Assembly (NCBI GenBank): GCA_963750495.1
Contig: CAVVQV010000017.1
Coordinates: 71,327 to 135,326 of the forward strand
Direction: 5' to 3'
DNA length: 64,000 nucleotides
DNA from: an uncultured Actinomycetota bacterium
Lineage (GTDB): Bacteria; Actinomycetota; Actinomycetes; Propionibacteriales; Nocardioidaceae
Below are positions 1 to 64,000 of the stretch, one piece after another. Numbering within the stretch: position 1 is the stretch's first letter; each line of letters begins with the position of its first letter. A model generated the notes under the pieces. It was not told the origin of the DNA, made no database searches, and saw only the letters and a program-made list of their open reading frames with translations. Both the position numbers and the translations under genes were made by a program.

Positions 1-150
1 CCGTTCGTCAGCGAGTTCGTCCCGACGGTCGACCTGACCACTGGCCGGCTGGTGGTCAGCGACCGGATCGGCCTGCTGGCCACCGAGGACGACAGCGACG
101 AGACCGACGAGAGCGCCGCCGGCGCTGCGCCGGGGAGCCCGGGCGTCTGA
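1..150 (+). CDS. rimM: 16S rRNA processing protein RimM, C-terminal fragment (gene runs off the 5-prime edge)
   Basis: Frame 1 is open from base 1 to TGA 148-150 ([26 protein letters not shown]...). It sits directly upstream of trmD with a TGATG stop/start overlap, matching the conserved rimM-trmD-rplS order. The call rests mainly on synteny. Confidence 0.6.
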
Positions 151-1349
151 TGCGCATCGACGTGGTGTCGATCTTCCCCGACTACCTCGCTCCACTCCAG
201 CTCTCGTTGCTCGGCAGGGCCCGCGACGCGGGACTGGTCGACCTGCGCACCCACGACCTGCGCCGGTGGACGCACGACCGTCACCACACCGTCGACGACA
301 CCCCGTACGGCGGTGGCGCCGGGATGGTGATGAAGCCCGAGCCATGGGGCGAGGCGCTCGACGAGATCCTCGAGTCAGACCCCGGACTCGCCCCGGTGAT
401 CGTGGTGCCCTCGCCCTCAGGGGTGAAGCTCGACCAGTCGCTCGCCGCGACGCTGAGTACGGAGAAGTGGCTGGTGTTCGCCTGCGGTCGTTACGAGGGC
501 ATCGACCAGCGCGTGATCGACCACTACGCGTCGCGGGGTCGCGTCCGCGAGGTCAGTCTCGCCGACGTGGTGCTCAACGGTGGTGAGGTTGCGACCATGG
601 CCATCATCGAGGCCGTCGTCCGGCTGTTGCCCGGCTTCGTGGGCAACCCGGAGTCGCTCGCCGAGGAGTCGCACCACACGGGGAGCGGGGGCTTGCTCGA
701 ATATCCGGTCTACACCAAACCGGCGACCTGGCGCGGCCGCGACGTGCCCGACGTGCTGCTGTCGGGCCACCACGGCAACATCGCGGCCTGGCGGCGTGAG
801 CAGGCGGCCCGTCGTACGGTCGAGCGACGACCCGACCTGCTGCCGCCCACGGCGCTCCCGGGTTCGGGGGACGGCGCCGGGCCGTGGGGTGCCCTCGACC
901 TGCGCCTGGCCGTACCTGCTGATGCAGCGCAGCTCCTGACGCTGCAGCGAGCCTGCTGGGTCACCGAGGCGCAGGACAATGACATGCCGTTCCTGCCGGC
1001 CCTGACCGAGTCTCTCGACGATGTCGTCGAAGGACTGCGCCGCTGGGTCACCTGGATGGTGTGGGCCGGTCCTCGCCTGGTCGGGTCGGTGCGCGCGCGG
1101 CAGGCAGGTCAGACCTGGGAGATCGGCCGGCTGATGGTGGCCGAGGACTTGCGAGGACGCGGGCTGGGGCGGGCGCTGCTCGAGCACATCGAGGAGACGG
1201 CTCCGGACGACGTCGCCGAGTTCACCCTGTTCACGGGCGCCAAGAGCGTCGGCAACCTGCGTCGCTACCGCAAGGCCGGCTACCGGGCTTCGGCCGCGGA
1301 CGAGCCCGGTGTGGTCCGTCTCACGAAAGCGCGGCGCGCTCACTCCTGA
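150..1349 (+). CDS. trmD: tRNA (guanine37-N1)-methyltransferase TrmD fused to a C-terminal GNAT acetyltransferase domain
   Basis: 399-aa ORF. Residues 1-230 are classic TrmD ([54 protein letters not shown]). Residues ~250-399 carry GNAT motif A ([14 protein letters not shown]) and the downstream beta-strands. No stop codon separates the two parts. Confidence 0.9.
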
Positions 1350-1551
1350 CCGTTCGTCCGATTTCTCTCCACGGCGCGGCCTGTGGCAGACTTGGGGGTC
1401 GGCGTCACGCGCGTCCGGTCCAGGCTGCAGAGCCCGGACCAAGCCCACACTGCCTCAGGGGTTCGGGCTGGCTGGCGCGAGCCGCCCCGATGACCTGCAA
1501 CTCTTGACTCCGCGTGAGTGACCTGTGGCACTGACGAGAAAGCGACCCGAC

Positions 1552-1914
1552 ATGACCAACACGATCGACACGCTGGCCGGTGGCGTCCTGCGCGACGACA
1601 TCCCAGACTTCCGGGCCGGTGACACCCTCAAGGTGCACGTCAAGGTCGTCGAGGGCAACCGCTCACGGATCCAGATCTTCCAGGGGGTCTGCATCCGGAT
1701 CCAGGGCTCCGGCGTCGGTCGCACCTTCACGGTGCGCAAGGTCAGCTTCGGAGTCGGCGTCGAGCGCACATTCCCGCTGCACACGCCGATCATCGACAAA
1801 ATCGAGGTCGTGACCCGCGGCGACGTCCGCCGGGCCAAGCTCTACTACCTGCGGAACCTGCGCGGCAAGGCTGCCAAGATCAAGGAGCGCCGCGACGCCC
1901 CCGTCGCCCGCTGA
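1552..1914 (+). CDS. rplS: 50S ribosomal protein L19
   Basis: [46 protein letters not shown]... is typical L19. ATG 1552 lies 9 nt after GAGAAAG. The ORF-track GTG at 1525 adds 9 residues not expected in L19. Confidence 0.95.
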
Positions 1915-1972
1915 GGCAGGGTGTTGTCCTGAACGACGCTCAGCGGATCTCCCGCTGCGTTAGGCTCAGGAA

Positions 1973-2902
1973 GTGAATCCGGTTCCCCCCGAGGGTCCTG
2001 CGCCGGCCACGGAGTCGGACGTCGACCACGCTGGACCGGGATCCGATGACGTCGCGGTGCCGCTGGCTGCTGAGCCTCCCGCTGACCAACCAACGCCGCA
2101 CCGGCCGCGCATTCACCGACCCGGGCGCCGCAAGGCCACCACTCCGCGCAAGAACCTGGCCCTGTGGCAGGAGTCGGTCATCCTGGTCGGGACAGCCCTG
2201 ATCCTGGCCCTGCTCATCAAGACGTTCTTCGTCCAGGCCTTTTACATCCCGTCCGGGTCCATGCGCGACACGCTGCGCGTCAACGACCGGATTCTCGTCG
2301 AGAAGTGGTCGTACTGGTTCGGCGGCGACGTCCAGCGCGGCGACATCGTCGTGTTCGACGACCCGGCCAACTGGTTGGGTGAGGAAGACGTGCGCACCTC
2401 GACCGGGCCGGTCAGCAAGGTGCTGTCCACCGTCGGTCTGTATCCGACCGGCGGACATCTCGTGAAGCGCGTGATCGGCGTGGGCGGTGACGAGATCGCC
2501 TGCGTCGACGGCGCAGTACAGGTCAACGGGATTCCCCTGCAGGAGTCCTCGTACGTCACGCTGCCCACCAAGGCGTGCACGAGCGCGTTCGACGTCACGG
2601 TTCCCCAGGACCGGTTGTGGGTCATGGGCGACAATCGCGACCACTCAGCCGACTCGCGGGTCCACACGGGTGACCCCGGTGGCGGCTTCATCCCGGTCAA
2701 CGACGTCGTCGGCAAAGTTTTCGTCGTCGTCTGGCCGCTTGACCACTGGACGTTCCTGCACCGTCCGGGGACCTTCTCCGACCCGGCGCTCGACCAGGCG
2801 GCGGGTCTCGTGTCAGCTTCTGCACCCCTCGGGCTAGCGTTGCTCGGGTGCGGGCCGTTGGTCCGCCGCATCCGACGACGACCCACCAGAACCGAGGACT
2901 GA
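1973..2902 (+). CDS. lepB: signal peptidase I (S26 family), copy 1
   Basis: One TM segment, then the catalytic Ser box IPSGSMRDTL, the Lys box GHLVKRVIGVGGD and VMGDNRDHSADSR. GTG 1973 follows AGGAA. Confidence 0.93.
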   Translation: MNPVPPEGPAPATESDVDHAGPGSDDVAVPLAAEPPADQPTPHRPRIHRPGRRKATTPRKNLALWQESVILVGTALILALLIKTFFVQAFYIPSGSMRDTLRVNDRILVEKWSYWFGGDVQRGDIVVFDDPANWLGEEDVRTSTGPVSKVLSTVGLYPTGGHLVKRVIGVGGDEIACVDGAVQVNGIPLQESSYVTLPTKACTSAFDVTVPQDRLWVMGDNRDHSADSRVHTGDPGGGFIPVNDVVGKVFVVVWPLDHWTFLHRPGTFSDPALDQAAGLVSASAPLGLALLGCGPLVRRIRRRPTRTED

Positions 2903-3828
2903 TGCCCGAGGAGACCACCCGCTCCGGGCCAGAAGCCCCCGAGGCCGTTCCACCCGAGCCCGTTCCAGTCGAGGGCGAGGCCGTTCCACCCGAGGCGGAG
3001 GCCGTTCCACCCGAGGCGGCGGACGGCGAGCGGACCAGTGGTACCGAGGCGAGCGAGGGTGCGTCCGGGCCGGGTGGCACCGACGTCCCGATCGCCGGTG
3101 TGCGGTCACCTGCGAACAGCCCAGCGCGTCGGACCGGACGGTTCGTGCGCGAGCTCGTGATCATCGTCGCGATCGCGCTGATCGCCTCGGCCCTGTTGCG
3201 CGCCTTCGTCGTCCAGGCCTTCTACGTGCCGTCGGGCTCGATGCTGCCCGCCATCCAGCTGCAGGACCGCATCCTGGTCTCCCGCATCGGAGACGTCGAG
3301 CGTGGTGAAGTCGTCGTGTTCGAGGACCCGGGCGGCTGGATCCCGGCCGGGGAGCAGGCGCAACCACCCGGTGCCATCCACAAGGCCTTCGAGTTCGTGG
3401 GCATCCTGCCGGCGTCCGGGCACGAGCATCTCGTGAAACGCGTCATCGGGCTGCCTGGCGACCACGTCGTGTGCTGTGACGGGGCAGGCAAGCTGACGAT
3501 CAACGGCACGGCAGTCGACGAGTCCGGTTTCATCGCGCCCGCTACGGGTCGGGCCGACAACGTGTCCTTCGACATCGTCGTTCCGCAAGGCCACATGTTC
3601 GTGCTGGGTGACAACCGCTACGTCTCGGGCGACTCGAGCCGTCACCTGACCGGCCAGGATGCGTTCGTGCCCATGAGCCTCGTCACGGGGCGGGCCTTCG
3701 CGGTGATCTGGCCGTTCTCGCATCGCCGCTTCCTGCACATCCCCTCGGCATACGACGACGTCCCAGCCGGGCAGACGCCACCGGGCGAGGGTGTGATCAA
3801 TCCGGTCAAGCCGGATCAGGGACAATGA
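2902..3828 (+). CDS. lepB: signal peptidase I (S26 family), copy 2, with an acidic Pro/Glu-rich N-terminal extension
   Basis: VPSGSMLPAI, EHLVKRVIGLPGD and VLGDNRYVSGDSSRH boxes. ATG 2902 overlaps the TGA of copy 1 (TGATG). The ORF-track start at 2848 would overlap copy 1 by 55 nt. The N-terminus contains three copies of GAGGCCGTTCCACCCGAG (2941, 2977, 2998). Confidence 0.92.
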   Translation: MPEETTRSGPEAPEAVPPEPVPVEGEAVPPEAEAVPPEAADGERTSGTEASEGASGPGGTDVPIAGVRSPANSPARRTGRFVRELVIIVAIALIASALLRAFVVQAFYVPSGSMLPAIQLQDRILVSRIGDVERGEVVVFEDPGGWIPAGEQAQPPGAIHKAFEFVGILPASGHEHLVKRVIGLPGDHVVCCDGAGKLTINGTAVDESGFIAPATGRADNVSFDIVVPQGHMFVLGDNRYVSGDSSRHLTGQDAFVPMSLVTGRAFAVIWPFSHRRFLHIPSAYDDVPAGQTPPGEGVINPVKPDQGQ

Positions 3829-3835
3829 TCGAGCA

Positions 3836-4552
3836 ATGAGCCCTCTACCTCGTGGAAGCACCGTCAGACGCGATGCCGGGCTGTACGGCTACGAGCGTGC
3901 CCTGCGCCGGGCTGGGCTGACGCCGATAGCAGGAGTCGACGAGGCCGGTCGGGGCGCCTGTGCCGGCCCGCTGGTCGCCGGCGCCGCCATCCTGCCCGAC
4001 GGAGCACGGGGAATCGTCCCGGGCCTGGCTGATTCCAAGCTGCTCACCGCCAAGGCGCGCGAACGCTGCTACGACCAGATCGTCCGCCGTGCCGAGGCGT
4101 GGTCTGTGGTCGTGATCGACTCCGCGGAGTGCGACGAGCTCGGCATGCACGTGGCCAACATCGAGGCGTTGCGCCGTGCGCTGGCCCGACTCGACAGGCG
4201 CGCCAGCTACGTCCTGACCGACGGCTTTCCCGTCGACGGTCTCGGCGTACCGGGGCTTGCCGTCTGGAAGGGTGACCGGGTGGCCGCGTGCATCGCGGCG
4301 GCGAGCGTGCTCGCAAAGGTCACTCGCGACCGCATCATGACGGAGCTGCACGACGTCTACCCGGACTACGACTTCGCGGTCCACAAGGGGTATGTCACCA
4401 AGGAGCACCAGCGGGCGCTGCAGACGCACGGTCCCTGTGCCGAGCACCGGCGCCGTTTCGTGAATGTCAGGCGGGTCGAGGGCGGCGGCAGTGAGCTCGT
4501 CCTGACCGGACAGGAACTCGAGCCGCACGAACAGGTGGAGATGTCGCGATGA
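3836..4552 (+). CDS. rnhB: ribonuclease HII
   Basis: GVDEAGRGACAGPLVAGAAIL active-site motif, DSKLLTAKARE, and conserved position after lepB. Confidence 0.93.
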   Translation: MSPLPRGSTVRRDAGLYGYERALRRAGLTPIAGVDEAGRGACAGPLVAGAAILPDGARGIVPGLADSKLLTAKARERCYDQIVRRAEAWSVVVIDSAECDELGMHVANIEALRRALARLDRRASYVLTDGFPVDGLGVPGLAVWKGDRVAACIAAASVLAKVTRDRIMTELHDVYPDYDFAVHKGYVTKEHQRALQTHGPCAEHRRRFVNVRRVEGGGSELVLTGQELEPHEQVEMSR

Positions 4553-4857
4553 GTGCTGAAGACCTCGAGAAGTACGAGACCGAGATGGAGCTCCATCTCT
4601 ACCGGGAGTACCGCGACGTGGTCGCGATCTTCAAGTACGTCGTCGAGACCGACCGGCGCTTCTACCTGTGCAATGCCGTCGACCTGAAGGTCCGTACCGA
4701 GGCCGGCGACGCGTACTTCGAGGTCACGATGTCCGACGCCTGGGTCTGGGACATGTACCGACCGGCCAGGTTCGCCAAGAACGTCAAGGTGGTGACGTTC
4801 AAGGACGTCAACATCGAAGAGCTCGCGAAGTCCGACCTCGAACCGCCCAAGCCCTGA
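4549..4857 (+). CDS. DUF2469 domain-containing protein
   Basis: MSAEDLEKYETEMELHLYREYRDVVAIFKYVVETDRRFYL is the conserved actinobacterial DUF2469 sequence. There is a 4-nt ATGA overlap with rnhB. Confidence 0.88.
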   Translation: MSAEDLEKYETEMELHLYREYRDVVAIFKYVVETDRRFYLCNAVDLKVRTEAGDAYFEVTMSDAWVWDMYRPARFAKNVKVVTFKDVNIEELAKSDLEPPKP

Positions 4858-4967
4858 CCTGAGCCGGCGTCCACAACCCACCCCGTACCAGTCGTCTCTC
4901 CACAGCTGCGTCGTCCTCGCCTCGCTGCGCGCCGCCCCACCCTCACGGTGGTCGTGGAGGTGGATCC

Positions 4968-5378
4968 ATGACAACGACCCACGCGCAACGCAAAGCCCTC
5001 GGTGACTTCGGTGAACGTGTCGCCGCCCGATTTCTGGGCGATCTCGGCATGGTGGTTCTCGACCGCAACTGGCGATGCCCTGCGGGGGAGATCGACATCG
5101 TGGCGCTCGACCGGCGCGAGCTGGTCATCTGCGAGGTCAAGACCCGCACCAGCCGGCGGTTCGGTACTCCGTTCGAGGCGATCACCGTCGACAAGTTGGC
5201 TCGGCTGCGTCGACTCGGCTACCAGTGGGTCGAGGCCCACGGTGCCCACGGTGCCCACGGTGCCCACGGTGCCCACGGTGCCCAGCTGCCTTTCGCCCGG
5301 ATGCGCGTCGACGTTGTTTGCGTCGACGCGAGCGCGCGCGGCGCCGCATCCATCGAGCACGTGCGGGCGGTGGCGTGA
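4968..5378 (+). CDS. yraN: YraN family protein (UPF0102, predicted endonuclease fold)
   Basis: [43 protein letters not shown] is the YraN core. It carries an internal (AHG)5 insertion from a 9-bp tandem repeat. Confidence 0.88.
5235..5285 (+). repeat. 9-bp tandem repeat (GCCCACGGT) x5.6 inside yraN
   Basis: Five perfect units at 5235-5279 plus the partial GCCCAG. In frame, it encodes [16 protein letters not shown]. Confidence 0.97.
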
Positions 5379-6950
5379 GTGGCGACCGGCATGACCTACT
5401 CCGTCGCGCTCGACGGAGTCACCGGCCGGGTGGTCCCGGTCGAGGCCGACATCAGCGACGGCGTGTCCGGCTGGTCGCTGTCCGGGATGCCCGATCCCAG
5501 CGTGACGACGGCCCGCGACCGCTGTCGAGCGGCCCTGATCAACAGCAGGTTCCGGTGGCCCGACCGACGTCTGACGGTCGCTCTCTACCCGCCCGACGTT
5601 CCCAAGGTCGGGTCGCACTACGACCTGGCGATCGCGCTCGCACTCCTGGCGGCCGATGGCAGGCTCGCCGCTGACTCCCTCCGCGAGACGGCCGTCCTCG
5701 GAGAGCTGGGTCTCGACGGGAGGTTGCGCCCGGTGGCCGGCGTTCTCCCCGCAGCCCTGACGTCTGCCGCGGCCGGACTGTGCCGGATCATCGTCCCGGA
5801 GGCAAACGCCAACGAAGCCGGACTGGTTCCCGGGCTGGACGTGACCGCCGTCCGCACCTTGCGCGAGTGCGTGGCCGTGCTCACCGGCGAGGATCTCGGT
5901 GCAGACGACCTGCCACCCATTGCGGAGTTCGAGCCGGCCGGGGCCGACTGGGACGACGTCGACGACCGTGATCTGGCCGACGTCCGTGGCCAGACCCAGG
6001 CGAGGTGGTGCGTTGAGGTGGCCGCCGCCGGAGGACATCATCTATCGCTCGAAGGGCCTCCCGGAGCAGGCAAGACGATGCTCGCGGAGCGATTCGCTCC
6101 GTTGCTGCCTGACCTGACACTCGGCGCGGCCATCGAGGTGAGCCAGATCCACAGCGTCGCGGGCCTGCTGACCCGCGAGCGTCCGTTGCTGACGCGTCCG
6201 CCGTTCCTCGCCCCGCACCACAACGACACGGTCCCCTCGGTGGTGGGTGGTGGTGCCAAGGTGATCCGCCCGGGCGCGATCAGCCTGGCGCATCGCGGCG
6301 TGCTGTTCCTCGACGAGGCGCCGGAGTTCCGACCGACGGTTCACGACGCCCTCCGGCAACCCTTGGAGAGTGGGCGTATCTCGATCCGGCGCGCCGAGGG
6401 TGCCGCCACCTTCCCGGCCCGCTTCCAATTGATCCTGGCGGCCAATCCCTGCCCCTGCGGCGGCGACACGCTGCACAACACCTGTCGGTGCGAGGCGATG
6501 AAGCGACGTCGCTACCGGCAACGCATCAGCGGACCAGTCCGCGACCGTATCGACATCGTCCACACCGTGATCCCGGTGTCTCCTGCCGAGATGCTGCAGC
6601 CGATCGGTTGGCGGGGGACGACGGCGGCCGTCAGGGACCGCGTGCTCGCGGCGCGTGAGCGACAGGGCAGACGCTTCGACGGGATGCCCTGGACGGTCAA
6701 CGCGGTCGCGCCGGCCGCCGACTTCCGCGGGGTCTGTCCGGTGAGCGACGAAGTCAGCCGGGCGATCGGGGACGCGGTGGCGAAGGGATACCTCACCCAG
6801 CGCGGAGCCGACCGCGTGGTTCGGCTCACCTGGACGCTGGCTGACCTGGCCGGGCTGGACCGACCCGGGCCAGAGCAGGCACAGGAGGCGTTGCACCTGC
6901 GCACCGACGGTGGTGCCGGTGTGTCCTACCGATCGGCGGAGGTGGCCTGA
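5379..6950 (+). CDS. yifB: YifB/ComM family Mg-chelatase-like AAA+ ATPase
   Basis: N-terminal Lon-protease-like domain, Walker A GPPGAGKTMLA, Walker B GVLFLDEAPEF, Cys-rich NPCPCG...CRC insert and C-terminal ChlI-like domain. The start is GTG 5379 or ATG 5391. Confidence 0.92.
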   Translation: MATGMTYSVALDGVTGRVVPVEADISDGVSGWSLSGMPDPSVTTARDRCRAALINSRFRWPDRRLTVALYPPDVPKVGSHYDLAIALALLAADGRLAADSLRETAVLGELGLDGRLRPVAGVLPAALTSAAAGLCRIIVPEANANEAGLVPGLDVTAVRTLRECVAVLTGEDLGADDLPPIAEFEPAGADWDDVDDRDLADVRGQTQARWCVEVAAAGGHHLSLEGPPGAGKTMLAERFAPLLPDLTLGAAIEVSQIHSVAGLLTRERPLLTRPPFLAPHHNDTVPSVVGGGAKVIRPGAISLAHRGVLFLDEAPEFRPTVHDALRQPLESGRISIRRAEGAATFPARFQLILAANPCPCGGDTLHNTCRCEAMKRRRYRQRISGPVRDRIDIVHTVIPVSPAEMLQPIGWRGTTAAVRDRVLAARERQGRRFDGMPWTVNAVAPAADFRGVCPVSDEVSRAIGDAVAKGYLTQRGADRVVRLTWTLADLAGLDRPGPEQAQEALHLRTDGGAGVSYRSAEVA

Positions 6951-6953
6951 GCC

Positions 6954-8168
6954 GTGTCCGATCGCAACGATGCCACGGGCGCAACCCTTCGACCCGGCAC
7001 GGCGGTCCAGGCGCGACCGGTGTCCGCGGTGGAGCGACGCGCTCGGATGGTCTTGAGCCGCGTGGCCGAGCCCGGTGATGCCGATGCCTGCGCATTGGTG
7101 CACGACCACGGTGCCGAACTGCTGGTCGCTCGGCTCGCCGCCGACTCGCTGGACCCGGCCTCCACGAGCAAGCTCGCGGGCTGGGCGGACCGCCTTCGCG
7201 AGCTCGACGTCGACGAGATGGTGACCGCTGGTGACGGCGTCGACGCGCGGTTCGTCTGTCCCGGTGACGCCGAGTGGCCGACCCAGCTCGAAGACCTCGG
7301 CCTGCTCGACGGCGGTCACGGGGATCGTCGCGGCGGCCGACCGTTCGGCCTGTGGATCCGCGGTGCCGGCGATCTGCACGCGCTCGCCCAGCGGAGCGTC
7401 GCCATCGTGGGCGCCCGGGCGGCGACGTCGTACGGAGAGCACGTCGCAGGAGACCTCGCGATCGGCTGCTCCGTCGAAGGGTGGACGGTGACGTCCGGCG
7501 GCGCCTACGGCATCGATGCGGCGGCCCATCGAGGCGCCCTGGCGGCAGACCGCGCCACCATCTGCGTCCTGGCGGGCGGCATCGACCGGCTGTACCCAGC
7601 CGGGCACGCTCCGATGCTGCGGCGCCTCCTCGAGCACGGGTGCCTCGTCAGCGAGGCGGCGCCGGGGTGTGCACCTAGCCGGAGCCGGTTCCTCGTCCGC
7701 AACCGGCTGATCGCCGCCCTGACGCAGGGCACCGTGGTCGTCGAGGCGGCGCTGCGGAGCGGGTCGCTCAACACGGCCCGCTGGGCTGACGACCTGCTGC
7801 GTCCGGTGATGGGGGTGCCCGGCCCGGTCACGTCGGCCGCGTCGCGCGGCGTCCATGAGCTCCTGCGCGTCGCCGCCCTGCTGGTGACAGCTGCTGACGA
7901 GATCATCGAACAGCTCTCGCCCGCTGGGACCGGGCTGGCGGTCCGTCGTGAAGACGAGCCCAGACCGGCCGACGCGCTGAGCCGTGAGACCCGGCAGGTG
8001 CTCGATGCCGTACCCAAGCTCGAGGCTGCTTCGAGCGCATCGATTGCCCTGGTCGCCGGGCTGCCCCGGCCCACCGTCGTCGAGCGGCTCCGGTGGCTTG
8101 CCGAGGCGCAGTGGGTCGACCACACCACCACCGACCGGTGGTGTCAGGCGGCGCTTCCGCCCCGGTGA
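6954..8168 (+). CDS. dprA: DNA-processing protein DprA
   Basis: Rossmann-like DprA core (VAIVGARAATSYGEHVA, SGGAYGIDAAAHRGAL, FLVRNRLIAAL) and position after yifB. Confidence 0.92.
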   Translation: MSDRNDATGATLRPGTAVQARPVSAVERRARMVLSRVAEPGDADACALVHDHGAELLVARLAADSLDPASTSKLAGWADRLRELDVDEMVTAGDGVDARFVCPGDAEWPTQLEDLGLLDGGHGDRRGGRPFGLWIRGAGDLHALAQRSVAIVGARAATSYGEHVAGDLAIGCSVEGWTVTSGGAYGIDAAAHRGALAADRATICVLAGGIDRLYPAGHAPMLRRLLEHGCLVSEAAPGCAPSRSRFLVRNRLIAALTQGTVVVEAALRSGSLNTARWADDLLRPVMGVPGPVTSAASRGVHELLRVAALLVTAADEIIEQLSPAGTGLAVRREDEPRPADALSRETRQVLDAVPKLEAASSASIALVAGLPRPTVVERLRWLAEAQWVDHTTTDRWCQAALPPR

Positions 8169-8236
8169 CGACACGCGTCCCACGGCTGCTGGACGACCTG
8201 CCCGGTTTCGTCACCTGCGGCTGACACACTGACGAG

Positions 8237-9169
8237 ATGGCGCCGCTGATCGACGAGCTGACCGAGGCGAACGCGGCCATCCTCGGCGAGTACGAGCGTC
8301 ATCTGGTGTCTGAGCGGAACCTCTCCCCGCATTCCGTGCGCGCCTATCTCGGCGACGTAGCCGATCTGCTCGAGCACCTGCAACGCCTGGGCTGCGCCGG
8401 CCTCGGTGACGCGGACCTTCGCTCGCTCCGCAGTTGGCTCGCGAAGCAGCAGACGCTGGGCAGGTCCCGCACCACCCTCGCTCGCCGGGCCACGGCGGCG
8501 CGGGTCTTCACCGCGTGGGCGTTCAGGACCGGACGAGCACCGCGCGACGCGGGTGCTCAGCTCGGCAGCCCCAAACCGCACCGCACACTGCCGGAGGCGC
8601 TGACTGCGGACGATGCCCGGGCGCTGCTCGACCAGGCTGGTGAGCTGGCCGCCGCCACGGGACCGATGGGCCTGCGAGACGCAGCCATCCTGGAAGTCCT
8701 GTACGCAACAGGTGTGCGAGTCGGGGAGCTCACCGGCCTCGACGTCGATGACGTTGACCACGATCGTCGGGTGGTGCGGGTCTTCGGGAAGGGGCGCAAG
8801 GAGCGCGCGGTGCCCTATGGCGTGCCGGCGGCGGACGCGCTCGACCGGTGGCTCGGCACGGGCCGGCCCGGACTGGTGCGGTCAGGAAGCGGGCCGGCTC
8901 TGTTCCTGGGTGCACGCGGGGGACGCATCGACCCGCGCACCGTGCGGACGATGGTGCACCGGCGGCTGGCAGACATCCCCGGAGCCCCTGACCTCGGCCC
9001 GCACGGGTTGCGCCACTCAGCGGCCACGCACCTCCTCGAAGGGGGAGCGGACCTCAGGACCGTGCAGGAGCTGCTCGGACACGCGTCGCTCGCCACCACC
9101 CAGATCTATACGCACGTCACCACGGAGCGCTTGCGAGCGGCCTACCGTCAGGCCCACCCGCGCGCCTGA
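8237..9169 (+). CDS. xerC: site-specific tyrosine recombinase XerC
   Basis: SAM-like N-domain plus catalytic R..HxxR..Y region (HGLRHSAATHLLEGGADLRTVQELLGHASLATTQIYTHV). Housekeeping position after dprA. Confidence 0.92.
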   Translation: MAPLIDELTEANAAILGEYERHLVSERNLSPHSVRAYLGDVADLLEHLQRLGCAGLGDADLRSLRSWLAKQQTLGRSRTTLARRATAARVFTAWAFRTGRAPRDAGAQLGSPKPHRTLPEALTADDARALLDQAGELAAATGPMGLRDAAILEVLYATGVRVGELTGLDVDDVDHDRRVVRVFGKGRKERAVPYGVPAADALDRWLGTGRPGLVRSGSGPALFLGARGGRIDPRTVRTMVHRRLADIPGAPDLGPHGLRHSAATHLLEGGADLRTVQELLGHASLATTQIYTHVTTERLRAAYRQAHPRA

Positions 9170-9808
9170 CGACAGCGCCTCGGTCAGGGCCCGCCACTCC
9201 TGCCGTCGCTGTGGTGGCCGCAGCTCGCCTGGCGCGCCCACGCCCTCGCTCGGAGGCGGTTGGAGCGGCTTGAGCCGGATCTCCACGCCGCCGAGCAGCG
9301 CCAAGGGGTCGAGGTACTGCTGGTCACGCCGTGCCCCGAGATGCAGGCACGTTGCCGGTAGGCAGTGCGACCCCACCTGGGTGAGACGCCCCAGTGCCTC
9401 CCCGACGTCGATGTGGTCGCCGGCGCGCACGCTTGGCACCACCGGCTGGTAGGTCGACCGGAGTTCGCCGTGACGGACGGCGACGACGCCGCGGCCACCG
9501 ACGTACCCCGCGAAGCTCACGGTGCCGTCGTCGACGGCGAGGACCGCCTCGCCGACCCGCCCGGTGAGATCGACGCCGCGGTGACCCGGGCCCCACGGGT
9601 CGGTCGGCGGCTCGAAACCACGCTCGACTGCCGGCGTGGGCTGCAGCGGCCACTGCCACGTACCGGCGCCCCCCTCGGTGGCTGCGCCTGCCATCAGCAG
9701 AGTCCAGCCGGCGGGAGCGAGCGTCAGCACCACGAGGAGAAGCGCCAGTGGCGCCGACGTCAGGAGGGTGAGCAGCAGGCGCTGTCCAGGTCGAATCGTG
9801 GAGGTCAT
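9017..9808 (-). CDS. M23 family metallopeptidase (membrane-anchored)
   Basis: N-terminal TM segment, HRGVDL metal-binding motif, GTVSFAG, and SHCLPATCLHLGARRDQQYLDP (HxH region). ATG at 9808 is in frame with the 9017-10075 ORF. The reading frame runs 153 nt into the 3-prime end of xerC on the other strand. Confidence 0.85.
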   Translation of the reverse strand: MTSTIRPGQRLLLTLLTSAPLALLLVVLTLAPAGWTLLMAGAATEGGAGTWQWPLQPTPAVERGFEPPTDPWGPGHRGVDLTGRVGEAVLAVDDGTVSFAGYVGGRGVVAVRHGELRSTYQPVVPSVRAGDHIDVGEALGRLTQVGSHCLPATCLHLGARRDQQYLDPLALLGGVEIRLKPLQPPPSEGVGAPGELRPPQRRQEWRALTEALSSGARVGLTVGRSQALRGDVRIDLGGGERRVSEQLLHGPEVRSPFEEVRGR

Positions 9809-10171
9809 CCGGCCAGCCTGAGGGGACGTGGTCGCGAGGGCGCGGGGCCCGCCCCGGCAGTGGACAGACGGCCCTGACCAGCCAGCCTGTGGAGCGGGTT
9901 TGCCGGTTCGATTAGCAGCCCGGATTCCACTACACTGACGGCAGCGACCCGTCCATGCGGGTCGACTTCGCACGCCCACCGACCGCAGCCAGCTGCGGGC
10001 GAGCGCCGTGGTCTCCTCCGGGAGTGGCGTTCGCGTGAGCGTCAGGGTTCCGTCCGGACCGCGTTCCTCGACCACGTCGGGTCACGGTGCAGGCGGGACG
10101 ACCAACCGAACCGCGGTGTCCAACACCGCACAGAGGTGCTCGCACGCGAGCACCAAGGAGGAATCTCGCAC

Positions 10172-11203
10172 ATGGCCGTCGTGACCATGCGCCAGCTGCT
10201 CGAGAGCGGCGTCCACTTCGGGCACCAGACCCGTCGTTGGAACCCGAAGATGAAGCGATTCATCATGACCGAGCGCAACGGCATCTACATCATCGACCTG
10301 CAGCAGTCGCTCGCCTACATCGACCGCGGGTACGCGTTCATCAAGAGCGCGGTGGCATCCGGCGGAAACGTCTTGTTCGTCGGCACCAAGAAGCAGGCGC
10401 AAGAGGCGATCTCCGAGCAGGCCAAGCGCGTCGGCATGCCGTTCGTCAACCAGCGCTGGCTCGGCGGCATGCTCACCAACTTCCAGACGGTTCACCAGCG
10501 TTTGCAGCGCCTCAAGGAGCTCGAGGAGATCAACTTCGACGATGTGGCTGGATCCAGCCGCACCAAGAAGGAGCTCCTCCAGATGAAGCGTGAGAAGGAC
10601 AAGCTCGACCGCACGCTCGGCGGCATCCGAGACATGGCCCGGGTTCCCGCGGCCGTCTGGATCGTCGACACCAACAAGGAACACCTCGCCGTCGACGAGG
10701 CCCGCAAGCTCGGTATCCCGATCGTCGCCATCCTCGACAGCAACTGCGACCCCGACGTCGTCGACTACCCGATTCCGGGCAACGACGACGCGATCCGGTC
10801 GGTGACGCTGCTGACGCGCGTGGTCGCTGATGCCGTGGCCGAGGGGCTCATGGCCCGCGCCGGTGTCAAGAGCGGTGCCGAGGTGACCGGTGAGGAGCTG
10901 GGCGCCGAGGAGCCGCTGGCCGAATGGGAGCGCGAGCTGCTCGGCGGTCAGGCCGACGAGTCAGCCGCGCAAGCCACCGGCGTCGACACCGCAACGACCG
11001 AGACGCCCGCTGCCGAGTCGACTGGCGCTGCGGTCGAGGCGTCCGAACAGCCGGCACCCGAAGCTGTGGACGCCGTTTCCGCATCGGCTGCCGAGACCGA
11101 GACCCCTGCCGCTGAGGCGCCTGCCGCTGAGGCGCCTGCCGCTGAGGCGCCTGCCGCTGAGGCGCCTGCCGCTGAGGCGGGCGACGACAGCACGACTGCC
11201 TGA
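10172..11203 (+). CDS. rpsB: 30S ribosomal protein S2 with a long acidic Ala/Glu/Pro C-terminal tail
   Basis: [30 protein letters not shown] 10172 lies 9 nt after AAGGAGGA. The tail contains (AEAPA)5. Confidence 0.97.
11105..11179 (+). repeat. 15-bp tandem repeat (CCTGCCGCTGAGGCG) x5 in the rpsB 3-prime tail
   Basis: Five perfect units. In frame, it encodes (PAAEA)5. Confidence 0.97.
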
Positions 11204-11383
11204 TCCCTGGTCGGTGACCCGCCCACGGCTACACCGACCTGTTCAGCTCGCCCGACCACCGCGCGGAGGCCGGGCAGCTTCACAGCCAGCCGGACATCGA
11301 GGAGGTCGCCCCACGCGGGCGACCTCCTGGTCCAGACCACGATGAGTTCTCACGTTTGTGCACGGCGCAAGGAACGGATGAAG

Positions 11384-12199
11384 ATGGCTATCACCGCCGC
11401 AGATGTCAAGAAACTTCGCGACGCCACGGGCGCCGGGATGATGGATTCCAAGAAGGCTCTCGAAGAGGCTGAGGGCGACTTCGACAAGGCTGTCGAGGTG
11501 CTCCGCGTCAAGGGCGCCGCCAAGGCAGCGAAGCGGGGCGCCGAGCGCACCGCCTCGTCCGGCCTGGTCGCGAGCTCGGGCGGGTCGCTCGTCGAGCTCA
11601 ACTCCGAGACCGACTTCGTCGCCAAGTCTGACGGGTTCATCGCTCTTGCCGACGAGATCGTCGCCGCCGCCGAGAACTCCCAGGCCGCCGATGCCGCGAC
11701 CCTCAGCGCGGTCGCTCTTCCCAGTGGCAAGACCGTCGCGGAGGCCATCGAGGCCCTCGCCTCCGTCATCGGCGAGAAGATCGAGCTCGGCCGGGTTGCC
11801 TATTTCGACGGAAATGCGACCACCTACATGCATCGTCGTTCCAGCGACCTGCCGCCGGCTGTCGGCGTCATGGTGGCGTTCGATGGCGACAACGAGGACG
11901 CCGCCCGCGGGATCGCCATGCAGATCGCCGCGATGCGCCCGCAGTTCGTCTCCCGGGACGAGGTGCCGGCCGACGTCGTCGAGAAGGAGCGCATGATCGC
12001 TGAGGCGACGGCTCGCGAGGAGGGCAAGCCGGAGCAGGCGCTGCCCAAGATCATCGAGGGGCGTCTGAACGGCTTCTTCAAGGACGTCGTCCTGCTCGAC
12101 CAGCCGTCGGTGCAGGACAGCAAGAAGTCGGTCAAGGCTGTACTCGAGGACGCCGGAGTGACCGTGACCCGGTTCGCGCGCTTCGAAGTGGGCCAGTAG
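11384..12199 (+). CDS. tsf: translation elongation factor Ts
   Basis: [41 protein letters not shown] (UBA-like N-domain). The start is ATG 11384 or 11378, after GGAACGG. Confidence 0.96.
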
Positions 12200-12245
12200 G
12201 TTCTGACCAACCGCCCAGATCGTCGACCGCCCAGGAGGCCGGATC

Positions 12246-13037
12246 GTGGAACCGACTGACCCCGTCAGTGCAGGGGGCACAGGAGACCCAGGAGCCGAGC
12301 CGGTCTCGCCGTCCGGCCACCAGGCCACGCCGTACCGACGGGTGCTGCTGAAGCTCTCCGGTGAGGTCTTCGGCGGGGGCCAGGTGGGTGTCGACCCTGA
12401 CGTCGTGCACACCGTCGCGAAGGAGATCGCGAGTGCCGCACGTGAGGGTGTGCAGATCGCCATCGTGCTCGGCGGTGGCAACTTCTTCCGCGGCGCCGAG
12501 CTCCAGCAGCGAGGGATGGAACGTGCCCGTGCTGACTACATGGGGATGCTCGGCATCGTGATGAACTGTCTCGCGCTGCAGGACTTCCTCGAGAAGCAAG
12601 GGATCGAGACGCGGGTGCAGACCGCGATCACGATGGGCCAGGTCGCAGAGCCCTACATCCCCCGGCGTGCCATCCGGCACCTCGAGAAGGGCCGCGTCGT
12701 GATCTTCGGCGCCGGTGCGGGCATGCCGTTCTTCTCGACCGACACCGTTGCGGTCCAGCGAGCGCTGGAAACCAAGTGCGAAGTCGTGCTGATGGGCAAG
12801 AACGGCGTCGACGGCGTCTACACCGCAGATCCACGTAAGGACCCGTCCGCCACCAAGATCGACCGGCTGACGTACTCCGACGCCCTGCAGCAGGGCCTGC
12901 GGGTGGCCGATGCCACGGCGTTCGCGCTGTGCATGGAGAACAAGCTCCCGATGGTCGTGTTCGGCATGGCGGGTGACGGCGCGATCGCGCGGGCCGTCCT
13001 AGGTGAGAAGATCGGCACGTACGTCGGCTCGGACTGA
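12246..13037 (+). CDS. pyrH: UMP kinase
   Basis: [15 protein letters not shown] and GGGNFFRG motifs, and tsf-pyrH-frr synteny. Confidence 0.96.
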
Positions 13038-13102
13038 CAGCCGGCCGTACCCACGACGGCGGTGGTGCGCAGCCACGACCGCGATGACGAAGGAGCTCAG
13101 GC

Positions 13103-13660
13103 GTGATTGACCAGACCTTGCGCGAGGCCGACCAGAAGATGACCAAGGCGGTCGAGGTGGCCAAGGACGACTTCGCCTCGATCCGGACCGGGCGCGCCCA
13201 CCCGGCCATGTTCAACAAGCTGACGGCCGACTACTACGGCACGCCGACCCCGATCCAGCAGCTGGCGTCGTTCAGCAACCCAGAGCCACGGGTCGTGACC
13301 ATCAACGCGTACGACAAGCAGGCGCTCGCCGCTATCGAGAAGGCCATTCGCGACTCCGACCTCGGCGTCAACCCGACCAACACGGGTGACAACCTCCGTG
13401 TCAGCATGCCGGAGCTCACCGAGGAACGACGCAAGGAGTACATCAAGCTCGCCAAGGCGAAGGCCGAGGATGGCCGGGTCTCGGTCCGCAACATTCGGCG
13501 CCATGCCAAGCAGACCCTCGAGCGCGGGCAGAAGGACGGCGAGGTCAGCGAGGACGAGGTCAGCGGCGCCGAGAAGCGACTGGACGGCATGACCAAGAAG
13601 CACGTCGACGAGATCGACGAGCTGCTCAAGCACAAGGAAGCAGAGCTGCTCGAGGTCTGA
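13103..13660 (+). CDS. frr: ribosome recycling factor
   Basis: 185 aa. Contains [14 protein letters not shown] and [18 protein letters not shown]. Confidence 0.97.
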
Positions 13661-13680
13661 CCCCAGACCTCTCCGAGCAC

Positions 13681-14526
13681 ATGCAGACCTTGTCCACCGA
13701 CACGACACCGCCAAAGAGCCGAGCCGGGCGCGACCTCCCGGCGTCGATCGCGGTCTCGATCGCGCTCGTCGCCCTGATCGTGGTCTCCCTCGCCTTCTTC
13801 AAGGACCTGTTCCTCGTCGTGGTGGTGGGGGCCGTCCTCGTCGCGCTGTGGGAGTTCGGCCGGGCGCTGGCTCGCAACGGCACCTGGATGCCCACGATCC
13901 CCTTGTGGATCGGTGCCGTCGGCATGATCGTGGGCGCCTACTACGGGGGGCCGGACGTCCTCGTGGTGGCACTGGCCGCGACCTCCCTCATCTGCATCCT
14001 GTGGCGGATGACCCGCGGTCAGGAGGGCTTCGTCCGCGACGTCACCGCCACGATCTTCTGCTTGGTCTACGTCCCGTTCCTGGCGTCGTTCGTGGCGCTG
14101 CTGCTCGCCCCGGACGACGGCGTCCGGCGGGTGTTGACCTTCATCGCCGTCACCGCCGCCTCCGACATCGGGGGGTACGCCGTGGGGGTCCTCTTCGGTC
14201 GCCACCCGATGTCGCCCAGGATCAGTCCGAAGAAGTCGTGGGAGGGTCTCGCGGGGTCGACTGTCGCCTGTATCGGCGCCGGCGTGGCCTCGATGGTGTG
14301 GCTGGTCGACGGTGACTGGTGGGTCGGCGTGGTGCTCGGCCTGGTCGTCGCTGTGGCCGCAACGCTGGGAGACCTGGCCGAGTCACTGATCAAGCGCGAT
14401 CTCGGCATCAAGGACATGAGCAACGTGCTGCCTGGTCACGGCGGGATCATGGACCGCCTTGATTCGCTCCTGGCCACGGTCTCGGTCGTCTGGCTCGTGC
14501 TGCACTTCCTGCTGACCGCCGTCTGA
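13681..14526 (+). CDS. cdsA: phosphatidate cytidylyltransferase
   Basis: Multi-TM protein with the C-terminal signature SLIKRDLGIKDMSNVLPGHGGIMDRLDS. Confidence 0.95.
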   Translation: MQTLSTDTTPPKSRAGRDLPASIAVSIALVALIVVSLAFFKDLFLVVVVGAVLVALWEFGRALARNGTWMPTIPLWIGAVGMIVGAYYGGPDVLVVALAATSLICILWRMTRGQEGFVRDVTATIFCLVYVPFLASFVALLLAPDDGVRRVLTFIAVTAASDIGGYAVGVLFGRHPMSPRISPKKSWEGLAGSTVACIGAGVASMVWLVDGDWWVGVVLGLVVAVAATLGDLAESLIKRDLGIKDMSNVLPGHGGIMDRLDSLLATVSVVWLVLHFLLTAV

Positions 14527-14533
14527 GAGCTCG

Positions 14534-15226
14534 TCAGCCCCGAGGTACCGGCCGTGGGTTGCTGGCGATCACGACGGTGTTGCTGAGGTAGATCTGACCG
14601 TTGTAGTCGGCGCACGTGACGATCGCGAGTCGCTCCGGCCCGGTCTGGTCGAAGACCCGGCCGGCCTTGGACGCGAGCAGACCCTTCCGGTAGGTCCTGA
14701 CCGACGTGATCGTGTAGCGAAGGTTCTGCCGGCTCCGCTGCAGAGTCACCCGGTCCCCGACGTGGACTGCGGCGAGGTTGTCCAGCGCCCCGCCGCCGGT
14801 ATGCACCGTGTGTCCGGTGATGATCGTTGTGCCGTAGCCGTCACCGGGTCGCGCACCGGCCGCCCACCAGCCGACGGTCGTGTAGTCCGACGGCGGTGTC
14901 AGGATCAGCGAACCGTCGGTGCCGATCGGTGACACCGCCGCTCCGACGCCGATGCTCGGGAGCACGAGGCGCTGCGGTGGGGTGTGCAACAGGCGCGGTT
15001 GCCGCTGGGGCTTGGAGCTGTCGGCTCGGTGGTGCTTCTTCGCCATGTGCGGTGAAGGGCCGGGCCGTCCAGGAAGGTGCTTCTGGGCGGCACCGATCTT
15101 CGGATCGGGCTTGGCATCGGCGATGCTCGCCGATCCGTCATGCCAGGTGATGGCAGACAGACCGGCGAGCGCCAGACCGACAAGTACTACGAGCGGGGCG
15201 TAGACCCTACGCCTCATGCTGTCCAC
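14534..15226 (-). CDS. sortase family transpeptidase (actinobacterial class E/F-like)
   Basis: N-terminal TM anchor, conserved His (TIITGHTVH) and a Cys active site in LAIVTCAD (TLxTC type). It overlaps the stop of the upstream surface-protein gene by 20 nt. Confidence 0.85.
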   Translation of the reverse strand: MDSMRRRVYAPLVVLVGLALAGLSAITWHDGSASIADAKPDPKIGAAQKHLPGRPGPSPHMAKKHHRADSSKPQRQPRLLHTPPQRLVLPSIGVGAAVSPIGTDGSLILTPPSDYTTVGWWAAGARPGDGYGTTIITGHTVHTGGGALDNLAAVHVGDRVTLQRSRQNLRYTITSVRTYRKGLLASKAGRVFDQTGPERLAIVTCADYNGQIYLSNTVVIASNPRPVPRG

Positions 15227-15884
15227 GACGGCGCATCAGCGCGAACGCTCCGCTCGCCGCGATGGCCAGGCCACCGAGGATGCCGAGCGCTGACAGGACG
15301 TGCGAGGAGGAGCCGCCGCTCGCCGGGGGACCGCTGATCCCGGCCTCGACGGCGGTGGGAACCGGCCGGGTGCTCTCGGTCGGCAGCACGTTCGTGGTCG
15401 TTGTGCGGGTCGACTCAGAAGGCAGCACCGGGGTGGTCTCTGTCGTCTGCGTCGTCGTCGGGGCCGTGGTGGGCACGGTCGTCGGGTGCGTCTCGTTCGT
15501 GTCGCAGCTCACGATGCCGACAGCAGCCTCGAAGAGCTGCTGGGGAGCCATGTACGTGACAAAGACGTCGCTCGACGCTGTGACACCGGCACCGGGTGAG
15601 GTGAAGGACCACGTGAAGTCGCCGGTCTGCACTCCGGGCTGGGTGACACCGTTGACGCTCAAGGTGGCGCTGCTGGCCATGGTCGGGCCGGCCAGGTTGA
15701 ACTCCCACGTCAGGATGCCGTCCTCGCAGGGCAGGAACTCAGCTCCTGCTCCGCCCCAGGCCTGCGTGTAGCTGGAGTCGTCGAGGGCCGCGGGGGCTGT
15801 GTTCGCGGAAGCCTGAGACAGTGCGCCGAAGCCGGCGATGACGATCGCGACGGCTGCGGCGAGGAAGTACACCATGCGTTTCAT
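15207..15884 (-). CDS. secreted Thr/Pro-stalk surface protein with a C-terminal hydrophobic helix and RRR tail (putative sortase substrate)
   Basis: Signal peptide MKRMVYFLAAAVAIVIAGFGALSQASA, a ~110-aa globular part with 2 Cys, a TTxPT stalk, then VLSALGILGGLAIAASGAFALMRRRGQHEA. No canonical LPXTG motif. Confidence 0.75.
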   Translation of the reverse strand: MKRMVYFLAAAVAIVIAGFGALSQASANTAPAALDDSSYTQAWGGAGAEFLPCEDGILTWEFNLAGPTMASSATLSVNGVTQPGVQTGDFTWSFTSPGAGVTASSDVFVTYMAPQQLFEAAVGIVSCDTNETHPTTVPTTAPTTTQTTETTPVLPSESTRTTTTNVLPTESTRPVPTAVEAGISGPPASGGSSSHVLSALGILGGLAIAASGAFALMRRRGQHEA

Positions 15885-16282
15885 CTGACATCCCCCAAAA
15901 AGGACCGAGAACGGTTCGTGGATACGACCACGAATGAGTGAGAGCGCCTAGCGTACGGGACGTCATGGCAGGTGACACCGGGGTATTCCAGGAAATCATC
16001 CTTTCTCATACACACGGTGATTGTGTCGTCACGCAAACGGGGATATGGATGACATCGGCCGCGTCCTGGCCGTGGTCCGATGGGCCTCAGGCACCTACGA
16101 GGGAAGGGGATCCGGCTGGTTCGGGCGTCCGGCTCCGCCGCCCGACAGGCCGTCCTGAAGGCCCCACGTCAGACCAACCGTGCTCTATTTAACGGACTGT
16201 TGCGACGCATTTACCCTAGGTAATATTCTTCAATTCAACACACTGTGACCGCGCAATAACTAAAGGTGAAATAAATGCGGGG

Positions 16283-17047
16283 TCACGCGTCGGACGAGGC
16301 GGCGTCGAACGAGTCGAGACCCAGGTCGAACCGAGCCAGCCCGCCCTGCTCCAGGGCGGCCTCGACCCCACGTGGCAGTGGTCCGTCCCCGACCAGCCCC
16401 AGCGTCGTCCGGGTGGCGAAGTCACGCCACAGCCCACTGCGGTCGAGGAGTGCGTGCTTGGCCCCTGGCAGCTCGAAGCGCGCCACCGTCTGGCCCGCAC
16501 GTCGCAGGCGTTCGGCGTACTCCCGGCTCAACGGCGACGAGGTCATCCGGTCCGAGGTGCCGTGGGCGATGACGAACCGTTGGTCGTCGCGGAAGGGTGG
16601 CACGGGCTCGTCCGCGGGAAGCCAGGGTGCCAGCCCGCACACCCCGACGACGGCCGGGTGGTCTGCGGCGGCGAACGCGGCGCGTGCGCCCATCGAGTGG
16701 CCGAGCATGGCGATCGGCAGTCGTGGGTGCAGCGCCGTGAGCTGGTCGAGCGCCCACTGGGTGTCGACGACCGGGTCGGGCACGCCGGGACCCGGGTTCC
16801 ACCCGCGCAGCCGGTAGCGCAGCAGATAGACGGCGCAGCCGACGGAACGCCGGCGCAGGGCCCATGCGAAGTCGAACATCCGCAGATAGGACAGCTGCAG
16901 GGGAGAGGTGGGCACCTCGCCCCACTCACGACCACCGTGGAGGATCAGCGCCACCGACGTGGTCTCGTGGCCCCGGGCGGGGCCGCCACGGAGCGTGGGA
17001 TGGGCGGGTGCGTGGCGCATGGCGTCCATCATGACGGACGCTGCCAA
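16283..17047 (-). CDS. alpha/beta hydrolase
   Basis: ALILHGG oxyanion region, nucleophile elbow GHSMGA, and late Asp/His (HGTSD..., AKHALL). Confidence 0.8.
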   Translation of the reverse strand: MAASVMMDAMRHAPAHPTLRGGPARGHETTSVALILHGGREWGEVPTSPLQLSYLRMFDFAWALRRRSVGCAVYLLRYRLRGWNPGPGVPDPVVDTQWALDQLTALHPRLPIAMLGHSMGARAAFAAADHPAVVGVCGLAPWLPADEPVPPFRDDQRFVIAHGTSDRMTSSPLSREYAERLRRAGQTVARFELPGAKHALLDRSGLWRDFATRTTLGLVGDGPLPRGVEAALEQGGLARFDLGLDSFDAASSDA

Positions 17048-17106
17048 ATGGCCCCGCCTCGCCTCGCCCCGTTGCTGACTGACCTGGCGTTCCCTAGGGT
17101 CCCTTC

Positions 17107-18216
17107 ATGACCCCACGCACTCACGCCCGTCGACGCCGGGCCCTTGCTGTCACGTTCACGGCCGTTGCACTGGCGGCTGCCTCCACGTTGCCGGCCGCGG
17201 CAGCACCTGCCGCCGGCACGCACCGTGCCACGGCCTCGTCCTATGCCTGGCACATCACTCCCACTGGTAGCTCAGATGAGTTCCGTGGGCTGTCCGTGGT
17301 CAACGCCAGGACGGTCTGGGTGAGCGGCGAGGCCGGCACCGTGCTGCGCACGACCGACGGGGGCGCGACGTGGCAGGACGTCTCGCCGCCCGCGGCTACC
17401 GGGATGGCGTTGCGCGATATCGAGGCGTTCTCCCGCAACCGCGCCGTCGCGCTCGCCATCGGAACCGGACAGGACTCACGGATCTACGCCACCCGTAACG
17501 GCGGGCGCACCTGGACCGAGACCTTCCGCAACCCAGATCCCGACGCCTTCTACGACTGTATGGCGTTCTCACCCGACGGGTCGGGCCTGGCGATGAGCGA
17601 CCCGGTCGGTGGCTACTTCCAGCTTGCTCGCACCACTGACCGAGGGCGGAGCTGGCACGTGTTCACACCGGCCTCCATGCCGGTGGCCCTCGACGGCGAG
17701 TTCGGGTTCGCCGCCAGCGGGACGTGCATCGTGTCCCAGCCGGGCCACCGCTACTGGTTCGCCAGTGGGGGCGTCGCCGAGCCCCGCGTGTTCCGGTCGA
17801 AGGATGGCGGGGAGCACTGGACGGTCACGAGTGCACCCATGCGTGGTGGGCCCAGCGCAGGCATCTTCTCGCTCGCGTTCCGCTCTGCGCACGAAGGGGT
17901 CGCGGTCGGAGGCGACTACCTGGACGACGCCAACGGGGCCGATGCTGCCGCGACCACCCGAAGCGGCGGCCGCAGCTGGCAGGCGTCCGGTCCGCTGGGC
18001 GGGTACCGCTCCGGCGTCTCCTACATCCCGGGCGCACCCCGCACAGTGGTCGCCGTCGGCCCGACCGGCAGTGACGTGAGCACCGACGGGGGTCACACCT
18101 GGACGACGTTCGACGGCGATCGGTACGACGGCATCCAGTGCCGGCCGCGCGCCTGCTGGGCGTCGGGCACCGACGGACGCGTGGCCGTGCTGGACCGGAG
18201 CGGCGGCACCACGTGA
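17107..18216 (+). CDS. secreted BNR/Asp-box repeat beta-propeller protein (Ycf48/sialidase-like fold)
   Basis: RRRR-containing signal peptide and six Asp-box-like motifs (TDGGATW, NGGRTW, TDRGRSW, KDGGEHW, RSGGRSW, TDGGHTW). Confidence 0.8.
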   Translation: MTPRTHARRRRALAVTFTAVALAAASTLPAAAAPAAGTHRATASSYAWHITPTGSSDEFRGLSVVNARTVWVSGEAGTVLRTTDGGATWQDVSPPAATGMALRDIEAFSRNRAVALAIGTGQDSRIYATRNGGRTWTETFRNPDPDAFYDCMAFSPDGSGLAMSDPVGGYFQLARTTDRGRSWHVFTPASMPVALDGEFGFAASGTCIVSQPGHRYWFASGGVAEPRVFRSKDGGEHWTVTSAPMRGGPSAGIFSLAFRSAHEGVAVGGDYLDDANGADAAATTRSGGRSWQASGPLGGYRSGVSYIPGAPRTVVAVGPTGSDVSTDGGHTWTTFDGDRYDGIQCRPRACWASGTDGRVAVLDRSGGTT

Positions 18217-18253
18217 CACCCACGTGCGCACGTGACCCACGTGAGCTGCGTCG

Positions 18254-19156
18254 TCAGCCGGAGCGCTGGCGGACCGCTTCGTAGACCACGATCGCGGCCG
18301 ACGTCGCGACGTTGAGGCTGTTGACCCGTCCCACCATGGGGAGCCGGACCGCGGTCGCGTCGGGACCGATCCGTTGCGGGTCGAACCACAACGCGCTGAT
18401 CCCGTCGTGCTCGGCACCGACCACGATGGCGGTCGACGAGGTCAGGTCGGCATCGGTCACCAGGACGTCGGTGTCGGGCGTTGCGACGACGATGCGAATC
18501 CCGTGGCGTCGCAGCCAGCCCACCACCTCCTCGGCGCTGGCGGCAGCGACCGGCACCGCGAACAGGGTGCCCTTGCTGGCTCGTACGACATTCGGGTTGC
18601 CCCAATCGGTCACCGGCGACGCCGAGATGACGGCATCGACACCGGCGGCCTCGGCGGTCCGGAGCATCGCGCCGAGATTGCCGGGCTTCTCCACCGCCTC
18701 GCAGACGAGCAACATCGGCCGGCGGCCCGCGTCGATCGCCGCGTCCAGCACGGGTTCGAGATCCTCCAGGCTCCGCGCGGGGTCCGGCACGACGGCCAGC
18801 CAGCCGTCCGGCGACTCGCGGTACGACGCCTTCGCGAACGCCGCCACGCCCATGGTGACGACCTCGGCTCCGAGCGAACGAACCCGGTCGACGATCGCCG
18901 GCGCATCCTCGCCGAGCAGGTCAGGACACATGGCCAGCAGCTGCGGACGTACTCCCGCTTCGAGAGCCAGGACGAGCTCGTCGTGGCCCTCGACCACGGT
19001 GACCTGCTCGTCATCGCGCACCCGACGCCTGCGCAGCGACAGGAGCCACTTGACGCGAGGATTGGCCGGGCTCGTGATCTCGCCCTCCTGCCGGCTTCGG
19101 TCCTGCCGACCGGGCACGTCGTCCTGGGTCACGTGCACGACCCTAGTCGCGAGCAC
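18254..19156 (-). CDS. TrmH/SpoU family RNA 2-prime-O-methyltransferase
   Basis: SPOUT motifs NLGAMLRTAEAAG, IVVGAEHDGIS and SLNVATSAAIVVYE. The exact start is uncertain. Confidence 0.85.
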   Translation of the reverse strand: MLATRVVHVTQDDVPGRQDRSRQEGEITSPANPRVKWLLSLRRRRVRDDEQVTVVEGHDELVLALEAGVRPQLLAMCPDLLGEDAPAIVDRVRSLGAEVVTMGVAAFAKASYRESPDGWLAVVPDPARSLEDLEPVLDAAIDAGRRPMLLVCEAVEKPGNLGAMLRTAEAAGVDAVISASPVTDWGNPNVVRASKGTLFAVPVAAASAEEVVGWLRRHGIRIVVATPDTDVLVTDADLTSSTAIVVGAEHDGISALWFDPQRIGPDATAVRLPMVGRVNSLNVATSAAIVVYEAVRQRSG

Positions 19157-19191
19157 TCCTGCGACCTCGGCGTCTGGTTAGGGTTCGACGA

Positions 19192-19827
19192 ATGCACCTG
19201 CACCTGGTCCGCCATGCACCGCCTCTGATCGACACCGGGGTGCCTGCCTCGAGGTGGCCACTCGACCCGGATCGGCTCGCCGCTCTCGTGCCGCTGAACG
19301 CCAGTGGAGTCCTGCCGATCCACGCAGCGACCTGGTGCAGCTCGATGGAGCCCAAGGCCGTGCAGACCGCTGAGTTGCTGGCCGCAGACGCGAACGTTCA
19401 GCACTTCGCCGAGCTCGGTGAGGCCGTCCGTCCGGCTTGCTGGTCCGAGCGGGCCGCGTTCGAGGCCACCGTCGAGCGGTCGTTCGCGAGGCCGACCGAA
19501 CCCGTGTTGCCGGAATGGGAGGCGCTGGATACTGTCCGCCAGCGCCTCCTTCGAGCCCTCGACGACCGCGTGCTTCCCTTGGCTGCCGGCCGCGGTCATC
19601 ACGACGTGGTGCTGGTGGGCCACGGGACGGCTTGGACGGTCCTCGTCTCGGCGCTCACCACTGCCTCACCGGACATCGACGCCTGGCGGGCGATGGCGAT
19701 GCCGGACCACTGCCAGCTCGAGATCGAGGTCGGCCGAGCGACATCCCGGGCACCAGGCATCTCGCGAGCCCGTGTCCTGAGTCACTGGGGCGACTGGCGA
19801 GCGGTCGGCGACCTCCGTCGCGCGTGA
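19192..19827 (+). CDS. histidine phosphatase family protein
   Basis: LHLVRHA (RHG-type motif) and a second catalytic His in VVLVGHGTAW. Confidence 0.75.
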   Translation: MHLHLVRHAPPLIDTGVPASRWPLDPDRLAALVPLNASGVLPIHAATWCSSMEPKAVQTAELLAADANVQHFAELGEAVRPACWSERAAFEATVERSFARPTEPVLPEWEALDTVRQRLLRALDDRVLPLAAGRGHHDVVLVGHGTAWTVLVSALTTASPDIDAWRAMAMPDHCQLEIEVGRATSRAPGISRARVLSHWGDWRAVGDLRRA

Positions 19828-19842
19828 GAGACTGGCTGAGCC

Positions 19843-21000
19843 ATGTCTGAGTCTGCTCCGACGGCGCCCACTGAGTCCGGGGCGGCCAAGCCGTTGCCCC
19901 TGGTGTTCGACGAACCGCGCCGCGCCAAGAAGCCGCCCCGCCACCTCGCCGACCTCACCTCCGCCGAACGCAAGGAGGCGGTCGAGTCCGCCGGGCTTCC
20001 TGGCTATCGAGCGCGCCAGGTGTCGCATCACTACTTCTCCCGGCTAAGTGACGACCCAGCAGACATGACCGACCTTCCCGCGGACCTGCGCGAACCGCTT
20101 TCGACAGCGCTGCTGCCCGAGCTGATCACCCCGGTCCACACGATGGAGGCCGATCGCGGCACGACCCGCAAGACCCTCTGGCGCCTGCACGACGGCGCCC
20201 TGGTCGAGTCGGTCCTCATGCGCTATCCAGGCCGCGTCACGATGTGCGTCTCGTCGCAGGCCGGGTGCGGAATGGCGTGTCCGTTCTGCGCCACCGGGCA
20301 AGGTGGGCTACAGCGCAACATGAGCACGGGGGAGATCATCGAGCAGGTGCTCGCCGGTGCGCGCTCGTTGGCCCGCGGCGAGGTCCCAGGCGGTCCCGGT
20401 CGTGTCTCCAACGTCGTGTTCATGGGGATGGGCGAACCGATGGCCAACTACAACGCGGTGATCGGATCCGTACGACGGATGACCGATGCCGCACCCGACG
20501 GACTGGGCATGTCAGCGCGCGGCATCACCGTGTCGACGGTCGGACTGGTGCCGCGGATGCTGCAGCTGGCAGACGAGGGCATCCCGGTCACGTTGGCGCT
20601 GTCGCTGCATGCCCCCGATGACGAGCTCCGCAACGAGCTCGTGCCGATCAACACCCGCTGGAGTGTCGGTGAGGCCGTCGACGCCGCCTGGAACTACGCC
20701 CGGGTCACGAAGCGCCGCGTGTCGATCGAGTACGCCATGATCAAGGACATCAACGACCAGGCCTGGCGGGCCGACCTGCTCGGCGACGTGCTGACGTCGT
20801 ACGGCGACTGGGGATGGGTGCACGTGAATCTGATACCGCTCAACCCGACGCCGGGCTCGAAGTGGACCGCCTCCCGTCCGGAGGACGAGCGCGAGTTCGT
20901 CCGACGGCTGGAGGCGAAGGGCGTTCCGACGACGGTACGCGACACGCGAGGTCGCGAGATCGACGGCGCCTGCGGCCAGCTCGCCGCGACGCAGAGCTGA
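19843..21000 (+). CDS. rlmN: 23S rRNA (adenine2503-C2)-methyltransferase RlmN (radical SAM)
   Basis: [19 protein letters not shown] radical-SAM cluster motif, GEPMANY, and C-terminal DGACGQL. Confidence 0.95.
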
Positions 21001-21004
21001 TGCC

Positions 21005-21601
21005 GTGACCGACTACGACGCCGAGGCTGCCCACTACGACGAGACGCGTGGCGGGCAACCGCGAGCGGACGCGGCGGCACGGGCCATCGGGTCCATGCTC
21101 CCGTCGAGTCGCGCCCTGGTCATCGCGGACGTTGCCGGTGGCACCGGCATCGTCGCCGAGGCTCTCGCAACGCAGGGGCGGCGCGTCATCGTGGTCGACC
21201 TTGCGACGGGCATGTTGCGCCAGGCTGCCCGACGTCTGCCCGGCTACCAGGTTCGCGCGACGGCCCTGGCGCTCCCGATGAGGGACGCCTCGGTCGACGT
21301 CGTGACGTGCATCTGGTTCCTGCACCTGCTGGCGAAGCGCGACGACCTGGGCACTGTGGTCGGCGAGGTGGCGCGCGTGTTGAAGCCCGGCGGCCGGTTC
21401 CTGGCGACGGTGGACAAGGATGCGGCGTGCGGGACCGCCCGGGACCGCCCGACGATGGATCACCGCGACGACGTCGAGACCGCCTGCCAGGACAGCGGGC
21501 TCAGGCACGTCGGCAGTACGGAGTTTGTCGGGCACGGCCAGTGGAGCGGGACGACAGACCCCGTCTACACCCTGGTCGCATTCTCCAGGGGCTACCGCTG
21601 A
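21005..21601 (+). CDS. class I SAM-dependent methyltransferase
   Basis: Motif I VIADVAGGTGIVAE, an acidic residue at the end of beta-2 (VIVVDLA), and motif post-II LKPGGRF. Confidence 0.8.
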   Translation: MTDYDAEAAHYDETRGGQPRADAAARAIGSMLPSSRALVIADVAGGTGIVAEALATQGRRVIVVDLATGMLRQAARRLPGYQVRATALALPMRDASVDVVTCIWFLHLLAKRDDLGTVVGEVARVLKPGGRFLATVDKDAACGTARDRPTMDHRDDVETACQDSGLRHVGSTEFVGHGQWSGTTDPVYTLVAFSRGYR

Positions 21602-21632
21602 CGCTCCCGGACCCTGCGTTCCGGACTGGCCC

Positions 21633-22739
21633 TCACGGACGCAGCCGGCTGGCGACCTCGGTCACGGAGTCGACGAGGTGGACCGCACCCCGCATAGCTC
21701 GTCCCTGAGCCAGCTTCGACAGCAGAGGCCACGCCGGCACCTCGTTCGTCCAGTACTGGATTCCCACCAGCACCATCGGGGTGACAGTCGCCGCGTCGGC
21801 GTAGAAGTTCTCGCACGCGTCCTGGAAGATCTCCTGCACCGTTCCGGCAGCCCCCGGCAGGAAGACGATCCCCGCGCCGCAGTGGCGCAGCAACGTGTCC
21901 TCGCGGAGCGCGTTCTGGAAGTACTTCGCGATCGACGTCGCGAACAGGTTCGGCGGCTCGTGACCGTAGAACCAGGTCGGGATGCCGAAGCTCGGCACGC
22001 CCAATCCATCGGTTTCGACCTTCGCACGGGCTGCGAACGCCGCTCGAGCCCATCGGGTGATGGACGGCCGGAAGTCGGGCACGGCAGCTAACTCCTGCAG
22101 GAGGTCGTCCATCCGGCCTTCGGGTTCCGCCGAGATGTATGCGCCGAGGTTGGCGGCCTCCATCGCGCCTGGCCCCCCACCGGTGACGACGTGGTGCCCG
22201 GCGCGCGCCAGGGCGCGCCCGAGCACGACCGCCTCGCGGTAGGTGGACTCGTCACGACGCAGGTCGTGGCCCCCCATCACGCCGACCGCGCTCGTGTCGA
22301 CGAGCGTCTCTTCGAGCGCGTCATCGATTGCGTGGTCGTGCAGCGCTGCGGCCAATGTATGGGCGACATCGCGTCGATGACCCAGCGACCACGCATAGCA
22401 CTGAGCGTCCGGAGTCGACTCGTAGCGATGCTCCAGCAGCCCGTCGTACAGCTCGACGGGGGAGTAGAGAGACGCTCGGTAGGGATCGAACGGAACGCCG
22501 GCGATCTCGGGGAAGATCAGCGCGCCACCCCGCCGTAGATGCTCGTCGGCGTGGTTGGACACGGTGCACCCGAGAAGCAGCGCCCCCTGCGGGTCCAGCG
22601 CGAGCAACGCATCGGTGCGCTCCGTCAGGTCGACGTCCTGGACACGCCACCCGAGCATCGCGGTAGCGCCCGCCTCGACGAGGCTGTCGAAGTGTGACAG
22701 CGACTCGACCTCGACGATCCGTCCATGCGTACGCGTCAC
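21633..22739 (-). CDS. LOG/TIGR00730-family Rossmann-fold protein with a ~150-aa N-terminal extension
   Basis: GGGPGAMEAAN and PGAAGTVQE, the two LOG-family signature motifs (GGGxGxM, PGGxGTxxE). Confidence 0.8.
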   Translation of the reverse strand: MTRTHGRIVEVESLSHFDSLVEAGATAMLGWRVQDVDLTERTDALLALDPQGALLLGCTVSNHADEHLRRGGALIFPEIAGVPFDPYRASLYSPVELYDGLLEHRYESTPDAQCYAWSLGHRRDVAHTLAAALHDHAIDDALEETLVDTSAVGVMGGHDLRRDESTYREAVVLGRALARAGHHVVTGGGPGAMEAANLGAYISAEPEGRMDDLLQELAAVPDFRPSITRWARAAFAARAKVETDGLGVPSFGIPTWFYGHEPPNLFATSIAKYFQNALREDTLLRHCGAGIVFLPGAAGTVQEIFQDACENFYADAATVTPMVLVGIQYWTNEVPAWPLLSKLAQGRAMRGAVHLVDSVTEVASRLRP

Positions 22740-22761
22740 GCGGTGAGCGTAGCGGCCGACC

Positions 22762-23622
22762 TCACCAGGCCTGGGCGAGCAGCTCGGCCAGCAGCTCGTC
22801 GGCGTCGACCTCGAGTCCGCGCGAGGTGAACCAGGCGCTCACGTTGCGGCAGTCGCGATGGAGCAGGTCGACGCCGTTGTGGTTGCTGACGATGTCGATC
22901 ACTTGAGGTACGTCGATGATCACCACGCGATCGCCCTGCACGAGGATGTTGTACGGCGAGAGGTCGCCATGGGCGAGGTGACGCCGAGCCAGCACCGCCA
23001 TGGCCTCCCGAAGCTGTTCGAAGTACGACTCGACCGTGCTCCTGTCCGGGCGTACCTGGGCCAAGCGGGGGGCTGCGGCGCCGTCGACGTCGATGAACTC
23101 CATCAGGATCTCGGTGCCGTCGATCTGGACGGGGTAGGGGACCGGGATCCCGGCTGACCACATCGACGCCAACGCGGCGAACTCATGACTGGCCCACTCG
23201 CCGGCCTGCACCTGCTTCCCGAACGCCGTACCCCGGGCGGCGGCCCGCGCCTCGCGGCTCTTACGGATCCGGCGGCCTTCGGTGTAGCCCGCGTCGCGAT
23301 GGAACTGACGATGGTGCGTGCTGCGGTAACGCTTGGCGGCCAGCAGGGTGGTGCGGAGCGGGTCGCCGGGCACGCCGCGCTCGAGCAGGAAGACGTCGGC
23401 CTCCTTGCCGGTCTTCAGGACGCCGAGCTCGGTATCGACAGCGCCGTCTTCGGTGACGACCCAGGCCGGACGGGGCTCCGGTCCGTGGGCACCCTTCTCG
23501 ACCGACGACCAGGTCGACCAACGCTGGTCGTCGGAGAGGTCGTCGAGCGGGCGGAACGTCAGGCCGGCGGGCTGTTGCGGGCGTGCCGGGTCGGTGAGCG
23601 ATTCAGATGGGACGACATGCAT
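22762..23622 (-). CDS. RIO-type atypical serine protein kinase
   Basis: LKTGKEADVFLLE (nucleotide-binding loop/Lys), HGDLSPYNILV catalytic loop, IIDVPQ metal-binding loop. ATG 23622 follows GAGGAG. The ORF-track start at 23775 adds 51 Arg/Pro-rich residues. Confidence 0.85.
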   Translation of the reverse strand: MHVVPSESLTDPARPQQPAGLTFRPLDDLSDDQRWSTWSSVEKGAHGPEPRPAWVVTEDGAVDTELGVLKTGKEADVFLLERGVPGDPLRTTLLAAKRYRSTHHRQFHRDAGYTEGRRIRKSREARAAARGTAFGKQVQAGEWASHEFAALASMWSAGIPVPYPVQIDGTEILMEFIDVDGAAAPRLAQVRPDRSTVESYFEQLREAMAVLARRHLAHGDLSPYNILVQGDRVVIIDVPQVIDIVSNHNGVDLLHRDCRNVSAWFTSRGLEVDADELLAELLAQAW

Positions 23623-24051
23623 GGTGGTGGTGACTCCTCGAGCGGGTCGAGGCACCACAGCCGCAATCAGCGGGGGAAGGACCTCGACAGGGAAGGGACG
23701 CGGTAGCGCGACCCCTGGACCGGGGTTGACATCTCGACGCCTCCTTCGCTCGAAGCGGCTGACACGGCCGGACATGGACGCGGTTCGTCCCTACCGGTGT
23801 CGACACCAGGGTGGCAGGGCGGCGGCACCGGGTGCAACGGGTTTTCCGGGCTGCCGCAGACCCGCCGGAGTCCTCGCGGCGAACGCCGCCAATCCTTGCG
23901 GTTGTGTGACGAACTTGTGCAAGAGGCCGCTGACCCCTTGCGTCCTGTTCCTGTAAAGCGCATCCTTCTCGGTGCAAGGACCAGTGCAGACGCGACCGGG
24001 CCCGGGAGGCAGCCAGGTCGCAACCGTCCGAACCAGGAGGTTCACGCGTCA

Positions 24052-24113
24052 CCCCGCCCACGTGCGGGGCCACTGGGAGATGGCTTTCCATCTCATCCTT
24101 GCCAAGGAAGGTA
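24052..24113 (+). promoter_or_regulatory. structured 5-prime leader just upstream of the DUF4331 gene (two hairpins plus possible SD occlusion)
   Basis: Hairpin CCCCGC-n6-GCGGGG at 24052-24069. Perfect 7-bp hairpin GAGATGG-cttt-CCATCTC at 24077-24094. TCCTT-gcc-AAGGA (24097-24109) pairs the AAGGA Shine-Dalgarno that precedes ATG 24120. Confidence 0.3.
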
Positions 24114-24119
24114 CGAAGC

Positions 24120-25727
24120 ATGACTTCGTTGCTGCGTCATCGCCGAACCCGGGCGGCCATCGCCGCCTTCGCCTCATCCGCTCTCGCACTCGGAACGGCC
24201 GCTGTTCTCTTGGGCGCCGAGTCGGGCACCGCGTCCAGCCACCGCGAGGCTCCACTGCTGCTGTCCGACCCACAGGTCGACAACACCGACGTCTACGCGT
24301 TCGTGAGCCCGGACCGCCAAGGGACTGTCACCCTCCTGGCGAACTGGATCCCGTTCGAAGATCCGGCCGGGGGCCCGAACTTCTACCCGTTCGCCACCCA
24401 GGACGGAGCCCGCTACAACATCAACATCGACAACAACGGTGATGCCAAGCCAGACCTCACCTACCGCTGGACGTTCCGCTCCAGCTACCGCAACACGAAC
24501 ACGTTCCTCTACAACACCGGTCAGGTCACGAGCCTCGGCGACAAGGACCTCAACTTCCGCCAGCACTACACGCTGACCAAGATCAACTGGAACAAGGGCA
24601 GGCACGGCTACTCCAAGACGTTGATCAAGAGCGGCCGGGTCGCGCCGTCGAACGTGGGCGCTGCGTCGATGCCGGATTACACGTCCTTGAGCGACGCGGC
24701 CGTCACGCACTTCGGTAGCGGCAACCGTCGCACGTTCGCCGGCCAGGCCGACGACCCGTTCTTCCTCGACCTGCGCGTGTTCGACCTGCTGTACGGCGCG
24801 GACCTGAGCGAGACCGGTAACGACACCCTGTCGGGGTACAACGTCAACACGATCGCGCTGCAGGTGCCCAAGGGCGACCTGACGCACGGCAACGACCCGA
24901 CGATCGGCATCTGGAGCACGACGGACCGTCGCAGCGTCAAGGTGACGAACCCCGGCAGCCAGTCGTACAAGGGCAAGTTCGTCCAGGTCTCTCGACTCGG
25001 CAACCCGCTCGTGAACGAGGTCGTGATCCCGGTTGGGCTCAAGGACGCGTTCAACTCGCTGAAGCCGCAGGACGACGCGAGTGTCAAGCCTGCAGTTAAC
25101 AAGGTGCTTCGTCCCGAGGTGCCCAAGCTGATCGAGTCCATTTACGGCATCAAGGCGCCCAAGGAGCCGCGCGACGACCTGTTCAGTGTCTTCCTGACCG
25201 GCGTCAAGGGGCTGAACATGCCGAAGGGCAAGGTGCAGCCGGCCGAGCTGTTGCGGCTGAACACGTCGATCAAGCCCAGTGCGAAGCCGGACCGCCTCGG
25301 CGTGCTCGGTGGCGACACGGCGGGCTTCCCGAACGGCCGACGGCTTGCTGACGACGTCGTGGACATCGAGCTGCAGGCGCTCGAGGGCGCTGTCCGCACC
25401 GGGACCCTGGTCCCCGGGCTGACCGACGCGGTCGACGCCAACGACCTGCCGTTCAGGCAGCACTTCCCCTACGTCGCGGTCGCGCACTCCGGCTCCGCCA
25501 CGACTCCGGGAACGCCTAAGGCGGGGACGAGCCAATCGGCGTACACGGCGGCACCGGACCGTGCACAGCTGGCTGGCTCGACGCAGGTGGCACCGGTGAC
25601 GACCTCAGCGTCGTCGTCAGAGGCTCCGCTGGCGCTCATCGTCGCCACGCTGGGTCTCGGCCTGGGCGGGCTCGGCGTGGTTCTGGTTCGCCAGGGCCGC
25701 CGCCGCAGCGTACTCCGCACCGGCTGA
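24120..25727 (+). CDS. DUF4331 domain-containing secreted protein with a C-terminal membrane anchor
   Basis: Signal peptide, then SSHREAPLLLSDPQVDNTDVYAFVSPD...NWIPFEDPAGGPNFYPF, the conserved DUF4331 N-terminus. C-terminal LALIVATLGLGLGGLGVVLVRQGRRR. ATG 24120 follows AAGGAAGG. Confidence 0.85.
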   Translation: MTSLLRHRRTRAAIAAFASSALALGTAAVLLGAESGTASSHREAPLLLSDPQVDNTDVYAFVSPDRQGTVTLLANWIPFEDPAGGPNFYPFATQDGARYNINIDNNGDAKPDLTYRWTFRSSYRNTNTFLYNTGQVTSLGDKDLNFRQHYTLTKINWNKGRHGYSKTLIKSGRVAPSNVGAASMPDYTSLSDAAVTHFGSGNRRTFAGQADDPFFLDLRVFDLLYGADLSETGNDTLSGYNVNTIALQVPKGDLTHGNDPTIGIWSTTDRRSVKVTNPGSQSYKGKFVQVSRLGNPLVNEVVIPVGLKDAFNSLKPQDDASVKPAVNKVLRPEVPKLIESIYGIKAPKEPRDDLFSVFLTGVKGLNMPKGKVQPAELLRLNTSIKPSAKPDRLGVLGGDTAGFPNGRRLADDVVDIELQALEGAVRTGTLVPGLTDAVDANDLPFRQHFPYVAVAHSGSATTPGTPKAGTSQSAYTAAPDRAQLAGSTQVAPVTTSASSSEAPLALIVATLGLGLGGLGVVLVRQGRRRSVLRTG

Positions 25728-25733
25728 TGGAAC

Positions 25734-25773
25734 CCGACGGTGCGGCTTGTTCCCTGAGCGGCCGCACCGTCGG
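25734..25773 (+). terminator. GC-rich stem-loop after the DUF4331 gene (no U tract)
   Basis: CCGACGGTGCGGC-n14-GCCGCACCGTCGG, a 13-bp perfect stem starting 7 nt after TGA 25725-25727. Confidence 0.45.
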
Positions 25774-25824
25774 CCCGTCGACCGTGGTGCCGGGCCCATC
25801 CCCCGGGACCACGGCCTGGCCCTA

Positions 25825-25866
25825 CCCATCCCCGCAGTCCCATCCCCGCAGTCCCATCCCCGCAGG
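25825..25866 (+). repeat. 14-bp tandem repeat x3 (CCCATCCCCGCAGT)
   Basis: Three head-to-tail copies in the DUF4331-TPR intergenic region. The last copy ends in G. Confidence 0.9.
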
Positions 25867-25899
25867 CCGTCGTCTCGCTGGTGACTCGAAAGGCTCGTC

Positions 25900-27231
25900 A
25901 TGACAGGAACCCGGTTCCTCCGGCTCGGTCTCGCGGCCGTGTCCCTGAGCGTGCTGCTGGTCCTCGTGTCGGCGGTGCTCTTCACGCGATCCGACTCAGC
26001 CACCCCCCAACCGCTCGGCCGGGCACCGGTCGCCGCATCAGAACTCGCCACGTCCGGCGACCTGTCCGCCACGATCGCGTCACTGCAGTCGAGGCTGCAA
26101 CGGTTGCCATCGGACTCCGAGTCGTGGGCGGCGCTCGGTGCTGCCTATGTGCAACAGGCCCGGATCACCGGCGATCCGAGCTACTACCCCAAGGCTGCCG
26201 GGGTACTGGCCCGCTCGCTGAAGGAGTCGCCGACCGACAACGCGGCCGCGCTGACCGGCGAGGCCGCGCTGGCGGCAGCCCGGCATGACTTCCAGGGTGC
26301 CTATGGGCTCACCTCGAAGGCCATGGACATCAACGCCTTCAACTCGTCGACGATGGCCATCCAGTTCGACGCGCTCATCGAGCTCGGACGCTATGACGAT
26401 GCGCTTCGGGCGCTGAAGAGGTACGCCGGTCTGAAGCCCGGGGTACCGGTGTACACCCGGATCTCGTACAACTACGAGCTTCACGGAAACGTCCGGGGGG
26501 CGACGTACGCCATGCGGCGCGCGCTCGACATCGCGTACTCGCCCGACGACCGCGCTTTCGCGCTGTTCGAGCTCGGCGAGCTGGCATGGAATGCCGGCCG
26601 GCTCGAGAAGGCGTCGTCGCTGTACGGACAAGGGTGGCGCACGGACCCCAGCTACGTCGCCAACCTGTACGGGCTCGCGAAGACCGATGCGGGACTGGGC
26701 CGGGCAGACCGCGCGGTCCGCCGGTATCAGGACGTGATCAACCGGCTGCCGCAGCCCGCGTACATCATCGAGTACGCCGACCTGCTCACCTCACTGGGTC
26801 GTACCGACGAGGCGGCGACACAAGGCCGCTTGATCGATGCCCAGCAGCGGATCTTCCGGGCTGCTGGGGTCAATCTCGACCTGGAGCTCGCGCTCTACGA
26901 CGCGTCGCACGGAAGACCTGCACGCGCCTTGGAGCAGGCCCGGCAGGCCTGGCACGAACGCAAGAGCATCTTCGTCGAGGATGCCTACGCCTGGGCGCTG
27001 CACGTCAACGGTCGTGACCGTGCTGCCCTCCGTCATCTGGACTCCGCCGAGCGGCTCGGCACTCGAAGCGCACTGTTCGCGTTCCACCGCGGGATGGTCG
27101 AACGCTCGCTGGGCCATCGCGTCGAGGCGATCTCGTCCCTGCGCAAGGCGCTCGCGATCAACCCGGCGTTCAACCCGATCTTCGCGACGCAGGCTCGGCA
27201 GGCGATGCAGGCCATGGAGCGGGGGAACTGA
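25900..27231 (+). CDS. tetratricopeptide-repeat protein with an N-terminal membrane anchor
   Basis: N-terminal TM segment (LRLGLAAVSLSVLLVLVSAVLF), then repeated Ala/Tyr/Leu-rich 34-residue TPR-like helices along the whole length. Confidence 0.8.
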   Translation: MTGTRFLRLGLAAVSLSVLLVLVSAVLFTRSDSATPQPLGRAPVAASELATSGDLSATIASLQSRLQRLPSDSESWAALGAAYVQQARITGDPSYYPKAAGVLARSLKESPTDNAAALTGEAALAAARHDFQGAYGLTSKAMDINAFNSSTMAIQFDALIELGRYDDALRALKRYAGLKPGVPVYTRISYNYELHGNVRGATYAMRRALDIAYSPDDRAFALFELGELAWNAGRLEKASSLYGQGWRTDPSYVANLYGLAKTDAGLGRADRAVRRYQDVINRLPQPAYIIEYADLLTSLGRTDEAATQGRLIDAQQRIFRAAGVNLDLELALYDASHGRPARALEQARQAWHERKSIFVEDAYAWALHVNGRDRAALRHLDSAERLGTRSALFAFHRGMVERSLGHRVEAISSLRKALAINPAFNPIFATQARQAMQAMERGN

Positions 27232-27232
27232 G

Positions 27233-28900
27233 ATGACCCGTCCCGCACGCAAGTCCCTGCGTCGCCGGGCCCTGCTCTTCACGGTCCTGGTGGCAGGCCT
27301 GGTGCTCGGACCGGCGTACGCCGCAAGCGCCCACCCGCTCGGGAACTTCACGATCAACCATTTCAACGGCCTCCGTGTCACCGAGACGGCCATCACCGAC
27401 AACGCGGTGATCGACTCGGCTGAGCTCCCCACCATCTCCGACCGCGACACGGTGGACTCCGACGGCGACGGCACCATCACCACGGCCGAGCGAGCGGCGT
27501 ACGCCGTCGACCGCTGCGGCACCTTCGCGAACCAGGTCGTCCTGACGGTCGGGGGAGCCGTGACACCGTGGACCGTGACCCGGACGAGTTACACGTATCA
27601 GCCGGGCGCCGCCGGCCTCGAGACCGGCCGGCTCGAGTGCGGACTGGAGGCGAGCGTCGACCTGACGTCGCCGGCCCGCATCACGTTCGACGACCGGTAC
27701 CTGAGCCAGCGGATCGGCTGGCGGGAGATCACCGCGGTCGGGCAGGGCGTCAACCTCGGCGAACGGGACGTGGCCACGCAGAGCATCTCCGACGAGCTCC
27801 GTGCCTACCCGAACAACCTGCTCACCTCACCACTCGACCAGCGGTCGGTGACGTTCGATGCCAAGCCCGGTGCCGACTCCGGTGGGTCACCACTGCCGAC
27901 CGTGTCCGGCGCCGGACCGTTCTCGTCCATGCTCGCCGGCGTCACGACGCACCTGGACAGTCTCGTGGGCGGCGAGCACCTCACGCTCGGGGTGGGGTTG
28001 CTCGCGGTGCTCCTGTCCTTGCTGCTCGGCGCTTCCCACGCGGCATTGCCGGGGCACGGCAAGACCCTGATGGCCGCGTACATGGTCGGTACCCGGGGCA
28101 CTCCTCGCGACGCCGTGCTCATCGGCGCCACGGTCACCCTGGCGCACACGTCGGGCGTCCTCGTGCTGGGGCTGTTGTTCAACGCGTCCGCGTCGTTCGC
28201 CGGTGAGACCGTCCTTGCCGTGCTCGGCATCATCAGCGGACTGCTCGTGGCCGCCATCGGTGTCACGTTGGTGCGCGGCGCCTGGCGACGGCACCGGGTC
28301 AGCAGTGTCGACGAGCTGTGGGGTCACGGCCACGGCCACGGCCACGGCCACGGTCACGGCCACGGCCACGGTCACGGCCATGAGCAGGGGCACCCGGCCG
28401 CATCGGGACCCGACGATCGCCCGTCCGCCACCGGCGACGCCACCGAGCAGAGCTCCTCGGACACGCTCGTGCTGACGTCAGCGCCCGTCGGTGGGCCTGG
28501 TCCCGACCACGCGCATGACCACTCCCACGACCACGCCCGCGACCACGCCCACGCGAAGGGCGAGCAGGGGTTCCGCCGGATGACGCTGGTCGGCATGGGA
28601 CTGGCCGGCGGGCTGGTGCCGAGCCCTTCCGCGCTGATCGTGTTGCTCGGTGCGATCGCCCTTGGCCGGACAGTCTTCGGCATCGGTCTGGTGCTGGCCT
28701 ACGGCATCGGGATGGCCGCGACCCTCACCACGATCGGCTACCTGTTCGCCAAGCTGCCCGGTCGGTTGTCCCGGCTGCGGCGGTTCTCCACCCACCGCTG
28801 GCTGACCCGCCTCGCCACGGCCGGGCCGGTGCTCACGGCCGGCCTGGTTCTCGTCGTGGGCCTGGCACTGGCCTGGCGCAGCGCGAGCCCACTGGTCTGA
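27233..28900 (+). CDS. NicO/RcnA-type metal permease fused to an N-terminal extracytoplasmic domain
   Basis: Signal peptide ending AYAASA|HPLGNFTINHF. EF-hand-like loop DSDGDGTITTAE. NicO signature LLGASHAALPGHGKTLMAAYMVG. His-rich loop (GH)10...DHAHDHSHDHARDHAH. ATG 27233 lies 1 nt after the TPR stop. The ORF-track start at 26837 overlaps the TPR gene. Confidence 0.85.
   Translation: MTRPARKSLRRRALLFTVLVAGLVLGPAYAASAHPLGNFTINHFNGLRVTETAITDNAVIDSAELPTISDRDTVDSDGDGTITTAERAAYAVDRCGTFANQVVLTVGGAVTPWTVTRTSYTYQPGAAGLETGRLECGLEASVDLTSPARITFDDRYLSQRIGWREITAVGQGVNLGERDVATQSISDELRAYPNNLLTSPLDQRSVTFDAKPGADSGGSPLPTVSGAGPFSSMLAGVTTHLDSLVGGEHLTLGVGLLAVLLSLLLGASHAALPGHGKTLMAAYMVGTRGTPRDAVLIGATVTLAHTSGVLVLGLLFNASASFAGETVLAVLGIISGLLVAAIGVTLVRGAWRRHRVSSVDELWGHGHGHGHGHGHGHGHGHGHEQGHPAASGPDDRPSATGDATEQSSSDTLVLTSAPVGGPGPDHAHDHSHDHARDHAHAKGEQGFRRMTLVGMGLAGGLVPSPSALIVLLGAIALGRTVFGIGLVLAYGIGMAATLTTIGYLFAKLPGRLSRLRRFSTHRWLTRLATAGPVLTAGLVLVVGLALAWRSASPLV
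28322..28381 (+). repeat. in-frame GGYCAC microsatellite encoding (Gly-His)10
   Basis: GGT CAC (GGC CAC)4 GGT CAC (GGC CAC)2 GGT CAC GGC CAT inside the NicO cytoplasmic loop. Confidence 0.95.
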
Positions 28901-28994
28901 CCCGGCTGACCTCCGCACCACCGCAGATGCCCTCGGGTCGAGGGGTTGGCAGGATGGGGTGGACCCTGGGATTCCGGGCCGGAGGAGGCGCATC

Positions 28995-30881
28995 ATGAGC
29001 AGCTACCGCGCGACGTACGACGCCAGCGTGCAGGATCCGGAGACGTTCTGGCGCGAGTGCGCCGGGCTCGTCGACTGGTTCAGCAAGCCGTCGGAGATCC
29101 TCGACCGCTCCCGTCCACCCTTCTATCGCTGGTACACCGGTGGGCGCCTCAACACCTGCTACAACGCGCTCGACCGGCACGTCATCAAGGGACGCGGTGA
29201 CCAGACGGCGCTGATCTACGACAGCGCAGTGACCGGGCAGGTGAAGCGGTTCACGTACGCCGAGCTGCTGGAGGAGGTCGCCGCCTTCGCGGGTGGGCTG
29301 GCCGGTCTCGGGGTCACGCCGGGCGATCGCGTGGTCATCTACATGCCGATGATCCCCGAGGCCGTGGTCGCGATGCTGGCCTGCGCCCGGCTCGGGGCGG
29401 TGCACTCGGTGGTGTTCGGCGGCTTCGCCGCAGCCGAGCTCGCGCTTCGCATCGACGACGCTCGGCCCACCGTGGTGGTGTCGGCCTCGTGCGGCATCGA
29501 ACCCGCGCGGACCGTGGCCTACAAGCCGCTGCTGGATGCGGCTCTCGACCTCGCCACCCACCGGCCGGCCGCGGTCGTGGTGAAACAACGTCCCGAGCTC
29601 GAGGCCGACCTCGATCCGCCGCGGGACCTCGACTATGCCGTGGTGCTGAAGGCCGGCCGCGACGACCCGGCTCCGTGCGCGGACGTGGCCGCGACCGATC
29701 CGCTCTACATCCTCTACACCTCCGGAACCACCGGAAAGCCCAAGGGGATCGTGCGCGACAACGGTGGCCACGCGGTCGCCCTCGCCTGGTCGATGCACAA
29801 CATCTACGACGTGTCAGCAGGCCAGGTGTGGTGGACGGCGTCGGATGTCGGCTGGGTGGTCGGACACTCCTACATCGTGTACGCGCCGTTGATCGTCGGC
29901 GCCACCACCGTCCTGTTCGAGGGGAAACCGGTGGGTACGCCGGATGCCGGGACGTTCTGGCGGGTCGTCGAGGACCACGGGGTCCAGGGGTTGTTCACAG
30001 CGCCGACGGCCATCCGGGCCATCAAGAAGGACGACCCCGAGGGCGAACACGTACGCCGCCACGACGTCTCCACGCTGCGGCACCTCTTCCTGGCCGGCGA
30101 GCGGCTCGACCCCGAGACCTACCACTGGGCGTCGGACCAGCTCGGCATCCCGGTGGTGGACCACTGGTGGCAGACCGAGACGGGTTGGCCGATCGTGGCG
30201 AACCTACGTGGATTGGAGCCGATGGAGATCAAGCCGGGGTCGCCGACGGTCCCGGTCCCGGGTTACGACGTCGTGGTGCTCGACGAGAAAGGGGAGGAGG
30301 TGGCTCCCGGCACCGAAGGCGCCATCTGCATCCGCTTGCCGCTTCCCCCCGGCAATCTGCCGACGCTGTGGCACGACGATGACAGGTTCGTCTCCTCCTA
30401 CCTCAGCGCCTTCGACGGCTACTACCTCTCCGGTGACGGTGGGTTTGTCGACGACGACGGCTACGTGTTCGTGATGGGACGCACCGACGACGTGATCAAC
30501 GTGGCCGGACACCGCCTCTCGACGGGGTCGATGGAGGCGGTCCTCGCCGCACATCCGGACGTGGCCGAGTGTGCGGTCATCGGCACCGCGGACGCCCTGA
30601 AGGGTCAGCTGCCACGGGGATTCGTGGTGCTCAAAGCGGGACACGAGGTCGATGAGGCCACCTTGGCTGCCGAGCTCATCGCTGCCGTCCGCGCCCAGAT
30701 CGGCCCGGTGGCGGCGTTCAAGGACGTGAGCGTCGTACCGGCGCTGCCGAAGACGAGGTCGGGCAAGATCCTGCGCAAGACGATGCGTCAGATCGCCGAC
30801 GGAGACGATCCGGCCGTCCCATCCACGATCGAGGATCCAGCGGTCCTGGACGCGATGAAGCCGAGTCTGCTCCGGGGTTGA
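28995..30881 (+). CDS. prpE: propionate--CoA ligase (acyl-CoA synthetase, AMP-forming)
   Basis: YRATYDASVQDPETFW N-terminus, AMP-binding signature YTSGTTGKPKG, and C-terminal TRSGKILRKTMR. ATG 28995 follows GGAGGAGG. Acetate versus propionate specificity is an inference. Confidence 0.85.
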   Translation: MSSYRATYDASVQDPETFWRECAGLVDWFSKPSEILDRSRPPFYRWYTGGRLNTCYNALDRHVIKGRGDQTALIYDSAVTGQVKRFTYAELLEEVAAFAGGLAGLGVTPGDRVVIYMPMIPEAVVAMLACARLGAVHSVVFGGFAAAELALRIDDARPTVVVSASCGIEPARTVAYKPLLDAALDLATHRPAAVVVKQRPELEADLDPPRDLDYAVVLKAGRDDPAPCADVAATDPLYILYTSGTTGKPKGIVRDNGGHAVALAWSMHNIYDVSAGQVWWTASDVGWVVGHSYIVYAPLIVGATTVLFEGKPVGTPDAGTFWRVVEDHGVQGLFTAPTAIRAIKKDDPEGEHVRRHDVSTLRHLFLAGERLDPETYHWASDQLGIPVVDHWWQTETGWPIVANLRGLEPMEIKPGSPTVPVPGYDVVVLDEKGEEVAPGTEGAICIRLPLPPGNLPTLWHDDDRFVSSYLSAFDGYYLSGDGGFVDDDGYVFVMGRTDDVINVAGHRLSTGSMEAVLAAHPDVAECAVIGTADALKGQLPRGFVVLKAGHEVDEATLAAELIAAVRAQIGPVAAFKDVSVVPALPKTRSGKILRKTMRQIADGDDPAVPSTIEDPAVLDAMKPSLLRG

Positions 30882-30971
30882 CGCCGATCGGGTCCGATAG
30901 CCCGATGGCGGGGGTGTCCAGAGGGCGTCTGAGCTATTGCCCGCGTGTCCGGACTCTGCTCAGATGGCGGT

Positions 30972-31976
30972 ATGAAGAAGCTCATCAATGACCCCGCCGA
31001 CGTCGTCAAGGACGCGCTGCTCGGCATCGAAGCCGCTCACGGTGACCGGGTACGTGTCGATCACACGAACAAGATCATCTATCGCAAGGACGCACCGCGA
31101 AAGGGAAAGGTCGGCCTCATCTCTGGCGGTGGGTCCGGACATGAGCCCATGCACGGAGGGTTCGTCGGCGCCGGCATGCTGGACGCCGCGTGCGCCGGCG
31201 AGGTGTTCACGTCGCCCGTGCCCGACCAGATGATGGAAGCGACCAAGGGCGTCGACGGCGGCGCCGGCGTCCTCCACATCGTCAAGAACTACACCGGCGA
31301 CGTGATGAACTTCGAGATGGCTGCCGAGATGGCCGAGGCCGACGCCGGCACGGAGGTCAAGGCAGTCGTCACCGACGACGACGTCGCCGTCCAGGACAGC
31401 CTCTACACCGCCGGCCGCAGGGGAGTCGGCGTGACGGTCCTGCTCGAGAAGCTCGTCGGCGCAGCCGCTGAAGAAGGCCGCTCTCTGTCCGAGGTCGCCG
31501 ACCTGGCCAAGAAGATCAACGACAGTGGACGCAGCATGGGGATGGCGTTGACGTCCTGCACGGTGCCGGCCGCAGGCAAGCCGACCTTCGACCTGGCCGA
31601 CGACGAGATGGAGGTCGGGATCGGCATCCACGGTGAGCCCGGGCGACGGCGCCTACCTCTCGCACCCGCGAAGGACGTCGCGGCGCTGCTCGTCGACCCG
31701 ATCCTCGGCGACCTTCCTTACGGGCAGGGCGACTCCGTGATCGCGTTCGTCAACGGCATGGGCGGCACGCCGCTCATCGAGCTGTACATCATGTTCAACG
31801 AGGTCAACGAGCTGCTCAGCAAGGCCGGTATCACGGTTGCTCGGTCGCTCGTGGGCGACTACATCACCTCCCTGGAGATGGCCGGTTGCTCGGTCACCCT
31901 GCTCAAGGTCGACGACGAGCTCGTTCGGCTCTGGGACGCGCCGGTCAACACGCCCGGTCTCCGCTGGGGCGCGTGA
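30972..31976 (+). CDS. dhaK: dihydroxyacetone kinase subunit DhaK
   Basis: [12 protein letters not shown] and [15 protein letters not shown] motifs. Confidence 0.93.
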
Positions 31977-31978
31977 GC

Positions 31979-32608
31979 ATGGGGTTGTCCGTTGACGACC
32001 TGAGCTCCTGGGTCAAGGCGTTCGCCGACGTCGTGCACGAGAACGCGGGGATGTTGACCGACCTCGATGCGGCCATCGGTGACGCCGACCACGGAAGCAA
32101 CATGGATCGCGGGATGAAGGCCGCAGCCGCGGCGCTCGACGAGGGGACGTTCGAGACGGCCGACGCGTTGCTCAAGAAGGTCGGGATGACCTTGGTGAGC
32201 ACCGTCGGCGGCGCGAGCGGTCCGTTGTACGGGACGTTCTTCCTGCGTTGCGGGACCGCGCTCGCCGGGGTCGACGACATCGATGCCGCGGCTTTCGGCG
32301 CTGCGTTACGCGCCGGTGTCGAAGGCCTCGTGGCCCGTGGCAAACCGGAGCTCGGAGACAAGACGATGTATGACGCCTGGGCTCCGGCGCTCGAGGCGTA
32401 CGACGCGGCGGTGGCTGCCGGGTCGCCGTTGGCCGATGCCTTGCGAGCCGCAGCCGACGCGGCTGCCAAGGGGCGCGACGAGACGATCCCCATGGTCGCC
32501 CGCAAGGGACGTGCGAGCTATCTGGGGGAGCGGAGCGCGGGCCACCAGGACCCCGGGGCGACGAGCACCACCCTGCTCGTGGAGGCGGCAGCAAGCGCGC
32601 TGTCGTGA
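31979..32608 (+). CDS. dhaL: dihydroxyacetone kinase subunit DhaL
   Basis: LTDLDAAIGDADHGSNM and GGASGPLYGTFF. ATG lies 2 nt after the dhaK stop. Confidence 0.93.
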   Translation: MGLSVDDLSSWVKAFADVVHENAGMLTDLDAAIGDADHGSNMDRGMKAAAAALDEGTFETADALLKKVGMTLVSTVGGASGPLYGTFFLRCGTALAGVDDIDAAAFGAALRAGVEGLVARGKPELGDKTMYDAWAPALEAYDAAVAAGSPLADALRAAADAAAKGRDETIPMVARKGRASYLGERSAGHQDPGATSTTLLVEAAASALS

Positions 32609-32615
32609 GGCGGCC

Positions 32616-35048
32616 ATGATCGGCATCGTCGTGGTCTCGCACAGCCGAGCCCTCGCCGATGCAGCCGTCGGGCTCGCTCGCGAGATGGTCGACGCCGAGA
32701 CTGCACCGGCGATCGTCGTGGCGGCCGGCCTGGACGAGACGACGTTCGGTACCGACGCGACTGCGGTGTCGGCCGCGATCGAGCAGGTGGATTCACCCGA
32801 CGGTGTCCTCGTGCTGCTCGACCTCGGCAGTGCTGTCCTCAGTGGCGAGATGGCCCTGGAGTTCCTCGACCCGGACCTGGCCGGTCGCGTCCGGCTGTCC
32901 AGCGCTCCACTGGTCGAAGGTCTCGTCGCCGCCGTGGTGCTGGCGTCCACCGGTGCCGAGCTCGACGCCGTGGTGGCTGAGGCCGAGTCGGGGTTGTTGG
33001 CGAAGCAGTCCCACCTCGGCTCCGGCGGCGAGGCCGCCGCGCCGTCGGCAGCCGGGAGTGAGTCTGCGCGCCCGGACGCCACCACCGAGGTCACTGTGTC
33101 CAACCCGCACGGCCTCCATGCCCGCCCGGCTGCCAAGGTCGTCACACTCGTCCGCAGTTTCGACGCGACCGTGACACTGCGCAACCTGGACACCGGGAAA
33201 GGGCCGGTCCCTGCGGGCAGCCTGAGTGCGGTGGCCACGCTGGACGCCCGCCTGGGGCATCGGCTCGAGGTGTCGGCCTCGGGGGCACAGGCCGCTGATG
33301 CGCTGCGCGCCTTCGAGGAGCTGGCGGAGCGGGACTTCGACGACGTACCGGTGCCACCCTCGTCGCCGTCAAAGGTTGACGGCCCGGCGGCGGGGAGTGG
33401 TCTCGATCTGGCGATGGGGCCTGCTCTGGTCCTGAGCGCGACGGTCGACATATCCGCCTACGAGGCGGGGGACGGTCAGGCTGAGCTCGCCCGCTCGGCC
33501 CAGGCGGTCGATGCGGTCCGGGCTCGTCTCGAGGAGCTGCAACGGCGCACGGCCGAGACGTCCGGACCCGAGGCAGCCGACATCTTCGTCGCCCAGACGG
33601 CCCTGCTCGACGACCCCGAGATCACCGCGCCGGTCGACGACGCGATCGCGGCGGGAACACCGGCGCCGCAGGCCTGGCGTGACCGGCTGGACGCCGTGGC
33701 AGCACAGTTCGAAGGCCTCGCCGACGCCTACCAGCGCGAACGCGCGGCAGACGTGCGCAGCGTGCAGGCGAGTGTGCTGCGGGCGCTGACCGGTGAGGCG
33801 GAGACCGAGCTCGACACCGGTGGCGAGCCCGTGATCCTTGTCGTGGACGAGCTCGACGCTGCCACGGCCGCCTCGATCGACGCCGACGCCGTGGCAGGAG
33901 TGGTGACGATCGCGCGTGGTACCACGGGGCACGGCGTCATCGTGGCCTCCTCGCGCGGTATCCCGCTGATGACCGGTGCCGGTGCGGATGCCGCCGGGGT
34001 CCGTACCGGACAGCTGGTTTCCTTCGACGCTCGCAGCCACAGCTTCGTTGCCGACGTGAGTGCGGAGGAGCGGCGACGTTTCCCTGATCTCGTGGCCGAG
34101 CGGCGGCGCGAGCGAGAGCAGGTCGTGCAGGCGGCCCAGACGCCGGCGGTGACCCGCGACGGGACTGCGATCCCGGTGTTCGCGAACCTCGCCTCGGTCG
34201 CCGACGCGGACAGCGCGAGCGCCAACGGGGCCGAGGGCTCGGGCCTGGTCCGAACCGAGGTCCTGTTCGGTGACCGTTCGGTGGCACCGACGGTCGAGGA
34301 GCAGGTGGAGATGTTCCTGGCTCTGGCGAAGTCGTTGGGTGGCGCGCCGTTGACGATCCGGACGTGGGACATCGGCGGCGACAAGCCGCTGCCGTTCCTC
34401 GCCCAGGCTGCTGAGGCCAACCCGTTCCTGGGCGAGCGCGGGCTGCGGGTGTTCCGACGTCGGCCGGACTTGTTGCGGGACCAGCTCATCGCGATCTGGC
34501 AGGCCGCGCGTCAGACGCCGCTGCGGGTCATGTTCCCGATGGTCACCGAGCCGGCCGAGGTGGCGTTCGCGCGGGACCTGCTCGCGGCCGCTCGAGGAGA
34601 CGTCACCGGAGTCGACCTCTCGGTCGGCATCATGGTCGAGGTACCCGCTGCCGCCCTGACGGTGGAGTCCCTGGCCGCCGACCTCGACTTCGTCAGCATC
34701 GGGACCAACGACCTGACCCAGTACACGATGGCCGTCGACCGCGGCAACGACGCCGTGGCCGACCTCGCCGACCCGATGGGCCCGGCCGTGCTCCGCCTCA
34801 TCGACCGCGTGTGCCGCCGGCGCCCGCCGGGCGTCGAGGTGGCCGTCTGCGGTGACCTGGCGAGTCGCCCAGGCGTCATACCCCTGCTGCTCGGCCTGGG
34901 GGTCGACGAGCTCAGCTGTACGCCGCCCCGGGTGCCGGAGGTCAAGCAGGCGGTCCGGGCCACCGACCTCACCTCGGCCCGGGAGCTGGCGGCCGCCTGC
35001 CTGGCCGCCCCCGATGCCCCCTCCGTCCGCCGCCTCCTGCTTCGTTGA
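32616..35048 (+). CDS. dhaM: DhaM phosphoryl-donor subunit: EIIA(Man)-like + HPr + full-length PTS Enzyme I fusion
   Basis: MIGIVVVSHS (EIIA-Man His). NPHGLHARPAAKVV (HPr His). GTTGHGVIVASSRGIP (EI phospho-His). C-terminal PEP-binding barrel motifs GLVRTEVLF, IRTWDIGGDK, IMVEVPAA, FVSIGTNDLTQY and the catalytic Cys in VAVCGDLAS. Confidence 0.88.
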   Translation: MIGIVVVSHSRALADAAVGLAREMVDAETAPAIVVAAGLDETTFGTDATAVSAAIEQVDSPDGVLVLLDLGSAVLSGEMALEFLDPDLAGRVRLSSAPLVEGLVAAVVLASTGAELDAVVAEAESGLLAKQSHLGSGGEAAAPSAAGSESARPDATTEVTVSNPHGLHARPAAKVVTLVRSFDATVTLRNLDTGKGPVPAGSLSAVATLDARLGHRLEVSASGAQAADALRAFEELAERDFDDVPVPPSSPSKVDGPAAGSGLDLAMGPALVLSATVDISAYEAGDGQAELARSAQAVDAVRARLEELQRRTAETSGPEAADIFVAQTALLDDPEITAPVDDAIAAGTPAPQAWRDRLDAVAAQFEGLADAYQRERAADVRSVQASVLRALTGEAETELDTGGEPVILVVDELDAATAASIDADAVAGVVTIARGTTGHGVIVASSRGIPLMTGAGADAAGVRTGQLVSFDARSHSFVADVSAEERRRFPDLVAERRREREQVVQAAQTPAVTRDGTAIPVFANLASVADADSASANGAEGSGLVRTEVLFGDRSVAPTVEEQVEMFLALAKSLGGAPLTIRTWDIGGDKPLPFLAQAAEANPFLGERGLRVFRRRPDLLRDQLIAIWQAARQTPLRVMFPMVTEPAEVAFARDLLAAARGDVTGVDLSVGIMVEVPAAALTVESLAADLDFVSIGTNDLTQYTMAVDRGNDAVADLADPMGPAVLRLIDRVCRRRPPGVEVAVCGDLASRPGVIPLLLGLGVDELSCTPPRVPEVKQAVRATDLTSARELAAACLAAPDAPSVRRLLLR

Positions 35049-35110
35049 ACCGTGAGTTGTGGTCCTTTGAACCGTGAGTTGTGGTCCCTTGAACCGTGAG
35101 TTGTGGCGCT
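35045..35110 (+). repeat. 22-bp tandem repeat family, locus A (3 units)
   Basis: TTGAACCGTGAGTTGTGGTCCT / ...GTCCC / ...GCGCT, head to tail. The dhaM stop TGA (35046-35048) is inside unit 1. Confidence 0.97.
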
Positions 35111-35180
35111 GGATCGACGGTCAGCGGTCAGCTGCTGTGTCAGTAGCAGCCGGGTGGGCAGGCGGAGGTCCTGCGACGGC

Positions 35181-36566
35181 TCAGTGGCCACCGACGAGTG
35201 GTGACATCACGCGGGCGATGCGCGACGGCCGGCCGGTGCGACCCTCCTCGTAGTCTGCGAGTGACATGGCGCGCAGGCCAGCGTTGACACCGAGCCACCG
35301 CAGCGGCTCGGGCTCCCATCGGCGCGAGTGATGGTCGACCCACGGCAGCTCGACGAGATCGGAAGGCACCTCCCGGATCAGGTCCGCCAAGGTCCTTCCC
35401 GCCAGGTTGGTCGTCGTGACTCCGTCACCCACGTAGCCACCGGCCCAGCCGATGCCGGTCGTCCGGTCCAGACCGACAGACGCCATCCAGTCCCGCGGTA
35501 TGCCGAGGGGGCCACCCCAGGTATGGGAGTACCGCACGTCGCCCAGAGCCGGAAAGAGCTCGGCAAGCGTGGCACGCAGCTCGGCGAACACATGTTCGGC
35601 CCGGTCGTACTCGGGCGACACCGACGAAGCGAAGTGATACGGCGCCCCGCGTCCCCCGAAGACGATGCGGTCGTCGGCCGTGCGCTGGCCGTAGATGATC
35701 AGGTGGCGGTGGTCGGTGAAGGTCGGCGCATCGGCCAGGCCGATCGCGTCCCACGTGGTAGTAGGCAACGGCTCCGTGGCGACCACCAACGAGTAGACCG
35801 GCACCACCTGGCGTCGACGACCGGGAAGACCCGGCGTGTATCCCTCGGTCGCCCGGACGACGTACTCGGCACGGACGTTGCCCCGTACCGTCGTCACCAG
35901 GCTCGGCGCGAGTGCTGTCACTGCGGTCTGCTCGTAGATCACGACGCCGCGTCGCTCAGCTGCGGCGGCGAGACCGCGGACGAGCTTGGCCGGGTGGATC
36001 CGTGCGCAGTGCGGCGTGTACGTCGCACCGAGTGCACCCGCGGCTGCGGCCATGTCGGCGGTCTCACTCGCGGACAGCAGCCGCACGTCATCGACGGTGT
36101 CACCCCAGCCATGCGCCTCGTCGACTTCGTGCCGGGCGCGTTCGAGCTGGGCCTTGGTCCGGGCGAAGGCAACCGTGCCTCCGCGGTGGAAGCCACAGTC
36201 GATGCCCTCCTCGTCGGCGACCCGCTCGATCTCACCGATGCTGGCCCGCATCGCTGCTACCTGGGCGTTGGCAGCCTCGGGAGATGAGCCGGCCAACCGG
36301 GCCAACTTGGAGCGGGAGCTCGGGAACAGCGCGGACGCCCACCCGCCGTTGCGGCCCGAGGCGCCGAAGCCGGCGATGTCCCGCTCGAGCACAGCGATGC
36401 GAACGCTGGGGTCAGCGACCGCCAGGTAGTAGGCGGTCCACAGTCCGGTGAACCCCGCGCCCACGATCGCGACGTCGACATCCAGGTCGGCGTCGAGGGC
36501 GGGGCGGGGGAGGAGTGGGTCCCCGCAGGTGGCATGCCAGAGGGACAGATCGGCGTACGGGGCCAC
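35181..36566 (-). CDS. FAD-dependent oxidoreductase (DadA/PuuB-like amine oxidoreductase)
   Basis: N-terminal dinucleotide fold DVAIVGAGFTGLWTAYYL. The overall DAO-family layout and polyamine-gene context suggest a gamma-glutamylputrescine/amine oxidase type. Confidence 0.8.
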   Translation of the reverse strand: MAPYADLSLWHATCGDPLLPRPALDADLDVDVAIVGAGFTGLWTAYYLAVADPSVRIAVLERDIAGFGASGRNGGWASALFPSSRSKLARLAGSSPEAANAQVAAMRASIGEIERVADEEGIDCGFHRGGTVAFARTKAQLERARHEVDEAHGWGDTVDDVRLLSASETADMAAAAGALGATYTPHCARIHPAKLVRGLAAAAERRGVVIYEQTAVTALAPSLVTTVRGNVRAEYVVRATEGYTPGLPGRRRQVVPVYSLVVATEPLPTTTWDAIGLADAPTFTDHRHLIIYGQRTADDRIVFGGRGAPYHFASSVSPEYDRAEHVFAELRATLAELFPALGDVRYSHTWGGPLGIPRDWMASVGLDRTTGIGWAGGYVGDGVTTTNLAGRTLADLIREVPSDLVELPWVDHHSRRWEPEPLRWLGVNAGLRAMSLADYEEGRTGRPSRIARVMSPLVGGH

Positions 36567-36569
36567 GGC

Positions 36570-37052
36570 TCAGCGGACTCCCCACGAGTAGGTCTGCTTG
36601 TGGAGCTTGAGGTAGACGAAGGACTCCGTGCCGCGGACGCCCTCGATCGCGCGGATGCGCTTGGACAGTAGCTCGAGCAGGTGGTCGTCGCTCTCACAGA
36701 CCACCTCGACCATCAGGTCGAACGATCCCGCGGTCACGATGACGTAGTCGACCTCGGCCATGGTCGTCAGGGCCTCAGCGATGGGTTCGAGGTCGCCCTC
36801 GGCGTGGATGCCGATCATGGCCTGTCGTGCAAAGCCGAGCTGGAGCGGATCGGTGACGGCTACGATCTGCATGACCCCGCTGTCGAGCAACCGCTGCACC
36901 CGCTGGCGGACGGCCGCCTCGGACAGGCCGACGGCCTTGCCGATGGAGGCGTACGGCATCCGACCGTCCTTCTGCAGCTGGGCGATGATGCCCTTGGACA
37001 CCTCGTCGAGGACGGGATGTGTGCCGTTGTGGCGTTGGGTCACGGGCCCCAT
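36570..37052 (-). CDS. Lrp/AsnC family transcriptional regulator
   Basis: HTH (LDEVSKGIIAQLQKDGRMPYASIGKAVGLSEAAVRQRVQRL) plus an AsnC ligand-binding domain. ATG at 37052; the ORF-track start at 37322 adds 90 implausible residues. Confidence 0.9.
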   Translation of the reverse strand: MGPVTQRHNGTHPVLDEVSKGIIAQLQKDGRMPYASIGKAVGLSEAAVRQRVQRLLDSGVMQIVAVTDPLQLGFARQAMIGIHAEGDLEPIAEALTTMAEVDYVIVTAGSFDLMVEVVCESDDHLLELLSKRIRAIEGVRGTESFVYLKLHKQTYSWGVR

Positions 37053-37192
37053 CTTGGTAGCGAAAGGGTGGCTTGCGCAAGCAAAAAACTTCAGATTCCG
37101 TTGCGAATGAGGATCGTACCGATGGAATCCCTTGTCACGGCGACGGTCGTCTGACAAGATCGCGTCCACTGGATCAGGAAGAAGGATGATCG
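37053..37192. promoter_or_regulatory. divergent lrp / ABC-transporter control region, relatively AT-rich, with palindromes
   Basis: Perfect 12-bp palindrome GCTTGCGCAAGC (37071-37082) and ATTC-n6-GAAT (37095-37108), between the Lrp start (37052, minus) and the binding-protein start (37193, plus). Confidence 0.4.
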
Positions 37193-38365
37193 ATGGATGC
37201 TGCCGGGAAAACGACGTCGCAGGCCATTCCGCGCCGCACATTTCTCCGAGGAGCGTCTCTCTCTGCCGTGGCGCTGGCGGCCGGTCTGACGGGCTGCGGA
37301 ACCGCCGGCGCCAAGCTCGCACCCGGCTCTTGCAAGAGCACGGACTTGTCCGCCAGCCAGCCCTCGCTCATGTTCTCCAACTGGCCCCAGTACATCGACC
37401 CGATCAAGAAGAAGAACTCCTCGCTGAGTCGGTTCGAGGACGAGACGGGAATCTCGGTCAACTACGTCCCCGACGTCAACGACAACGAGACGTTCTTCGC
37501 CAAGGTCGCCAACCAGCTTGCCGGTTGCGAGTCCACCGGCCGCGACATCTTCACGCTGACCGACTGGATGGCAGCGAAGATGATCGAGCTCGGCTGGATC
37601 CAGAAGCTCGACAAGTCGCGGATGCCCAACGTCGATGCCAACATGCTGCCCTCGCTGAAGTCCCCGGGCTGGGACCCCAAACGTGAGTACAGCGCTCCGT
37701 GGCAGAGCGGCATGACCGGGATCTGTTACAACAAGGAGCTGACCGACCCGGTCGGGAGCTTCTCCGAACTGCTCACGCGCCCCGACCTCAAGGGCAAGGT
37801 CGACCTGCTCAGCGAGATGCGCGACACCATGTTGTTCATGCTTTTGCTCGACGACGCGGATCCCGAGGACTTCACGCTGACCCAGTTCGAGGCTGCCATC
37901 GAACGGCTCCAGAAGGCCGTGTCGGACGGACAGATCAGGCGATTCACCGGCAACGACTACACCGAAGACCTGCGGGGGGGCAACGTGGTCGCCTGCGAGG
38001 CCTGGAGCGGCGACATTCCGCAGCTCGGCGATCCCAAGTTCGTCTGGGTGCCTGCCGAAGAAGGCGTGGCGTTGTGGAGCGACAACATGATGGTTCCGAA
38101 CCGCGCAAACCACCAGTCCAACGCCGAAGAGCTCTTCGACTTCTACTACGACCCGAAGAACGCCGCCCAGCTGTCGGCGTGGAACTACTACTTCTGCCCG
38201 GTCGTGGGGGCAGAGGAGTACATCGGCGAGTACGACGAGGAAGCGGTCGGGAACCCCTTGATCTTCCCGACCCAGAAGTACCTCGAGAACGGATACGGCT
38301 TCATGGCACTCGGGGACCAGGAACGCGAGTACACCTCGCTCTTCTCAAAGGTGATGACTGGATGA
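37193..38365 (+). CDS. polyamine (spermidine/putrescine)-type ABC transporter substrate-binding lipoprotein
   Basis: RRTFLRGASLSAVALAAGLTGCG (Tat-like signal plus lipobox). PotD/PotF-family body. Confidence 0.85.
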   Translation: MDAAGKTTSQAIPRRTFLRGASLSAVALAAGLTGCGTAGAKLAPGSCKSTDLSASQPSLMFSNWPQYIDPIKKKNSSLSRFEDETGISVNYVPDVNDNETFFAKVANQLAGCESTGRDIFTLTDWMAAKMIELGWIQKLDKSRMPNVDANMLPSLKSPGWDPKREYSAPWQSGMTGICYNKELTDPVGSFSELLTRPDLKGKVDLLSEMRDTMLFMLLLDDADPEDFTLTQFEAAIERLQKAVSDGQIRRFTGNDYTEDLRGGNVVACEAWSGDIPQLGDPKFVWVPAEEGVALWSDNMMVPNRANHQSNAEELFDFYYDPKNAAQLSAWNYYFCPVVGAEEYIGEYDEEAVGNPLIFPTQKYLENGYGFMALGDQEREYTSLFSKVMTG

Positions 38366-39528
38366 CGATGACGGAGACTGAGACCGGCGCAAGCGTGGGT
38401 GATGGCCAGGACAAGGATCTACGGCTGGTCAACGTGACGAAGCGGTTCGCCTCGTTCACAGCGGTCGACGACCTGACCCTGACCGTGCCGGCGGGATCCT
38501 TCTTTGCGCTGCTGGGACCGTCCGGCTGCGGCAAGACGACCACGCTGCGGATGGTGGCCGGTCTCGAGCAACCCACCAAGGGTGAGTTGTTCATCGGCGA
38601 CGAGGAGATCTCGCGCCTCAAGGCTTACAAGCGCCCGGTCAACACCGTCTTCCAGTCGTATGCCCTGTTCCCACACCTGACGATCTTCGAGAACGTGGCC
38701 TTCGGGCTGCGTCGGCGCGGCCGCAACGACGTGAAGCAGACGGTTCAGGACATGCTCGACCTCGTCGAGCTGACCGATTTCGCTGCTCGCAAGCCCGCCC
38801 AGCTCTCCGGTGGTCAGCAGCAGCGGGTCGCCCTGGCCCGGGCCTTGATCAACAAACCCGGCGTGCTGCTCCTCGACGAGCCGCTTGGTGCACTTGACCT
38901 CAAGCTGCGCCGGCAGATGCAGATCGAGCTCAAGCAGATCCAGGACGAGGTGGGCATCACGTTCGTGCACGTGACCCATGACCAGGAAGAGGCCATGACG
39001 ATGGCCGACACGATCGCTGTCATGAACCAGGGGATCATCGAGCAGATGGGGGCCCCCGAGGAGCTGTACGAGAACCCTGAGACGACGTTCGTCGCCAACT
39101 TCCTGGGCCAGTCCAACCTCGTCAAGGTCGATGTCGTCGCGCAGACCGGCGAGTTCACCCAGGTCAACTGCAACGGTGCGAAGCTGGTCGTCCCGACCAA
39201 ACGCGACCACAGCGGTGGCGGCAAGGGCTGGCTCGGCGTCCGCCCGGAGAAGATCTTCCTCGGCGCTCCGGGGGACGAGGACCACGGTGACGCGAACGTC
39301 CTCACCGGCGCGCGGGTCAGTGACGTGAGCTTCGTGGGGGTGAGCACCCAGTACCTCGTGCGGATGCCCTGGGGTCAGGAGTTGATGGTCTTTGAGCAGA
39401 ACACCGGTCAGCGGGAGCGCTTCGCCCAAGGCGCTGAGGTCGAGCTTGCCTGGAACCCGGCGCACTCGTTCCTGCTCGATCCGGAACAGGACGCGGAGGC
39501 CGGTGTCACCCGCGAGGAGGACCTGTGA
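38362..39528 (+). CDS. ABC transporter ATP-binding protein (PotA/PotG-like)
   Basis: Walker A GPSGCGKTT, signature LSGGQQQRV, Walker B LLLDEPLGALD, and a C-terminal TOBE-like domain. ATG 38362 overlaps the upstream stop (ATGA). Confidence 0.92.
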   Translation: MTMTETETGASVGDGQDKDLRLVNVTKRFASFTAVDDLTLTVPAGSFFALLGPSGCGKTTTLRMVAGLEQPTKGELFIGDEEISRLKAYKRPVNTVFQSYALFPHLTIFENVAFGLRRRGRNDVKQTVQDMLDLVELTDFAARKPAQLSGGQQQRVALARALINKPGVLLLDEPLGALDLKLRRQMQIELKQIQDEVGITFVHVTHDQEEAMTMADTIAVMNQGIIEQMGAPEELYENPETTFVANFLGQSNLVKVDVVAQTGEFTQVNCNGAKLVVPTKRDHSGGGKGWLGVRPEKIFLGAPGDEDHGDANVLTGARVSDVSFVGVSTQYLVRMPWGQELMVFEQNTGQRERFAQGAEVELAWNPAHSFLLDPEQDAEAGVTREEDL

Positions 39529-40418
39529 GCGTCGCTCCCGTCGTGGAGCCACCGGTCGCTGACGGTGAGGTAGCGCGTCGCCGCGGCTGGGGTTGGTTGC
39601 TGATCGTCCCAGGGATGATCTGGCTCGCGGTCTTCTTCGTGGTGCCGACCGTCCAGCTCGTCGGCACCAGCTTGTACAACCCGGTCGGCTCGTTCGAGTT
39701 CGGCTACAACATGACATGGCACATCCAGAACTACGGTGACGCGATCTCGGAGAACACCAAGTTCTTCGTGCGGTCGTTCATGTACGCCGGGATCGCCACG
39801 TTGTTGTGCTTCCTGCTCGCCTACCCGTTGGCCTATGCCATCGCGTTCAAGGCCGGCCGGTGGAAGAACTTCATGCTCGTGCTGGTGATCGCCCCGTTCT
39901 TCACCAGCTTCCTGCTGAGGACGCTGACCTGGCAGTCGATCCTGTCCGACCGCGGCTTCGTCGTCGACACCATGAAGACGCTGCACCTGTTGCCCTCCGA
40001 CGGGCGGCTGCTCGCGACGTCGTTCGCGGTCGTCGCCGGGCTCACTTACAACTTCCTGCCCTTCATGACGTTGCCGATCTACGCCAGTCTCGACAAGGTG
40101 GATCCGCGGCTCGTCGAGGCGTCGTCGGACCTGTATGCCGGGCCGTTCACTGGACTCCGCAAGGTGACGTTCCCGCTGTCGTTGCCCGGAGTGGTCTCCG
40201 GGACCCTGTTGACGTTCATCCCTGCCTGTGGCGACTACATCAACGCAGAGCTGCTGGGAACACCGCGGCAGTTCATGATCGGCAACAAGATCCAGGACGC
40301 CTATCTGCGGCAGAAGGACTATCCGCAGGCAGCCACGCTCTCCATCATCTTGATGGTCATCGTGCTGGTGATGGTCATCACCTACATACGTAGGGCCGGC
40401 ACGGAGGAGCTCGTCTGA
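39525..40418 (+). CDS. ABC transporter permease (PotB/PotH-like)
   Basis: Six TM segments and an EAA-type loop (VEASSDLYAGPFTGLRKVTFPL). 4-nt overlap with the ATPase gene. Confidence 0.9.
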   Translation: MSVAPVVEPPVADGEVARRRGWGWLLIVPGMIWLAVFFVVPTVQLVGTSLYNPVGSFEFGYNMTWHIQNYGDAISENTKFFVRSFMYAGIATLLCFLLAYPLAYAIAFKAGRWKNFMLVLVIAPFFTSFLLRTLTWQSILSDRGFVVDTMKTLHLLPSDGRLLATSFAVVAGLTYNFLPFMTLPIYASLDKVDPRLVEASSDLYAGPFTGLRKVTFPLSLPGVVSGTLLTFIPACGDYINAELLGTPRQFMIGNKIQDAYLRQKDYPQAATLSIILMVIVLVMVITYIRRAGTEELV

Positions 40419-41296
40419 TGGCCGCGACCGCAACAAGGCCGGGGAACCAGCGAACGACCCCCTCTACTCGGCGACCGCGAGGGGGTGGCATCGTCGGTTG
40501 GTTCCGCGATCACATCGTGCTGCTGATCGGGTGCGCTGTCCTCATCTACACGTTCATCCCGATCGCGTACGTGATCGCGCTGTCGTTCAACGAACCCTCG
40601 GGTCGAGCGGCCAGCACGCAGTGGAACCAGTTCACCTGGAACAACTGGCAGACGATCTGTGAGCCGGAAGGCATGTGCTCGGCCCTCAAGCTCAGCTTCC
40701 AGGTGAGCATCACCGCCACGATCATGGCCACCCTCCTCGGAACCCTGCTGGCCTTCGGCATAGTCCGCCACAGCTTCCGGGGGCGTGCCGCGACGAACAT
40801 CCTGGTCTTCCTGCCGATGGCCACGCCTGAGGTGGTCATGGGTTCCAGCCTGCTCGCGATGTTCGTCGCAGCCGGGTTCAACAGCTACCTGGGCTTCGCA
40901 ACGATCGTGATCGCGCACGTGCTGTTCTGCCTGTCGTTCGTGGTCGTGACCGTCAAGGCGCGGTTGGCGGGCATGGACTCGCGGCTGGAGCAGGCCGCGA
41001 TGGACCTGTACGCGAACGAGTGGCAGGCGTTCCGCCTGATCACGCTGCCACTGGCGATGCCGGGCATCGTGGCCGCCTCATTGCTGGCCTTCTCATTGTC
41101 GTTCGACGACTTCATCGTCACCAACTTCACGTCCGGCAGTGACGTCACGTTCCCGCTGTTCATCTATGGCGCCAAGCAGCGCGGCTTCCCACCGCAGGTC
41201 TTCGTCATCGGGACGCTCATGTTCCTGATCTCGTTCGTCTTCGTCATCGGTGGCGAGCTCTGGCGACGTCGGCGCGCGGCTGCTCTGACGGGTTGA
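40418..41296 (+). CDS. ABC transporter permease (PotC/PotI-like)
   Basis: EAA-type loop (EQAAMDLYANEWQAFRLITLPL). 1-nt overlap with the upstream permease gene. Confidence 0.9.
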   Translation: MAATATRPGNQRTTPSTRRPRGGGIVGWFRDHIVLLIGCAVLIYTFIPIAYVIALSFNEPSGRAASTQWNQFTWNNWQTICEPEGMCSALKLSFQVSITATIMATLLGTLLAFGIVRHSFRGRAATNILVFLPMATPEVVMGSSLLAMFVAAGFNSYLGFATIVIAHVLFCLSFVVVTVKARLAGMDSRLEQAAMDLYANEWQAFRLITLPLAMPGIVAASLLAFSLSFDDFIVTNFTSGSDVTFPLFIYGAKQRGFPPQVFVIGTLMFLISFVFVIGGELWRRRRAAALTG

Positions 41297-41326
41297 CGAC
41301 TCGGTGGGCTCGAACAGAATGGCAGT

Positions 41327-41707
41327 ATGAGCGATCCGGTTCGCGTGATCCGGCAGGGCGACCTCGTCCAGGCTGATCCCACGCCAGGGATGATGCGTGA
41401 GCGCGCCTTCGAGGTCTCAACGTTGTGGGCAGGGCAGGTCGAAACCGCGCCCGGAGCTGTCTCCGGTTGGCATCACCACGATCGCAACGAGACGAGTCTG
41501 TTCGTCGTGTCGGGCGTCCTTCGGCTGGAGTTCGAGGGTCACGACGGGTACGTCGATGCCCGTGCCGGTGACTTCGTGCACGTGCCGGCCTACACCGTGC
41601 ATCGCGAGAGCAACCCGAGCGACGAGGCTTCGGTGGCTGTCATCGCCCGGGCCGGGGGAGGGACGCCGACCGTGAACGTCGACGACCCGACCACTCCGGC
41701 GCCTTAG
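41327..41707 (+). CDS. cupin domain-containing protein
   Basis: Cupin motifs GWHHHDRNETSLFVVSG and GDFVHVPAYTVHRE. Confidence 0.8.
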   Translation: MSDPVRVIRQGDLVQADPTPGMMRERAFEVSTLWAGQVETAPGAVSGWHHHDRNETSLFVVSGVLRLEFEGHDGYVDARAGDFVHVPAYTVHRESNPSDEASVAVIARAGGGTPTVNVDDPTTPAP

Positions 41708-41764
41708 TCCTGCCCTGCGGCCCTGACCTGCAGCCCTGACCGCACGCCGTCGTACGATCGGCCC

Positions 41765-42181
41765 GTGTCACCACGAACGCGCAAGGCCCGCATCGAGGAT
41801 GTGCATGAGATCGCGCTGTCCATGCCGCACGTCACCATTGATCAGCGTGCAAGTGACAACCCCGTCTATCAGGTCGGTCGCAAGTCGTTCATCTTCTTCC
41901 GAACCCCTCGTCCGGATGCCGTCGACCCGGAGAGCGGCGAGCGCTATACCGACGTGATCGTCTTCTGGGTGGGTTCGGAGGCAGACAAGGAAGCTCTGGT
42001 GCAGGACGCGTCGTCGCCGTTCTTCACCACACCGCACTTCGACGGCCACCAGTCCGTGCTGCTCCGGGCATCGCGGATCGGGGAGCTGACTCGGGCAGAA
42101 CTCACCGAGGTCATCCAGGATGCGTGGCTCTCGCGCGCGTCGCCGGCTCGCGCTCGGCAGTGGCTCGAGACCCACACCTGA
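41765..42181 (+). CDS. MmcQ/YjbR family DNA-binding protein (tentative)
   Basis: Size and N-terminal pattern (IHEIALSMPHVT..., FIFFRTP) resemble YjbR/MmcQ-like proteins. Called from memory of the family only. Confidence 0.5.
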   Translation: MSPRTRKARIEDVHEIALSMPHVTIDQRASDNPVYQVGRKSFIFFRTPRPDAVDPESGERYTDVIVFWVGSEADKEALVQDASSPFFTTPHFDGHQSVLLRASRIGELTRAELTEVIQDAWLSRASPARARQWLETHT

Positions 42182-42263
42182 GCTCCGACGGCCGACCAGT
42201 TGTTTCAGGCGCCAAGTACTTCGCGGCGCGCACAGGCAGCGGCGGGAGCCCGAAAGGGCGGGT

Positions 42264-43649
42264 TCAGGCAGTAGGCAATGCCGGGGCGGCGGTAATTGGC
42301 CAGTGCGTGCCGGTGTGGTCGACCAGGAGGTAGCGGCCGTGGGGGGTGCGCCACACGAACACGCCGGTGAAGGGTTGGGCGACCTGCCAGTGGCCGTGGG
42401 TCTTGACCCGATGGTGGAACCGGGTGATGGGGCCGAGCTTGCCGAGGCCGGTCTGACCGGGTGGTCCACCGTCGTCGGGTTTGACGAACGGAATGGTGTG
42501 GTCGATGTCGCCGGTCCTGCGGGTGGAGGTGGCGTAGGGGAAGCAGTCCACGGGGATGGCGAGGTGGACGGCTTCGCGGATCCGGTCGGGGATCTCATAC
42601 GCATCGACCGGGATCTGGTCGTTGAGGTCGATCACGGGCTTCACCACGACGTTGGCGTGGCCGAGCCAGGTCTTGACCCGGTCGAGGGTGACCGGTCCGA
42701 CCTGCTCCACCCTGGCCACGCCTTGACCGGTGGTCAGGGTCTGGTCGGTGAGGTGGACATACACGGTGACGTCGGGCCGGGTGTCGACCGGCTTGGCCCG
42801 ACCCGAACGCGCTTGACCCGTCGCAGTCTGAAGGTCAGCCGCAGCCGACACAGGGCCGGACGGCTCGGTCTGCCCGCCGGCGGCGTCGATGTCGGCGAAC
42901 AGGTCCAGGGCGTGTTGGGGGTGGGCCAGGATCCCCACCGCCGCCGCCCGCCGCACATCCACGGGGCGGGTGTCGCCCAGCGCACCCAGGCCGGTGGCGA
43001 GGCCGCCGATCGAAGCGTTGAACCGCAACGCGTCGGGTGCTTCAGCCCGGATGAAGATCTCGCCGGCGCCGGGCTCGGAGGGCTGGTCCTTGACCCACAC
43101 TCCCAACGCTCCCTGTGCGGCCGCGTCGGCTTCAGCGGCAGCCTCGGGGTCACACTCCATCCAGCAGGCGGCGATGATCGATTCGATCCGACCCCACGAC
43201 AAGGAATGCGCGTACTTCGCGATGCGCCGGTCCACCACCGCGGCGGTCTCCACCGACAGGTGGCGGGTGGCTTCGGCGGTCCGGCGGCCGATCCACGGCT
43301 TCACCTCACCGGCCACGATCCGGGCCCACAGGCGTGGCAGCCGATGCCGCAGATCGAGCGCGTCGCCGACCAGCCGCTCTGCAGCGGCGGTCGAGGTCGC
43401 CAGCACCACGCCGAGCTCGGCCGGGGCGAACTCAGCCACCGCAGGGGTCCCGTCCCCACCGAAGCAGACCAGTTTCTCCGACCCGGGCAGCAGCGGGCTC
43501 GTGGCGCGGGCGAGCTCACCGTGCAAGTCCGCCCAGTGCGCGGCGGCCTCCAGCAACCTGACCTCTCCTTGTTCGACGACCGCGCGGGCGGTCTCGACGT
43601 AGGACAGAGTGGCTGTCGCGTCGAGAGCATCGAGGTCATGATCGAACAT
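42264..43649 (-). CDS. HNH endonuclease with N-terminal DUF222 region (13E12-repeat-type selfish gene)
   Basis: N-terminus MFDHDLDALDATATLSYVETARAVVEQGEVRLLEAAAHWADLHG is typical DUF222. C-terminal HNH CFPYATST..DIDHTIPF..ITRFHHRVKTHG. ATG at 43649. Confidence 0.85.
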   Translation of the reverse strand: MFDHDLDALDATATLSYVETARAVVEQGEVRLLEAAAHWADLHGELARATSPLLPGSEKLVCFGGDGTPAVAEFAPAELGVVLATSTAAAERLVGDALDLRHRLPRLWARIVAGEVKPWIGRRTAEATRHLSVETAAVVDRRIAKYAHSLSWGRIESIIAACWMECDPEAAAEADAAAQGALGVWVKDQPSEPGAGEIFIRAEAPDALRFNASIGGLATGLGALGDTRPVDVRRAAAVGILAHPQHALDLFADIDAAGGQTEPSGPVSAAADLQTATGQARSGRAKPVDTRPDVTVYVHLTDQTLTTGQGVARVEQVGPVTLDRVKTWLGHANVVVKPVIDLNDQIPVDAYEIPDRIREAVHLAIPVDCFPYATSTRRTGDIDHTIPFVKPDDGGPPGQTGLGKLGPITRFHHRVKTHGHWQVAQPFTGVFVWRTPHGRYLLVDHTGTHWPITAAPALPTA

Positions 43650-43804
43650 GTGTTCGATTCTACCCGACCTCCTTGCCAGTGCCCAGACATTTTTCGCCTT
43701 GTGCACAACGGTTTCCGGGTCTCGAGCAGCCGGTCGTGAGCTCGTCGAAGGGCTCGATCGACGGGACCCAACTGATCGAGCCTGTCGACGGGCGGGCCCG
43801 GCGC

Positions 43805-43847
43805 AAAAGCGACGGTGCGTCCGCAGAGTTGTCGCGAACGCACCGTC
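43805..43847 (-). terminator. intrinsic terminator-like hairpin after the transaminase gene
   Basis: On the minus strand: GACGGTGCGT-n17-ACGCACCGTC followed by GCTTTTGC. A second small hairpin, GGGAGC-n5-GCTCCC (43857-43873), lies directly after the stop. Confidence 0.5.
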
Positions 43848-43884
43848 TTCAGGGGAGGGAGCCCGGAGCTCCCGGGGATGAGGT

Positions 43885-45282
43885 TCAGATCTTGGTCGAG
43901 GCCTCCGTCAACACCGAGCGGAGGATCTGCTCGATCTCGTCGAAGTGCTGCTGGTCGCAGATCAGTGGGGGCGAGAGCTGGATGACGGGGTCGCCGCGGT
44001 CGTCGGCCCGGCAGTACAGGCCGGCGGAGTACAGCGCCTTGGACAGGAACCCACGCAGCAGCTTCTCGGCCTCGTCGTCGTTGAAGGTCTCCTTCGTCGC
44101 CTTGTCCTTGACGAGCTCGATGCCGTAGAAGTACCCGTCACCGCGGACGTCACCGACAATCGGGAGGTCGTAGAGCTTCTCGAGCGTGTTGCGGAAGGCG
44201 TCCTGGTTGGCCAGCACGTTTTCGTTGATGTGCTCGCGTTCGAAGATGTCGAGGTTGGCCATGGCAACCGCGGTCGAGACGGGGTGACCGCCGAACGTGT
44301 AGCCGTGCATGAAGGACGCGTCGCCCTTCGAGAAGGGCTCGAACAACCTGTCGGTCGCGATCATCGCCCCGAGCGGCGCGTAACCGGACGTCAGGCCCTT
44401 GGCGCAGGTGATCATGTCGGGCTGGTAGCCGTAGCGCTCGGCGCCGAACATGTGCCCGAGGCGGCCGAAGGCGCAGATGACCTCGTCGCTGACGAGGAGC
44501 ACGTCGTACTCGTCGCAGATCTCGCGTACGCGCTGGAAGTACCCAGGCGGCGGCGGGAAGCAGCCGCCGGCGTTCTGGACCGGCTCGAGGAAGACGGCGG
44601 CGACGGTGTCGGCGCCCTCGTTCTCGATGGCCACGGCGATCTGGTCAGCGGCCCAGCGACCGAAGGCCTCGGGGTCGTCGCCATGGATGGGGGCGCGGTA
44701 GATGTTGGTGTTGGGCACGCGGAACGTACTCGGGACGAGCGGCTCGAACATCGCCTTGAGCTCGGGCAGACCCGTGATCGACAACGCGCCCTGGGTGGTC
44801 CCGTGGTACGCGATCGCCCGGCTGATCACCTTGTGCTTGCCAGGCTTGCCGGTCATCTTGAAGTACTGCTTCGCCAGCTTCCACGCAGTCTCGACCGCCT
44901 CGCCGCCTCCGGTCGTGAAGAAGACCCGGTTGAGGTCACCAGGGGCGTAGGACGCCATCCGCTGGGCAAGCTCGATGGCGTTCGGGTGCGCGTAGGACCA
45001 CAGCGGCATGAACGCCAGCTGCTGGGTCTGCCGCGCGGCGGCCTCGGCGAGCTCGGTTCGGCCGTGGCCGAGCTGGCTCACGAACAAGCCGGCGAGCGCG
45101 TCGAGATAGCGCTTGCCGTGCGCGTCATAGATGTACGGTCCCTCGCCGCGCACGATGATTGGGACGTCGGCATTCTCGTACGACGACATGCGGGTGAAGT
45201 GCATCCACAGGTGGTCACGCGCAGACTGTTGGAGGGCAGCATGGTCCAGTGCGGTGCTGTCGAGTCTCTGGTCGATCGTCAT
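43885..45282 (-). CDS. class III (omega) aminotransferase, putrescine/beta-alanine--pyruvate transaminase-like
   Basis: HLWMHFTRM..., SQLGHGR, DEVICAFGRLGHMFG, and the PLP-lysine region ITCAKGLTSGYAPLG. ATG at 45282. Confidence 0.88.
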   Translation of the reverse strand: MTIDQRLDSTALDHAALQQSARDHLWMHFTRMSSYENADVPIIVRGEGPYIYDAHGKRYLDALAGLFVSQLGHGRTELAEAAARQTQQLAFMPLWSYAHPNAIELAQRMASYAPGDLNRVFFTTGGGEAVETAWKLAKQYFKMTGKPGKHKVISRAIAYHGTTQGALSITGLPELKAMFEPLVPSTFRVPNTNIYRAPIHGDDPEAFGRWAADQIAVAIENEGADTVAAVFLEPVQNAGGCFPPPPGYFQRVREICDEYDVLLVSDEVICAFGRLGHMFGAERYGYQPDMITCAKGLTSGYAPLGAMIATDRLFEPFSKGDASFMHGYTFGGHPVSTAVAMANLDIFEREHINENVLANQDAFRNTLEKLYDLPIVGDVRGDGYFYGIELVKDKATKETFNDDEAEKLLRGFLSKALYSAGLYCRADDRGDPVIQLSPPLICDQQHFDEIEQILRSVLTEASTKI

Positions 45283-45511
45283 GGCGGTCAGTCTGCCGTA
45301 TCGCCAAACGTCTAGGCAAGTGAATCCGTGGCCAGACTCCGGATCGCGGTGATACTGCGTGGTTGAAGACACGTCAAACGACGAAATCCGTTGCGTGCCC
45401 GGTCTGTCCAGGTCCTGATCGACCCGCAGGCAACCGAACGCCGTGGCCAGCGGGTCCTGATGGGTGAGGGAAGCCGGAACAGAGCGCAGCTGGGCACGAG
45501 AGGATGACGCG

Positions 45512-46054
45512 GTGATCGATCGGGGGAGCACGCGCGAGACGTTCGAGGACTTCGTGACGGCGCGATCGGTTGGCCTGCTCCGCACGGCCTACCTGCTGAC
45601 GCAGGACAGCCATCTCGCCGAGGACCTGGTCCAGACCGCGCTGGCCAAGGCCTGGCGGTCCTGGGGACGGGTCCAGACGAGCCCCGACGCCTACGTGCGC
45701 AAGATCCTCGTCAACACCTATTCCTCCTGGTGGCGTCGGAAGTGGAACGGGGAACATCCGACCGATGACCTTCCTGACACCGAGCAGCACGCGAACGATC
45801 CGGCCGACCGCGGTACGACGCATGACGTACGAACCGCCCTGGCCCGGCTGCCCAGACGACAGCGCGCCGTGGTCGTGCTCCGGTTCTTCGAGGACCTGAG
45901 CGAGGCCGAGACGGCGCGCCTGCTCGAGTGCAGCGTCGGCACGGTCAAGAGCCAGTCCAGCAAGGCACTGGCCAAGCTGCGGGTCGATCCGAGTCTGGCC
46001 GTTGCTGATGACGACACGCGCCCAAGCCGTGACAACGAGGGGGTAGTCCGATGA
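45512..46054 (+). CDS. SigE-family (ECF-like) RNA polymerase sigma factor
   Basis: Region 2 (FEDFVTARSVGLLRTAYLLTQDSHLAEDLVQTALAKAW) and region 4 HTH (LPRRQRAVVVLRFFEDLSEAETARLLECSVGTVKS). GTG 45512 follows GAGAGGA. An alternative GTG lies at 45464. Confidence 0.85.
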   Translation: MIDRGSTRETFEDFVTARSVGLLRTAYLLTQDSHLAEDLVQTALAKAWRSWGRVQTSPDAYVRKILVNTYSSWWRRKWNGEHPTDDLPDTEQHANDPADRGTTHDVRTALARLPRRQRAVVVLRFFEDLSEAETARLLECSVGTVKSQSSKALAKLRVDPSLAVADDDTRPSRDNEGVVR

Positions 46055-47070
46055 ACATCGATGAGCTCAAGCAGACGCTGACCGAGGTCGCTGACGAGGT
46101 CGACGACCGAGGGGGACTCGACCGGCTGACGGGTGTCGATCACAAGGTCACGGCCAGACGACGCACCGCGGCAGTCGGCATGACGCTGGCTGCGGTGATC
46201 ACCGCAGTCGCGGTGGCGATCGTGCCCACCGTGCTCGACGGGTCGGACAGCACATCGCCCGCTGACCAGACCGGCAAGCAGACCTCGTCGCTTCCCACGA
46301 TCACCGACCGGGGCACGACCTTCTACACCTCACCGGGCGGAGCAGCACTGCTCGGCCACGTGGTGTCCGAACCCGGCCAGCGCGAGGTCTCCTTCACGTT
46401 CACCCCGGACACCCTCAACCTCACATGGGAGCAGTTCTGCTGGGATCCGAACCGGGCCGGCGGTGAGCACGGCGCCGAGTACAGCACCTTCGTCAACGGC
46501 CATCCCCTCGGTGGGTCCACGTGTGCAGGCGGACCGGACGGCCCGATCTCGGGCACCTCGTCGTTCGGTTCCGGGTCCCCGCGCAGCAACGGCTCGGGAT
46601 GGGCTGGGCTCGGTGTCCGGGTGGGCAAGCCGTCCACCTTCACCGTGCGGATCACGAAGCACGCCGATCACTCGGTTGCCTCTCAGCTCGGCGCAGCGAT
46701 CTACGCACATGCACCTCAGGTGCACGACGCGGGAGTCTGGTACGACCAGCAGGTCGTCTACCTCGGCCACACGTACGAGGCCGCGGCGGTGAGCTCGGCC
46801 GCGTTGTCCGGCCGGCTCACGCGAGCGTCCGCCGACCTTCCACCCTCTGACACGAAGCTCTACGTCTTCCTGGGCGTGACGCACCTGAAGGGGCAGCTCC
46901 AGCTTGGCTCGGGTGGTGGCAGCGGCATGAACCTGGCCCGTGGCAGTCTCGGTGGTGGCACCGGAGACCTCGTCGACTCCGATCAAGGCTCTGTCACGGT
47001 GTCGGGGTCGAGCAAGGACGGCAAGTCAACGGGCACGATCTACGTCGTTGTCTACCAACGGGTGACGTAG
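46051..47070 (+). CDS. single-pass membrane protein of unknown function, co-transcribed with the sigma factor
   Basis: 4-nt ATGA overlap with the sigma gene. A ~45-aa cytoplasmic head, a TM segment (AAVGMTLAAVITAVAVAIVPTVL), and a ~270-aa extracytoplasmic domain with no motif I recognise. Confidence 0.65.
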   Translation: MNIDELKQTLTEVADEVDDRGGLDRLTGVDHKVTARRRTAAVGMTLAAVITAVAVAIVPTVLDGSDSTSPADQTGKQTSSLPTITDRGTTFYTSPGGAALLGHVVSEPGQREVSFTFTPDTLNLTWEQFCWDPNRAGGEHGAEYSTFVNGHPLGGSTCAGGPDGPISGTSSFGSGSPRSNGSGWAGLGVRVGKPSTFTVRITKHADHSVASQLGAAIYAHAPQVHDAGVWYDQQVVYLGHTYEAAAVSSAALSGRLTRASADLPPSDTKLYVFLGVTHLKGQLQLGSGGGSGMNLARGSLGGGTGDLVDSDQGSVTVSGSSKDGKSTGTIYVVVYQRVT

Positions 47071-47287
47071 GGCGCCGATCTGTTTATGGTGAAGTATGCG
47101 TTTCCCGTCGAGTCCGACTTGAGTCCTGCCGCGCAGGTTCAGGCTGCGCGTCCTCGGTTATCACGCCTCGCGTGACCTGGTCCCGCTGTACAGCGTCTAC
47201 GCGCTGCTGTTCGGAGACCACGGCGTCTCGACGGGTCAGATCTCGACGCTCTTCATCATCTGGTCGCTGACCTCCTTCGTCTTCGAG

Positions 47288-48340
47288 GTGCCCTCCGGCG
47301 CCTGGGCCGACACCATCGACCGGCGTCTCCTGCTGGTCGTGTCGGCGGTGGTCTACGCCGGCGCGTTCAGCGCCTGGATGCTGCTGCCGACCTACACCGG
47401 CTATGCCCTCGGGTTCGTCCTGTGGGGGCTCTCGAGCGCCCTGATGTCGGGCACCTTCGAGTCGGCGCTGTACGACGAGCTCGTCCTTCGGGGAGCCGAT
47501 GCGGCGTACCCGGGCCTCATCGGATGGGCCCACTCCACCGCGATGATGGCCAACCTCGTGGCGACCCTGGCGGCAGCACCGTTGATCGCGCTCGGTGGCT
47601 ATGGCCTCGTCGGCTGGACGTCGGTGGCGATCGCCGGCGGGCAGGCGGTGCTGGCCGCGACCTTGCCTTTCTCGCCGTCGGCACGGAAACCGAACCGGTC
47701 GCACCATCTCTTGGCCAAGACAGAAGCGTTGGCGGCGCGGTACGTCGCGATGCTGCGTGCAGGCATCCGGGAGGCGTCGAGGTCGGTCGACGTCCGTCGT
47801 GTCGTCCTGCTCTCCTCGCTGCTGGTCGGGCTGACTGCCTACGACGAGTACTTTCCACTGGTCGCCAAGGACCACGGTGTCTCGACGTCGACGATCCCGC
47901 TGCTCATCGGGATGGCCGTCGTGGGGCAGGTCGTGGGTACCGCCCTGGCCGGGCGGACGGCCGGGATGAGCTCTCGCACGATCGCCGTCGTGGTCGTGGC
48001 CGGTGGCGGTCTGATCTCGCTCGGCGCGCTGGTCTGGCCGTACGCCGGGTTCGTCGCCATCGCAGTCGGCTACGGGCTGCTGAACAACACCATGATCGTC
48101 GCCGAGGCCCGGCTCCAGCAGGTGATCGCCGGTCCGGCTCGGGCGACGGTCACGTCGGTGTACGGGTTCGCGACCGAGGTGGTGGCGCTGGCTGTCTACG
48201 GGAGCTTCGCCGCGGCAGCCGGTTTCGTGTCCGTGCCCAGGCTCGTGGCGCTGCTCGGCATTCCGATCGTGGTCATCGCGTGGTCCGTCGGGCGGTGGTT
48301 CCCCGGACCGCCGAGGCGGCCGGCGGTCGAGGCGGGGTGA
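47288..48340 (+). CDS. MFS transporter (minimal ORF; homology continues upstream to 47123 and ATG 47096 is cut off by an in-frame TGA)
   Basis: Multi-TM protein. The same frame upstream reads VLPRRFRLRVLGYHASRDLVPLYSVYALLFGDHGVSTGQISTLFIIWSLTSFVFEVPSGAWAD, which is TM1-loop-TM2 of this MFS type. There is no ATG/GTG/TTG between 47123 and 47288. Confidence 0.75.
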   Translation: MPSGAWADTIDRRLLLVVSAVVYAGAFSAWMLLPTYTGYALGFVLWGLSSALMSGTFESALYDELVLRGADAAYPGLIGWAHSTAMMANLVATLAAAPLIALGGYGLVGWTSVAIAGGQAVLAATLPFSPSARKPNRSHHLLAKTEALAARYVAMLRAGIREASRSVDVRRVVLLSSLLVGLTAYDEYFPLVAKDHGVSTSTIPLLIGMAVVGQVVGTALAGRTAGMSSRTIAVVVVAGGGLISLGALVWPYAGFVAIAVGYGLLNNTMIVAEARLQQVIAGPARATVTSVYGFATEVVALAVYGSFAAAAGFVSVPRLVALLGIPIVVIAWSVGRWFPGPPRRPAVEAG

Positions 48341-48360
48341 TCTCGACAGGCTCGACCAGC

Positions 48361-48408
48361 GGGGTGGGCTTGATCAGCGGGGTGGGCTTGATCAGCGGGT
48401 GGGCTTGA

Positions 48409-48413
<5 letters not shown>
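48361..48413. repeat. 18-bp tandem repeat x3 (GGGGTGGGCTTGATCAGC) between convergent genes
   Basis: Units at 48361-48378 and 48379-48396, and a 17-nt unit at 48397-48413. A degenerate fourth copy (GGCTCGACCAGC) lies just upstream. The gcdH stop (48409-48411) lies in the last unit. Confidence 0.95.
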
Positions 48414-49646
<1,233 letters not shown>

Positions 49647-49793
49647 GATCGCTCCAGAGGTCGAGCAGTGGATGCCTTCACCTTAGAGGGAACGACTCCC
49701 GGTGACGCGTACGGTCGGCTCCGCGGGCAGCGACACGGCGAGCCCGGATGGCATCGCGTGCGCCCAGGGGTTGCCGCCCAGTAGGGTGCCGAT

Positions 49794-50906
49794 GTGGCGA
49801 CGACGACCGACGGGGGTCACGATGCCGACACGGCCTCTTCCGACGCTGCCCATGCGGCCGTCGACCTTGCCGGGCTGACCCGTCGCTTTGGCTCCGTGAC
49901 GGCCGTCGACGACATCGATCTGACGATCCGCGACGGCGAGTTCTTCTCGATGCTCGGGCCGTCCGGCTCCGGCAAGACCACGGTATTGCGGATGATCGCA
50001 GGCTTCGAGATGCCCGATGCCGGCACGGTCCGGCTCGACGGTGTCGACGTCACCCGCCAGGCGCCGTTCGAACGCAACGTCAACACCGTCTTCCAGGACT
50101 ATGCGCTGTTCCCGCACATGAACGTGCGCGACAACGTCGGCTACGGGCTGCGCGTGCGGGGCGTTGCCAAAGCCAGGCGTCGCGAGCTTGCCGACGCTGC
50201 CCTGGCCAAGGTCCGGCTCGACTCCCACGGTGATCGCAAAGCCAGCCAGCTGTCGGGCGGTCAGCGGCAGCGGGTCGCGCTCGCACGCGCCTTGGTGATC
50301 GAGCCGAAGGTGCTGCTGCTCGACGAGCCGCTGGGCGCGCTCGACCTGAAGCTCCGTGAAGAGATGCAGATCGAGCTCAAGGTCCTGCAGCGGGACGTGG
50401 GTATCACCTTCGTGTTCGTGACGCACGATCAAGACGAAGCGTTGACCATGAGTGACCGGATCGCCGTCTTCAACAACGGACACATCGAACAGATCGGGAC
50501 AGCTGCAGAGATCTACGAACAGCCGGCCAGCGCCTTCGTCGCCGGCTTCGTCGGCACCAGCAACCTCATCACCGGTGCCGCGGCCAAGACCTTGTTCGGG
50601 AACGAGGGCACGTTCAGCGTGCGACCCGAGAAGATCCACATCGACACTGATCTGCAGAAACCGGAAGATCCCGGCTTCACGTCGGTCAGGGGAACCGTGG
50701 CGGAGGTGGTCTACGCGGGCGCGTCCACCCGCTTCATCGTCGACCTCGACGCCGGAGCACGACTCGTGGCGGTGCAGCAGAACCTGCAGTCGTCATCGAT
50801 GGACGTGCTCGACTACCGCGACAAGCAGGTGCGGCTCAGCTGGCGCGCTGAGCACTGCGTCGCGATCGACGATCATCCCAGCCGCTCTACGTTGGAGGAC
50901 TCATGA
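49794..50906 (+). CDS. ABC transporter ATP-binding protein (PotA-like), second system
   Basis: Walker A GPSGSGKTT, signature LSGGQRQRV, Walker B LLLDEPLGALD, and a C-terminal TOBE-like domain. GTG start. Confidence 0.9.
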   Translation: MATTTDGGHDADTASSDAAHAAVDLAGLTRRFGSVTAVDDIDLTIRDGEFFSMLGPSGSGKTTVLRMIAGFEMPDAGTVRLDGVDVTRQAPFERNVNTVFQDYALFPHMNVRDNVGYGLRVRGVAKARRRELADAALAKVRLDSHGDRKASQLSGGQRQRVALARALVIEPKVLLLDEPLGALDLKLREEMQIELKVLQRDVGITFVFVTHDQDEALTMSDRIAVFNNGHIEQIGTAAEIYEQPASAFVAGFVGTSNLITGAAAKTLFGNEGTFSVRPEKIHIDTDLQKPEDPGFTSVRGTVAEVVYAGASTRFIVDLDAGARLVAVQQNLQSSSMDVLDYRDKQVRLSWRAEHCVAIDDHPSRSTLEDS

Positions 50907-52126
50907 CCGCAACACACCCACGACGGCTCGGTCGTCGTACCGGCACGCTCGCCGTGCTCGCTTCGCTGGCCCTGGTCGTCAGCGCCTGCGGCACCTCGAG
51001 CAGCGACAACACCTCGTCTCAACCGGGAGCCGGCGGTTTCAAGGCTCCTGACATCCCGATGGTCTCGTCCGTGGGCAAGGGTGAGGGGAAGCTCAACGTG
51101 CTGGCCTGGCCGGGGTACGCCGAGTCCGGCAAGAACGACCCCGGCGTCGACTGGGTGACGCCGTTCGAGCAGAAGACCGGCTGCCAGGTCAACGTCAAGG
51201 AGTTCGGCACCTCCGACGAAGCGGTCAGCCTGATGCACACCGGCGGCTACGACGTCGTGTCCGCGTCCGGCGATGCAACGCTGCGGCTCATCTCGGCTGG
51301 CGACGTGCAACCGATCAACACTGACCTCGTGCCGAACTACACCGACATCTCTGCGTTCCTGAAGGACAAGGACTTCAACAGCGTCGACGGCCAGATGTGG
51401 GGGATCCCGCACGGGTGGGGTGCCAACCTGCTGATGTACAACAAGGACGTCGTCAAGCCGGCCCCGACCGACTGGAACGCCGTGTTCGATGTCCCCAAGT
51501 CCTATGCCGGCAAGGTGACCGCGTATGACTCGCCCATCTACATCGCCGACGCTGCGCTCTACTTGATGAACACCCAGGCGAGCCTCGCCATCAAGAACCC
51601 CTACGCGCTCGACCAGCGTCAGCTTCAGGCGGCCGTCGACGTGCTCAAGAAGCAGAAGGAAAGTATCGGCGAGTACTGGTCGGACTACACCAAGGAGGTG
51701 CAGGCCTTCAAGAGCGGATCGACGGCCATCGGGACCACGTGGCAGGTGATTGCCAACCTGACGAAGGAGGACGCCCCCGTTGCCACGGTGTTCCCGCAGG
51801 GCGGTTCGACCGGCTGGTCCGACACCTGGATGGTCACGTCCAAGGACGACCACGTGAACTGCGCATACTTGTGGCTGGACTGGATCGCGAGTCCCAAGGT
51901 GCAGGCGCAGGTGGCGGAGTGGTTCGGCGAGGCGCCGGCCAACCCGAAGGCCTGTGATTTCACCAGTGAGGGCTTCTGCAGCAACTACCACGTCAGCGAT
52001 GCGGCGTACGCCGCAAAGATCTTCTACTGGGTCACGCCCATCAAGGAATGTCTGGACGGGCGTACTGACGTCGACTGCACGGACTACAACGCGTGGACGG
52101 ACGCGTGGACCGAGATCAAGGGCTGA
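50903..52126 (+). CDS. ABC transporter substrate-binding lipoprotein (PotD/PotF family), second system
   Basis: Lipobox LALVVSACG and a family-1 solute-binding body. 4-nt overlap with the ATPase gene. Confidence 0.85.
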   Translation: MTATHPRRLGRRTGTLAVLASLALVVSACGTSSSDNTSSQPGAGGFKAPDIPMVSSVGKGEGKLNVLAWPGYAESGKNDPGVDWVTPFEQKTGCQVNVKEFGTSDEAVSLMHTGGYDVVSASGDATLRLISAGDVQPINTDLVPNYTDISAFLKDKDFNSVDGQMWGIPHGWGANLLMYNKDVVKPAPTDWNAVFDVPKSYAGKVTAYDSPIYIADAALYLMNTQASLAIKNPYALDQRQLQAAVDVLKKQKESIGEYWSDYTKEVQAFKSGSTAIGTTWQVIANLTKEDAPVATVFPQGGSTGWSDTWMVTSKDDHVNCAYLWLDWIASPKVQAQVAEWFGEAPANPKACDFTSEGFCSNYHVSDAAYAAKIFYWVTPIKECLDGRTDVDCTDYNAWTDAWTEIKG

Positions 52127-52127
52127 C

Positions 52128-53024
52128 GTGACCGAGGCCCCCGTGCCGGTGAGGCGAGAGGTCGAGCTGCCGCGGTCAACGTGGCTGCGCCGGGCCTCGG
52201 CGTTCTCGCATCGGCACGGGGGTACCCGGGTCGCCGGTCTGGTGGCAGCACCGCTGCTGTGGCTGGGGCTGATCTACCTCGTCGCGATCGTCGCGCTGTT
52301 CCTGACCGCCTTCTGGCGCGTCGACTTCGGCGTGACGGTGACCCGGGAGTGGAACCTCGACAACTTCCGCAAGCTGTACGAGCAGGATGTCTACCGCACC
52401 GTCATCGTCCGCACGATCCTGGTGGCCGCCGCTGTCACGGTGATCGACGCCGTCCTGGCGCTCCCGATGGCGTTCTACATGGCGAAGATCGCCCGACCCG
52501 TGGTCGCTCGGATCCTGGTGGTCGCGCTGTTGACGCCGTTGTGGGCCAGTTACCTGGTCAAGGCGTTCGCCTGGCGCGCCATGGTCACGCCGGGTGGCGT
52601 GCTGGAGTCGGCGTTCGGGTGGACTCCGGGCTTCGGAGTGACCTCGGTGACGATCACGTTGGCGTACCTGTGGCTCCCCTTCATGGCGCTGCCGTTGTAC
52701 GCCGGTTTCTCGAAGCTGCCGGACTCGCTGCTCGAGGCGAGCAGCGACCTGGGGGCGAAGCCGACGCGTACCTTGCGGAGCATCGCCCTGCCGATGATCG
52801 TCCCGTCGCTGATCGCGGGTTCGATCTTCACGTTCTCCCTGTCGCTCGGTGACTACATCGCCGTCAAGAACGTCGGCGGCACCACCCAGATGCTGGGCAA
52901 CCTCGTGTTCGACCGGCAGGCCACCGACATCCCGTTCGCGGCGGCGCTGGCCACCGTGTCGGTCTTGATCATGGTCATCTACCTCGCGCTCGTGCGGCGT
53001 ACCGGCGCCTTGGAGAACTTGTGA
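52128..53024 (+). CDS. ABC transporter permease, second system
   Basis: Six TM segments and the EAA loop LEASSDLGAKPTRTLRSIALPM. GTG 52128 lies 1 nt after the upstream stop. The ORF-track start at 51954 overlaps the binding-protein gene. Confidence 0.88.
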   Translation: MTEAPVPVRREVELPRSTWLRRASAFSHRHGGTRVAGLVAAPLLWLGLIYLVAIVALFLTAFWRVDFGVTVTREWNLDNFRKLYEQDVYRTVIVRTILVAAAVTVIDAVLALPMAFYMAKIARPVVARILVVALLTPLWASYLVKAFAWRAMVTPGGVLESAFGWTPGFGVTSVTITLAYLWLPFMALPLYAGFSKLPDSLLEASSDLGAKPTRTLRSIALPMIVPSLIAGSIFTFSLSLGDYIAVKNVGGTTQMLGNLVFDRQATDIPFAAALATVSVLIMVIYLALVRRTGALENL

Positions 53025-53839
53025 GTACGCCGGGGTTCCGCCTTTCGCGCGGCAGCACCTGGGCACTGCGCGGCCTGGTCGCGCTCGTGTTGGCGTTCAT
53101 CTACGTGCCGCTCGGCGTCGTCGTGATCAACTCGTTCAACTCCGACAAGACGTTCTCGTGGCCGCCCCGCAGCTTCACCCTCGAGTGGTGGCGGCGGGCC
53201 AAGGACAGCACGGGAATGATCAACGCGCTCCAGGAGTCGGTGAAGATCGGGCTCCTCGCCACGGCGATCGCGCTCGTGCTCGGCACGCTCGCGGCCTTCG
53301 CGTTGACGCGGCACCGCTTCTTCGGGCGGGAGGCCGTGTCGCTGCTGATCGTGCTGCCGATCGCCCTGCCGGGCATCGTCACGGGCATCGCCCTGAGCAA
53401 CGCGTTCACCACGATCCTCGGTGTCGGACTGTCGGTCTGGTCGCTCGTCATCGCGCATGCGACCTTCTGCATCGTGGTCGTGTTCAACAACGTGGTGGCC
53501 AGGCTGCGACGGTTGGGCGGGAACATCGAGGAAGCCTCGATGGACCTCGGGGCGACCCGGCTGACGACCTTCCGCCTCATCACGCTGCCCAACCTCGGCG
53601 GGGCGCTGGTCGCCGGCGCGCTGCTGGCCTTTGCGTTGTCGTTCGACGAGATCGTCGTCACGACGTTCACCGCACCGGCTGACGTCCAGACGCTACCGCT
53701 GTGGATCTACAACAACCTGCTCAGCCGGCAGCAGGCGCCCATCGTCAACGTCACCGCGGCGGCGCTGATCCTGGTGTCGGTGCTGCCGATCTACCTCTCG
53801 CAGAAGATCTCCGGCGACGAGTCCGCCGGCCGGCTCTGA
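53021..53839 (+). CDS. ABC transporter permease, second system
   Basis: EAA loop EEASMDLGATRLTTFRLITLPN. 4-nt overlap with the upstream permease gene. Confidence 0.9.
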   Translation: MSTPGFRLSRGSTWALRGLVALVLAFIYVPLGVVVINSFNSDKTFSWPPRSFTLEWWRRAKDSTGMINALQESVKIGLLATAIALVLGTLAAFALTRHRFFGREAVSLLIVLPIALPGIVTGIALSNAFTTILGVGLSVWSLVIAHATFCIVVVFNNVVARLRRLGGNIEEASMDLGATRLTTFRLITLPNLGGALVAGALLAFALSFDEIVVTTFTAPADVQTLPLWIYNNLLSRQQAPIVNVTAAALILVSVLPIYLSQKISGDESAGRL

Positions 53840-53884
53840 CCCCCCGCCCCGCGCTGACCCCCGTCCCGCGCTGCCCCTCTCGCC

Positions 53885-53910
53885 GGGCAGCCCCCGTCGC
53901 CGGGCTGCCC
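53885..53910 (+). terminator. GC-rich hairpin after the permease gene
   Basis: GGGCAGCCC-n8-GGGCTGCCC (9-bp stem), flanked by two 19-nt direct repeats CCCCCGTCCCGCGCTGCCC (53858-53876 and 53908-53926). Confidence 0.4.
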
Positions 53911-53939
53911 CCGTCCCGCGCTGCCCACGGTGGCTCTCC

Positions 53940-53987
53940 GTGTTTGTCTTGTGCGGTGTTTGTCTTGTGCGGTGTTTGTCTTGTGAA
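53940..53987 (+). repeat. 16-bp tandem repeat x3 (GTGTTTGTCTTGTGCG), low GC
   Basis: Units at 53940-53955, 53956-53971 and 53972-53987. The last unit ends in AA instead of CG. Confidence 0.95.
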
Positions 53988-54062
53988 CAAGCCACCCACT
54001 CTGTTCACAAGGCAAACCCGCCTTGCTCTGTAGCCAGGTGGCTTGTGAACTAGGCAAACGTC
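53974..54062. promoter_or_regulatory. operator-like cluster of inverted/direct motif copies upstream of the aldehyde dehydrogenase gene
   Basis: GTTTGTCTTGTGAAC (53974-53988) and its inverted copy GTTCACAAGGCAAAC (54003-54017, 1 mismatch). A third CTTGTGAAC at 54042-54050 is followed by TAGGCAAAC. AAGCCACC (53989-53996) and GGTGGCTT (54037-54044) are inverted. Confidence 0.35.
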
Positions 54063-54218
54063 GGCGCTCGGAGGCGGCGGAGGCCAGCCCTCACGAAAGC
54101 CGCGGCGTTGTACGACGAAATGCGTCGATCATCTGGTCAGGTACTGGCGTAATCAGCCGTCGCGCACTAGTTTTACCGGTGGAATCAGTCCGTCACATCG
54201 AGTCGATCAAGGGGCCAC

Positions 54219-55652
54219 ATGACCACCCGGACACTCAAGAACGTGATCAACGGCGAACTCGTGGACAGCGCCGACGGACGTACGTCGGCCGTCGTCAACC
54301 CCGCCACGGAAGCCGAGTACGCGACGGCGCCGGTGTCCGGTGCGGAGGACGTCGACCGGGCGATGCAGGCCGCCGGCAAGGCCTACGAGACGTGGCGTGA
54401 CGCGACGCCCGCCGACCGGCAGCGGGCCCTGCTCAAGCTTGCCGACGCTATGGAGCAGCGGACCGACGAGTTCGTCGCGGTCGAGAGCGAGAACACCGGC
54501 AAGCCGCTGGGGTTCACCCATTCGGAGGAGCTGCCCCCGGCGATCGACCAGGTACGGTTCTTCGCCGGAGCGGCCCGGGTCCTCGAGGGACGCTCGGCGG
54601 GGGAGTACCTCGCCGGCCACACGTCATACGTCCGCCGCGAGCCCATCGGGGTCGTCGCCCAGGTGACCCCCTGGAACTACCCGCTGATGATGGCGATCTG
54701 GAAGGTGGCGCCGGCCCTGGCGGCCGGCAACTGCCTGGTCATCAAGCCGTCCGACACCACGCCCGCCTCGACCCTGTTGCTCGGTGAGATCGCGCAGGAG
54801 TTCTTCCCACCGGGCGTCTTCAACGTCGTCACCGGTGACCGCGACACCGGCCGGGCGCTGATCGAGCACCCGATTCCGCAGCTCGTGTCGATCACCGGGT
54901 CTGTCCGCGCCGGTATGGAGGTCGCCAAGTCCGCCGCCGCCGACCTGAAGAAGACCCACCTCGAGCTCGGGGGCAAGGCGCCGGTCATCGTGTTCGACGA
55001 CGCCGACATCGAAGCCGCGGCCGAGGCGATCGCCGGTGCCGGTTACTTCAACGCCGGCCAGGACTGCACGGCGGCCACCCGCGTGCTCGCCGGTCCAGGC
55101 GTGCACAACGACTTCGTGGCAGCGCTGACCGAGCAGGCCAAGAACACCAAGACCGGCATGCCCGACGACGAAGACGTGCTCTATGGCCCGGTCAACAACC
55201 CCAACCAGCTCGCCCGTGTCACCGGCTTCATCGACCGACTCCCCGACCACGCCAAGCTCCAGGCCGGCGGCCACCGGGTGGGTGACAAGGGGTACTTCTA
55301 CGCCCCGACGGTCGTCTCCGGACTGCAGCAGGACGACGAGGCGATCCAGGACGAGATCTTCGGTCCGGTCATCACCGTGCAGCAGTTCTCCGACGAGGAC
55401 GAGGCCCTGCGGTGGGCGAACGGTGTCCAGTACGGCCTGGCCAGCAGTGTCTTCACCAGAGACCATGGTCGTGCCATGCGGATGGCGCGCAGCCTCGACT
55501 TCGGGTGTGTCTGGATCAACACACACATCCCGATCGTCGCGGAGATGCCGCACGGTGGCTTCAAGCACTCCGGGTACGGCAAGGACCTGTCGATGTACGG
55601 GCTGGAGGACTACACGCGCATCAAGCACGTCATGTCCGACTTCACCGTGTGA
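54219..55652 (+). CDS. NAD-dependent aldehyde dehydrogenase (gamma-aminobutyraldehyde dehydrogenase-like)
   Basis: VTPWNYPL, ELGGKAP, and the catalytic Cys in FNAGQDCTAATR. The polyamine context suggests PatD/PuuC-type. Confidence 0.88.
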   Translation: MTTRTLKNVINGELVDSADGRTSAVVNPATEAEYATAPVSGAEDVDRAMQAAGKAYETWRDATPADRQRALLKLADAMEQRTDEFVAVESENTGKPLGFTHSEELPPAIDQVRFFAGAARVLEGRSAGEYLAGHTSYVRREPIGVVAQVTPWNYPLMMAIWKVAPALAAGNCLVIKPSDTTPASTLLLGEIAQEFFPPGVFNVVTGDRDTGRALIEHPIPQLVSITGSVRAGMEVAKSAAADLKKTHLELGGKAPVIVFDDADIEAAAEAIAGAGYFNAGQDCTAATRVLAGPGVHNDFVAALTEQAKNTKTGMPDDEDVLYGPVNNPNQLARVTGFIDRLPDHAKLQAGGHRVGDKGYFYAPTVVSGLQQDDEAIQDEIFGPVITVQQFSDEDEALRWANGVQYGLASSVFTRDHGRAMRMARSLDFGCVWINTHIPIVAEMPHGGFKHSGYGKDLSMYGLEDYTRIKHVMSDFTV

Positions 55653-55674
55653 CCGACGTCCCGTGGGCGCTTGA

Positions 55675-55775
55675 CTGCGTTCTCGATCAGTCGCGCTAGC
55701 CCGCTAGCGCTTTCCAGTGCTTGCGGGCGTGGGCGGCGCCTCGCTGCGTTCTCGATCAGTCGCGCTAGCCCGCTA
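55675..55775 (+). repeat. two perfect 32-bp direct repeats, 69 bp apart (imperfect ~69-bp tandem duplication)
   Basis: CTGCGTTCTCGATCAGTCGCGCTAGCCCGCTA at 55675-55706 and 55744-55775. Both are preceded by CGTGGGCG and followed by (G/T)CGCT. Confidence 0.95.
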
Positions 55776-55879
55776 TCGCTTCGCTCCTCCGCCTTGCGAT
55801 GCATCCACCCGACCACCGCCCACTCGCCGGTTCAGATGGCTTGGGCTACAGACTTCTTTCGATGTTCGGAAAGGCATAC

Positions 55880-57079
55880 ATGAAGATTTTGCTAGTTGGT
55901 GCGGGGGGCGTGGGGGCGGCGTTCGCTGCGATCGCAGCGCGGCGGGACTTCTTCGAACGCGTGGTCATCGCCGACTACGACCTGTCCCGCGCCGAGCGGG
56001 CGGCCGCGGACGACGACAGATTCGACGCAGCCCAGGTCGACGCCTCGGACGCAGCATCGATCGAGGCACTGGTGCGCGCGCACCAGATCACGCACGTCAT
56101 GAACGCAGTTGACCCGCGCTTCGTGATGCCGATCTTCAACGGTGCGTACGCCGGGGGAGCGGACTACCTCGACATGGCGATGAGCTTGTCCCGGCCGCAC
56201 CCCGAGGCCCCATACGAGCAGACTGGGGTGATGCTCGGCGACGAGCAGTTCGCGGTCGCCGGCGACTGGGAGGCGGCCGGGCGCCTGGCACTGGTCGGCA
56301 TCGGCGTCGAGCCTGGCCTGTCGGACGTGTTCGCGCGGTACGCCGCCGACCATCTCTTCAGCGAGATCGACGAGCTCGGCGTACGCGACGGTGCCAACCT
56401 CACCGTCGACGGCTACGACTTTGCGCCGTCCTTCTCGATCTGGACGACGATCGAGGAATGCCTCAACCCGCCGGTCGTGTGGGAGAAAGACCGTGGCTGG
56501 TTCACGACCGAGCCGTTCTCCGAGCCGGAGGTCTTCGAGTTTCCGGAGGGCATCGGGCCGGTCGAGTGCGTGAACGTCGAGCACGAAGAGGTGCTCCTCA
56601 TGCCACGCTGGGTCGAGGCCAAGCGGGCGACGTTCAAGTACGGGCTCGGGGACGAGTTCATCGATGTGCTGAAGGTTCTGCACAAGCTCGGGCTCGACAA
56701 GACCGACAAGCTCCGGGTCGGCGGCGTCGAGGTCAGCCCGCGCGACGTGGTGGCCGCGAGCCTGCCTGACCCGGCCACGCTGGGCGACAAGATGCGGGGC
56801 AAGACCTGCGCGGGCTTGTTCGTCACGGGCAGGGGCAAGGACGGGCAGCCGCGGGCCACCTACCTGTATCACGTGGTCGACAACGAGTGGTCGATGCGCG
56901 AGTACGGCCACCAGTGCGTGGTCTGGCAGACCGCGGTCAACCCGGTCGTGGCGCTCGAGCTCCTGGCGGACGGCACCTGGTCGGGTGCCGGCGTGCTCGG
57001 CCCGGAGGCGTTCGACGCCGTACCCTTCCTCGACCTGCTGACCGCCTACGGATCCCCCTGGTCCCTCGAAGACCGTTGA
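55880..57079 (+). CDS. saccharopine dehydrogenase family oxidoreductase
   Basis: N-terminal Rossmann fold MKILLVGAGGVGAAFAAIA and family-typical length. ATG 55880 follows GGAAAGG. The TGA stop lies inside the first 22-bp repeat unit. Confidence 0.8.
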   Translation: MKILLVGAGGVGAAFAAIAARRDFFERVVIADYDLSRAERAAADDDRFDAAQVDASDAASIEALVRAHQITHVMNAVDPRFVMPIFNGAYAGGADYLDMAMSLSRPHPEAPYEQTGVMLGDEQFAVAGDWEAAGRLALVGIGVEPGLSDVFARYAADHLFSEIDELGVRDGANLTVDGYDFAPSFSIWTTIEECLNPPVVWEKDRGWFTTEPFSEPEVFEFPEGIGPVECVNVEHEEVLLMPRWVEAKRATFKYGLGDEFIDVLKVLHKLGLDKTDKLRVGGVEVSPRDVVAASLPDPATLGDKMRGKTCAGLFVTGRGKDGQPRATYLYHVVDNEWSMREYGHQCVVWQTAVNPVVALELLADGTWSGAGVLGPEAFDAVPFLDLLTAYGSPWSLEDR

Positions 57080-57163
57080 ACCGTGAGTTGTGGCTCCTTC
57101 AACCGTGAGTTGTGACTCCTTCAACCGTGAGTTGTGGCTCCTCGAACCGTGAGTTGTGGTGCT
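57076..57163 (+). repeat. 22-bp tandem repeat family, locus B (4 units)
   Basis: TTGAACCGTGAGTTGTGGCTCC / TTCAACCGTGAGTTGTGACTCC / TTCAACCGTGAGTTGTGGCTCC / TCGAACCGTGAGTTGTGGTGCT. The stop TGA at 57077-57079 is in unit 1. Confidence 0.97.
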
Positions 57164-57183
57164 TCGTCACACGGAAGGTCGGA

Positions 57184-58250
57184 ATGCTGAGAACACGTCT
57201 TGGTTGGCTTCTCGACGTGAGCACCTCTCAAGATCCCGAAGTCCGCCCGCTGTCCCTGCTCGATTTCGTCGACATTCCGTCAGGGCTGTCGGCAACCGAG
57301 GCGATGGCGCGGACCGTCACGACGGCCCAGGCAGCGGACCGCCTGGGCTACAAGCGCTTTTGGATCTCTGAGCATCACAACTTCGAAGGACTGGCGAGCA
57401 GCTCGCCAGAGATCCTGATCAGCCACGTGGCCTCGGCCACTCGGAGCATCCGGTAGGAGCCGCCGGGATCATGCTGCCGAACCACGCGCCGCTCAAGGTC
57501 GCCGAGTGGTTCAAGACTCTCGAGATGCTGCACCCGGGTCGCATCGACCTCGGCCTGGGGAGGGCACCGGGCACTGACCAGGTCACGGCATTCGCGCTAC
57601 GGCGCTCGCGCGAGTCAGCGGGTGCTCCTGACTTTCCGGAGCAGGCTGCCGAGCTGATCGCGTTCCTCACCGACGAATGGCCGGACGAGCATCCCTTCGC
57701 CACGGTGCGAGCCACGCCGGTCGTGGATGGTCAGCCCGAACTGCTGATGCTGGGATCGAGCGGTTGGGGATCGGCGTTCGCGGCCGTGAACGGGATGACC
57801 TCGGTCTTCGCACACCACATGAGCCCCGACCTCGCGGTCGACGCGCTTCAGGCGTACCGGCGAGACTTCCGACCGTCCGAGCTGGGTAGTGCGCCGCGCG
57901 TCATCGTGTCCGCTCTCGCGCTGGCCTCGCACGATCCCGATGTGGTGGCCGACTTCCGCGCCGGCTGGACCCTGGGTATGCGCTATATCCGCAGCGGTGC
58001 GAAGCGTAGGCCGACGCCCGAGGAGATCCGCGAGTTCCGGACGTCGTCGAAGTACGCCGAGATCGAACCGACGCTGCGGGGGCGTGTCTTCGCGGGGTCG
58101 CCCGACGTGGTTGCCCGCGACCTGGCGGCGCTCGCAGATGCTGCCGGCGCCGATGAACTGACGCTGGTCGCGCCGACGCCCGACCACGAAGCCAAGCTGG
58201 CCTCGCTCGAACTCCTGGCCAAGCAGTGGGGCCTGGAGCCGCAAGTCTGA
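57184..58250 (+). pseudogene. LLM-class (luciferase-like) flavin-dependent oxidoreductase, frameshifted
   Basis: N-part (57184-57456: PLSLLDFVDIPSG...[14 protein letters not shown]...SATRSIR*) and C-part (57471-58250: [34 protein letters not shown]...) are in different frames. Restoring one G at 57451-57453 gives [18 protein letters not shown]. Confidence 0.85.
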
Positions 58251-58268
58251 CGTCCATACTGAGCTTTC

Positions 58269-58408
58269 GGCTCGAGGGGCCACAACTCACGGCTCGAGGG
58301 GCCACAACTCACGGTTCGAGGGGCCACAACTCACGGTTCGAGGGGCCACAACTCACGGTTCGAGGGGCCACAACTCACGGTTCAAGGAGCCACAACTCAC
58401 GGTTCAAC
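58269..58408 (-). repeat. 22-bp tandem repeat family, locus C (6 units plus an 8-nt partial), reverse orientation
   Basis: Plus strand: GGCTCGAGGGGCCACAACTCAC x2, GGTTCGAGGGGCCACAACTCAC x3, GGTTCAAGGAGCCACAACTCAC, then GGTTCAAC. On the minus strand the array begins 10 nt after the TAG of the 58418-59650 gene. Confidence 0.97.
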
Positions 58409-58417
58409 GAAGGCGGG

Positions 58418-59650
58418 CTAGGAGTCGAGGGCGGTCGTGATGGCTGAGGCGAGGTCGTCGACCTCGGAGTCGGTCATCACGAAGGCGGGGGAGACCTGGA
58501 TGCCGCCGGCACCGACCGCGCGGGTGGCCACGCCGTGTGACCGCAGCATCTTGGCCAGCGCCATCGCCTCGGCGGGATCGCTGAGCTGGATCGCCGCCAG
58601 CGCACCGGTTCCACACCGCACCTCGACGACGCGTTCGTGATCCGCCAGCGGCTTGAGCCGCGCAGCCAGCGACGACTCGAGGCGAGCCGACTCGTCCAAC
58701 AGGTTCTCCCGCTCGAGGATGTCGAGGTTGGCCAGCGCCACCGCCGCCGCGGCGGCATGTCCGGAGTACGTGTAGCCGTGCCGCCACCACACCCCGGCGT
58801 CCGGCTGGAAGAACGGCTCGGACACCTTCGGCGCGATCAGCACCGCACCCATAGGCAGGTAGCCCGAGGTCAGACCCTTGGCTGTGGTGATCATGTCGGG
58901 CTCGAGCCCGAACCGACCGCTTGCGAACCAGGCGCCGCCGATGCGCCCGTAGCCCGTCACGACCTCGTCGGCCACGAACAGCACGTCGTACTCCGTGCAC
59001 ACCTTGCGGACGTCGGCGAGATAACCGTCCGGCGGTGGGTAGACGCCGCCCGCGCCGATCACGGGCTCGCAGAAGAACGCCGCGACGTTCTCCGGCCCGA
59101 GCCGCTCGATCGTCGTACGCAGGTCTCCGGCGTCATCCCACGCGACCGTGGCGCTGTCGTGCACCAGGTCGCCGTAACCCTCGCGGTTACCCGGAATCCC
59201 GGCGATCGACGTCCCGGCGTAGTGCATGCCGTGGTAGGCCTTCTGCCGTCCGATCAGGTAGCGCCGCTGGGGCTGACCCATCTCGTTCCAGTACCGACGG
59301 GCCAGCTTCGCCGCGGTGTCGACCGAGTCCGAGCCACCCGACGTGAAGAACACCTTCGAGCCGGGCACCGGTGCGATCCCTGCGAGCCGTTCCGCGAGCG
59401 CCACCGTCGGCTCGGTCACGTAGTCGCCGAACGTGCTGTACGCCGCCATCTTGCTCATCTGCTCGGCAGCGACCTCGCCGAGCTCGGCACGGCCATGTCC
59501 GACGTTGGTGAACCAGAGCCCCGCCGTGGCGTCGAGGTAACGGTTGCCCTCGGGGTCGAAGACGTACGTACCCTCGCCGCGCGCGATGACGAACTCGCCG
59601 TTGCGTTCGACGGCTCCCATGTCCGAGAACGGATGCCATAGCGCGCCCAT
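58418..59650 (-). CDS. class III (omega) aminotransferase
   Basis: MGALWHPFSDMG..., TNVGHGR, ADEVVTGYGRIGG, and the PLP-lysine region ITTAKGLTSGYLPMG. ATG 59650 follows AAGGAG. Confidence 0.88.
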   Translation of the reverse strand: MGALWHPFSDMGAVERNGEFVIARGEGTYVFDPEGNRYLDATAGLWFTNVGHGRAELGEVAAEQMSKMAAYSTFGDYVTEPTVALAERLAGIAPVPGSKVFFTSGGSDSVDTAAKLARRYWNEMGQPQRRYLIGRQKAYHGMHYAGTSIAGIPGNREGYGDLVHDSATVAWDDAGDLRTTIERLGPENVAAFFCEPVIGAGGVYPPPDGYLADVRKVCTEYDVLFVADEVVTGYGRIGGAWFASGRFGLEPDMITTAKGLTSGYLPMGAVLIAPKVSEPFFQPDAGVWWRHGYTYSGHAAAAAVALANLDILERENLLDESARLESSLAARLKPLADHERVVEVRCGTGALAAIQLSDPAEAMALAKMLRSHGVATRAVGAGGIQVSPAFVMTDSEVDDLASAITTALDS

Positions 59651-59745
59651 TGGTGCTCCTTCGCAGATCGAGACCTGATTCCGAGCAACGTATCCCAACG
59701 ACGGAGCCGCAGCAGTCCCCGGTCCCGGAGAGGTCCCGCACAGGG

Positions 59746-61095
59746 TCAGGAGACGTCGGCGAGCGCCTTCTCGAGCACCGTCAGCGCCTCGTCGATGAGT
59801 GCGTCGGAGATCACCAGCGGTGGCAGGAAGCGGAAGACGTTCCCGAACGTGCCGCATGTCAGCGTGAGCACGCCCTCGGCGTGACAAGCCTTGTTGACGG
59901 CCGTGGCCGCTGCGGGGTTCGGGGTCGCCGTGCCGGGCTCGACGAGCTCGATGGCGAGCATCGCACCGCGCCCACGCACGTCACCGATCACGGGATAGCG
60001 CGTGGCGAGGTCACGCAGCCGCCCGAGCATCAGGTCGCCGATGTGGCGGGCGCGCGCCGCAAGGTCCTGCTCGCGCATGGTGGCGATGGTGCCGAGCGCC
60101 GCGGCGCAAGCGACCGGGTTGCCGCCGTAGGTGCCCCCAAGGCCCCCGGCCTTGACGGAGTCCATGATCTCGGCACGCCCCGTGACGGCCGCGAGTGGGA
60201 GACCGCCGGCGATGCCCTTCGCCGTGGTGATGAGGTCGGGTACGACGCCCTCGTCGTCACAGGCGAACCAGTCGCCGGTGCGGCAGAAGCCGGTCTGGAT
60301 CTCGTCGGCCACGAACACGACGCCGTTGTCGGTGCACCACCGGGCCAGCCCGGGCAGGAAGCCGGCGGCGGGTACGACGAAGCCGCCCTCGCCGAGAATC
60401 GGCTCGATGACCAGGCAGGCGATGTTGTGGGCGCCGACCTGCTTGTCGATCATGGTGATCGCGCGCTCGGCCGCCTCTTCGCCGGATACCTCTGACGTCT
60501 CGCGGAAGGGATAGGACATGGGCGCCCGGTAGACGTCGCCGGCAAACGGCCCGAAGCCGTCCTTGTACGGCACGTTCTTCGATGTCATCGCCATCGTCAG
60601 GTTGGTCCGACCGTGGTAGCCGTGGTCGAAGACGACGACGCCGCGTCGACCCGTGTGGGTGCGCGCGATCTTGACGGCGTTCTCGACGGCTTCGGCGCCG
60701 CTGTTGAGCAGCACGGACTTCTTCGCGTGGTCACCCGGGGTCAGCTCGTTGAGCTGTTCGCACACCTCCACGTAGCCCTCGTACGGGGCGACCATGAAAC
60801 ACGTGTGCGTGAACTGGGCCACCTGGGCGCTGACCCGCTCGACGACCGCCGGGGTCGCGTTGCCGACTCCCGTTACAGCGATACCCGACGCCATGTCGAT
60901 GATCGAGTTGCCGTCGACGTCGACGATCACTCCGCCGCCGGCGGCGACGACGTACACCGGCAGGGTGACGCCGATGCCGCCGGAGACGGCAGCCTCCTTG
61001 CGGGACTGCAGGTCACGCGAGCGGGGGCCGGGGATCTCGGTGACGATGCGCCGTTCCTGGGGGAGCGACGGGCCGCCTACGGGGGTGTCAGACAT
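59746..61095 (-). CDS. gabT: 4-aminobutyrate--2-oxoglutarate transaminase
   Basis: IVTEIPGPRSRDL, SGIAVTGVGN, ADEIQTGFCRTG, and the PLP-lysine region ITTAKGIAGGLPL. ATG at 61095. Confidence 0.88.
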   Translation of the reverse strand: MSDTPVGGPSLPQERRIVTEIPGPRSRDLQSRKEAAVSGGIGVTLPVYVVAAGGGVIVDVDGNSIIDMASGIAVTGVGNATPAVVERVSAQVAQFTHTCFMVAPYEGYVEVCEQLNELTPGDHAKKSVLLNSGAEAVENAVKIARTHTGRRGVVVFDHGYHGRTNLTMAMTSKNVPYKDGFGPFAGDVYRAPMSYPFRETSEVSGEEAAERAITMIDKQVGAHNIACLVIEPILGEGGFVVPAAGFLPGLARWCTDNGVVFVADEIQTGFCRTGDWFACDDEGVVPDLITTAKGIAGGLPLAAVTGRAEIMDSVKAGGLGGTYGGNPVACAAALGTIATMREQDLAARARHIGDLMLGRLRDLATRYPVIGDVRGRGAMLAIELVEPGTATPNPAAATAVNKACHAEGVLTLTCGTFGNVFRFLPPLVISDALIDEALTVLEKALADVS

Positions 61096-61205
61096 GGGCT
61101 CACAGTACGACGTCGGCGCTGCTGCCGGGCGGCTTCGATTCGCACAATCGTGGCGGCCTCGCTTGTACGCTGTGGACAACCGGTCCCGGCGTTGAAGAGG
61201 TGGGT

Positions 61206-62771
61206 ATGAGCGCAACCCTTCGGCTCCTCCTGCGCCGCCCCGATCTCGGCCTCTCCCTCCTGGTCCCGGACCCCGCGACTGCGGCCGGGAGCGGCGACGC
61301 GCTGGACCGACCGATCCGCTGGGTGGCGACGAGCGAGCTGGCTGATCCGACGCCGTACCTCCAGGGCGGTGAGCTGCTGCTCACCAACGGAATCGGGGTT
61401 CCCAAGTCACGCCAGGCCATCGACCGATATGTCTCTCGACTGGTCGACGTCGGTGTCGTCGGGATGGGTTTCGCGGTCGGGACCGTGCACGACGCGGTGC
61501 CATCGGGGCTCGTCGCCAGCGCCCGGAACCGCGGCCTTCCGCTGGTGGTGGTGGCGGAGCCGGTCCCGTTCATCGCGGTCGGGGAGGCGGTTTCTGAGCT
61601 CCTGGCCAAGGAGCAGTACGGCGAGATCGCCGCCGCGTACGACGCTCAGCAGGAGATCACGCGAGCAGCCTTGCGACAAGGTGCTGCCGGGGTCGTCGCC
61701 CGGCTGTCGAGAAGTACCGGTGGCTGGGTCGTGCTCCTCGACCCGCACGGCGACGTCGTCGAGGCGTCGCGGCGTACGACCGCGGTCGAGCGCGAAAGCT
61801 GGCTGCCCGACCTCGAGCGGCTGCGGAGCCGGGGCCCGGCCACCGCGACCACCGTCGACACGCAAGAGCACCGGACGATCCAGTCGCTGGGCGCCTCCGG
61901 TCGGGTGCGCGGCTACCTGGTCACCGGAGTGGCCGGCAAGACCGCCCCGACCACCGCCCACCGTGCGCTCGTCAACGTCGCCGCCGCGCTTCTCACGTTC
62001 TCGTTGGCTCACGAGGGTGGGGCACGCGACCGACTGGCCCGGAGTGCACTCATGACGCTGGCGATGCGCCTCCCGGAGCAGGTGACGCCCCTCCTGCCCG
62101 AACTCGCCGGGCCGGTGTTCGAGGCCGGGGAGCTCTGGGTGGTGGCCGCGGGTGGAGAGCCGGCAGACCTCGAGACCTGGCACCAGCAGCTCGAGGACGA
62201 GGGGCGATCGCACTGCTTTCCCTGGGTGGAGCGGGCCAGTGATGGCAGCTCGCACTCCACTGGCGGCCGGGCGAGCACCGACCTGCTCCTGGTCGCTGTG
62301 TCTGACGAGCGTGAGCGTGACCGCCTACTCAGCCTGCAGCGACCCGCTGTCACCCTGGGCGCCAGCGAACGCGTAGGCATCGCCTTGCTGTCAACGGCTC
62401 GTGACCAGGCGATCAACAGCCTGCGCGTCGCCATGACCAGGCGGGTTCCCAGCCTGAGCTTCTCCGACCTGGGGCAGCTCGGACTGGCGGCGGTGGTCGA
62501 TCCGGAGGCGGCCGCCGCCTTCGCGGCCGCGACGCTGGAACAGCTGGCGGCGTACGAGCGCGCCTCTCACGTCGAGCTGCTCGAGAGCCTGCGGGCCTGG
62601 CTGGCGCATCACGGGCAGTACGAACCTGCCGCTGCTTCGCTGGGCATCCACCGGCACACCCTGCGCTACCGCGTCCGCAAAGCATCCGCGCTGATGGGCC
62701 GCGACCTCGACGACCCGGCGGCCCGGATGGACCTGTGGTTCGCACTGACTGTCCAGAGTGGACAACGCTGA
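61206..62771 (+). CDS. PucR family transcriptional regulator
   Basis: N-terminal PucR-like sensor region and the C-terminal HTH LGIHRHTLRYRVRKASALMGRDLDDPAARMDLWFAL. Divergent from gabT. The start is ATG 61206 or GTG 61200. Confidence 0.85.
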   Translation: MSATLRLLLRRPDLGLSLLVPDPATAAGSGDALDRPIRWVATSELADPTPYLQGGELLLTNGIGVPKSRQAIDRYVSRLVDVGVVGMGFAVGTVHDAVPSGLVASARNRGLPLVVVAEPVPFIAVGEAVSELLAKEQYGEIAAAYDAQQEITRAALRQGAAGVVARLSRSTGGWVVLLDPHGDVVEASRRTTAVERESWLPDLERLRSRGPATATTVDTQEHRTIQSLGASGRVRGYLVTGVAGKTAPTTAHRALVNVAAALLTFSLAHEGGARDRLARSALMTLAMRLPEQVTPLLPELAGPVFEAGELWVVAAGGEPADLETWHQQLEDEGRSHCFPWVERASDGSSHSTGGRASTDLLLVAVSDERERDRLLSLQRPAVTLGASERVGIALLSTARDQAINSLRVAMTRRVPSLSFSDLGQLGLAAVVDPEAAAAFAAATLEQLAAYERASHVELLESLRAWLAHHGQYEPAAASLGIHRHTLRYRVRKASALMGRDLDDPAARMDLWFALTVQSGQR

Positions 62772-62831
62772 CGTTCGGGTCATCCCGACCGTGACACGGC
62801 ACGGTTTGCCTGGGGGCACTAGCGTCGGGGT

Positions 62832-64000
62832 ATGACACGAGCATTCCCCCTGTGGATCGCCGGCAAGCAGGTCGACGGACCCGAGCCCCTCGAGATCACC
62901 AGCCCCTACGACGGACGAGCCGTCGGTACGACGTCGTGGGCCAGTCCCGAGCAGGTCGAGGACGCGGTTGCGGCCGCGGCCGCGCTGGCTGACGAGGCGG
63001 CCGCCCTGCCCATCCATGTGCGGGCGGACGCGCTGGCACACGTGAGCGGCCAGATCGCCGCGCGGGCCGAGGAGCTCGCACAGCTGATCACGGCCGAGAA
63101 CGGCAAGCCGCTGTTCTGGGCCCGAGGTGAGGTCGGTCGCGCCGTGTCGGTGTTCCGGCTCGCCGCCGAGGAGGCGCGGCGATGGTCGGGGGAGGCCATG
63201 CGCCTCGACACCGACAAGGCTGCAGCCGGCCGCCTGGCGTACATCCGCCGGGTGCCGAAGGGGCCGGTCCTGGCCATCTCACCGTTCAACTTCCCGCTCA
63301 ACCTGGTCGCCCACAAGGTCGCGCCGGCCATCGCCGTCGGGGCCCCCATCGTCCTCAAACCGGCGCCGAAGACGCCGCTGTCGGCGCTGCTCCTCGCCGA
63401 GATCGTGGCCGAGACCGACCTGCCCGCCGGCATGCTCAACGTCGTCAACGTCCAGAACGACCAGGCCGGCGAGCTCGTCGCCGACGAGCGGCTGCCGGTC
63501 ATCTCGTTCACCGGTTCAGGGCCGGTCGGCTGGTCGATCCAGAAGGCGGTGCCGCACAAGCACGTGACGCTGGAGCTCGGTGGCAACGCCGCCGCGGTCA
63601 TCTGTGCTGACTGGACGTCAGCCGACGACCTCGAGTGGGCGTCCACCCGCATCGCCACCTTCTCCAACTACCAGGCAGGTCAGTCCTGTATCGGGGTTCA
63701 GCGGGTCTACGTGGCCGAGTCCGTGTACGACGACTTCAAGGGCCGCCTGGTCGAGAAGGTCCAGGCGCTCAAGACCGGCGACCCCGGGGACGACGAGACC
63801 CAGGTCGGCCCGGTCATCAACATCGAAGCCGCCGAGCGGATCGAGGCCTGGGTCAACGAAGCCGTCACGCAAGGGGCCACGGTGCTGACCGGCGGCGGCC
63901 GCGACGGCGCAACCGTCGAGCCGACCGTGCTGGAGGGAGTCGCGTCGGACGCGAAGGTGTCCTGCGACGAGGTCTTCGGGCCGGTGGTGCTGATCGAGCC
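62832..64000 (+). CDS. aldehyde dehydrogenase family protein (succinate-semialdehyde dehydrogenase-like), 3-prime end beyond the window
   Basis: My own translation from ATG 62832 is open to the window end: MTRAFPLWIAGKQV..., SPFNFPLNLVAHKVAPA, ELGGNAA, catalytic Cys in YQAGQSCIGVQR. Not in the ORF track because no stop is reached. Confidence 0.85.
   Translation, partial: MTRAFPLWIAGKQVDGPEPLEITSPYDGRAVGTTSWASPEQVEDAVAAAAALADEAAALPIHVRADALAHVSGQIAARAEELAQLITAENGKPLFWARGEVGRAVSVFRLAAEEARRWSGEAMRLDTDKAAAGRLAYIRRVPKGPVLAISPFNFPLNLVAHKVAPAIAVGAPIVLKPAPKTPLSALLLAEIVAETDLPAGMLNVVNVQNDQAGELVADERLPVISFTGSGPVGWSIQKAVPHKHVTLELGGNAAAVICADWTSADDLEWASTRIATFSNYQAGQSCIGVQRVYVAESVYDDFKGRLVEKVQALKTGDPGDDETQVGPVINIEAAERIEAWVNEAVTQGATVLTGGGRDGATVEPTVLEGVASDAKVSCDEVFGPVVLIE

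Follow-up and report, generated by a model that had tools for sequence, protein, structure and literature searches.

Array C, a run of 22-bp direct repeats in a 64-kb stretch of bacterial DNA (64,000 nucleotides, hereafter "the window"), is one copy of a genus-level polar interspersed minisatellite of uncultured Nocardioidaceae. The 22-base head-to-tail family to which it belongs is confirmed by our analysis and is apparently undescribed so far; literature searches, on the core sequence and on tandem repeats of 22 bp in Nocardioides, returned nothing relevant. The placement of the arrays, their unstructured RNA, a comparison with an array-less ndk locus, and the bracketing of inserted genes suggest that they may act as gene-end boundaries, a reading that we prefer but hold tentatively.

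The initial annotation of the window had described a dispersed family of three 22-bp arrays with a conserved core, and both parts of that description hold. TRF places the arrays at 35045-35106 (A; 2.8 copies, 97% matches), 57079-57159 (B; 3.7 copies), and 58268-58405 (C; 6.3 copies, 97% matches). A search for the 14-nt core AACCGTGAGTTGTG with at most two mismatches gives 13 matches in the window, each within one of these arrays, versus 0.34 expected from shuffles (0 of 100 shuffles reach 13). The 17-, 16- and 14-bp tandem repeats that the window also contains were considered as family members and rejected, as each is confined to a single locus. The arrays (delimited from the sequence and TRF, and for array C also from the core search) and the neighboring genes are as follows:

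32616-35048, plus strand: CDS of a DhaM-HPr-EI multiphosphoryl transfer protein (810 aa), ending at the first junction of array A
35036-35106, plus strand: array A, leader ...CTGCTTCGTTG followed by 2.8 units
35181-36566, minus strand: convergent ORF of 461 aa, its stop 75 nt past the tail of array A
55880-57079, plus strand: CDS of a saccharopine dehydrogenase (399 aa, identical to P0002), ending at the first junction of array B
57074-57160, plus strand: array B, CGTTG followed by 3.7 units
57471-58250, plus strand: luciferase-like monooxygenase gene, between the inward-pointing arrays B and C
58268-58408, minus strand: array C, 6.3 units, with the minus strand as the sense strand
58409-58420, minus strand: leader of array C, the native TAG (58418-58420) of the aminotransferase and then CCCGCCTTCG into TTGAACC
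58418-59650, minus strand: CDS of a class III aminotransferase (Pfam Aminotran_3 on orthologues), its 3' end adjoining array C

The start of the aminotransferase is taken from the initial annotation (orthologues are called at 410 aa), and the 461-aa ORF is a putative DAO/Thi4 oxidoreductase from the annotation of syntenic relatives only. The monooxygenase is N-terminally shortened relative to its 345-354-aa orthologues at loci L048 and L061.

In arrays A and B, the element itself supplies the stop codon of the upstream gene through the motif cgtTGAacc: the TGA at 35046-35048 ends the DhaM-HPr-EI (PTS) fusion gene, and the TGA at 57077-57079, in the first junction of array B, ends the saccharopine dehydrogenase gene. 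Array C begins 10 nt after the TAG at 58418-58420, as had been noted, and it does share with array A the 17-nt junction CTTCGTTGAACCGTGAG. Its first five cores begin with AACC and its last with AGCC, and its linkers are mostly GCCCCTCG. Direct inspection of all three arrays bears out that the units are joined head to tail without spacers, and the antisense strand is indeed free of stops, reading as an open frame (TTHGSRSHNSRFKEPQLTVQG...). The earlier statement that all three sense frames are closed within two units is wrong, however: because both TGAs within a unit, at positions 6 and 21, share a frame, closure comes only with the first TGA of the third unit, ~52 nt into the array.

Across the family, the element opens with a C-rich, G-poor leader that ends in the hexamer TCGTTG; a 15-nt core, A[A/G]CCGTGAGTTGTGG, then follows n times, with 7-nt variable linkers between successive cores. 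Over 190 units, positions 1-15 are almost invariant and T20 and G22 are conserved too; A1, C3, G15, T20, and G22 are near-invariant though they lie outside the search pattern, and positions 16-19 are variable and tend to be array-specific. The 5' boundary is sharp: in 29-32 of 32 groups TCGTTG comes before the first core, with the C-rich, G-poor tract upstream of it. At the 3' end, by contrast, arrays stop raggedly, shortly past a core. Most arrays open with a unit of the AACC type, and AGCC units build up toward the tail. The consensus unit holds seven G and five C on the sense strand, and correspondingly C7/G5 without any stop on the antisense strand; its length of 22 nt is not a multiple of three, and the sense strand has stops in all frames. 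The TCGTTG leader, like the inverted pairs, orthologous conservation, concerted evolution, and metagenomic superfamily described below, lay beyond the view of the initial annotation.

A strict search of a species-representative genome collection with an exact two-unit pattern (an 11-mer pair) matched 55 loci in about nine MAGs, nearly all from Nocardioidaceae/Propionibacteriales. The best-sampled MAG, CAWFGV01, has 26 loci with at least 33 arrays. The window's own genome is not among the strict-pattern matches; with the window included, our census comprises 67 arrays of at least two units in 36 orthologous groups. One match lies in a bin labeled "Burkholderiales," and because it is orthologous to array A we judge that contig to be evidently mis-binned. 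Solo units are rare (5 single cores, in 3 of the 55 loci). Orthologous arrays recur in independent assemblies from different projects, with contig names in three styles (contig_N in the MFD MAGs, k141 in OTE_14/JANLYC, and NODE in the others), so that the arrays are not an assembly artifact.

Related 22-bp families occur in soil metagenomes, where a loose three-unit pattern (CCGNGNNNNGTGG at 22-nt spacing) matched 112 contigs and revealed sister families built on ATCCGCGGGTTGTGGTTGCGCG, A[AG]CCGTGCGTTGTGGCGGGCCG, and CGCCGKG..GAGTGGTCRCTCG; some low-GC contigs are probably unrelated 22-mers caught by the loose pattern. Where a metagenomic 22-bp array has flanking sequence, its start again lies close to a stop on the same strand, at -11 to +28 nt. 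Diverged 22-bp arrays are also found at two MAG loci, L021 and L032, in the latter as directly abutting convergent pairs. The only clear case of a diverged family at an orthologous locus of the main family is L178, at the PTS gene end; the remaining cross-matches between diverged and main-family loci are not positionally equivalent.

The initial annotation placed every array at the 3' end of a CDS and in its sense orientation. This is true of all three arrays in the window but of only 54 of the 67 in the wider sample, in which the first core lies -8 to +21 nt from a same-strand ORF stop. Random intergenic placement at the same loci would put only 4% of arrays that close to such a stop. The 54 divide into 27 at -1, where the junction TGA is used, 3 at -8, and 24 at +4 to +21; the element's own TGA is therefore the stop of the upstream gene in 27 of 67 arrays (~40%). 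In 18 arrays, the stop of a convergent gene lies at most 13 nt from the last core, and the array makes up nearly the entire intergenic gap. By gap type, arrays occupy 24 convergent, 18 tandem, and 2 divergent gaps, versus a background of 39, 149, and 33, respectively. Downstream starts are 39-70 nt or more from the array, so that the overlap is confined to the upstream stop. Arrays are flanked by housekeeping genes of the chromosome, with no functional theme among those upstream. The exceptions to the 3'-end rule are L002/L050 and L049+, which run antisense in tandem gaps, L036-/L054-, in the gap from which RidA and mreB diverge, and L019+, which faces a gene start; three of these five are members of the inward-pointing pairs considered below. 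The sense bias in tandem gaps is itself largely trivial, because only the sense strand can supply a stop codon: once the 27 stop-supplying arrays are removed, the tandem gaps hold ~3-6 sense versus 2 antisense arrays, with no clear bias. As there is no real residual orientation bias, a strand-specific (RNA or polar) function is not required.

Comparison of orthologous loci revealed both presence/absence and unit-number variation, two things that the initial annotation had proposed to look for. In 43 orthologous pairs, identity is 93.6% in the core (a value partly inflated, since the arrays were found via an exact 11-mer pair), 73% in the linker, and 84.5% in the upstream CDS. Arrays are kept at orthologous gene ends over ~15-25% DNA divergence, and over ~37 kb of synteny the window and three other genomes have the same three arrays, with no gain or loss. 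At the same time, the units carry the mark of the genome in which they reside. At the variable positions, arrays at different loci within a genome match at 7.00 of 9, versus 6.36 of 9 for orthologous arrays across genomes; a double variant GCGGG occurs at several loci in three genomes, and both arrays of L178 have the variant core GTTCCGG. Such genome-specific unit variants across loci indicate ectopic conversion or regeneration between loci. One pair of contigs, L006 and L031, is 99.4% identical with five versus four units; because the flanks are shared too, these are redundant contigs rather than transposed copies.

Further states of the window loci came from relatives. In L061, reached via protein homologues, arrays B and C are present; in L060, array B has decayed to ~1.5 units and array C has the core variant GAGTTGCGG. 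The loci are array-free in L056 (92% protein identity), L062, L057, and L059, where the native stops fall exactly at the position of the array TGA; close relatives at 88-92% protein identity lack arrays at the same loci. A search of L056 for decayed arrays yielded two TGA[A/G]CCGT motifs 46 nt apart, and nhmmer found nothing significant there. Array C of the window retains the native TAG and a 13-nt leader, and its orthologues in L033, L048, L060, and L061 lack 14 nt and have the junction TGA as their stop. A small deletion is therefore enough to turn an array that follows a stop into one that supplies it.

These observations may also be read without any host function. A selfish or neutral dispersed minisatellite would be copied or converted into permissive sites and survive only where genes stay intact; slippage with ectopic gene conversion, or a mobilizing enzyme that requires the core, would keep the repeat homogeneous, and the sense orientation would be found where a gene end is clipped, as only that strand gives stops. 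The distribution of sites is the one expected from purifying selection against insertions into promoters and coding sequences, and most of the orientation bias is accounted for by the filter of stop supply. The absence of a theme among the upstream genes, the genome-specific signatures and the concerted drift of the core across loci, the decay of some arrays (e.g., L060 array B), and the existence of apparently healthy relatives without arrays at the same loci all point the same way. However, selfish elements usually turn over, and here the same orthologous loci are occupied across species with no gain or loss in the ~37-kb region. The strong difference in constraint between core and linker, and a TCGTTG junction that is invariant even where it is non-coding, are also hard to reconcile with neutrality; moreover, there is no transposase or recombinase near or inside the pairs, there are no visible target-site duplications, and solo units are nearly absent. 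Because of the decay, the core drift, and the trivial origin of the orientation bias, we consider the selfish or neutral explanation almost as likely as a boundary role, though still short of probable. The drift itself (GAGTTGCGG in L060, GTTCCGG in L178) fits drive or homogenization as well as it fits selection.

Two arrays lie 380-1130 bp from each other at ten loci, which correspond to seven independent sites. In nine of the ten, the arrays form an inward-pointing pair 500-1130 bp apart with exactly one gene inside, whereas we estimate by hand that chance would give ~0.4 pairs per genome (assuming ~35 arrays in ~4 Mb). L178 has a further bracketing pair, around TrmO. The bracketed genes are unrelated: the luciferase-like monooxygenase of the window, an AbiEi_4-like protein, DUF3097, HAD, HIT, RidA, and an RF-1/ArfB-like protein. 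None of the genes inside the pairs encodes a transposase or recombinase, and a mobile element defined by its cargo was rejected, as the inner segments are unrelated genes. In L036 and L019, the paired leaders have 11-12 extra nt in common.

In the array genomes, the ndk locus reads ndk-[array]-RidA(-)-[array]-mreB; in the cultured Nocardioides deserti, ndk and mreB are adjacent, with a hairpin terminator right after the TAG of ndk and then mreB. At the PTS locus of an array-less relative, the PTS gene and the convergent oxidoreductase gene overlap by 17 nt, and in L178 (73% protein identity) this PTS junction is occupied by an array, with a second array nearby that completes the bracket around TrmO. 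All four loci examined are synteny breakpoints with small genes that differ between relatives (LLM, CHAP or GH3; RidA; TrmO and CorA; a glyoxalase).

This arrangement raises the question of whether a gene-capture or cassette system is at work, in which the arrays would be inverted termini, scars of recombination, or its hot-spots; the inserted unit would be the small gene between inward-pointing arrays, and solitary arrays would be solo ends. The excess of inward-pointing pairs around single genes far above the chance expectation would be explained in this way, as would the sharp outer (leader) and ragged inner ends, the membership of three of the five 3'-end exceptions in pairs, the insertion of RidA and two arrays between genes that adjoin in N. 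deserti, the four of four loci at breakpoints with variable small genes, and the extra nucleotides common to paired leaders. Yet solitary arrays make up 47 of the 67, the cargo consists of unrelated genes without a recombinase, and no cassette is found in two different contexts. Neither target duplications nor TG...CA termini are visible at the array junctions, inverted sites are not the product of simple site-specific integration, and the pairs are stable across species. We regard a cassette system as improbable. Tn7/Mu-type transposon ends, which have several ~22-bp transposase sites at each of two inverted ends, resemble the arrays in forming inverted pairs, but they differ in that the arrays have no TG/CA tips, duplications, or transposase between pairs and are mostly solitary.

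An explanation at the RNA level was also considered. The claim that the arrays contain no strong hairpin is supported by folding: neither strand of the array RNA differs significantly from shuffles (z = +0.46 for sense and -0.98 for antisense). The arrays are in fact the least foldable RNA locally, with a minimum MFE of -14.7 versus -19.1 for random windows. A 5-bp stem at the junctions (GGYYC-NNN-GRRCC) is the sole dyad, complete in 33 of 190 sense and 123 of 190 antisense junctions; it was rejected as an element, as the families do not conserve it and base composition accounts for its preference for the antisense strand. A comparison of hairpins 3' of arrays with control 3' ends is of little help, as the GC-rich DNA gives little contrast (random -19.1, control -20.1). 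Rfam gave nothing at the gathering score for the window and seven loci, its chance-level matches (E up to 5) all lying outside the arrays.

On such an account, the sense transcript would offer an RNA-binding protein or ribonuclease an unstructured platform in the 3' UTR, and the antisense transcript would be a Rho-loading site that keeps convergent or antisense transcription out of the upstream gene. The low structure of the arrays, their start right where translation ends, the stop-free antisense strand with its C7/G5 composition, and the enrichment at convergent junctions are what one would expect. A rut site of a Rho-dependent terminator is a stretch of at least 70-80 nt of unstructured RNA that is C-rich and G-poor; the array RNA is unstructured, the sense strand (G7/C5) does not qualify, and the antisense strand (C7/G5) is a weak fit, with a C-over-G excess that is modest in the main family. 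Against an RNA element, no RNA rationale is obvious for the 22-nt period with its two conserved blocks 9 and 13 nt apart, covariation and structure are absent, and some arrays lie where no transcript is expected to enter, such as L036- upstream of RidA. We give this account little credence.

Plasmid-type iterons, CRISPR-like repeats, and REP hairpins are highly improbable readings, as is an assembly artifact, and all were refuted by context, spacer, folding, and assembly tests: the likeness to iterons that had been suggested stands only for the geometry (direct repeats of ~two helical turns, 22 bp here and 17-22 bp in iterons), whereas the arrays are chromosomal, follow housekeeping genes, have no rep gene or origin, lack spacers and hairpins, match nothing in plasmids, phages, or viral contigs, and have orthologues in independent assemblies. 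A phage, plasmid, or viral origin was rejected on the same lack of matches in those collections. Partial likenesses, of chance quality, to DnaA boxes, Ter sites, Chi, Tn7 ends, and the elemental pause consensus were dropped.

We return to the gene-end boundary reading. The core is probably bound by a lineage-specific factor, itself hypothetical. Recognition by such a factor is suggested by the alternation of conserved blocks with free positions, by the maintenance of the 22-bp period in diverged families together with an invariant first junction, and by the long retention of arrays at orthologous gene ends. Each core would be one recognition site, spaced every 22 bp or about two helical turns. 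The arrays would then persist as hairpin-less boundaries of transcription units, through factor-dependent termination or insulation, acting both at gene ends and around inserted genes, and the orientation bias would be kept mainly because the sense strand alone supplies stop codons. Two of the roles first proposed for the repeat, a protein landing pad and a small insertional repeat targeting gene ends, remain viable candidates. The decay of array B to ~1.5 units in L060 counts against the boundary reading, which is also limited by the fact that a hairpin terminator in the array-less state is seen at one locus only (ndk); the array-less PTS locus simply has convergent genes that overlap.

Hairpin-free termination sites have precedents elsewhere. 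The Sal box/TTF-I system of Pol I and mTERF are eukaryotic or organellar polar protein-dependent terminators with tandem, non-hairpin, asymmetric sites, which lie shortly past a transcription unit and work in one orientation via a bound protein. The analogy to the arrays is functional only. The diverged 22-bp families suggest that site and factor may co-evolve across Nocardioidaceae, and it is conceivable, though unlikely, that the arrays are bacterial gene-boundary cis-sites of a Sal-box/TTF-I- or mTERF-like kind. Unlike the ndk end in N. deserti, the arrays contain no GC-rich hairpin with a U tract and thus do not resemble an intrinsic terminator, and they differ from a CRISPR array in that their units abut, with no unique spacers.

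In kind, the element appears closest to MIRU and REP/BIME, yet it is without their defining features. MIRU have units of 46-101 bp whose short ORFs link stop to start codons within operons in Mycobacterium, and were reportedly described as mycobacterial interspersed repetitive units by Supply and colleagues in 1997 and 2000. Like MIRU, the present family is an actinobacterial, dispersed, intergenic head-to-tail minisatellite with tens of loci and variable copy number; both are oriented with the flanking genes, overlap the upstream stop codon, and have no proven function. By description it is set apart from MIRU by its 22-bp unit, closed in all frames on one strand, its preference for convergent gaps, its lack of a small coding ORF, its fixed TCGTTG leader and inverted bracket pairs, and its Nocardioidaceae host. 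The REPs of proteobacteria (REP/BIME, REPIN-RAYT) are imperfect palindromes that form hairpins and inverted doublets; the host roles proposed for them concern the 3' ends of mRNA and the binding of gyrase and IHF. The arrays share with REP/BIME an extragenic position at gene 3' ends and in convergent gaps, homogeneity within a genome with divergence between lineages, and the retention of some copies at orthologous sites; however, their 22-bp units are hairpin-free and strictly direct repeats, and no RAYT-type (Y1 transposase) gene is present among the genes inside pairs, in a survey that covered ~8 kb around each array. The BOX elements of Streptococcus pneumoniae, with the structure boxA-(boxB)n-boxC, have units of 45-59 nt and stable predicted folds. 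They too are modular, interspersed, and intergenic, with fixed end modules and an internal tandem unit of variable number, but they lack stop-codon anchoring, have larger folding units, and come from a different phylum. Another comparison is with the dispersed intergenic TAACTGA direct repeats of Beggiatoaceae, which contain a stop codon and for which the accessible part of the report proposes a post-transcriptional role without proof (PMC4679880). Both families consist of many dispersed, intergenic, stop-containing short direct repeats; the TAACTGA unit, however, is 7 nt long and gammaproteobacterial, and neither abutment to stop codons nor orthologous conservation is described in that part of the report.

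Canonical U-tract terminators are often missing in high-GC actinobacteria, where the way in which transcription units end is still debated. Hairpin-free, located at stop codons and in convergent gaps, bracketing inserted genes, and at one locus occupying the place of a hairpin terminator, the arrays offer a concrete candidate for factor-dependent definition of gene ends. If they are merely selfish, they would still be a clean example of a stop-supplying interspersed minisatellite undergoing concerted evolution at fixed orthologous loci, and even then they would be a practical source of VNTR markers. The arrays may also cause contig breaks in assemblies of soil Nocardioidaceae, as many short-read metagenomic contigs terminate within an array.

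At all four of the array loci compared, relatives differ by small genes that have been gained or lost. At array A, where a DhaM-HPr-EI (PTS) fusion gene meets a convergent putative oxidoreductase gene, a glyoxalase-family gene of 128-132 aa lies between the array tail and the oxidoreductase in three loci from other genomes (L030, positions 958-1468; L035; L045) and is absent from the equivalent interval of the window (35107-35180). In L177, an array-less relative, no intergenic DNA separates the two genes: the PTS fusion gene shares 17 nt (4477-4493) with the DAO-type gene that converges on it. The L035 contig (JBBQZM010000048.1) sits in a Burkholderiales bin, very probably by mistake, since it carries the orthologous array and its identity to the Nocardioidaceae PTS locus is 87-95%.

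Unit number also varies. Two contigs of MAG CAWFGV01 (L006 and L031) share their flanking genes and are 99.4% identical across the inner segment, yet they differ in the unit count of one array, with 5 in L006 and 4 in L031. This shows that array copy number changes fast, and it suggests either that the strains are heterogeneous or that the contigs are redundant.

Between arrays B and C, the luciferase-like monooxygenase ORF (57471-58250) encodes only 259 aa, whereas its orthologues in L048 and L061 have 345-354 aa. The 300 nt upstream of the ORF (57160-57470) are still similar to the orthologues’ N-terminal coding sequence. The short ORF and this upstream similarity together point to a frameshift, which would mean either a pseudogene or a sequencing error.

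Other tandem repeats follow the ABC permease gene in the window:

53837-53839, stop codon (TGA) of the ABC permease gene
53841-53926, C-rich 17-bp repeats, about 5 copies, directly 3' of the TGA
53940-53985, perfect 16-bp repeats, 2.9 copies, unit GTGTTTGTCTTGTGCG

Among the loci compared, the 17-bp and 16-bp repeats are confined to this one. In L060 and L061 a palindrome lies upstream of the aldehyde dehydrogenase gene, and the 16-bp unit resembles its left arm, apparently duplicated locally in tandem.

Tandem repeats are unusually abundant in the window (59 TRF rows). Five perfect or near-perfect examples are probably coding repeats, since their periods are multiples of three:

5235-5284, period 9 bp
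11105-11179, period 15 bp
28325-28380, period 6 bp
48349-48415, period 18 bp
49024-49070, period 6 bp

Diverged 22-bp families, with units such as ATCCGTGGCGTGTGGTTGCGCG and ATCCGCGCCACGTGGTTGCGCC, occur at two loci of MAG CAWATY01:

L021, 1129-1262 and 1784-1972, arrays on opposite strands
L032, 92-239 and 248-392, arrays on opposite strands, only 8 bp apart

The loose pattern of the metagenome scan (a three-unit motif at 22-nt spacing) also matched low-GC contigs with recurrent 22-bp tandem units (L072, L075, L082, L110 and L127, plus L083/L155/L166 and L070/L136), for example AGCCGCGATAGGTGGGACGTTT and TGCCGTGAAAGGTGGATGGCTA, which could belong to 22-mer families with no relation to the present one or represent distant analogues from other phyla.
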